Part shown: positions 1 through 21,641 of the stretch, one piece after another
How the letters are laid out: each line of letters begins with the position of its first letter
Position numbering within the stretch: the first letter of the stretch is position 1
From: a virus
Virus genome (UHGV): UHGV-1847494
DNA: 21,641 nt
Direction: 5' to 3' (one strand)
Translations under genes and position numbers: made by a program
The notes under the pieces: model-generated
The model's input: the letters and a program-made list of their open reading frames with translations, nothing else
The model's database searches: none
Told to the model about the DNA's origin: nothing

Positions 1-86
1 TATATGGCTGATTTATAATTGTGAGTTTAATATTATGTTGACTCACTCATTGATCCAATACCTAACTTTACCAGCAACCCCTCCGT

Positions 87-121
87 CCCCAGTAGCACTG
101 GCTGCTGGGGTGCGTTTTATT
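87..121 (+). terminator. Putative rho-independent terminator upstream of the ParB-like gene
   Basis: Inverted repeat ccccagtagc / gctgctgggg (10-bp stem with one G.U pair, loop actg) at 87-110, followed by tgcgttttatt. Seen directly in sequence; function inferred. Confidence 0.45.
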
Positions 122-137
122 CATAAAGCAAGGCTGT

Positions 138-929
138 ATGAGCGAGAAATTAAAGATAGTCTATCGCCCATTACAAGAATTGTCACCGTATGCGCACAAC
201 GCCAGGACGCACAGCCCTGAGCAGGTGGCACAACTGGTAGAAAGTATTAAGCAATTCGGCTGGACTAATCCGGTGCTGATTGACGAAAAGGGCGAAATTA
301 TTGCGGGTCACGGTCGTGTTATGGCGGCTGAAATGCTCAAAATGGATTCTGTTCCGGTCATTGTTCTGTCTGGCCTGACGGATGAGCAGAAAAAGGCGTA
401 CCGCCTGGCAGATAATCGCCTGCCGATGAATGCTGGCTGGGATGAAGATCTGTTGCGGATGGAGCTGTCGGACCTAATCAATGCTGATTTTGATGTCTCC
501 CTGACAGGCTTCATCCCGACAGAAATTGATGAACTGTTGACGGATGTTTTGCCCGGTACAGGAAATGAGGAGGAGCCGTATACGACGAAAATTGATACGC
601 CTGTTTATGAGCCGTCGGGCGGTAAACCGGATATCAGTGAACTGTACGACGATACGAAAACTCAGGAGCTGATCAGCCGGATACGTTCGGCGTCCCTTGA
701 GCCTGATATTGAGAAATTCCTCCTGTGTGCGGCAGAACGTCACACGGTGTTTAATTTCAGCAGAATTGCGGACTATTACGCTCACGCCCCCTCTGAAATT
801 CAGTGTTTTTTCGAGGAGTCGGCGCTGGTGATCATTGATTATCAGCAGGCTATTGAAAATGGATTTGTCCGGATGACGCAGCGCATGGTGGAGATCATGC
901 ATGGTGGTGAGGAGGAGGAATATGCGTGA
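138..929 (+). CDS. ParB/Srx-like nuclease-domain protein (ParB N-terminal domain), C-terminal ~150 aa uncharacterised
   Basis: 263-aa ORF. The N-terminal 90 aa follow the ParB N-domain pattern (LxPYxxNxRxH ... EIIAGHGRVMAA ... VPVIV ... LADNRL). Sits immediately upstream of the terminase genes, a common position for ParB-like genes in lambdoid phages. Recognition is from memory of the family, not a search. Confidence 0.8.
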   Translation: MSEKLKIVYRPLQELSPYAHNARTHSPEQVAQLVESIKQFGWTNPVLIDEKGEIIAGHGRVMAAEMLKMDSVPVIVLSGLTDEQKKAYRLADNRLPMNAGWDEDLLRMELSDLINADFDVSLTGFIPTEIDELLTDVLPGTGNEEEPYTTKIDTPVYEPSGGKPDISELYDDTKTQELISRIRSASLEPDIEKFLLCAAERHTVFNFSRIADYYAHAPSEIQCFFEESALVIIDYQQAIENGFVRMTQRMVEIMHGGEEEEYA

Positions 930-1854
930 TGATTTTTGCGCCTTTATTCTGACTCACGGGCGACCGGACAAAGTTCTGACTTACCGGACGTTGCGTCGTG
1001 CTGGCTATACCGGGAAAATTTTTATCGTTGTTGATGATGAAGATAAGACACGGAATCAGTACATGGCTGAATTTGGTGAACAGGTGCTGGTGTTTTCCAA
1101 AGCCGATATCGCCAGTCGTTTTGACGAAGCCGATAATTTCTGTGACCGCCGCTCAATTTTTTACGCCCGTAATGCCTGTTTCGACCTGGCAAAACTGGTC
1201 GGGTGTAAATACTTCATTCAGCTCGATGATGATTATCACGAGTTCCAGTTTCGGGTGGATCGCAACTATGACCAGGCCTATTTTCCGATAAGGAAACTGG
1301 ATGCGATCCTTTCTGAAATGCTGGCGTACTACGAATCAATACCTGCTCTTTCCATCGCTATGTCGCAGGGCGGGGATTTTCTTGGTGACAATGGCGGCCA
1401 TGCTTCGTGGGTGAAACGCAAGGCAATGAACAGCTTTATCTGTTCGGTTGATCGACCGTTCTCATTCATGGGGCGCATTAACGAGGATGTGAATACGTAC
1501 ACGAATCTCGGTCGCTGTGGTGAATTGTTTATGACGATCGGTGCTGTCCAGTTAGGGCAGAAACAGACGCAGAAAAACAGCGGCGGAATGACCGAGCTGT
1601 ATCTGGATTCCGGAACCTACGTTAAAAGTTTTTACTCCGTCATGTATGCGCCGTCGTGCGTAAAAATCTCACTGATGGGTGCCAGCCATAAACGCATTCA
1701 CCATCAGGTCACCTGGAACAACGCTGCAGTAAAAATCCTTCACGAAAAATACAGGAAGAAGACACCCTGCATATCAATGGGGGTGACAAATGATTCCGTA
1801 TTCGAAAGTCGAGTCTCTGGCAGCGTGCCGGATGACTGCACAACAAATCGCTGA
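922..1854 (+). CDS. Hypothetical protein, translationally coupled to the ParB-like gene; possible GT-A-like nucleotide-sugar transferase fold (speculative)
   Basis: Strong SD GGAGGAGGA at 911-919 precedes ATG 922, so I prefer 922 over the track start at 901. The start overlaps the ParB stop (927-929) by 8 nt. Contains acidic motifs IFIVVDDEDK and YFIQLDDDYHEF that resemble a DxD motif. The fold assignment is inference only. Confidence 0.55.
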   Translation: MRDDFCAFILTHGRPDKVLTYRTLRRAGYTGKIFIVVDDEDKTRNQYMAEFGEQVLVFSKADIASRFDEADNFCDRRSIFYARNACFDLAKLVGCKYFIQLDDDYHEFQFRVDRNYDQAYFPIRKLDAILSEMLAYYESIPALSIAMSQGGDFLGDNGGHASWVKRKAMNSFICSVDRPFSFMGRINEDVNTYTNLGRCGELFMTIGAVQLGQKQTQKNSGGMTELYLDSGTYVKSFYSVMYAPSCVKISLMGASHKRIHHQVTWNNAAVKILHEKYRKKTPCISMGVTNDSVFESRVSGSVPDDCTTNR

Positions 1855-2041
1855 CGTTCTGGATGTTGATCTGAACCGACTGAAAGAAAATCGGGAAGCA
1901 ATGACAGATTTTTATGCGGCCATCCGTAAGGGCAGAGCGAAAGGTGAAGCCGAGTTACGAGCGGCATTGTTTAAGCTTGCCAGAAAAGGGGATGCCTTTG
2001 CTCTGCGCGAACTACTCAGGGTGGATAAAAATCAGGACTAA
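1790..2041 (+). CDS. Small putative HTH DNA-binding protein (83 aa)
   Basis: ORF preceded by GGGGGTGA 5 nt upstream of ATG 1790; overlaps the previous gene end by 65 nt. Basic helical sequence (IADVLDVDLNRLKEN ... KGRAKGEAELR) looks like an HTH. In the same frame as terS, separated only by TAA 2039-2041 plus 3 nt. Confidence 0.4.
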   Translation: MIPYSKVESLAACRMTAQQIADVLDVDLNRLKENREAMTDFYAAIRKGRAKGEAELRAALFKLARKGDAFALRELLRVDKNQD

Positions 2042-2044
2042 CTG

Positions 2045-3139
2045 ATGAGCAGACCGGACTGGGGGGCGTTGCAGCAGGAGTATATTGCTGAATACACCCG
2101 CTCCGGTATATCTCCGGTGGCATGGTGTGAAGCAAGGGGACTGAATTACGCAACAGCCCGTCGTTACATCAAAAAAACTCCGAAAAATGCGCAGACAGAA
2201 ATGTGCAAAACTGCGCAAAAAAGTGCGCAGAAAAAATCTGCGCAGACTGCACAAAAGCGGAACGAAAAATCTCAGGAAAAAAAGCCAGTATTCGATGCGG
2301 GCCTGAATGAGGGCGACGCGGAGGAATTTTCGTTCTGTCCCGATGAATTCGGCATTTCTGACCAGCAGGCTAAGTTTGCGATGCTTGTTGCTCAGGGTAA
2401 AAAGCCGACAGAGGCGTACCGACTAGCCGGTTATGAGGGGCAAGGTGCGACAGCTAACAGCAACGCCAGTCGTATGCTTAGAAATGCCAGGGTTTTTCGC
2501 GCTATCAGCTACTTCCGCAATCAGTACCAGAAACGCTATACCGCAGACCTGGATTTACTAGTGAGTCAGTTGATGGCTATTGTCCTGGCCGACCCCAATC
2601 AGCTTGCACAATTTCGCCGTGTTAACTGCCGTTATTGCTGGGGCGAGAATCATCTCTACCAGTGGCGCGATATAGCAGAATTCGACAAGGCAGCGGCGCA
2701 GGCTTCCAGAGATGGCAAACCCGAACCGGAATATGGAGGCCTCGGCTTTGTTGATAACGCCATACCCAATCCGGACTGCCCGAAGTGCTGCGGTGAGGGA
2801 ACGGGACAGCTTTATATGGCTGATACCACTCTGCTTGATGGGGATGCGCGGCAATTATATGCAGGGGCAAAATTCGGAAAATTCGGCGTTGAGATCCTGC
2901 TGGAGGATAAGGCTGCCGCCCGGCGTGAATTGTTGCGTTTGCTTTCTGCTGGCGGGGATTTATGTGCAGATAAGCGGCTACAGGAACTGGAAATTGAACG
3001 GCGCAGAATGGAAAACCAGAAGCTGCGCAAAGAGATCGAAACGGTGGAAGATAATGAACATCCCCAGCCTGTGGCGATCAATATTAATGTGGTTGATGCC
3101 AGAGTAAGGAGTGATGAAGATGATCTCTCCGACGCTTAA
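2045..3139 (+). CDS. Terminase small subunit (Terminase_2-like core), unusually long with Cys4 zinc-ribbon-like motif and C-terminal coiled coil
   Basis: 364-aa ORF directly upstream of the terminase large subunit. Central segment QQAKFAMLVAQGKKPTEAYRLAGYEG...NASRMLRNARV resembles the HTH core of small terminases. CRYC ... CPKCC motifs lie at about nt 2626-2800. The basic C-terminus is rich in R/E/L (LQELEIERRRMENQKLRKEIE). Confidence 0.7.
   Translation: MSRPDWGALQQEYIAEYTRSGISPVAWCEARGLNYATARRYIKKTPKNAQTEMCKTAQKSAQKKSAQTAQKRNEKSQEKKPVFDAGLNEGDAEEFSFCPDEFGISDQQAKFAMLVAQGKKPTEAYRLAGYEGQGATANSNASRMLRNARVFRAISYFRNQYQKRYTADLDLLVSQLMAIVLADPNQLAQFRRVNCRYCWGENHLYQWRDIAEFDKAAAQASRDGKPEPEYGGLGFVDNAIPNPDCPKCCGEGTGQLYMADTTLLDGDARQLYAGAKFGKFGVEILLEDKAAARRELLRLLSAGGDLCADKRLQELEIERRRMENQKLRKEIETVEDNEHPQPVAININVVDARVRSDEDDLSDA
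2185..2256. repeat. Periodic TGYGCA / A-tract repeat inside terS (candidate pac site or terminase binding array)
   Basis: TGCGCA at 2188, 2212, 2224 and 2239; TGTGCA at 2202; TGCACA at 2248. Spacing is 9-15 bp (about one helical turn), interleaved with A4-6 tracts. Encodes the low-complexity AQ/K-rich linker of TerS. Confidence 0.4.
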
Positions 3140-3164
3140 TGTGCCTCAGGCGCGATTTCTTTCA

Positions 3165-4469
3165 ATGCCCCATAAATTTAAAGCAGATCGGAAGAGCGTC
3201 GTGTAGGGAAAGAGTGTAGATAAATTTAAAGCCTATATTGCTGGTTTTGGCTCGGGCAAAACATGGGTTGGGTGTGGCGGCATATGCAAGGGGATTTGGG
3301 AGCATCCAGGTATAAATCAGGGATATTTTGCGCCAACGTATCCCCAAATTCGCGATATTTTTTACCCTACAGTGGAAGAAGTTGCTGCTGACTGGGGATT
3401 GAACGTAAAAATTAATGAGGGAAATAAAGAGGTTCACTTTTATTACGGACGCCAGTATCGGGGAACCACTATCTGCAGATCGATGGAGAAGCCACAAACG
3501 ATCGTCGGTTTCAAAATTGGTAATGCGTTGGTGGATGAACTGGACATTTTGCCGAAGGAAAAAGCCAGAACGGCGTGGCGCAAGATAATTGCGCGTATGC
3601 GTTATAAGATTGATGGACTTCGCAACGGTATTGACGTTACAACCACGCCGGAAGGATTCAAATTTGTCTACGAGCAGTTTGTTAAAGCCGTGCGTGAAAA
3701 AACAGAGCTGGCCTCACTGTATGGTCTGGTGCAGGCATCTACTTTCGATAATGAAAAGAACCTGCCAGCAGATTACATTCCTTCGCTTCTTGAATCATAC
3801 CCTCCAGAGCTGATTAAAGCCTATCTGCGAGGACAGTTTACTAACCTGACAAGTGGTACTGTTTACCATCAGTTTGACCGGAAACTGAATAATTGCGAAG
3901 AAGTGGAGCAGCCAGGGGAGCCGATTTATATTGGGATGGATTTTAACGTTGGAAAGATGGCGGGAATCGTCCATGTGCTGCGTTTGGGGCTTCCATGTGC
4001 GGTAACTGAAATCATCAATGCCTACGATACGCCGGATATGATCCGCATCATTAAAGAACGCTTCTGGCTGTATGATGGGAATGATTACCGGAAAGTGAGG
4101 GAAATTTATATTTATCCAGATGCTTCCGGGGATTCCAGAAAATCAAGTAACGCAAGTACGACGGATATAGCCCAGCTTAAGCAGGCTGGTTTTAACGTTG
4201 TGGTGAACAGCTCGAACCCGCCAGTAAAAGATCGCGTTAACTCAATGAATGCAATGTTCTGCAATGCCAATGGTGAGCGTCGCTATAAAGTTAATGTGAA
4301 GCGTTGCCCGTTATATGCCGAATCTCTGGAGCAACAGGTCTGGGATGAGAAGGGGGAGCCTGATAAAAAATCTGGCAATGATCACCCGAATGATGCCGGA
4401 GGTTATTTCATCGTTAAGCAATTCCCTATTGTCAAACCGACCGGAAGAGTCACATCACTTCGGATTTAA
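3165..4469 (+). CDS. Terminase large subunit (ATPase/nuclease); 5' end interrupted in this assembly by the adapter-derived insertion carrying an in-frame TAG at 3204-3206
   Basis: Walker A motif KFKAYIAGFGSGKTW is encoded at 3222-3266, upstream of the track start at GTG 3372 and in the same frame. No ATG/GTG/TTG lies between the TAG and the Walker A. Removing one repeat copy plus the adapter (48 nt) restores ATG 3165 with N-terminus MPHKFKAYIAGFGSGKTW. The uninterrupted frame as given is 3207..4469. Confidence 0.8.
3185..3221. other. Illumina TruSeq universal adapter sequence (reverse complement), an assembly or library artifact
   Basis: agatcggaagagcgtcgtgtagggaaagagtgtagat is an exact 37-nt match to the reverse complement of the TruSeq universal adapter 3' end. 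It is flanked by a duplicated genomic 13-mer ATAAATTTAAAGC (3172-3184 and 3220-3232). The antisense translation gives the adapter-signature peptide LSLHDALPI (track ORF 3162..3497, minus strand). Confidence 0.93.
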
Positions 4470-4471
4470 TT

Positions 4472-5878
4472 ATGGCTGATATATCAACACCCAACCTCGA
4501 CTATAACGATATGCTGGAGGCGTGGGATATTAACGACGCACTGATGGGCGGTACGCTTGAAATGCGCAGGCAGGGGGAAAATTATCTCCCAAAATGGCCT
4601 AACGAAGATGAAGACGCTTATAAAAAACGCCTGTCTGTGGCTACGCTACTTCCTGTGTATGAAGAAAGCATCAAGCAAAATATTGGGCGCATATTTGCAG
4701 AGCCGACAGTATTGAGTGAGGAAACGCCGGCAAAAATCAGGGAATATGCAGAAAATATCGACATGGAGGGAAGCCGACTGGATGTGTGGGCGCAGCAATT
4801 TTTCAGCCTCGCATTTCAGTATGGTGTGGCACATGCGCTGGTGGACTATCCACGAACGGATATGAAAGAGATTCGGACAAAAGCCGATGAAAACGCGGCC
4901 GGTAGTCGTCCGTACGTTACGATGCTGAATCCACGCCAGGTTATTGGATGGAAATCGAAAGTTGAAAAAGGGAAAGTTGTTCTCACTGATTTGCGTATAA
5001 AAGAGGTCATCATTATTGATGGTGATGATTTCGGGCAGAAGAAGGTGGAGCAGATCCGCCATATTATGCCCCGTCGAGTTGAAATTTATCGACGTAGCGA
5101 AGGCACTAATGGCGAATCTGTCTGGACGCTTCATGAGTCATGGAATACCAGCCGTGATGATATTCCTCTGGTAACACTGTACACGAAGAAAACAGGATTT
5201 ATGCGTGGTACACCGCCATTGCTTAATCTTGGCTTGCTGAATATCAAGCACTGGCAAAGCCAGAGCGAGCAGGACAATATTCTTCATGTTGCCCGCGTTC
5301 CATTGCTGGTGGCCTACGGGCTGGACAGGAATGAAGAACTGACGGTTGGTGCATCCACCGCTACGATTTTTGAGGACAGAACAAAAAATGGCCTCGAATA
5401 TGTTGAACATAGTGGCGCAGCGATAGAATCTGGCGAAACATCACTTGAGAAGCTGGAAAATCAGATGCGTCATGCCGGCGCTAAACTTCTGCGTGCTGAA
5501 AATACATCCACCAAATCTGTTGATCAGACTAATGAAGAGCGAATGCAGGAAAACTCGCCGCTTTATACAATGGCGAACTCCCTCGAAGATGCCCTCGATA
5601 ATATTCTCCAGATAATGGCGGAATGGATCGGAGAGAGTTGCGGTGGCAATGTGGATGTGCGCACTGAACTGGATGTATCTGCCCAGGTGTTTGACTCATC
5701 CTCCGCGCTGGCTGTTCAGTCATTGCGTCAGGGCGGTGATATACGTCAGATTGATGCGATTCGGGTGTTGCAGGCGTTGAAATTTATCGATCAGGATTCC
5801 CGTCCAGAGGAAGTGATCGATGAATTAAAAAATCAGAGTGTAATGCTGATGGAAATCAATGATGCAAACCGTGAATGA
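4472..5878 (+). CDS. Portal protein (putative)
   Basis: 468-aa ORF immediately after terL (ATG 3 nt after the terL stop) and before the Mu F-like head morphogenesis gene. Size and synteny fit a portal; I do not recognise a specific motif. Confidence 0.65.
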   Translation: MADISTPNLDYNDMLEAWDINDALMGGTLEMRRQGENYLPKWPNEDEDAYKKRLSVATLLPVYEESIKQNIGRIFAEPTVLSEETPAKIREYAENIDMEGSRLDVWAQQFFSLAFQYGVAHALVDYPRTDMKEIRTKADENAAGSRPYVTMLNPRQVIGWKSKVEKGKVVLTDLRIKEVIIIDGDDFGQKKVEQIRHIMPRRVEIYRRSEGTNGESVWTLHESWNTSRDDIPLVTLYTKKTGFMRGTPPLLNLGLLNIKHWQSQSEQDNILHVARVPLLVAYGLDRNEELTVGASTATIFEDRTKNGLEYVEHSGAAIESGETSLEKLENQMRHAGAKLLRAENTSTKSVDQTNEERMQENSPLYTMANSLEDALDNILQIMAEWIGESCGGNVDVRTELDVSAQVFDSSSALAVQSLRQGGDIRQIDAIRVLQALKFIDQDSRPEEVIDELKNQSVMLMEINDANRE

Positions 5879-6974
5879 ACGGCTGCGTGATGAATCAATT
5901 GCTCATGCAGTCTGGATATCCCGCTATAGCACTGGCGTGGCTGCCAGAATGGTGAAAATACTGAATGACAGCGATGCGGAACTTACTGCTCGCCTGCTGA
6001 TAGCACTGGACAGCCTCGATCCAGGTAGTTTTACCGTTAAGCGCCTGGAGTCACTTCTGGCGAGCGTCAGAGAGGTTAACCGCACTGCTATTAACAGCAT
6101 GTTTACCAGTCTCTCCGGAGAGCTGAACGAGCTGGCAATTTATGAGGCTGGTTATCAGTTAAGTCTGTTTGATTCTATGCTACCTGATTTTGTTGCTGAT
6201 GTTCACCCTCTGGTTGGTATCTCTCCTGATGCACTTTATGCCGCTGCAATGGCGCGACCATTTCAGGGACGACTGCTCAGTGAGTGGGCCTCAGATCTTG
6301 AGGCGGATCGGCTCAGACGCATAACAAATACAGTGCGTCAGGGTTTTTTGCTGGGGGATACCAATGAGCAGATCGCAAGAAAAATTCGGGGACATGTCAG
6401 TAAGGGATTTCAGGATGGTGCATTGCAGATGAGCCGGGCTAATGCGGCCAGCATTGCAAAAACAGCGGTTGGACATCTTGCTGCTACTGCCCGTGAGAGT
6501 TTTGCCAGCGCGAATAATGATTTGATTAAGGGTAAGCAATGGTTATCAACGCTTGATAATCGTACTACGCCACAATGTCGAATCAGGGATCGCCTCAAAT
6601 ATACGCTGAATAATAAACCTGTAGGTCACAGCGTGCCTTATTTGCAGGGGCCGGGAAAAATTCATTTCTGCTGCCGCTCAACGGAAACGTTCATTCTGAA
6701 ATCAGCGAAGGAACTGGGTATTGATGTTCGCGATATTTCCCCGGCTGAGCGGGCCAGCATGGATGGCGTGGTGGCCGGAGATACAACCTACAGGGAATGG
6801 TTTTTGCGTCAGCCTTACACCAGACAAAAACAGATTGTGGGGGAAACCCGAGCAAAGCTGATTCGGGATGGTGGTATGTCGCCAGATGAATTTTACACCG
6901 ATAAAGGCGAATGGCTGACGCTGAAGCAGCTCCGTGAGCGTGATGCACAGGTATTCAGAAAAGCAGGGATTTAA
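5859..6974 (+). CDS. Head morphogenesis protein (Mu F / SPP1 gp7-like minor head protein)
   Basis: 371-aa ORF overlapping the portal gene end by 20 nt. Position after the portal and overall sequence character fit the Mu F-like family. Family assignment is from memory. Confidence 0.7.
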   Translation: MMQTVNERLRDESIAHAVWISRYSTGVAARMVKILNDSDAELTARLLIALDSLDPGSFTVKRLESLLASVREVNRTAINSMFTSLSGELNELAIYEAGYQLSLFDSMLPDFVADVHPLVGISPDALYAAAMARPFQGRLLSEWASDLEADRLRRITNTVRQGFLLGDTNEQIARKIRGHVSKGFQDGALQMSRANAASIAKTAVGHLAATARESFASANNDLIKGKQWLSTLDNRTTPQCRIRDRLKYTLNNKPVGHSVPYLQGPGKIHFCCRSTETFILKSAKELGIDVRDISPAERASMDGVVAGDTTYREWFLRQPYTRQKQIVGETRAKLIRDGGMSPDEFYTDKGEWLTLKQLRERDAQVFRKAGI

Positions 6975-6993
6975 ATAAATCATTTATTACAAC

Positions 6994-7018
6994 AGGCTAC
7001 CTTCGGGTGGCCTTTTTT
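6994..7018 (+). terminator. Intrinsic terminator with cUUCGg tetraloop after the head morphogenesis gene
   Basis: aggctacc-ttcg-ggtggcct (8-bp stem with one G.U pair, UUCG loop) followed by T6 at 7013-7018, 20 nt after the stop codon. Confidence 0.65.
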
Positions 7019-7078
7019 ATTGCTGCGATCCGGATGGTGAGCAGCGTAACTGTCGGAAGACTTAAACCAGGTACTAAT

Positions 7079-7843
7079 ATGAAACTGAAAACGGTCGAGA
7101 TTAACGGAAAACAATACGCAGAAATTGATACTGCTGGCCTGCCAGTTTATGTGCACGACGATGGTAAAGAAATTGGCTTCGATGCACCGCTGGCGACAAA
7201 AAAAATTACAGAGCTTAATAGCGAGGCAAAAAATCATCGCCTGGCTAAAGAAGCTGCAGAGGAAAAACTGGCTAAGTTTGCCGCTATCGAAGACCCGAAG
7301 AAGGCGATCGAGGCACTGGAAATGCTGTCAAAAATCGACCAGAAAAAGCTGCTCGATGCGGGACAGGTTGACCAGGTTAAGGCAGAAATTACGAAAAATT
7401 TTCAGCAGCAATTAGATGAAGAAAAGCAACGCTCTCAGATGCTGGAGAAGCAGCTTTACGATTCTATGATTGGCGGTAGTTTTGCGGGTTCAAAATATAT
7501 TGCCGATAAAATTGCGATCCCGGCAGATTTATTACAATCACGCTTCGGGCAGGCATTCAAAGTGGAAGAAGGGAGGATCGTTGCTTATGACGCTTCCGGC
7601 AACAAAATTTATTCCCGCGCGAAGCCTGGCGAACTGGCGCAGTTTGATGAGGCGCTGGAGTTCCTTGTCGAAAATTACCCTCAGAAAGACTACATCCTGA
7701 AAGCCAGTGGCAACAATGGCGGCGGCTCCCGTCCGACACAGCATGATATTGGTCAGAAAACGATGAAACGCTCTGCTTTTGATGCACTGGATGTTGCAGG
7801 TAAGCAAAACGCATTGAAAGACGGTATCACAATCGTTGATTAA
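7079..7843 (+). CDS. Head scaffolding protein (putative)
   Basis: Preferred start is ATG 7079 (MKLKTVEING...). The track start at 7007 would overlap the upstream terminator. Acidic, helical, coiled-coil-like sequence located between the head morphogenesis and major capsid genes. Confidence 0.55.
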   Translation: MKLKTVEINGKQYAEIDTAGLPVYVHDDGKEIGFDAPLATKKITELNSEAKNHRLAKEAAEEKLAKFAAIEDPKKAIEALEMLSKIDQKKLLDAGQVDQVKAEITKNFQQQLDEEKQRSQMLEKQLYDSMIGGSFAGSKYIADKIAIPADLLQSRFGQAFKVEEGRIVAYDASGNKIYSRAKPGELAQFDEALEFLVENYPQKDYILKASGNNGGGSRPTQHDIGQKTMKRSAFDALDVAGKQNALKDGITIVD

Positions 7844-7941
7844 CACATTTGTCAGCTTCCGGATGGGAGCTGGTGTCAGGGCTGGATAGCTCATTACTCC
7901 ATCTATTCACAATTACGCAAATTTTTAAGGAATATTTAATT

Positions 7942-17089: not shown

Positions 17090-17833
17090 ATGACACAGAC
17101 AGAATCAGCGATTCTGGCGCACGCCCGGCGATGTGCGCCAGCGGAGTCGTGCGGCTTCGTGGTGAGAACGTCGGAAGGGGAAAGATATTTTCCCTGCGTG
17201 AATATCTCCGGTGAGCCGGAGGAGTATTTCCGGATGTCGCCGGAGGACTGGCTGCGGGCAGAGATGCAGGGTGAGATTGTGGCGCTGGTCCACAGCCACC
17301 CCGGTGGTCTGCCCTGGCTGAGTGAGGCCGACCGGCGGCTGCAGGTGCAGAGTGATTTGCCGTGGTGGCTGGTCTGCCGGGGGACGATTCATAAGTTCCG
17401 CTGTGTGCCGCATCTTACCGGGCGGCGCTTTGAGCACGGTGTGACGGACTGTTACACCCTGTTCCGGGATGCTTATCATCTGGCGGGGATTGAGATGCCG
17501 GACTTTCATCGTGAGGATGACTGGTGGCGTAACGGCCAGAATCTCTATCTGGATAATCTGGAGGCGACGGGGCTGTATCAGGTGCCGTTGTCAGCGGCAC
17601 AGCCGGGCGATGTGCTGCTGTGCTGTTTTGGTTCATCGGTGCCGAATCACGCCGCAATTTACTGCGGCGACGGCGAGCTGCTGCACCATATTCCTGAACA
17701 ACTGAGCAAACGAGAGAGGTACACCGACAAATGGCAGCGACGCACACACTCCCTCTGGCGTCACCGGGCATGGCGCGCATCTGCCTTTACGGGAATTTAC
17801 AACGATTTGGTCGCCGCATCGACCTTCGTGTGA
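17090..17833 (+). CDS. K: Tail tip assembly protein K (lambda gpK-like; JAMM/MPN plus NlpC/P60-like)
   Basis: Contains the JAMM motif HSHPGGLPWLSEAD at about 17290-17335. An SD-proximal ATG at 17234 would give a 199-aa product, matching the lambda K size I recall, but the frame is open and protein-like from ATG 17090 (247 aa). The upstream start is preferred on domain grounds. Confidence 0.75.
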   Translation: MTQTESAILAHARRCAPAESCGFVVRTSEGERYFPCVNISGEPEEYFRMSPEDWLRAEMQGEIVALVHSHPGGLPWLSEADRRLQVQSDLPWWLVCRGTIHKFRCVPHLTGRRFEHGVTDCYTLFRDAYHLAGIEMPDFHREDDWWRNGQNLYLDNLEATGLYQVPLSAAQPGDVLLCCFGSSVPNHAAIYCGDGELLHHIPEQLSKRERYTDKWQRRTHSLWRHRAWRASAFTGIYNDLVAASTFV

Positions 17834-18402
17834 AAACGGGGGCTGAAGCCATCCGGGCACTGGCCACACAGCTCCCGGCGTTTCGTCAGAAACTGAGCGA
17901 CGGCTGGTATCAGGTACGGATTGCCGGGCGGGACGTCAGCACGTCCGGGTTAACGGCGCAGTTACATGAGACTCTGCCTGATGGCGCTGTGATTCATATT
18001 GTTCCCAGAGTCGCCGGGGCCAAGTCAGGTGGCGTATTCCAGATTGTCCTGGGGGCTGCCGCCATTGCCGGATCATTCTTTACCGCCGGAGCCACCCTTG
18101 CAGCATGGGGGGCAGCCATTGGGGCCGGTGGTATGACCGGCATCCTGTTTTCTCTCGGTGCCAGTATGGTGCTCGGTGGTGTGGCGCAGATGCTGGCACC
18201 GAAAGCCAGAACTCCCCGTACACAGACAACGGATAACGGCAAACAGAACACCTATTTCTCCTCACTGGATAACATGGTTGCCCAGGGCAATGTTCTGCCT
18301 GTTCTGTACGGGGAAATGCGCGTGGGGTCACGCGTGGTTTCTCAGGAGATCAGCACGGCAGACGAGGGGGACGGTGGTCAGGTTGTGGTGATTGGTCGTT
18401 GA
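17731..18402 (+). CDS. I: Tail tip assembly protein I (lambda gpI-like)
   Basis: 223 aa with a Gly/Ala-rich hydrophobic segment. Overlaps K by 103 nt in a different frame, as I recall for lambda K/I. Confidence 0.85.
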   Translation: MAATHTLPLASPGMARICLYGNLQRFGRRIDLRVKTGAEAIRALATQLPAFRQKLSDGWYQVRIAGRDVSTSGLTAQLHETLPDGAVIHIVPRVAGAKSGGVFQIVLGAAAIAGSFFTAGATLAAWGAAIGAGGMTGILFSLGASMVLGGVAQMLAPKARTPRTQTTDNGKQNTYFSSLDNMVAQGNVLPVLYGEMRVGSRVVSQEISTADEGDGGQVVVIGR

Positions 18403-18420
18403 TGAAAAACGTTTTATGTG

Positions 18421-18441
18421 AAACCGCCTCAGGGCGGTTTT
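18421..18441 (+). terminator. Terminator-like hairpin between I and J
   Basis: aaaccgcc-tcag-ggcggttt (8-bp perfect stem, 4-nt loop) followed by ttttgtcgttt, 20 nt upstream of the J start. Confidence 0.5.
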
Positions 18442-18462
18442 GTCGTTTCTGGAGCGTGAGGA

Positions 18463-21400
18463 ATGGGTAAAGGCAGCAGTAAGGGGCATACCCCGCGCGA
18501 AGCGAAGGACAACCTGAAGTCCACGCAGATGCTGAGCGTGATAGACGCCATCAGTGAAGGGCCGATTGAAGGTCCGGTGGATGGATTAAAAAGCGTGCTG
18601 CTGAACAGTACGCCGGTGCTGGACAGTGAGGGGAATACCAATATCTCCGGCGTCACGGTGGTGTTCCGGGCAGGTGAGCAGGAGCAGACACCGCCGGAGG
18701 GATTTGAATCCTCCGGCTCCGAGACGGTGCTGGGTACGGAAGTGAAGTACGACACGCCGATTACCCGGACCATCACGTCTGCAAACATCGACCGTCTGCG
18801 CTTTACCTTCGGTGTGCAGGCACTGGTGGAAACCACCTCAAAGGGGGACCGGAATCCGTCGGAAGTCCGCCTGCTGGTTCAGATACAGCGTAACGGTGGC
18901 TGGGTGACGGAAAAAGACATCACCATTAAAGGCAAAACCACCTCACAGTATCTGGCATCGGTGGTGGTGGGTAACCTGCCGCCGCGCCCGTTTAATATCC
19001 GGATGCGCAGGATGACGCCGGACAGCACCACAGACCAGCTGCAGAACAAAACGCTCTGGTCGTCATACACTGAAATCATCGATGTGAAACAGTGCTACCC
19101 GAACACGGCACTGGTCGGCGTGCAGGTGGACTCGGAACAGTTCGGCAGCCAGCAGGTGAGCCGTAATTATCATCTTCGCGGGCGCATTCTGCAGGTGCCA
19201 TCGAACTATAACCCGCAGACGCGGCAATACAGCGGTATCTGGGACGGGACGTTTAAACCGGCATACAGCAACAACATGGCCTGGTGTCTGTGGGATATGC
19301 TGACCCACCCGCGCTACGGCATGGGGAAACGTCTTGGTGCGGCGGATGTGGACAAATGGGCGCTGTATGTCATCGGCCAGTATTGCGATCAGTCAGTGCC
19401 GGATGGCTTTGGTGGTACGGAGCCGCGCATCACCTGTAATGCCTGGCTGACCACACAGCGTAAGGCGTGGGATGTGCTCAGTGATTTCTGTTCGGCGATG
19501 CGCTGTATGCCGGTATGGAACGGGCAGACGCTGACGTTCGTGCAGGACCGACCGTCGGATAAGGTGTGGACCTATAACCACAGTAATGTGGTGATGCCGG
19601 ATGATGGCGCGCCGTTCCGCTACAGCTTCAGCGCCCTGAAGGACCGCCATAATGCCGTTGAGGTGAACTGGATTGACCCGAACAACGGCTGGGAGACGGC
19701 GACAGAGCTTGTTGAAGATACGCAGGCCATTCTCCGTTACGGTCGTAACGTCACGAAGATGGATGCCTTTGGCTGTACCAGCCGGGGGCAGGCGCACCGC
19801 GCCGGGCTGTGGCTGATTAAAACGGAACTGCTGGAAACGCAGACCGTGGACTTCAGCGTGGGTGCCGAAGGGCTTCGCCATGTACCGGGCGATGTCATTG
19901 AAATCTGTGATGATGACTATGCCGGTATCAGCATCGGTGGTCGCGTGCTGGCGGTGAACAGCCAGACCCGGACGCTGACGCTCGACCGTGAAATCACGCT
20001 GCCATCCTCCGGTACCACGCTGATAAGCCTGGTTGACGGGCAGGGTAATCCGGTGAGCGTGGAGGTCCAGTCCGTCACCGACGGCGTGAAGGTAAAAGTG
20101 AGCCGTGTTCCTGACGGCGTTGCCGAATACAGCGTGTGGGGGCTGAAGCTGCCGATGCTGCGTCAGCGCCTGTTCCGCTGTGTGAGTATCCGTGAGAACG
20201 ATGACGGCACGTATGCCATCACTGCCGTGCAGCATGTACCGGAAAAAGAAGCCATCGTGGATAACGGGGCGCACTTTGACGGCGACCAGAGCGGCACGGT
20301 GAATGGTGTCACGCCGCCAGCGGTGCAGCACCTGACTGCCGAAGTCACCGCAGACAGCGGGGAATATCAGGTACTGGCGCGCTGGGACACGCCGAAGGTG
20401 GTGAAGGGCGTGAGCTTTATGCTTCGCCTGACCGTGGCAGCGGATGACGGCAGTGAGCGGCTGGTCAGCACGGCCCGGACGACGGAAACCACATACCGCT
20501 TCACGCAACTGGCGCCAGGGAACTACAGGCTGACAGTCCGGGCGGCAAATGCCTGGGGGCAGCAGGGCGATCCGGCGTCGGTATCGTTCCGGATTGCCGC
20601 ACCGGCAGCGCCGTCGCGGATTGAGCTGACGCCGGGCTATTTTCAGATAACTGCCACGCCGCATCTTGCGGTTTATGATCCGACGGTACAGTTTGAGTTC
20701 TGGTTCTCGGAAACGCGGATTACCGATATCAGGCAGGTTGAAACCACAGCCCGCTATCTTGGCACGGCGCTGTACTGGATAGCCGCCAGTATCAATATCA
20801 AACCGGGCCGTGATTATTATTTTTACATCCGCAGTGTGAACACCGTTGGCAAATCGGCATTTGTGGAGGCTGTTGGCCAGCCGAGTGATGATGCATCCGG
20901 CTATCTGGATTTTTTCAAAGGAGAGATAGGGAAAACCCATCTGGCTCAGGAGCTGTGGACGCAGATTGATAACGGTCAGCTTGCGCCTGACCTGGCTGAA
21001 ATCAGGACGTCCATTACGGATGTCAGCAATGAAATCACGCAGACCGTCAATAAGAAACTGGAAGACCAGAGTGCGGCAATTCAGCAGATACAGAAGGTTC
21101 AGGTTGATACAAATAATAACCTGAACAGCATGTGGGCTGTGAAGCTGCAGCAGATGCAGGACGGACGCCTTTATATCGCGGGTATTGGTGCCGGTATTGA
21201 GAACACCCCTGACGGCATGCAGAGTCAGGTGCTGCTGGCGGCGGACAGGATTGCGATGGTTAATCCTGCGAATGGCAACACAAAGCCGATGTTTGTTGGT
21301 CAGGGCGATCAGATATTCATGAACGAAGTGTTCCTGAAATATCTGACGGCTCCCACCATTACCAGCGGCGGTAATCCTCCGGCATTTTCCCTGACACCGG

Positions 21401-21641
21401 ACGGGCGGCTGACGGCGAAAAATGCCGATATCAGCGGTAGCGTGAATGCGAACTCCGGGACGCTCAACAACGTCACGATTAACGAGAACTGTCGGGTTCT
21501 GGGAAAACTGTCCGCGAACCAGATTGAAGGCGATCTCGTTAAAACAGTGGGCAAAGCTTTCCCCCGGGACTCCCGTGCACCGGAGCGGTGGCCATCAGGG
21601 ACCATTACCGTCAGGGTTTATGACGATCAGCCGTTTGACCG
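18463..21641 (+). CDS. J: Central tail fiber / host specificity protein J (lambda gpJ-like), 5' partial: runs off the window end
   Basis: Not in the ORF track because no stop occurs before the window end. ATG 18463 is preceded by GAGG. Translation [54 protein letters not shown] matches the lambda J N-terminus as I recall it. The frame stays open for about 1059 codons. Confidence 0.9.

What the first reader, a model, noticed from the sequence alone, without database searches (positions are those of the whole stretch)
138..1854. ParB/Srx-like nuclease-domain gene coupled to an uncharacterised gene in the accessory slot upstream of the terminase
Two genes sit upstream of the packaging genes, where lambdoid phages carry variable accessory cargo. 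The first has a clear ParB N-terminal domain (EIIAGHGR motif) plus an unassigned C-terminal half. The second (310 aa from ATG 922) overlaps its stop by 8 nt behind a strong SD, so the two are probably co-translated. The second protein has DxD-like acidic motifs after hydrophobic strands (IFIVVDDEDK, FIQLDDDYHEF), which suggests, but does not prove, a GT-A-like transferase fold. ParB-like domains in phages are usually linked to DNA methylation or modification, or to pac recognition, so a ParB-like protein paired with a candidate transferase is a plausible DNA-modification or anti-restriction module. I cannot match the second protein to any family I know.
Basis: partly seen in the sequence, partly recalled or inferred. 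Interest (0 to 1): 0.6.

Follow-up and report, generated by a model that had tools for sequence, protein, structure and literature searches.

The report
Phage ParB plus DNA-type glycosyltransferase pair
Two overlapping genes at the head of the packaging operon of an E. coli Rac-type prophage encode a ParB-like helper and a TET-associated-type (TAGT) sugar transferase; the pair is inherited together in phages of many bacterial phyla and an archaeal virus, probably puts sugars on phage DNA before packaging, and has no known enzyme nearby to make the usual attachment point.

Summary
ORF1 (138-929, 263 aa) is the full-length form of the Rac prophage gene ynaK and has a ParB/Srx N-domain. ORF2 (922-1854, 310 aa) overlaps it by 8 nt behind a GGAGG-rich Shine-Dalgarno.

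The model has a GT-A fold, and D38/D41 and the D102-D104 DxD motif are invariant.

The pair is co-inherited. 159 of 161 TAGT-anchored loci have the ParB ortholog upstream (2 at contig edges). 79 of 80 ParB-anchored loci have TAGT downstream. The overlap is usually 8 or 11 nt. The pair lies upstream of several unrelated terminase families.

No TET/JBP, hydroxymethylase or methylase is annotated in the Rac-type prophage region examined or in the complete Lactobacillus phage genomes phi jlb1 and c5.

Best reading: a late-expressed, two-component DNA glycosylation module in which ParB (nucleotide-binding domain, linker, C-terminal domain, no DNA-binding domain) acts as adaptor or activator, as phage ParBs do for thymine dioxygenases. 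The acceptor is unresolved and nothing has been tested experimentally. This is a TET-independent variant of a known kind.

The parts
87..120 (+). Intrinsic terminator (stem-loop 87-110 plus T-run). It ends the upstream trkG moron, just before the ParB gene.
   Evidence: Terminator scan. trkG lies directly upstream in the annotated Rac-type prophage L001.
138..929 (+). ParB-like gene: the full-length form of Rac ynaK, 263 aa, acidic (pI 4.5).
   Evidence: Pfam ParB_N 28.9 bits against a cut-off of 26.3. phrog_620 E 8.5e-91. RefSeq names it ynaK / ParB/Srx N-terminal domain protein. pI.
138..542 (+). ParB nucleotide-binding domain (residues 1-135). N21, R23, S36, G41, H58, R60 and N93 sit at the positions of the CTP-binding and CTP-hydrolysis residues of chromosomal ParB.
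   Evidence: HMMER alignment to Spo0J/ParB structures. Foldseek best hits are Noc, PadC and M. xanthus ParB-CTP. Residue roles are taken from PMC13229309 section 9. The domain also matches the N-domain of ParB-methyltransferase fusions: PADLOC MTase_II E 2e-38 and phrog_498 E 1e-50.
579..614 (+). Near-invariant linker motif YTxKIxxPxYEP (residues 148-159), inside a segment predicted to be disordered.
   Evidence: Y148, P155 and Y157 are invariant, and T149 and K151 at least 90% conserved, in orthologs from many phyla. Residues 136-158 have pLDDT below 50.
633..902 (+). Helical C-terminal domain of ParB (residues ~166-255) with signatures AAxRHxVF[ND][YF]xxIAxYY and ExSALVIID. No Pfam family matches it.
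   Evidence: It is more conserved than the N-domain across phyla. 1189 representatives at E<=1e-3 in 1.84 billion proteins, almost always at the C-end of 250-300-aa proteins. Helices are predicted in the model.
909..920 (+). Shine-Dalgarno-rich stretch GAGGAGGAGGAA serving the TAGT start codon. It lies inside the end of the ParB gene.
   Evidence: Read directly from the sequence.
922..929 (+). 8-nt overlap of the TAGT start (ATG 922) with the ParB stop (TGA 927-929), consistent with translational coupling.
   Evidence: Sequence. The estimated overlap is 8 nt in 102 loci and 11 nt in 33 loci across phyla.
922..1854 (+). TAGT-family GT-A glycosyltransferase gene, 310 aa, basic (pI 8.0). RefSeq calls it 'GREB1-related protein'.
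   Evidence: Pfam PF20691 E 7.6e-35. phrog_842 E 1e-103. AF2 model pLDDT 78, pTM 0.77, with Rossmann-like GT-A topology. Foldseek PDB hits are all GT-A transferases. BFVD top hits are TAGT-domain phage proteins with TM 0.73/0.80.
1033..1044 (+). First acidic motif, D38-D39-E40-D41 (IVVDDEDK), at the end of beta-strand 2.
   Evidence: D38 and D41 are invariant in 47 homologs. The strand spans residues 32-38 in the model.
1225..1233 (+). DxD motif D102-D103-D104 (QLDDDY), the expected site for binding the metal and the nucleotide-sugar.
   Evidence: Invariant in 47 homologs. It sits at the end of strand 97-102.
1832..2041 (+). Small downstream ORF (69 aa from ATG 1832 as in RefSeq, or 83 aa from 1790) resembling part of a small terminase subunit. 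It overlaps the TAGT tail.
   Evidence: phrog_309 terminase small subunit E 8e-23. RefSeq CDS in L001.
2045..3139 (+). Small terminase subunit. It marks the start of the packaging genes directly downstream of the pair.
   Evidence: Pfam Terminase_2. phrog_51 E 2e-76.

Best explanation
The pair is a self-contained, late-expressed, two-component DNA glycosylation module.

The genes are transcribed with the packaging operon and translated as a coupled pair. The basic GT-A enzyme (TAGT) takes a sugar from a nucleotide-sugar at its DxD/metal site. It transfers that sugar to replicated phage DNA shortly before or during packaging.

The acidic ParB-like protein has a nucleotide-binding domain, a disordered linker carrying an invariant motif, and a helical C-terminal domain. 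It has no recognisable DNA-binding domain. It is not a partition protein. It acts as the enzyme's obligatory adaptor or activator on double-stranded DNA, as phage ParBs do for ParB-dependent thymine dioxygenases. The likely benefit is protection of the injected genome from host nucleases.

Shown here:
- both family and fold assignments;
- the invariant catalytic motifs;
- strict two-way co-inheritance and a conserved start/stop overlap;
- the position in front of unrelated terminase families;
- add-on enzymes in some relatives (a second TAGT, methyltransferase fusions, a nucleotidyltransferase).

Inferred:
- DNA as the target;
- ParB as activator;
- physical complex formation;
- the protective role.

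Unresolved: the acceptor atom. No TET/JBP, hydroxymethylase or methylase is annotated in the Rac-type prophage region examined or in two complete small phage genomes that carry the pair.
For: Glycosyltransferase identity:
- Pfam TAGT at 121 bits and phrog_842 at E 1e-103.
- GT-A model with pLDDT 78.
- PDB hits are all GT-A enzymes.
- BFVD hits are TAGT-domain phage proteins (TM 0.73/0.80) and a T4-like phage beta-glucosyl-HMC-alpha-glucosyltransferase (E 7e-8).
- D38, D41 and D102-104 are invariant.

DNA as target:
- Characterised relatives act on DNA sugars or bases. TAGT makes the second glucose of T6-type diglucosyl-hmC (PMC13390438). Phage GT-A enzymes glycosylate 5hmC (bioRxiv 2023.12.21.572611).
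- ParB residues 10-144 match the N-domain of ParB-DNA-methyltransferase fusions.
- The enzyme is 45-60% identical from E. coli to Bacteroidota, Firmicutes, candidate-phyla MAGs and a haloarchaeal virus, while terminase and capsid families differ. This argues for a universal acceptor.
- TAGT orthologs are basic, with median pI 8.9.

ParB as partner:
- 159 of 161 TAGT-anchored loci have it upstream on the same strand, and the other 2 are cut by contig ends.
- 79 of 80 ParB-anchored loci have TAGT downstream.
- The overlap is 8 or 11 nt in 135 loci.
- The architecture matches ParB176, which activates its dioxygenase on dsDNA (PMC13229309).

Glycan-building add-ons:
- ParB-TAGT-TAGT tandems.
- TAGT-SAM-methyltransferase and methyltransferase-ParB fusions.
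- A His-phosphatase plus cytidylyl/adenylyl-transferase gene inserted between the pair in 13 of 80 loci.

TET independence:
- None is annotated in the Rac-type prophage region examined, from int to gpJ, or in the complete genomes of phi jlb1 and c5.
- Their larger hypothetical proteins have no Pfam hit.
- No TET/JBP family recurs in the neighbourhood census.
Against: - No experiment on this pair was found in the held literature.
- Known TAGT-type enzymes need a hydroxyl on 5hmC/5hmU or on an attached sugar. E. coli DNA offers none, so either the chemistry is new or DNA is not the target.
- ParB is strongly acidic in all orthologs (pI 4.1-5.5) and has no DNA-binding domain.
- Three of 14 diverse orthologs lack the GxxR arginine, so a nucleotide switch cannot be universal.
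- A family relative, GREB1, glycosylates a protein (PMC7968844).
- The complex could not be modelled, and the ParB model is of modest quality (pLDDT 65).
- The Pfam census lists only the 25 commonest of 89 families. Divergent dioxygenases can escape PF12851 (PMC13229309). A hidden hydroxylase in some phages is therefore not excluded.
Confidence: 0.6

Rival explanations
1. Protein glycosylation. TAGT transfers sugar to the ParB partner itself, at a Tyr or Thr of the invariant YTxKIxxPxYEP linker in a glycogenin-like way, or to another protein. DNA is not modified.
For: - The linker motif has invariant Tyr148 and Tyr157 and near-invariant Thr149 in a disordered segment.
- The two proteins are co-inherited, so a co-evolving acceptor would also explain the high conservation.
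- GREB1, a TAGT relative, O-GlcNAcylates a protein (PMC7968844).
- No base hydroxylase is present.
- Peptide S-glycosyltransferases and glycogenin are among the fold hits.
Against: - The fold hits are generic GT-A matches (TM ~0.3-0.45).
- The ParB N-domain is the one fused to DNA methyltransferases.
- The nearest viral structural relatives are DNA-modification TAGTs.
- Virion or terminase targets are unlikely because those families differ between carriers.
- An invariant linker motif is equally well explained as the docking peptide for the enzyme.
Confidence: 0.15
2. Conventional TAGT role. The enzyme extends or decorates 5hmC or 5hmU (or a first sugar) made by an unrecognised, highly divergent dioxygenase or hydroxymethylase elsewhere in the phage or host.
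For: - This is the only chemistry documented for the family (PMC13390438; bioRxiv 2023.12.21.572611).
- Thousands of phage 5mYOX-like sequences lack the Pfam TET/JBP annotation (PMC13229309).
- A C5-methylase lies ~5 kb upstream in 10 of 117 diverse loci.
Against: - The complete 38-kb phi jlb1 and 32-kb c5 genomes and the Rac-type prophage region examined have no candidate.
- phi jlb1 has no unassigned protein of dioxygenase size, and the gap upstream of its ParB has no ORF over 73 aa.
- The larger hypotheticals give no Pfam hit.
- E. coli has no hydroxymethylpyrimidine in its DNA (general knowledge).
- No such gene recurs near the pair.
Confidence: 0.1
3. The ParB-like protein is a nuclease or packaging-site factor that works with the terminase. 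The transferase acts on a small nucleotide or other soluble molecule, for example to disarm a host defence signal. The two are linked only by timing.
For: - The position is constant, directly in front of terS/terL, and right after the cos site in phage c5.
- ParB-family domains can be nicking nucleases or NTPases (PMC5512222).
- A nucleoside-glycosylating GT-A (AvpGT with Ara-A) is the second-best PDB fold hit.
Against: - Mere co-timing does not explain a conserved 8/11-nt overlap and near-100% two-way linkage across phyla and across terminase families.
- The ParB C-domain was found only with TAGT in the samples examined.
- The AvpGT match is weak (TM 0.45).
- PADLOC has no model matching TAGT.
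Confidence: 0.1
4. ParB is a genuine partition or segregation protein of the prophage, and the adjacent transferase is an unrelated moron.
For: Databases name it 'chromosome (plasmid) partitioning protein'. It has the ParB N-domain.
Against: - No ParA is present, the prophage is integrated, and no helix-turn-helix DNA-binding domain is found.
- TIGR00180 scores 38.5, below its cut-off of 58.45.
- No ParA is annotated in the prophage.
- The gene is always coupled to TAGT.
Confidence: 0.02

Closest known systems
TET/JBP-associated glycosyltransferases (Pfam PF20691 TAGT; relatives are the base-J glucosyltransferase JGT and GREB1)
   Same: Clear sequence membership (121 bits). GT-A fold with DxD. 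The nearest predicted viral structures are TAGT-domain proteins. Phage-encoded and near packaging genes.
   Different: No TET/JBP dioxygenase or cytosine methylase partner was found. The obligate neighbour is a ParB-like protein. About 60 C-terminal residues conserved in this subfamily lie outside the Pfam model. The acceptor is unknown.
T2/T6 beta-glucosyl-HMC-alpha-glucosyltransferase (the label that PHROG 842 transfers to this protein)
   Same: Same PHROG. Distant sequence match to T4-like Aeromonas phage homologs (22-24% identity). Structural match to the Klebsiella phage PKO111 enzyme (E 7e-8). TAGT is held responsible for the second glucose in T6-type phages (PMC13390438).
   Different: T-even phages make hmC before replication and add a first glucose with another enzyme. 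None of that pathway is annotated in the Rac-type prophage region examined, or in phi jlb1 or c5. The transferred name is therefore not justified as a function.
ParB-dependent thymine dioxygenase systems (5mYOX176/ParB176; PNAS 2026, PMC13229309)
   Same: A phage ParB with nucleotide-binding domain, unstructured linker and C-terminal domain, and no DNA-binding domain, encoded next to a post-replicative DNA-modifying enzyme. The NTP-contact residues are conserved.
   Different: The partner enzyme here is a glycosyltransferase, not a dioxygenase. In that study the ParB-dependent class is linked to kinases, amidotransferases and amino-acid transferases rather than glycosyltransferases. Sequence relatedness of the two C-domains could not be tested because no ParB176 sequence is held.
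ParB-DNA methyltransferase fusions of prophages (phrog_498; PADLOC MTase_II; e.g. B. cereus Bce_0392)
   Same: The N-terminal ~140 residues are closely related (E 1e-50 and 2e-38). These fusions are enriched in prophage regions (PMC12704722).
   Different: Here the catalytic partner is a separate polypeptide and a sugar transferase. ParB carries its own C-terminal domain instead of a methylase.
Chromosomal and plasmid ParB, Noc, KorB (CTP-dependent DNA clamps)
   Same: Fold of the N-domain (Foldseek Noc 7nfu E 1e-5, M. xanthus ParB-CTP). Conserved CTP-contact positions R23, S36, G41, R60, N93.
   Different: No helix-turn-helix parS-binding domain and no ParA. The two hydrolysis residues are replaced (Q to N21, E to H58). 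Below the TIGR00180 cut-off. The protein is acidic.

Membership tests
TAGT (Pfam PF20691) | Sequence match above the curated gathering score | tested here: met
   121.1 bits against a cut-off of 27.5; residues 8-222 cover model positions 4-205 of 205.
TAGT (Pfam PF20691) | GT-A fold with a conserved DxD metal/nucleotide-sugar motif | tested here: met
   AF2 model pLDDT 78. Foldseek PDB hits are all GT-A enzymes. D102-D103-D104 are invariant in 47 homologs.
TAGT (Pfam PF20691) | Genomic association with a TET/JBP (5mYOX) dioxygenase | tested here: not met
   None is annotated in the Rac-type prophage region examined or in the complete phi jlb1 and c5 genomes. None recurs in 117 diverse neighbourhoods. 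The larger hypotheticals have no Pfam hit. This is an association that gave the family its name, not a sequence criterion.
TAGT (Pfam PF20691) | Transfers sugar to hydroxymethylpyrimidine, or to a sugar on it, in DNA | not testable with these tools
   Needs LC-MS of DNA or an in vitro assay.
T2/T6 beta-glucosyl-HMC-alpha-glucosyltransferase | The phage makes hmC DNA and carries a first-step alpha- or beta-glucosyltransferase | tested here: not met
   No dCMP hydroxymethylase or other glucosyltransferase is annotated in the Rac-type prophage region examined, or in phi jlb1 or c5.
ParB/Srx superfamily (Pfam PF02195 ParB_N) | ParB N-domain sequence and fold with the GxxR arginine | tested here: met
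   28.9 bits against a cut-off of 26.3. phrog_620 E 8.5e-91. Alignment to Spo0J/ParB structures with AGHGR on AGERR. Foldseek hits Noc, PadC and ParB.
Partition ParB (TIGR00180 ParB/RepB/Spo0J) | Full ParB architecture with helix-turn-helix parS-binding domain, above the curated cut-off | tested here: not met
   38.5 bits against a cut-off of 58.45, with only residues 11-94 matched. The C-terminal half matches no family.
Partition ParB (TIGR00180 ParB/RepB/Spo0J) | Adjacent ParA ATPase | tested here: not met
   No ParA is annotated in the Rac-type prophage region or in the neighbourhoods listed.
Phage activator ParB of DNA-modifying enzymes (ParB176 type) | Nucleotide-binding domain, unstructured linker and C-terminal domain, with no DNA-binding domain | tested here: met
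   Model: NBD 1-135, pLDDT below 50 at 136-158, helical 166-255. The described architecture is in PMC13229309.
Phage activator ParB of DNA-modifying enzymes (ParB176 type) | Encoded next to, and required by, a 5mYOX thymine dioxygenase | tested here: not met
   The neighbour is TAGT in 159 of 161 and 79 of 80 loci. No dioxygenase was found.
Phage activator ParB of DNA-modifying enzymes (ParB176 type) | Stimulates the partner enzyme on double-stranded DNA | not testable with these tools
   Needs co-expression or in vitro reconstitution.

The most novel reading that the evidence does not exclude
A ParB-activated GT-A enzyme glycosylates ordinary, unmodified DNA (a canonical base or the backbone) with no prior hydroxymethylation. 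That would make a complete two-gene DNA glycosylation system, and a new kind of DNA modification. It would be carried by about one in six complete E. coli genomes and by temperate and virulent phages of many bacterial phyla and at least one archaeal virus.
Probability: 0.3. Interest if true: 0.9.

Novelty: new variant of a known kind. Interest (0 to 1): 0.6.

Why it matters
Every documented case of phage DNA glycosylation starts from a hydroxylated pyrimidine (hydroxymethyl, or 5-hydroxycytosine in RB69-type phages). This cassette has the sugar transferase and a ParB helper but no enzyme to make that handle. It is nevertheless highly conserved: 45-60% identity between E. coli and distant phyla. 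It always sits at the start of the packaging genes.

Working out its acceptor would either reveal a new DNA chemistry or show that 'DNA-type' transferases and phage ParBs have another target. It would also extend to a second enzyme class the recent finding that phage ParBs activate DNA-modifying enzymes.

The system is easy to test. It sits in intact Rac-type prophages of E. coli and in small cultured Lactobacillus phages. It would also explain what the K-12 remnant gene ynaK once did.

Tried and rejected
- A sequence search of the PDB with a TAGT profile found nothing at E<=1. The fold assignment therefore rests on the model.
- Iyer et al. 2013 (NAR 41:7635), which defined TAGT and discussed ParB in DNA modification, is not held. 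I know its ParB idea only through later papers (PMC8256090). I cannot say whether it already drew this exact two-gene cassette.
- I looked for ParB176 sequences to compare C-domains directly. No supplement is held for the PNAS paper, and the preprint tables hold activity data only.
- I tested whether YnaK variants sharing only the N-terminal ~165 residues pair with other enzymes, which would indicate a modular partner swap. They are deletion remnants of Rac joined to chromosomal or terminase sequence.
- The apparent exceptions to co-occurrence dissolved on inspection. They were a second TAGT copy in tandem, a methyltransferase fusion, or a contig edge.
- PADLOC has no model for TAGT.
- NCBIfam could not say which nucleotide-sugar the inserted nucleotidyltransferase makes; the TagD-like and RfaE-II-like matches are both below their cut-offs.
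- The Pfam census of 150 neighbourhood cluster representatives lists only the 25 commonest of 89 families. It shows TET/JBP is not recurrent, not that it is absent.
- Base composition of the pair is like its neighbours, so there is no sign of recent foreign origin.
Full report
**What is there.**
The window is the late region of an intact Rac-type lambdoid prophage of E. coli. Bases 1-3184 are 100% identical to several induced "Escherichia phage vB_EcoS" records and to many E. coli chromosomes. In an annotated genome the order is intR, xisR, ralR, recT, recE, kilR, racR, ydaS-V, lysis genes, trkG, ynaK, a "GREB1-related protein", a small ORF, terS, terL, portal and so on.

ORF1 runs 138-929 (263 aa). 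ORF2 runs from ATG 922 to 1854 (310 aa). Orthologs all begin MRDDFCAF, which fixes the start at 922 rather than 901. A terminator at 87-110 closes the trkG moron just upstream.

The 1717-nt pair is at least 80% present in 889 of 5426 complete E. coli genomes. Remnants occur in 1580 genomes. K-12 keeps only the first 254 nt, as the gene ynaK fused to ydaY.

**The second protein.**
It is not an orphan. It hits Pfam PF20691, the TET-associated glycosyltransferase (TAGT) family, at E 7.6e-35 (121 bits against a cut-off of 27.5). It hits phrog_842 at E 1e-103.

A homolog search saturated at 8000 hits, and every listed hit carries PF20691. In 47 homologs D38, D41, D102-D103-D104, N187, D189 and H261 are invariant, and E188 and H260 are at least 90% conserved.

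The AlphaFold model (pLDDT 78, pTM 0.77) has alternating strand-helix GT-A topology. The two acidic motifs sit at strand ends. Foldseek against the PDB returns only GT-A transferases: COLGALT1, AvpGT, GalNAc-T2, SunS and SpsA, at E 1e-4 to 1e-5 and TM ~0.45. Against predicted viral structures, the best matches are TAGT-domain phage proteins (E 1e-25, TM 0.73/0.80). A T4-like phage "beta-glucosyl-HMC-alpha-glucosyltransferase" scores E 7e-8.

No PDB entry is detectable by sequence.

**The first protein.**
Residues 1-135 are a ParB/Srx nucleotide-binding domain. The evidence is Pfam ParB_N just above its cut-off, phrog_620 at E 8.5e-91, and Foldseek hits to Noc, PadC and M. xanthus ParB-CTP.

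In the HMMER alignment to Spo0J, the following correspondences hold:
- N21-A-R23 lies on the QPR box.
- S36 and G41 lie on the cytosine-contact Ser and Gly.
- A-G-H58-G-R60 lies on AGERR.
- D92-N93 lies on EN.

Residue roles come from the M. xanthus assignments quoted in PMC13229309. By those assignments the phosphate and base contacts are kept, but both hydrolysis residues are replaced (Q to N, E to H).

The protein is not a partition ParB. TIGR00180 is below its cut-off. There is no helix-turn-helix domain and no ParA.

Residues 136-158 are predicted disordered but carry a near-invariant YTxKIxxPxYEP motif. Residues ~166-255 form a helical domain with the signatures RHxVF[ND][YF]xxIAxYY and ExSALVIID. 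Across phyla this C-terminal part is better conserved than the N-domain. Three of 14 diverse orthologs have even lost the GxxR arginine.

The C-domain alone finds 1189 cluster representatives in 1.84 billion proteins. Almost all place it at the C-end of 250-300-aa proteins. The N-domain (residues 10-144) is the same module that is fused to DNA methyltransferases in prophages: phrog_498 at E 1e-50 and PADLOC MTase_II at E 2e-38.

**Co-inheritance.**
I fetched 80 TAGT-anchored loci from species-representative genomes and 80 from IMG/VR. Together with L001 that makes 161 loci. About 117 of them are not E. coli-like.
- A full-length ParB ortholog lies upstream on the same strand in 159 of 161 loci. 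The two exceptions start at a contig edge.
- The six apparent gaps resolve on inspection. Three are ParB-TAGT-TAGT tandems. One is an adjacent ParB that the script had overlooked. One is a shortened ParB 157 nt away. One is a locus whose TAGT is fused to a SAM-methyltransferase domain.
- In the reverse direction, 79 of 80 loci anchored on the ParB C-domain have TAGT downstream, and the last ends at a contig edge.
- The ParB stop overlaps the TAGT start by 8 nt in 102 loci and by 11 nt in 33 loci.

Carriers include Enterobacteria, Bacteroidota, Clostridia, Veillonella, Lactobacillus, Planctomycetota, Saccharibacteria and SAR11-like MAGs. Cultured carriers include Lactobacillus, Nocardia, Vibrio and Porphyromonas phages and the haloarchaeal virus HHTV-2.

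TAGT identity to the E. coli protein stays at 45-60%. ParB orthologs are always acidic (median pI 4.6). TAGT orthologs are mostly basic (median pI 8.9).

**Context.**
The pair sits directly upstream of terS/terL, whichever terminase family the phage uses: Terminase_2, _3, _4, _6, GpA or TerL_ATPase. In Lactobacillus phage c5 the two genes are ORF1 and ORF2, starting 90 nt from the cos end.

No other gene is consistently linked. A C5-methylase occurs ~5 kb upstream in 10 of 117 loci, and an N6/N4-methylase in 8 of 117.

Some relatives carry optional add-ons that point to glycan building:
- a second TAGT;
- TAGT-methyltransferase and methyltransferase-ParB fusions;
- in 13 of 80 loci, a His-phosphatase plus cytidylyl/adenylyl-transferase gene inserted between ParB and TAGT, plausibly making the activated donor.

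**The missing hydroxylase.**
TAGT was named for its link to TET/JBP dioxygenases. Its documented relatives put sugar on hydroxymethylpyrimidines or on a sugar already attached to them (PMC13390438; bioRxiv 2023.12.21.572611).

Here no TET/JBP, thymidylate-synthase-like hydroxymethylase or DNA methylase is annotated in three places. These are the Rac-type prophage region examined, from int to gpJ, the complete 38-kb genome of phi jlb1 and the complete 32-kb genome of c5. phi jlb1 has no unassigned protein large enough, and the 1.4-kb gap before its ParB has no ORF over 73 aa. The larger hypotheticals of c5, phi jlb1 and HHTV-2 give no Pfam hit. TET/JBP is not among the recurrent families in a census of 150 neighbourhood cluster representatives.

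Two caveats apply. That census output is truncated at 25 of 89 families. Divergent dioxygenases can escape Pfam.

**Mechanism.**
The closest experimental precedent for the ParB is recent. Phage ParBs with a nucleotide-binding domain, an unstructured linker and a C-terminal domain, but no DNA-binding domain, are required by a subclass of phage thymine dioxygenases specifically on double-stranded DNA. Their NTP-site mutations do not abolish function (PMC13229309). Earlier work attributed to Aravind and colleagues proposed that phage ParBs direct DNA-modification enzymes to DNA during packaging (PMC8256090).

I therefore read the pair as a late, translationally coupled, two-component DNA glycosyltransferase. 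ParB is the adaptor or activator. The invariant linker peptide and C-domain are the likely docking surface for the conserved but poorly modelled TAGT C-terminal segment (inference).

Near-universal conservation across hosts and across virion protein families argues that the acceptor is either DNA or the co-inherited ParB itself. It argues against a host-specific or virion-specific target.

I put 0.6 on DNA glycosylation with ParB as helper, of which roughly half on a canonical, non-hydroxymethylated acceptor. The rivals are protein glycosylation, including glycosylation of ParB itself (0.15), conventional action on 5hmC/5hmU from a hidden enzyme (0.1), and a packaging or nuclease role for ParB with a small-molecule target for the transferase (0.1).

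**Novelty.**
The family, its GT-A fold and a general ParB-modification link are in the literature and in Pfam. RefSeq already calls the protein "GREB1-related". In the held literature I found no study of this two-gene, TET-less cassette or of full-length YnaK. The K-12 remnant is called uncharacterised as recently as 2026 (PMC12924614).

I could not read Iyer et al. 2013, so prior computational description of the cassette cannot be excluded. I rate it a new variant of a known kind, with interest 0.6. The finding is ordinary in family terms. It is unusual in lacking the acceptor-making enzyme, and it is attractive because it is directly testable in E. coli.

Noticed in passing
window 3185-3232: An Illumina adapter (AGATCGGAAGAGCGTCGTGTAGGGAAAGAGTGT) plus a 13-nt duplication (ATAAATTTAAAGC) is inserted 65 nt into terL and creates an in-frame TAG. 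It is absent from the annotated E. coli locus L001, and the listed E. coli and phage matches to window 1-3200 all end at 3184. It looks like an assembly artefact, so terL is not really broken.
   Followed up: yes
window 2188-2244: Four of the window's eleven TGCGCA palindromes cluster in 57 nt inside terS, in the stretch coding the repetitive KTAQKSAQKKSAQTAQK peptide. This could be a pac or TerS-binding repeat, or just a by-product of the peptide repeat.
   Followed up: partly
L179:4734-5702 (and 12 other IMG/VR loci, e.g. L180, L182, L185): A bifunctional His_Phos_1 plus cytidylyltransferase-like gene is inserted between ParB and TAGT. It probably makes a nucleotide-activated donor. TagD-like and RfaE-domain-II-like matches are both below their cut-offs, so the product is undetermined.
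   Followed up: partly
L056, L058, L075; L157:6001-7719, L058:3581-5275; L028:189-1739: Variants of the cassette: two tandem TAGT paralogs after one ParB; TAGT fused to a C-terminal class-I SAM methyltransferase; and a methyltransferase fused to the N-terminus of ParB.
   Followed up: partly
L162:17837-20316 (same in L163): A metagenomic HK97-like phage with ParB-TAGT also carries four consecutive GT2-family glycosyltransferase genes just after the capsid gene. The target (capsid or a longer glycan) is unknown.
   Followed up: no
L001:20138-20395 (= window 138-395): PGAP annotates the identical, intact 263-codon ParB gene as a 258-nt 'ynaK' pseudogene 'missing C-terminus' in NZ_AP024112, leaving ~530 nt unannotated. 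The K-12 remnant name has been transferred to the full-length gene. Phage records call it a 'chromosome (plasmid) partitioning protein'.
   Followed up: partly
window 1790-1854: The E. coli/Shigella TAGT has a ~22-residue C-terminal tail absent from orthologs in other genera (289 aa against 310 aa). The tail overlaps the start of the next small terS-like ORF.
   Followed up: partly
L168-L172 (E. coli contigs): Many E. coli genomes carry Rac deletion remnants in which the first ~165 residues of YnaK are joined to unrelated sequence: a chromosomal znuA neighbourhood, or directly to terL. This shows frequent decay of the module.
   Followed up: yes

Follow-up and report, generated by a model that had tools for sequence, protein, structure and literature searches.

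Within the stretch of DNA analysed here, 21,641 nucleotides in length and referred to as the window, the gene of a small terminase subunit (terS) is followed by that of its partner TerL, and an array of short repeats lies in the 5' part of terS (Table 1). The assignment of TerS to the Terminase_2 family is based on Pfam (PF03592, E 2.4e-8, residues 122-321, with 35.1 bits exceeding the gathering threshold of 26.1) and on phrog_51, which covers the protein over its full length (E 2e-76); related cores are found in the TerS proteins of F116, Bcep22 and PEp14. The placement of the array inside terS, as given in a preliminary description of the sequence, was thereby confirmed. The Terminase_2 DNA-binding domain, a second HTH at about residues 100-160, does not stand at the N-terminus of TerS; another HTH (residues 1-44) and a linker of some 50 residues come first. 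In this N-domain, helices are predicted at residues 6-20, 24-30 and 35-42, the recognition helix reading A-T-A-R-R-Y-I-K. The AF2 model of the N-domain reached a pLDDT of 71-86 over residues 1-40, and the segment was confident also in the model of full-length TerS, which as a whole was of low confidence (pLDDT 49) and served for domain boundaries only. Foldseek returned HTH DNA binders as all of the top matches to the N-domain model, every one at E>0.1, and comparison with Pfam and PDB gave nothing significant, with only sub-threshold matches to HTH_23, HTH_29 and HTH_Tnp_1; the modelled fold appears HTH-like, its family not being assigned by Foldseek. The adjoining residues 45-93 stayed below a pLDDT of 50 in both models. 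The DNA under the array translates as ...NAQTEMCKTAQKSAQKKSAQTAQK..., that is, as x-A-Q-K repeats within codons 45-98, in agreement with the low-complexity linker noted earlier. A putative zinc ribbon (CxxC...CxxCC, comprising C195, C198, C245, C248 and C249) is inserted in the core, and its five cysteines are invariant in the alignment. Mosaic breakpoints in terS were located at window positions of about 2197 and 2929. The region occurs in identical form in, e.g., E. coli 266917_2 (NZ_CP026723).

Table 1. Features of the terminase region, with positions in the window.
Feature	Position	Strand	Basis or remark
ParB_N and TAGT genes	138-1854		Upstream of terS
83-aa ORF abutting terS	1790..2041	+	phrog_309, E 8e-23, profile positions 145-218 of 319
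terS, small terminase	2045..3139	+	Terminase_2 PF03592, phrog_51
terS codons 1-44, predicted N-terminal PacA-like HTH	2045..2176	+	AF2 model, hhalign, PHROG
terS codons 45-98, basic low-complexity linker, predicted disordered	2177..2338	+	pLDDT <50
Hexamer array, candidate pac recognition element	2188..2253	.	A-rich spacers
Exact TGCGCA copies	2188-2193, 2212-2217, 2224-2229, 2239-2244		
Degenerate copies	2202-2207 (TGTGCA), 2248-2253 (TGCACA)		
terS core: second HTH, oligomerisation helices, putative zinc ribbon, C-terminal TerL-matching tail	2339..3139	+	
terL, Terminase_6N/6C nuclease/ATPase partner	3120..4469	+	Pfam

The terL gene of the window is interrupted by a 48-nt artefact (3185-3232); once this is removed, a TerL of 433 aa results, which does not differ from the one in ON470595. 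Its relatives, the TerL proteins of Jerseyvirus and Kagunavirus (43-51% identity), have been reported to be of the headful type (PMC10783031), and the head module, consisting of a DUF4055 portal, a Mu-F-like protein and a P22-type coat, is not lambda-like, nor is the terminase. The earlier proposal of a candidate pac site inside the terS of a headful-type phage has strong comparative support, which is set out below. The 83-aa ORF abutting terS shows similarity to the middle portion of a different TerS family and may possibly encode an accessory DNA-binding protein; it is present in only some of the array-carrying lineages and is no more than an uncertain member of the system. ORFs on the minus strand at 18.4-21 kb, which had been suspected as an oddity, were simply gpJ running off the window.

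All six hexamers of the preliminary description are present, starting at 2188, 2202, 2212, 2224, 2239 and 2248, and the measured intervals of 14, 10, 12, 15 and 9 bp fall within the 9-15 bp that had been claimed. The proposed consensus TGYGCA holds for five of the copies and fails for the one at 2248, and the A4-6 tracts said to separate the hexamers do so except in the spacers 2194-2201 and 2245-2247. Close relatives (e.g., L085) have TGCGCA in place of both degenerate copies. The hexamers are non-random and clustered far beyond chance: neither at least four TGCGCA in 57 bp nor at least six TGYRCA in 67 bp occurred in first-order Markov simulations of the window (0/2000 in each case), and four of the 11 TGCGCA in the entire 21.6 kb belong to this single cluster, the next one following only at 3024. 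When codons were resampled according to window usage with the peptide kept fixed, the probability of at least four TGCGCA was 1.4e-4 and that of at least six TGYRCA was 4e-5. The codon choice in the array is, thus, biased toward the hexamer. TRF assigned periods of 12 and 36 bp to the array. Single hexamers are dispensable: some are missing or altered in natural variants, and the window itself has two degenerate copies.

The array had further been described as helically phased, with phased A-tracts that imply bent DNA, and this part of the description was not borne out. The positions of the six hexamers gave a resultant length of 0.09 at 10.5 bp as opposed to 0.81 at 12 bp, the periodic power of the A-tracts, ranked within the window, reached the 54th percentile for a period of 10.5 bp and the 99.9th for one of 12 bp, and the curvature calculated by a wedge model was unexceptional (16th percentile). 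The array is, therefore, not an instance of helically phased A-tract bent DNA. Across the family, the spacing of the hexamers ranges from 7 to 16 bp (7, 9, 12, 14, 16), with about 12 bp in the array of the window.

Homologues of TerS in Escherichia ruysiae, Shigella, Superficieibacter, Serratia and Buttiauxella, all ascertained by protein and 53-99% identical, carry 4-5 exact TGCGCA each within the linker. Among 25 non-redundant lineages (at most 80% nucleotide identity), TGCGCA was the top 6-mer of the linker, with 141 copies and presence in 24/25. It was read as xxT GCG CAx in 101 cases, as xTG CGC Axx in 30 and as TGC GCA in 12, encoding A-Q, [MLV]-R and C-A, respectively. The retention of the hexamer in all three frames indicates a constraint on the DNA and not on the peptide. 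Together with the codon bias and a peptide that varies while the hexamers stay, this bears out the earlier suggestion that the region is constrained more strongly at the DNA level than at the protein level. Homologous terS genes that keep the protein but lose the repeat had been named as evidence against such a DNA element; the opposite was seen, as the peptide changes and the hexamer is kept.

An unbiased scan of IMG/VR viral contigs for the pattern TGCGCA-N3-10-TGCGCA-N3-10-TGCGCA returned 80 loci. Inside TerS homologues, at about ORF residues 46-86, lie 58 of these, and the remaining loci are mostly microsatellites or scattered intergenic sites. Part of the lineage set (L095-L214) was thus ascertained by the hexamer pattern itself. 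A later search with the N-domain yielded one further TerS locus (L153), and two further protein searches gave mostly short fragments, owing to candidate collection, which were useful only as rows of the multiple sequence alignment and for two divergent PacA loci. The N-domain together with the array was found on three TerS families (phrog_51, phrog_370 and phrog_1711), and homologues of the core without the N-domain, serving as negative controls, had no hexamer cluster. In one lineage with a TerS of the ARRY type (L207), the linker is devoid of hexamers, and six copies of TGCGCA are located 1.9 kb upstream in an intergenic, non-coding spacer that immediately precedes a holin-like gene and the lysis cassette. 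In other array carriers, lysis genes and not ParB/TAGT are located upstream of terS; the array is independent of its neighbouring genes.

The identity of the hexamer was found to follow that of the recognition helix. TerS proteins with the helix core ARRY (n=32 unique, protein-ascertained) are accompanied by a mean of 4.9 TGCGCA (range 3-7) and 0 TGCGAA, whereas those with AKRY (n=72 unique) are accompanied by a mean of 5.5 TGCGAA/TTCGCA (range 4-9) and of 0.3 TGCGCA. The two groups of N-domains are otherwise up to 37/44 identical, and a change of one residue in the recognition helix (R/K39) tracks a change of one base in the hexamer (C/A). The helix of the 933W/Stx type, ARTR, pairs with 4x YGATCA, and the pairing of helix and hexamer is without exception in the protein-ascertained loci. 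Sister arrays of TGCGAA are present in Klebsiella RothC/D, Yersinia vB_YenM_29.18, Providencia PSTCR3 and Pasteurella Pmp11, and those of YGATCA in 933W and other Stx phages. They resemble the window in N-domain, array position and architecture but differ in the helix residue (K39 or a T-R variant), the hexamer and the TerS core (phrog_370), and the TGCGAA arrays are non-palindromic and mostly in direct orientation. As PacA of P1 also has a T-A-R-R-Y helix but is paired with TGATCA, residue 39 is not the sole determinant of specificity. In two lineages (L007/L008), a different N-terminal HTH occurs with GGGGCA repeats; these are two near-identical sequences only, and they were not retained as a parallel case.

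A relationship to PacA of phage P1 emerged from profile comparisons. The alignment of the N-domain matched the P1 PacA family in hhalign (probability 96.6%, E 6e-10, 41 columns), residues 6-80 of the window's TerS matched phrog_1711, the PacA family (E 3.8e-5), and, reciprocally, PacA matched phrog_370 (E 1.9e-4). A default hmmsearch of the N-domain against the P1 ORFs found nothing, and PacA was the top, albeit weak, match with --max (E 0.032). As plain HMMER is weak here, the homology of the TerS N-domain to the N-terminus of PacA is supported by hhalign and the PHROG profiles. In the P1 record, the pac cleavage and an IHF site are annotated inside pacA, and TGATCA hexamers occur at nt 194-233 and 324-380 of this gene, directly after the homologous domain. 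They are described as the experimentally defined pac site of P1 (Sternberg & Coulby 1987; Skorupski et al. 1992, 1994, as cited in PMC10028697) and are bound by PacA, their function being summarised in PMC10028697. The appropriate precedent is P1, and not P22, SPP1 or Sf6, which had been named before.

As in P1, the small-terminase gene contains several copies of a palindromic TG-NN-CA hexamer right after the segment that encodes the HTH, and the repeats in divergent PacA genes also tolerate other reading frames and peptides. However, the hexamer is TGCGCA here and TGATCA/G in P1, and, as TGCGCA does not contain GATC, a control by Dam methylation as in P1 is absent. The window has one cluster of six, whereas P1 has 4+3 hexamers (HEX4/HEX3) flanking the cut. 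No match to the IHF consensus WATCARNNNNTTR was found within 2000-2600, whereas the central cleavage region of P1 has an IHF site. The TerS core is that of Terminase_2/phrog_51 and not that of PacA, TerL belongs to Terminase_6 and showed no similarity to PacB of P1, and the element that carries the array is a Rac-like prophage of the lambdoid siphovirus kind, in contrast to the plasmid-prophage myovirus P1.

The small terminase G1P of SPP1/SF6 has a core of the same family, Terminase_2, which includes an HTH DNA-binding domain of its own. The pac region of these phages (pacL-pacC-pacR) likewise overlaps the 5' part of terS (PMC4737164), the DNA is rich in A/T runs, and recognition is thought to use many HTHs on a ring. 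In SPP1/SF6, the DNA-binding domain binds weakly and irrespective of sequence, and its binding is not driven by the box repeats (PMC4737164). Unlike SPP1/SF6, the TerS studied here has an extra N-terminal HTH and a sharply defined motif that co-varies with the protein. P22 and Sf6/ES18 have a packaging signal within the terS ORF of a headful phage, as is proposed for the window, a situation to which synonymous 'wobble' mutagenesis is applicable (PMC11260489). However, the pac of P22 is a single asymmetric 22-bp site in the middle of gene 3 and not a hexamer array, and the TerS folds of P22 and Sf6/ES18 are unrelated to that of the window. Only in very few phages has a pac site been identified, that of ES18 being still undefined (PMC11260489), as is the pac sequence of Sf6. 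According to reviews, the TerS proteins of P22, Sf6, SF6 and SPP1 bind pac weakly in vitro and independently of sequence (PMC9611059, PMC4737164). In lambda, repeated sites (cosB R) for the N-terminal winged HTH of gpNu1 near the gene start also anchor the terminase, but the system is of the cos and not the pac type, depends on IHF, uses another HTH family and has its 16-bp R elements outside the coding sequence.

Taken together, the array at 2188-2253 is probably the recognition part of a pac site, providing about six sites for the N-terminal HTH of TerS itself, and our verdict is that of a pac recognition module of the P1 type in which the hexamer is new and the TerS onto which it has been grafted belongs to Terminase_2. 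We infer from the comparisons that the array functions in packaging; binding of TerS to the hexamers and initiation of packaging at the array are predicted on the same grounds, as are the position and direction of the cut and the oligomeric state of TerS. The core, which is of a ring-forming type, would present several copies of the HTH on flexible basic linkers of about 50 residues, and multivalent binding to closely spaced hexamers would confer specificity for phage DNA in a concatemer or in an unexcised prophage. TerL would then be placed for a first cut nearby, to be followed by headful packaging. As the sites lie in linker-coding DNA, the x-A-Q-K peptide repeat would largely be a by-product of the constraint on the DNA. 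Points that count against this reading are the incomplete match to the P1 architecture, the weak detection of PacA by plain HMMER, the ascertainment of some lineages by the hexamer pattern, the dispensability of single hexamers and the insufficiency of residue 39 to determine specificity; an adapter junction downstream, discussed below, might hint at a physical end in another place.

A different role of the hexamers would be that of operators, through which the HTH of TerS or a free N-domain regulates transcription or translation of the late/packaging operon without any function in packaging. The co-variation of HTH and hexamer proves recognition but not its purpose, the intergenic array of L207 is positioned next to lysis genes, and many database ORFs are N-domain-only fragments. 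We nevertheless consider this role unlikely, as the N-domain is always fused to the N-terminus of a small terminase, in three families, the hexamers of the P1 homologue are a defined pac site, and a promoter scan identified no promoter-like site over the array, which is located inside an ORF.

Less probable still is a cos-type or other fixed end elsewhere, the array then being at most a cosB-like accessory site. Such an end might be sought, e.g., near 3172-3232, where an Illumina adapter remnant with a flanking 13-bp duplication lies 930 bp downstream of the array, and adapter remnants do occur at record ends in other phage genomes. However, none of the 906 E. coli and 10 phage records carrying the region has the junction, a search of IMG/VR for it gave 0 matches, and it is situated in the codons that immediately precede the Walker A motif of TerL; its structure, with a truncated adapter joined straight to genome sequence, is what chimeras or assembly artefacts typically show. 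The reported headful packaging of the TerL relatives and the non-lambda head module also argue against a fixed end.

An action of the hexamers through hairpins in terS mRNA or an antisense terminator, or as targets of restriction/modification, is very unlikely. On the minus strand, pairs of hexamers form terminator-like hairpins followed by T-runs (2244-2224 and 2255-2237), and inverted repeats (I2-I4) occur in the array region, but spacing and pairing partners are not conserved, the sister TGCGAA arrays are not palindromic, and Rfam gave no match. TGCGCA is a palindrome of the type II kind and ParB_N/TAGT genes lie upstream of terS, but arrays are also found in phages without ParB/TAGT beside terS. 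Finally, the view that the repeat is the mere footprint of an S/T-A-Q-K peptide repeat generated by replication slippage, with selection, if any, acting on the linker, would account for the periods found by TRF and for the variation in whole-unit copy number among the E. coli variants L078, L079 and L080, but is effectively refuted by the occurrence of the hexamer in three frames, with a codon bias at P about 1e-4, by its switch along with the recognition helix in linkers that are basic throughout, and by the array's ability to be intergenic.

Beyond the reading of the array as the recognition part of a pac site, a more general proposal, for which doubt slightly outweighs support, is that of a portable 'pac cassette', in which a PacA-like HTH, with its own hexamers in the linker DNA, has been placed on at least three unrelated TerS cores and follows an Arg39/Lys39 recognition code. 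These cores would be P1 PacA, the TerS that Rac-like prophages have from the Terminase_2 family, and the one found in 933W/Stx and in Klebsiella/Yersinia phages, with Arg39 corresponding to TGCGCA, Lys39 to TGCGAA, and the 933W/P1 types to YGATCA. In the open-access literature, we found no earlier description of TGCGCA arrays with a terminase or of a generalisation of the P1 hexamers. How pac-type phages recognize their own DNA is an unsettled question. If the cassette exists as proposed, pac specificity would be sequence-specific, predictable from sequence and re-programmable, in contrast to that of the TerS proteins of P22, Sf6 and SPP1. The system offers a sharply defined motif and a small separable HTH, and the natural switch of specificity (R/K versus C/A) makes the recognition question directly testable. 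The array would also predict where packaging starts and thereby from which point, and in which direction, lateral transduction proceeds, and it may provide a sequence rule for the annotation of pac sites and for the design of packageable phagemids. By extension, this would be relevant to Stx-converting 933W-like phages and Klebsiella prophages. The prophage type of the window occurs in 906 of 5,426 complete E. coli genomes (about 17%).

In the window, the hexamers within terS are preceded by ccgAAAAA, separated in turn by gacagaaa, aaac, aaaaag, gaaaaaatc and gac, and followed by aaag (2180-2260). The preliminary description had counted six TGCGCA-like hexamers; the cluster is indeed non-random, with four of the copies being exact and two representing one-off variants. 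TGCGCA occurs 11 times in the entire 21.6-kb window, and the cluster was reproduced in none of 2000 Markov simulations. When the peptide was kept fixed and codons were resampled by the window's own usage, at least four TGCGCA arose in 14 of 100,000 trials; therefore, codon choice itself is biased toward the hexamer.

Features of the window and of the compared loci
Feature	Position	Remark
ParB_N-domain protein	138-929	also resembles N-terminus of phage DNA methyltransferases (phrog_498)
TET-associated/GREB1-like glycosyltransferase	901-1854	PF20691; phrog_842 'beta-glucosyl-HMC-alpha-glucosyltransferase'
83-aa ORF	1790-2041	stops 3 nt before terS
terS	2045-3139	364 aa, contains the array; Pfam Terminase_2; phrog_51 'terminase small subunit' over full length
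Exact TGCGCA	starts 2188, 2212, 2224, 2239	sequence read
One-off hexamer variants	starts 2202 (TGTGCA), 2248 (TGCACA)	sequence read
Hairpins, minus strand	2224-2255	intrinsic-terminator-like
E. coli mosaic breakpoints	~2197, ~2929
Illumina TruSeq universal-adapter read-through	3185-3217	AGATCGGAAGAGCGTCGTGTAGGGAAAGAGTGT; within 5' part of terL
13-bp direct duplication	3172-3184, 3220-3232	ATAAATTTAAAGC; flanks the adapter
Array of L207	3657-3713	minus strand; terS starts 5621
terS of L222 (Rac-SA53, KU052037)	1351-2379	annotated as two-gene fusion by deletion
Stx YGATCA array	L220 ~1640-1690	Stx2a phage EH2086; same in 933W, NC_000924 ~28.9 kb
GGGGCA/TGCCCC linkers	L007 ~690-770, L008 ~3130-3210	Erwinia, Izhakiella TerS homologues

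TerS homologues picked by protein similarity from Escherichia ruysiae, Shigella, Superficieibacter, Serratia and Buttiauxella (53-99% identity) each carried four to five exact TGCGCA at the same location in differing reading frames, the codon contexts being AGT GCG CAA (S-A-Q), ATG CGC AAT (M-R-N), CTG CGC ACA (L-R-T) and TGC GCA (C-A). The TGTGCA of the window is TGCGCA (ATG CGC AAA) in most relatives, and in the best E. coli versions all six copies are perfect; among E. coli variants, slippage adds or removes array units, and individual hexamers degenerate. Across 25 lineages of at most 80% nucleotide identity, part of which had been ascertained by the hexamer motif itself, TGCGCA was the commonest linker 6-mer (141 copies, 24 of the 25 lineages), occurring in the three frames with 101, 30 and 12 copies, in A-rich flanks (AAA-C-TGCGCA-R-A-A) and at spacings of 7, 9, 12, 14 and 16 bp. 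In both sets the same hexamer is kept in three frames with differing peptides; the constraint acts on the DNA and not on the linker peptide, which bears out the earlier proposal of a region constrained more at the DNA than at the protein level.

AlphaFold predicted three helices within TerS residues 1-44 (6-20, 24-30 and 35-42; pLDDT 71-86), a low-confidence and probably disordered linker (45-93), and a second confident helix-turn-helix (HTH) at residues ~100-160, the Terminase_2 DNA-binding domain. In a reverse search of IMG/VR viral contigs for three TGCGCA with short spacers, the array was located within an ORF homologous to the window TerS in 58 of 80 loci among the matches listed, always at ORF residue ~46-86, most of the other listed loci being microsatellites or dispersed sites between genes; one more locus (L153) came from a subsequent search with the N-domain. 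In several array carriers, similarity to the window TerS is confined to the first 75-100 residues, and according to PHROG scans this N-terminal segment occurs on three TerS families that otherwise differ (phrog_51, phrog_370 and phrog_1711). Control TerS core homologues without the N-domain had no hexamer cluster. In L207, an ARRY-type TerS has the N-domain and a linker without hexamers, and six TGCGCA occupy a 70-bp non-coding spacer between genes, ahead of a holin-like gene and 1.9 kb before the start of terS. Judged by these comparisons, the array goes with the TerS N-terminal domain. In Rac-SA53, a deletion has eliminated the N-terminal HTH, window similarity starts inside the array (window ~2197), and only two intact TGCGCA are left in a decaying array; heat-labile enterotoxin IIa genes lie directly upstream of its terS. 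More than 120 database protein clusters (P0121-P0240) are N-domain-only fragments of 44-89 aa ending out of frame in the A-run-rich linker. Sequencing errors in homopolymers may account for them, or else genuine slippage at A7-A9 runs, which would result in a free HTH domain.

In the loci collected by protein similarity alone, the repeated hexamer could be predicted without exception from the core of helix three. A-R-R-Y sequences (32 unique) had on average 4.9 TGCGCA (range 3-7) and no TGCGAA, whereas A-K-R-Y sequences (72 unique) had 5.5 TGCGAA/TTCGCA (range 4-9) and almost no TGCGCA; as the sequences are related, these counts are not independent events. An unbiased k-mer count returned the same top motifs for both helix types, and 7 of 44 residues separate the nearest R-type and K-type domains. 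Direct read-out would predict just such a complete switch, in which every site changes along with a single helix residue. The K-type sister family (Lys for Arg in the recognition helix; L215, L216, L217, L221, L227-L306) carries its 4-9 hexamers, often as TGCGAATTCGCA, in the linker at ~nt 126-300 of terS, and includes Klebsiella RothC/D, Yersinia vB_YenM phages, Providencia PSTCR3 and Pasteurella Pmp11. In the 933W/Stx-type domain, a homologous N-terminal HTH with helix A-R-T-R (N-T-A-R-T-R-I-K) is followed by four YGATCA (peptide IDHEIDHKTDHEIDHD); these hexamers are P1-type and contain GATC, and they hint that 933W-like Stx-converting phages have a P1-like pac site that is sensitive to Dam. 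L007 and L008 have a different N-terminal HTH and 4-5 GGGGCA/TGCCCC with A-runs in the equivalent linker, and in L097 an HTH of similar type precedes a TGCGCA array; judged from this very small sample, a further HTH family may be built on the same principle.

The N-terminus of P1 PacA (..FNLNPNTARRYLR..) aligns with the TerS N-domain (hhalign probability 83% for the single sequence; 96.6%, E 6e-10, profile versus profile), the homology being remote at ~22% identity over 41 columns. The window TerS matches phrog_1711 at E 3.8e-5 (PacA itself, 4e-202), and PacA reciprocally matches phrog_370. In the P1 record, pac cleavage sites and an IHF site are annotated inside pacA, and TGATCA hexamers lie at pacA nt 194-233 and 324-380, directly past the homologous domain; the hexamers persist in divergent PacA genes, where the surrounding peptide is a different one. 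That the P1 hexamers act in pacase binding and cleavage has been established, as summarised in PMC10028697. The window therefore carries a putative P1-type recognition module. It differs from P1 in its new hexamer, TGCGCA, which lacks GATC and hence Dam control, in having one cluster instead of two and no IHF consensus near the array, in its Terminase_2 core, and in a TerL unrelated to PacB. As PacA has the same T-A-R-R-Y helix but uses TGATCA, other residues also contribute to specificity. Searches of the open-access literature turned up neither an account of TGCGCA arrays nor an extension of the P1 hexamer architecture to other terminase families, and reviews treat sequence-specific pac recognition as still unsettled; the proposed module is immediately testable.

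We consider it likely that oligomeric TerS binds the array multivalently through its tethered N-terminal HTHs and so marks phage DNA, upon which TerL would cut nearby and headful packaging would follow. The 12-bp period and the A-rich spacers might promote wrapping. Helical phasing, as initially described, did not hold, since the six positions are incoherent at 10.5 bp (R = 0.09) but coherent at 12 bp (R = 0.81); the A-tracts likewise show an ordinary periodicity at 10.5 bp but an extreme one at 12 bp, and an unremarkable wedge-model curvature estimate lends the supposed bending no support. A purely regulatory operator is an unlikely explanation of the array. The window TerL is 43% identical to that of Jerseyvirus, reported as headful (PMC10783031), and fixed DNA ends at another place, the array then being accessory, appear less probable still. 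A function as nucleic-acid structure or modification target is very improbable, and a by-product of a peptide repeat is effectively excluded.

Palindromic hexamer pairs and adjacent T-runs within the array score as hairpins on the minus strand. Downstream of terS follow terL (Terminase_6N/6C), a DUF4055 portal, a Mu-F-like protein, a P22-type coat protein and a lambda-like tail. The overlapping ParB_N and glycosyltransferase genes directly upstream of the packaging genes may constitute a DNA-modification module; no TET/JBP gene was found in the window. The similarity of the 83-aa ORF to phrog_309, another small-terminase family, is confined to the middle of that family (positions 145-218 of 319); the ORF occurs in the E. 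coli group and three further loci (L004, L005 and L124), being absent from most other array carriers. Some E. coli records match the window only up to the downstream breakpoint, the TerS C-terminal tail and TerL being swapped together, and others only from the upstream one on, with the N-domain swapped. The adapter insertion in terL occurred in none of 906 E. coli and 10 phage records nor in IMG/VR and most likely arose as an artefact of chimeric reads or of assembly; once the 48 nt are removed, TerL is identical to that of ON470595.

Follow-up and report, generated by a model that had tools for sequence, protein, structure and literature searches.

An internal Illumina adapter, very probably an assembly artefact, gives a prophage terL gene the appearance of a pseudogene

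Introduction

The closest described precedent for the sequence analysed here is the contamination of assemblies by adapters that sit at the extremities of contigs, breaking them, and that originate from untrimmed read-through reads (Moeller et al. 2024, BMC Genomics, PMC11536531). The present case involves the same adapter (AGATCGGAAGAG together with CGTCGTGTAGGGAAAGAGTGT) and the same orientation, in which genomic sequence runs into the ligation end of the adapter, and presumably the same cause. It departs from that precedent in its position and in its surroundings: the adapters reported in PMC11536531 are found at contig ends, whereas this one is internal, is followed by collinear genomic sequence and has 13 nt of its flank duplicated.

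The window, by which we mean the whole stretch of 21,641 nt that was analysed, comes from a lambdoid prophage that occupies the E. coli trkG (Rac) locus. It covers only part of the prophage, from a ParB-like gene to most of J, and so speaks for the large terminase subunit gene (terL) and not for the overall intactness of the element. Within terL there are 48 extra nucleotides, which an earlier note on this DNA had explained by an adapter that entered the assembly and makes an intact gene look like a pseudogene. We put the probability that the 48 nt are a sequencing or assembly artefact, and that terL is really intact, at roughly 0.93; such an origin is very strongly indicated by the sequence comparisons described below rather than demonstrated by them.

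Results

Adapters in public sequences

The contig-end pattern of PMC11536531 was reproduced by scans of the GTDB representative genomes (using the 37-mer) and of IMG/VR (using a 28-mer), for which all counts are among the matches listed. The adapter was located no more than 200 nt from the end of a contig or stretch in 251 of 256 occurrences (129 from GTDB and 127 from IMG/VR). Each of the 129 GTDB matches listed is directed outward and is at most 144 nt from a contig end; the adapter extends to the very last base of the contig in 78, which makes a truncated tail of this kind the commonest form. For IMG/VR, 122 of the 127 matches listed are within 200 nt of the end of the stretch and the remaining five are internal, none of these five being accompanied by a duplication of its flanks. 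Two of the IMG/VR contigs (L209 and L266) contain a full adapter with poly-A at an internal position. Another (IMGVR_UViG_3300045988_159093; L218:1142-1215), a viral contig of 38.8 kb, has in its middle two adapter tails arranged head to head around the adapter's own palindrome, AGATCT; this probably represents two contig ends joined via their adapters.

A search of 5426 complete E. coli genomes, which requires an exact shared word of 28 nt, returned a single adapter match, in strain AREA_R485 (NZ_CP123349.1:702311-702338; L147:1501-1528), where 28 nt of the same adapter lie inside fliI. The adapter takes the place of 13–15 native bases and lengthens the gene by a net 13 nt, the flanks are not duplicated, and PGAP annotates the gene as a 'frameshifted' pseudogene. 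This case resembles the terL of the window in that the same adapter lies within a conserved gene of an otherwise normal chromosome and gives rise to an annotated or apparent pseudogene. The two differ in that AREA_R485 loses native bases and shifts frame, whereas the window loses none, duplicates 13 nt and keeps the frame while gaining a stop codon. Adapters do occur internally, if rarely, and the particular layout found in the window, an adapter with a duplicated flank, is without a second example in this sample.

Composition of the insert

The earlier note had recorded an exact 37-nt adapter match at positions 3185–3221, and this was borne out together with all of its coordinates: the segment AGATCGGAAGAGCGTCGTGTAGGGAAAGAGTGTAGAT is identical at 37 of 37 positions to the reverse complement of the TruSeq universal adapter. 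The exact-match screen of the window that had been proposed as a check was run and gave this one match. There is no second copy in the window even when up to 3 mismatches are tolerated, nor is there within the window any match longer than 12 nt to another adapter, to Nextera or to PhiX. The chance expectation for a 37-nt adapter match is 2.3e-18 (analytic), and no adapter match was obtained in 100 dinucleotide shuffles of the window. The identity begins at the ligation end of the adapter (AGATCGGAAGAGC...), which comes straight after genomic ...AAAGC in the usual orientation relative to the left flank, and it extends as far as the first mismatch at adapter position 38. Instead of pointing outward from the end of a contig, as adapter contamination typically does, the match is internal (3185 of 21641), lying 3.2 kb and 18.4 kb from the two ends, and the genome resumes after it.

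On either side the adapter is adjoined by the genomic 13-mer ATAAATTTAAAGC, which starts at 3172 and at 3220 and has no further copy in the window, so that the duplication described in the earlier note is real. The complete order is ...TTTCAATGCCCC ATAAATTTAAAGC AGATCGGAAGAGCGTCGTGTAGGGAAAGAGTGTAG ATAAATTTAAAGC CTATATTGCTGG..., and the total of extra material at the terL site is 48 nt. The dinucleotide AT at 3220–3221 ends the adapter match and also opens the right-hand 13-mer, and it is counted in both, which means that the foreign core comprises 35–37 nt. The features of the locus are collected in Table 1.

A perfect 13-nt direct repeat that bounds an insert and is single-copy in relatives is also what would be expected of a miniature mobile element with a 13-bp target-site duplication, and IS or transposon insertions do share with the window a flanking direct repeat of the target. 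Here the likeness ends. The 35-nt core lacks terminal inverted repeats (AGATCGG... versus ...GTGTAG), lacks a transposase or indeed any coding capacity, has no other copy in the window and is identical to a laboratory oligonucleotide, the Illumina adapter. Transposition with target-site duplication was rejected on these grounds, and we regard a mobile element as excluded.

Table 1. Coordinates of the features at the interrupted terL locus (window positions).
Feature	Position	Strand	Remarks
terS, small terminase subunit, intact	2045..3139	+	Pfam Terminase_2; PGAP on the identical L001 and L131 sequence
Shine-Dalgarno sequence AAGGAG	3106..3111	+	8 nt upstream of ATG 3120; read from the sequence
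terL, interrupted by the 48-nt putative artefact	3120..4469	+	PGAP start and stop in L001 and L131 map here
Spurious antisense ORF	3162..3497	-	TTG start, 111 aa; reads through the adapter
Left copy of the genomic 13-mer ATAAATTTAAAGC	3172..3184	+	Relatives have a single copy; alignments stop at 3184
Adapter match, TruSeq universal (P5-side), reverse complement	3185..3221	+	37 nt, exact
TAG stop codon in the terL frame	3204..3206	+	Adapter-derived; adapter frame 2, DRKSVV*
Right copy of the 13-mer ATAAATTTAAAGC	3220..3232	+	Alignments resume at 3220
Walker A / P-loop GFGSGKTW of TerL	3243..3266	+	Separated from the start codon by the insert
Longest ORF left by the putative artefact	3372..4469	+	GTG start, 365 aa
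Natural terL alleles (window-equivalent positions)	3318-3320, 3358-3363		L004, L009, L010; L003, L007, L008; NZ_AP024112.1

The same locus in related genomes

Homologues of the interrupted region are abundant. A 1.2-kb query centred on the site finds matches in 874 of 5426 complete RefSeq E. coli genomes, and among the best matches listed it is split, mostly in two, and spans 1153 nt as opposed to 1201 nt in the window (48 fewer). A shorter query of 86 nt across the junctions matches 783 of the 5426 genomes; none of these 783 reaches at least 80% coverage of the query, and each match among those listed spans 38 nt, which is 86 minus 48. Comparison with homologous prophages had been suggested in the earlier note with the expectation of a 48-nt gap, and exactly that gap was found: the alignment with two complete genomes and eight further public contigs shows one clean gap of 48 columns, with the 13-mer present as a single copy. 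In blastn comparisons the alignment is interrupted at the positions given in Table 1 for every one of the 12 fetched loci overlapping the site, with an overlap of 13 nt in the subject. The insert is absent from the homologous locus of relatives. E. coli NR3736 (NZ_AP040205.1) is 100.000% identical to the window over 1–3184 and has 0 mismatches over 3233–16000, such that the 48 nt are the sole difference within positions 1–16000.

Beyond this region, from 16000 to 21641, the tail genes L, K, I and J of the window have 227 mismatches and small indels relative to NR3736. Lambdoid prophages with quite different head modules share its gpI allele, a distribution across head types that, judged from the sequences, indicates mosaic recombination in the tail-tip region; mosaic relatives of this allele were found, with no identical record. 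The first position of the window lies exactly one base past the stop codon of trkG, and at the other end the last 301 nt of the repeated gpJ gene are missing. It looks like a provirus cut at a gene boundary on the left and at a contig break inside the repeated J on the right, and the latter suggests a fragmented short-read assembly.

These comparisons also bear on whether the 48 nt entered the sequence in silico once it had been assembled, through pieces being concatenated or edited by hand or as an intentional spike-in. The left junction (33 nt), looked for by exact match, is absent from the IMG/VR and JGI metagenome contigs, and the phage records of INPHARED give multi-piece matches only, none of which fits the window end to end in one piece. 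The absence of the junction from these collections and from the 5426 E. coli genomes would be consistent with such an edit, as would the absence of adapter-spanning ORFs from a collection of 15 billion proteins and the status of the insert as the only difference across 1–16000. The rest of the window, however, is a natural mosaic variant, identical to none of the records compared, with a genuine and independent backbone, and duplicated overlapping ends arise naturally from real joins. We consider an edit of this kind improbable.

Other features of the prophage were noted along the way. Upstream of terS, a gene for a ParB_N-domain protein (138–929) overlaps one for a TET-associated glycosyltransferase (901–1854; Pfam TAGT, 8.4e-35), and the pair may constitute a DNA-modification module. 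In the identical sequence of NR3736, PGAP gives only a 258-nt partial 'ynaK' pseudogene despite an open ORF of 263 aa. The head-tail module is present in GenBank at 98–99.7% identity in Salmonella phage SPF_0923 (ON032529.1) and in the records of Escherichia phage vB_EcoS-... (ON470581-ON470616), and the existence of phage records with the same module hints that this type of prophage may produce particles.

The interrupted and the repaired terL

As the sequence stands, the terL ORF is split at the adapter-derived TAG, since an insert of 48 nt keeps the reading frame but brings in an in-frame stop. No ATG, GTG or TTG occurs in frame between this TAG and GFGSGKTW. The account given in the earlier note, with a TAG in the terL frame, a Walker A box deprived of an upstream start and a GTG at 3372 as the first in-frame start, is correct. 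The 365-aa ORF that begins at this GTG lacks the Walker A motif and approximately the first 50 positions of the Terminase_6N profile, which it enters at position 52 (Pfam).

Deletion of the 48 nt restores the reading frame and yields a gene of 1302 nt encoding 433 aa. The repaired protein is identical at 433 of 433 residues to RefSeq WP_000625348.1, differs at one residue from WP_104858274.1 and is 100% identical to the TerL encoded in the record of Salmonella phage SPF_0923. Pfam assigns to it both Terminase_6N (3.6e-33, profile positions 3–213 of 215) and Terminase_6C (3.3e-10). After removal of the 48 nt, a Walker A ATPase and a C-terminal RNaseH-like nuclease are thus combined in one ORF, as in T4-like TerL proteins. 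In addition, the conserved sequence P-Q-x-x-F is present upstream of Walker A; it may be the Q motif, the adenine-binding element of terminase ATPases. Residues G26, G28, G30 and K31 of the P-loop are invariant among TerL homologues.

The earlier note had also stated that removing the 48 nt restores a clean start at ATG 3165. The frame is indeed restored, whereas the start codon is a different one. PGAP starts terL at the equivalent of ATG 3120, 45 nt upstream of ATG 3165 and in the same frame, so that the true start is overlapped by terS over 20 nt. Phage TerL proteins matched by tblastn at 40–55% identity begin at residues 1–6 of the query, and phage homologues at 24–55% identity align from residues 2–6 of the repaired TerL. 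Three residues encoded upstream of 3165 (P9, Q10 and F13) are invariant in four homologues, from Vibrio, Shigella, Salmonella and a cyanophage. The start at ATG 3165 was rejected, the PGAP start, the spacing of AAGGAG and the conservation of P9, Q10 and F13 all favouring ATG 3120. On the sequence, terL is really intact and has a predicted product of 433 aa. The central claim of the earlier note, that an adapter in the assembly makes an intact terL look like a pseudogene, is supported by the gap relative to homologues, by the insert being the sole difference and by the RefSeq-identical protein.

The adapter also creates an ORF on the opposite strand. Its translation contains ...IYTLSLHDALPICFKFMGH, in which IYTLSLHDALPI is the forward-strand frame 1 of the adapter, and the adapter peptide reported in the earlier note was duly found in it (...TLSLHDALPI). 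All four start variants of this adapter-spanning antisense ORF are absent from the collection of 15 billion proteins, and no literature on the peptide 'LHDALPI' was found. The antisense ORF is a mechanical ORF and not a gene.

Naturally broken alleles of the same gene

In some other strains the terL gene of the Rac-locus prophage is truly broken. The nonsense allele Q51* (CAG to TAG) is found in three assemblies, including the complete chromosome AP027619.1, and a frameshift in which T6 becomes T7 is found in three contigs. A T5 variant and a C4-to-C3 variant each occur once, the former in a contig with several other split genes, and the T5 variant may be a sequencing error. The terL of one strain carries an IS1A insertion. 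The exact 365-aa product with the GTG start has been called, for alleles naturally broken upstream of that GTG, in 81 blocks of a public gene collection. Eight loci were read of the 24 contigs with this product; all eight have natural mutations and none contains an adapter. PGAP, applied to the CAG-to-TAG allele of NZ_AP027619.1, reports a pseudogene with an 'internal stop'.

These alleles affect the same N-terminal region of the same gene as the window does and lead to the same outcome, namely the 365-aa GTG ORF or a pseudogene with an 'internal stop'. The truncation at GTG 3372 or the pseudogene call that the earlier note predicted for gene callers is, by analogy with them, supported. The nature of the lesion differs: the natural alleles are ordinary mutations or IS insertions, some of them common to several assemblies, whereas that of the window is synthetic and unique to it, and is not the natural, heritable change that makes a genuine pseudogene. 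The warning in the earlier note that it would be wrong to call the prophage defective on account of terL therefore holds for the terL of the window and does not extend to other strains, in which truly broken alleles exist.

The natural alleles also bear on whether the insertion could truly be present in the bacterial DNA, making terL a true pseudogene in this strain. Inactivation of terL elsewhere (by Q51*, the T6-to-T7 slip or IS1) makes its loss plausible in principle. But the natural lesions are point mutations, homopolymer slips or IS elements and never an adapter, the inserted bases are those of an exact synthetic oligonucleotide (a chance of about 2e-18), and the insertion is carried by 0 of the 783 genomes that match the junction. 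We regard a real insertion as excluded for practical purposes.

A model for the origin of the insert

The two junctions are unlike one another. On the left, genomic sequence is followed by AGATCGGAAGAGCG..., as given by a read 2 when the library insert is shorter than the read. On the right, the adapter ends 35–37 nt in and is directly followed by genome, an arrangement which TruSeq ligation cannot produce and which resembles the point where a read runs out. Genomic sequence picks up again on the same strand, 13 nt upstream of the break. Such a collinear, same-strand rejoin 13 nt upstream is expected from two pieces tiling one locus, and a chimera with a random partner in a 5-Mb genome has odds of about 1e-5 of hitting the same locus.

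From these features we infer a read-through origin followed by an end-to-end join. A short library fragment ending in ...ATAAATTTAAAGC would have been sequenced past its end, its Illumina read 2, left untrimmed, continuing into the P5-side adapter; an assembled piece (contig, tip or flank from local reassembly) would then have kept the 35–37 adapter bases at its 3' end. A second piece, the next one along this locus, would start 13 nt upstream of the end of that fragment, and joining the two end to end, with their 13-nt overlap unrecognised, would generate the order 13-mer, adapter, 13-mer. In this model the left piece, and with it the library fragment, would end at the left copy of the 13-mer, and the right piece would start at the right copy. 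The join could have been made during scaffolding, gap closure, bridging, concatenation or polishing, or by a person. As a result, ATG 3120 and the N-terminal P-Q-x-x-F would be parted on paper from Walker A by the TAG in adapter frame 2. We think it rather likely that the join of two overlapping pieces is the specific origin of the insert. Three considerations count against it: the internal position is atypical of adapters in the public data, the six other internal adapters lack a flank duplication and, to our knowledge, 13 nt is an overlap that corresponds to no usual k-mer size.

In a related route, within the same class of artefact, untrimmed short reads would have been used to polish a long-read draft or to reassemble it locally (a Pilon-type 'fix'). 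The complete genome of AREA_R485 shows that adapters can enter finished assemblies internally, and the homopolymer-rich insertion site (CCCCATAAATTTAAAGCC) is of the kind at which long-read drafts err and polishers reassemble. The footprint in AREA_R485 is nevertheless a different one, with 13–15 native bases replaced and no flank duplication, and the termination of the window, apparently within the repeated gpJ, is more easily reconciled with a fragmented short-read assembly than with a long-read one. We consider polishing possible but not likely.

Alternatively, a physical chimeric library molecule, formed by PCR template switching or aberrant ligation, might have been assembled faithfully. 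A de Bruijn path through the adapter needs k-mers across both junctions, which a real molecule would supply, and there are public contigs with an adapter at an internal position (L209, L218, L256 and L266). Yet the right junction is not of the ligation type, with a truncated adapter leading into genome in an orientation foreign to TruSeq ligation; re-entry at the same locus and on the same strand 13 nt upstream has the long odds given above for a random partner; and a single molecule would normally be outvoted by normal coverage. We attach little weight to a chimera. Chimera, polishing and in silico editing are all possible explanations, and all three would still make the insert an artefact.

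Finally, we considered whether library DNA had been taken up by the strain and integrated into the prophage gene by a microhomology-type event that gave rise to the 13-bp duplication or, in a milder form, whether the layout is the systematic footprint of a joining step in many genomes. Both forms are very improbable. No second case of an adapter with a flank duplication was found among six internal adapters (five from IMG/VR and one from RefSeq E. coli), a small sample, and the idea of a common joining-step footprint is unsupported.

Discussion

The finding matters for data quality only: the insert is not a biological feature, and it opens no biological question. If the systematic footprint were true, many public genomes would carry similar false pseudogenes. 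Adapter screens that are restricted to contig ends, of which the end-trimming remedy of PMC11536531 is one, miss internal adapters such as this. Annotation of the sequence as it stands would output a 365-aa TerL without Walker A, possibly together with a spurious antisense protein containing the adapter-derived peptide, and an annotator or a prophage-completeness tool would score the prophage as being without a functional large terminase.

Follow-up and report, generated by a model that had tools for sequence, protein, structure and literature searches.

The tail tip assembly gene K of the phage genome studied here can be read from two start codons, and the question is which of them opens the gene. 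In the window, by which we mean the whole analysed stretch of 21,641 nucleotides (UHGV virus genome UHGV-1847494), an ATG at 17090-17092 and an ATG at 17234-17236 share one reading frame and both end at the TGA at 17831-17833, yielding products of 247 and 199 aa, respectively. An earlier note, made from the letters of this DNA, had regarded the frame as open and protein-coding from ATG 17090, which is confirmed by the analyses below, and had given 199 aa as the size of K in phage lambda, which is how K is annotated in J02459 and NC_001416. It left two readings standing: the genuine product is the longer protein, or there are two forms of K.

Layout of the K locus

Full-length gene K (17090..17833, plus strand), encoding a tail tip assembly protein of 247 aa with a JAB/JAMM and an NlpC/P60 domain, follows gene L (16387..17085, plus strand), which encodes the 232-aa minor tail or tail tip protein L (ORF list; Pfam Phage_tail_L, E 1.4e-98). 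The TAA stop codon of L occupies 17083-17085, which leaves a gap of 4 nt to ATG 17090, and the long form of K begins with the N-terminus MTQTESAILAHARRCAPAESCGFVV. The 3' end of K is overlapped, in a different frame, by gene I (17731..18402, plus strand), with a ubiquitin-like domain and a structural C-terminal domain (ORF list; Pfam Lambda_tail_I at residues 14-97). K is thus located between L and the ubiquitin-like I, upstream of J, with its start abutting the L stop, which is the position of TAPK in the TAPK/TAPI system, where a JAB plus NlpC/P60 protein stands beside a ubiquitin-like TAPI and the host-specificity protein J (PMC1779556); the locus is an instance of that system and shows no difference of substance from it. 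Start and length of K in the window are those of the automated PGAP call WP_000194780.1 in E. coli genomes.

Coding evidence for the N-terminal extension

An open stretch of 48 codons is not remarkable by itself; the evidence for the extension (17090..17233, plus strand) as part of the gene comes from Pfam and PHROG matches, pN/pS and predicted secondary structure. In the K frame, codons 2-48 have a pN/pS of 0.246 across 88 unique close relatives, compared to 1.34 and 1.96 in the other frames, and their variable sites number 14, 10 and 30 at codon positions 1, 2 and 3. The earlier note had proposed a comparison of selection on 17090-17233 across homologues, and had named relaxed, noncoding-like variation upstream of 17234, together with starts mapped only to 17234, as what would speak against it; the variation observed is the opposite, namely purifying selection in the K frame only.

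The reading frame is also retained as a whole. An intact, gapless 744-nt K ORF is present in 226 of 233 related loci, and when the 247-aa protein was searched by tblastn in 50,697 phage records, 1,760 of them matched, 1,722 with a coverage of at least 80% of the query. Alignments in a single piece begin at query residue 1-8 at identities down to 27%, and the relatives found in this way include HK97 and T1-like phages as well as phages of Klebsiella, Pseudomonas, Ralstonia, Vibrio and Mannheimia. A protein search among 1.84 billion representative proteins returned 2,840 relatives of K, of which the full-length ones are 230-260 aa long and enter the alignment at their own residues 3-15.

Profile searches separate the two forms clearly. 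The 247-aa form matches Prok-JAB (PF14464) over profile positions 3-112 of 114 (53.9 bits, E 2e-14), whereas the 199-aa form matches positions 63-112 only and, with 23.5 bits, stays under the Pfam gathering cut-off of 25 bits, which only the long form passes. On their own, the 48 residues match Prok-JAB positions 3-41 (E 2e-5) and PHROG tail families (E 6e-31 to 2.5e-22).

Conservation in an alignment of 87 diverse relatives (32-81% identity) extends well into the part upstream of Met49, the residue encoded by the internal ATG: Gly22 and Asn38 are invariant, and Pro17, Glu19, Cys21 and Phe47 are conserved in at least 90%. Glu19 (GAG codon, 17144..17146, plus strand), identified by conservation and by alignment with solved JAMM proteins as the upstream catalytic Glu of the JAMM motif, is E in 86 of these 87. 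The zinc-site motif H68-S69-H70...S78...D81 (HSHPGGLPWLSEAD, residues 68-81; 17291..17332, plus strand) has H68, H70 and D81 invariant among the relatives and S69 and S78 conserved in at least 90%. All six residues (E19, H68, S69, H70, S78 and D81), kept in 83-87 of the 87 relatives, are contained in the 247-aa form, in which the motif E-x(n)-H-S/T-H-x7-S-x2-D is complete, whereas the 199-aa form lacks E19. Judged from these comparisons, the 48-codon extension is coding, with a signal far beyond chance.

It could be argued that only the 199-aa protein is made, and that the upstream frame is a non-coding spacer or the decayed remnant of an ancestral domain. The short protein is the one annotated in J02459, NC_001416, UniProt TIPK_LAMBD, HK630 and lambda imm21, and ATG 17234 has the better Shine-Dalgarno (SD) sequence. 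Nevertheless, the Pfam match, the conservation of catalytic residues, the frame-specific purifying selection and the intact ORFs in nearly all related loci contradict this explanation, as do homologues that begin at the L stop, and the annotation itself goes back to a one-base omission that only the reference and two non-independent records show (see below). We consider its probability negligible.

Domain architecture and predicted structure

K combines a JAB/JAMM metalloprotease at its N-terminus (residues ~1-106) with an NlpC/P60 cysteine peptidase at its C-terminus (~111-224). AlphaFold, run on an 87-sequence alignment, models the 247-aa protein with a pLDDT of 97.4 and a pTM of 0.91. In this model, residues 1-48 form one helix (3-15) and two strands (21-27 and 30-36) belonging to the MPN fold (pLDDT 97-98), so that the long form has, as a predicted structure, the MPN fold. 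In Foldseek searches the N-terminal half of K superimposes on Pyrococcus JAMM1 (5ld9/5lda) with an rmsd of 2.4-2.6 Å over ~110 columns and also resembles CSN5, Rpn11 and AMSH. In a profile search of the PDB, the match begins at profile position 2, and Glu19 is aligned with the Glu of 2kks, 2kcq and 5lda. The Pyrococcus furiosus JAMM1 (5ld9; 5lda with SAMP2), DSY2949 (2kks) and 2kcq share with K both the fold and the E...HSH...S..D zinc site, and JAMM1 cleaves a ubiquitin-like protein, as gpK reportedly does with gpI. However, these three are stand-alone single-domain proteins, whereas in K the JAMM domain is joined to an NlpC/P60 peptidase, and K acts in virion assembly.

The NlpC/P60 (C40) peptidase domain (residues 111-224; 17420..17761, plus strand) is recognised by Pfam, conservation and Foldseek alike. 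It covers profile positions 1-105 of 105 of NLPC_P60 (PF00877) with 49.2 bits, above the gathering cut-off of 23 bits, and thereby belongs to this family. Its triad, encoded on the plus strand at 17450-17452 (Cys121), 17648-17650 (His187) and 17684-17686 (His199), is conserved in the relatives (C121 and H187 in 86/87, H199 in 87/87), and the structures resembling this half in Foldseek are MepS/Spr, LytE and C. difficile autolysins.

The earlier note had pointed out that the JAMM motif lies about 18 residues past the downstream start, which agrees with H68 being residue 20 of the 199-aa form, and that this leaves no room for the N-terminal strands and the upstream Glu. This argument holds: of the JAMM/MPN fold, the short form has neither the N-terminal helix nor the first two strands nor the catalytic Glu, and for this reason the 247-aa reading is the right one. 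The structure predictions of both forms, which the note had also suggested, were less useful for the decision. The 199-aa form is modelled with a pLDDT of 97.1, and the truncated model keeps the remaining part of the fold; with a pLDDT of ~97 for both, the comparison does not discriminate as to which form is made.

Probable start of translation

Nearly all of the diverse relatives that were checked begin K either overlapping the stop of L (TGATG) or no more than 12 nt past it. Translation of K in the window would accordingly begin at ATG 17090, 4 nt past the stop of L. No recognisable SD sequence was found for ATG 17090, and because this codon has no SD of its own, translational coupling is most likely, in which ribosomes terminating on L would reach the K start. 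Such coupling would suit K, a protein presumably needed in small, non-structural amounts. Codons 1-20 of K (17090-17149) have a third-position diversity of 0.008, compared to 0.077 in codons 21-48; the value is 0.056 in the last 30 codons of L and 0.056-0.095 in the flanking coding sequence. The low synonymous diversity at the beginning of K fits an initiation region and may reflect a constraint at the RNA level on coupled L-K initiation.

A TTG at 17048, which would give 261 aa, was rejected as a start. It exists only through the L-K spacer of the window, which is one A shorter than in lambda, where this frame is already closed at 21 nt before the ATG.

The putative internal start at Met49: one form or two

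The other reading of the earlier note assumes two forms of K, 247 aa from ATG 17090 and 199 aa by internal initiation at the SD-preceded ATG 17234 (17234..17236, plus strand), which encodes Met49 and is the start of the legacy 199-aa annotation; we regard it as very unlikely. In the 199-aa protein the NlpC/P60 domain would be intact and the JAMM domain crippled, in analogy to lambda C/Nu3 and S107/S105.

The site that gave rise to this idea is real. A GGAGGAG (17218..17224, plus strand) lies within the coding sequence, in the codons Pro43-Glu44-Glu45, 9 nt before ATG 17234; the spacing of 11 nt given in the earlier note is obtained when counting from the GGAGG core. The SD is good and its spacing workable, which makes some internal initiation physically plausible. 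However, the pattern GGAGG-N5-12-ATG occurs in the window at chance frequency (6 instances, with 6.1 expected from shuffles), and the combination of an SD-like site and an ATG was for that reason not accepted as pointing to a start. Of the 88 unique close relatives, 84 have Met49 and 87 have GGAGG, but these sequences are too alike to give the counts weight, and the 4 without Met49 carry ATA, ATT, ATC or CTG in place of ATG. In the 87 diverse relatives the same column holds Ile in 54, Met in 15, Leu in 10 and Val in 5, and so has the composition of a hydrophobic core position rather than of a conserved initiator. Codons 41-49 show no additional constraint, their third-position diversity of 0.078 comparing to a gene mean of 0.080. 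A functional internal start, i.e. a conserved start codon and ribosome binding site under extra constraint, was not found at Met49. Likewise, nothing resembling a promoter was detected upstream of 17234, since the promoter and terminator scan returned only weak matches to the consensus, which lie within coding sequence, and no Rfam family matched in the window.

In favour of a separate short product one may cite that the NlpC/P60 domain is whole in the 199-aa form and that AlphaFold is equally confident on it, although the latter is non-discriminating; yet this form is devoid of the catalytic Glu and of three secondary-structure elements of the MPN core. A use of Met49 as a second start restricted to the lambda-like clade, which would there yield full-length K together with a 199-aa form without JAMM activity, has in our judgement only a small likelihood. 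If the Met49 start were used, the short form might modulate or compete with full-length K in tail-tip assembly.

Taken together, there is nothing in support of a second short form of K, and the SD-like site and ATG at 17218-17236 would be no other than the codons Pro-Glu-Glu...Met49 inside the JAMM domain. Of the two readings in the earlier note, the real 247-aa protein is upheld and the two forms are not. K is, with high probability, one 744-nt gene that starts at ATG 17090 and encodes 247 aa, the 199-aa length being an annotation artefact.

Origin of the 199-aa lambda K

An alignment of the window with lambda records shows that J02459/NC_001416 lack a G after position 14266, 10 nt before ATG 14276; J02459 position 14266 corresponds to ~17223 of the window. 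The junction reads GGAGGC-TATTTCC in J02459/NC_001416, GGAGGCGTATTTCC in the re-sequenced lambda imm21 and HK630, and GGAGGAGTATTTCC in the window. From the upstream ATG (14133) to ATG 14276 there are 143 nt in the reference, out of frame, compared to 144 nt elsewhere. Because 14133 is out of frame in the reference, the 1982 annotation could only choose 14276.

The G is present in Lambda_AGU (LC730321; +G at 14266), and the version with the G is shared without any difference by at least 33 phage records, among them DE3 and several isolates and hybrids of lambda (KT232076, PV340536, imm21, imm434). Among the records examined it is absent only from J02459, its RefSeq copy, OR974322 and OR474059. 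The last two were considered as real polymorphisms and rejected: the feature coordinates of OR974322, from a chicken-swab sample, are identical to those of the reference, and OR474059, flagged UNVERIFIED, resembles an engineered strain. In the MutaMouse lambda-gt10 transgene, '14266 C>CG' is listed as a constitutional variant (PMC6760142). A 33-mer without the G has no exact match in IMG/VR or in metagenome contigs, whereas the 33-mer with the G has at least 120 exact matches in each of the two.

Lambda DNA sequenced by accident gives the same result. More than 20 lambda contaminant contigs carry the G and are otherwise identical or nearly identical to J02459, and 15 differ from J02459 by the G alone, over up to 1,941 nt. 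Some 20 assemblies of unrelated bacteria hold such lambda DNA at low coverage, some of them as whole contigs of ~48.4-48.5 kb; they include Neobacillus, Pseudomonas, Shewanella, Chromatium, Bradyrhizobium, Paenibacillus and Leeuwenhoekiella. The lambda DNA in these assemblies is evidently reagent or spike-in contamination.

Every independently sequenced lambda that we examined has the G and encodes 247 aa. On the evidence of these records it is apparently the reference that is in error and not lambda that lacks the G, and the textbook 199-aa K is an annotation artefact of this one-base omission in the 1982 reference. As a side observation, J02459 further carries one G too many at 138 when compared with Lambda_AGU and the MutaMouse lambda-gt10 transgene.

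The legacy has survived re-sequencing. A 2022 genome announcement by lambda specialists reports nine differences from the 1982 sequence, which are not listed (PMC9119081), and the lambda imm21 record of that announcement annotates K with 199 aa despite the extra G, as do expert-curated records of lambda hybrids with the extra G. Our literature searches found no publication that explicitly gives lambda K 247 aa or names 14266 as an error of the reference. The long K is already known: it is what PGAP calls as standard in RefSeq E. coli genomes, and HK97 gp19 and the lambda record PV340536 annotate the long form as well; the practical addition of the present analysis is that the 199-aa legacy is traced to base 14266. 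For the window this means that the start of the K gene is fixed, at 247 aa, as the automated E. coli annotation already states.

Comparison with known systems

The closest known relative of the window K is lambda gpK (P03729/TIPK_LAMBD; AAA96551), with 97-98% identity in both DNA and protein, the same position between L and I in the H-M-L-K-I-J tail-tip block, and the same JAMM and NlpC/P60 residues. It differs in that the reference entry, with the G absent after 14266, has 199 aa, compared to 247 aa in the window. WP_000194780.1 ('C40 family peptidase', PGAP, E. coli) is encoded by 744 nt, has 247 aa and starts 5-6 nt past the L stop, and K of the lambda record PV340536 (XSB40720.1) carries the same 247-aa call; both differ from the window K by a few residues, and the name 'C40 peptidase' of the former ignores the JAMM domain. 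The exact 247-aa sequence of lambda occurs on at least 1,000 contigs, and 4,371 of 5,426 complete genomes carry a homologue; the exact K protein of the window has no match in a collection of 15 billion proteins.

Among more distant relatives, HK97 gp19 (AAF31108, 236 aa) likewise has two domains, starts 2 nt past the stop of its L homologue and aligns from query residue 3; it differs by an identity of only 36%, by the lack of the C-terminal tail and by a Leu in place of Met49. The K of a Mannheimia phage is annotated with 243 aa and a start 4 nt past L.

The tape measure gene of the window (12823-16056) encodes 1077 aa, in contrast to the 853 aa of lambda H. The lengths of ORFs further upstream also look unlike those of lambda, although L, K and I are 97-98% lambda-like. 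The prophage thus appears to be mosaic, the junction lying upstream of L.

Predicted and reported function of K and consequences of the annotation

The combination of a JAB plus NlpC/P60 protein K beside a ubiquitin-like I was recognised by Iyer, Burroughs and Aravind in 2006, who predicted that K cleaves I past its ubiquitin-like domain (PMC1779556), and a 2025 conference report describes gpK as a deubiquitinase-like enzyme acting on gpI. In the virion only residues 135-223 of gpI are resolved, and gpK is absent from it and undetected in virion mass spectrometry (PMC10721106). According to this predicted and reported role, K would remove the ubiquitin-like N-terminal domain of the neighbouring gpI during tail-tip assembly. 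Processing of gpI would need the whole JAMM domain including Glu19, and a role that requires an intact JAMM domain would in turn require the 247-aa protein. The full-length sequence matters in particular given the reported deubiquitinase-like action of gpK on gpI.

NC_001416/J02459 and P03729, the two most-used lambda references, carry K minus 48 residues, among them the catalytic Glu. A 2020 HHpred survey that worked on the 199-aa entry accordingly reported 'a peptidase domain, residues 52-182 out of 199', and the JAMM domain was missed (PMC7291167). Clones made from the annotated 199-aa ORF would express a crippled K, and reads mapped to the lambda reference give a false '+G' variant (PMC6760142). 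Lambda-type records give K lengths of 199, 211, 224, 233 and 247 aa.

In PV340541 (phage mEp332), K is annotated with 233 aa from a different start; a 1-nt deletion within a stretch of five G in the K extension, at about position 518 of the locus, breaks the frame there. This deletion is probably a homopolymer sequencing error. If it is real, however, mEp332 would be a viable phage with a disrupted JAMM domain.

Start of gene I and antisense reading frames

The start of gene I is annotated inconsistently as well: lambda records use the ATG at 17731 (223 aa), and PGAP the GTG at 17830 (190 aa), which overlaps the K stop. Pfam Lambda_tail_I begins at residue 14 of gene I, which is the second Met (ATG 17770). 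Over 17770-17829, where both genes share the DNA, third-position variation in 135 relatives is 0.085 in the I frame and 0.004 in the K frame. The variation resides on third positions of the I frame, and I is therefore coding upstream of the PGAP start. The 190-aa PGAP call probably truncates the ubiquitin-like domain of I.

Opposite L and K, the minus strand holds long antisense ORFs at 16363-17091 (242 aa) and 17105-17509 (134 aa). Long ORFs are common opposite GC-rich coding sequence.
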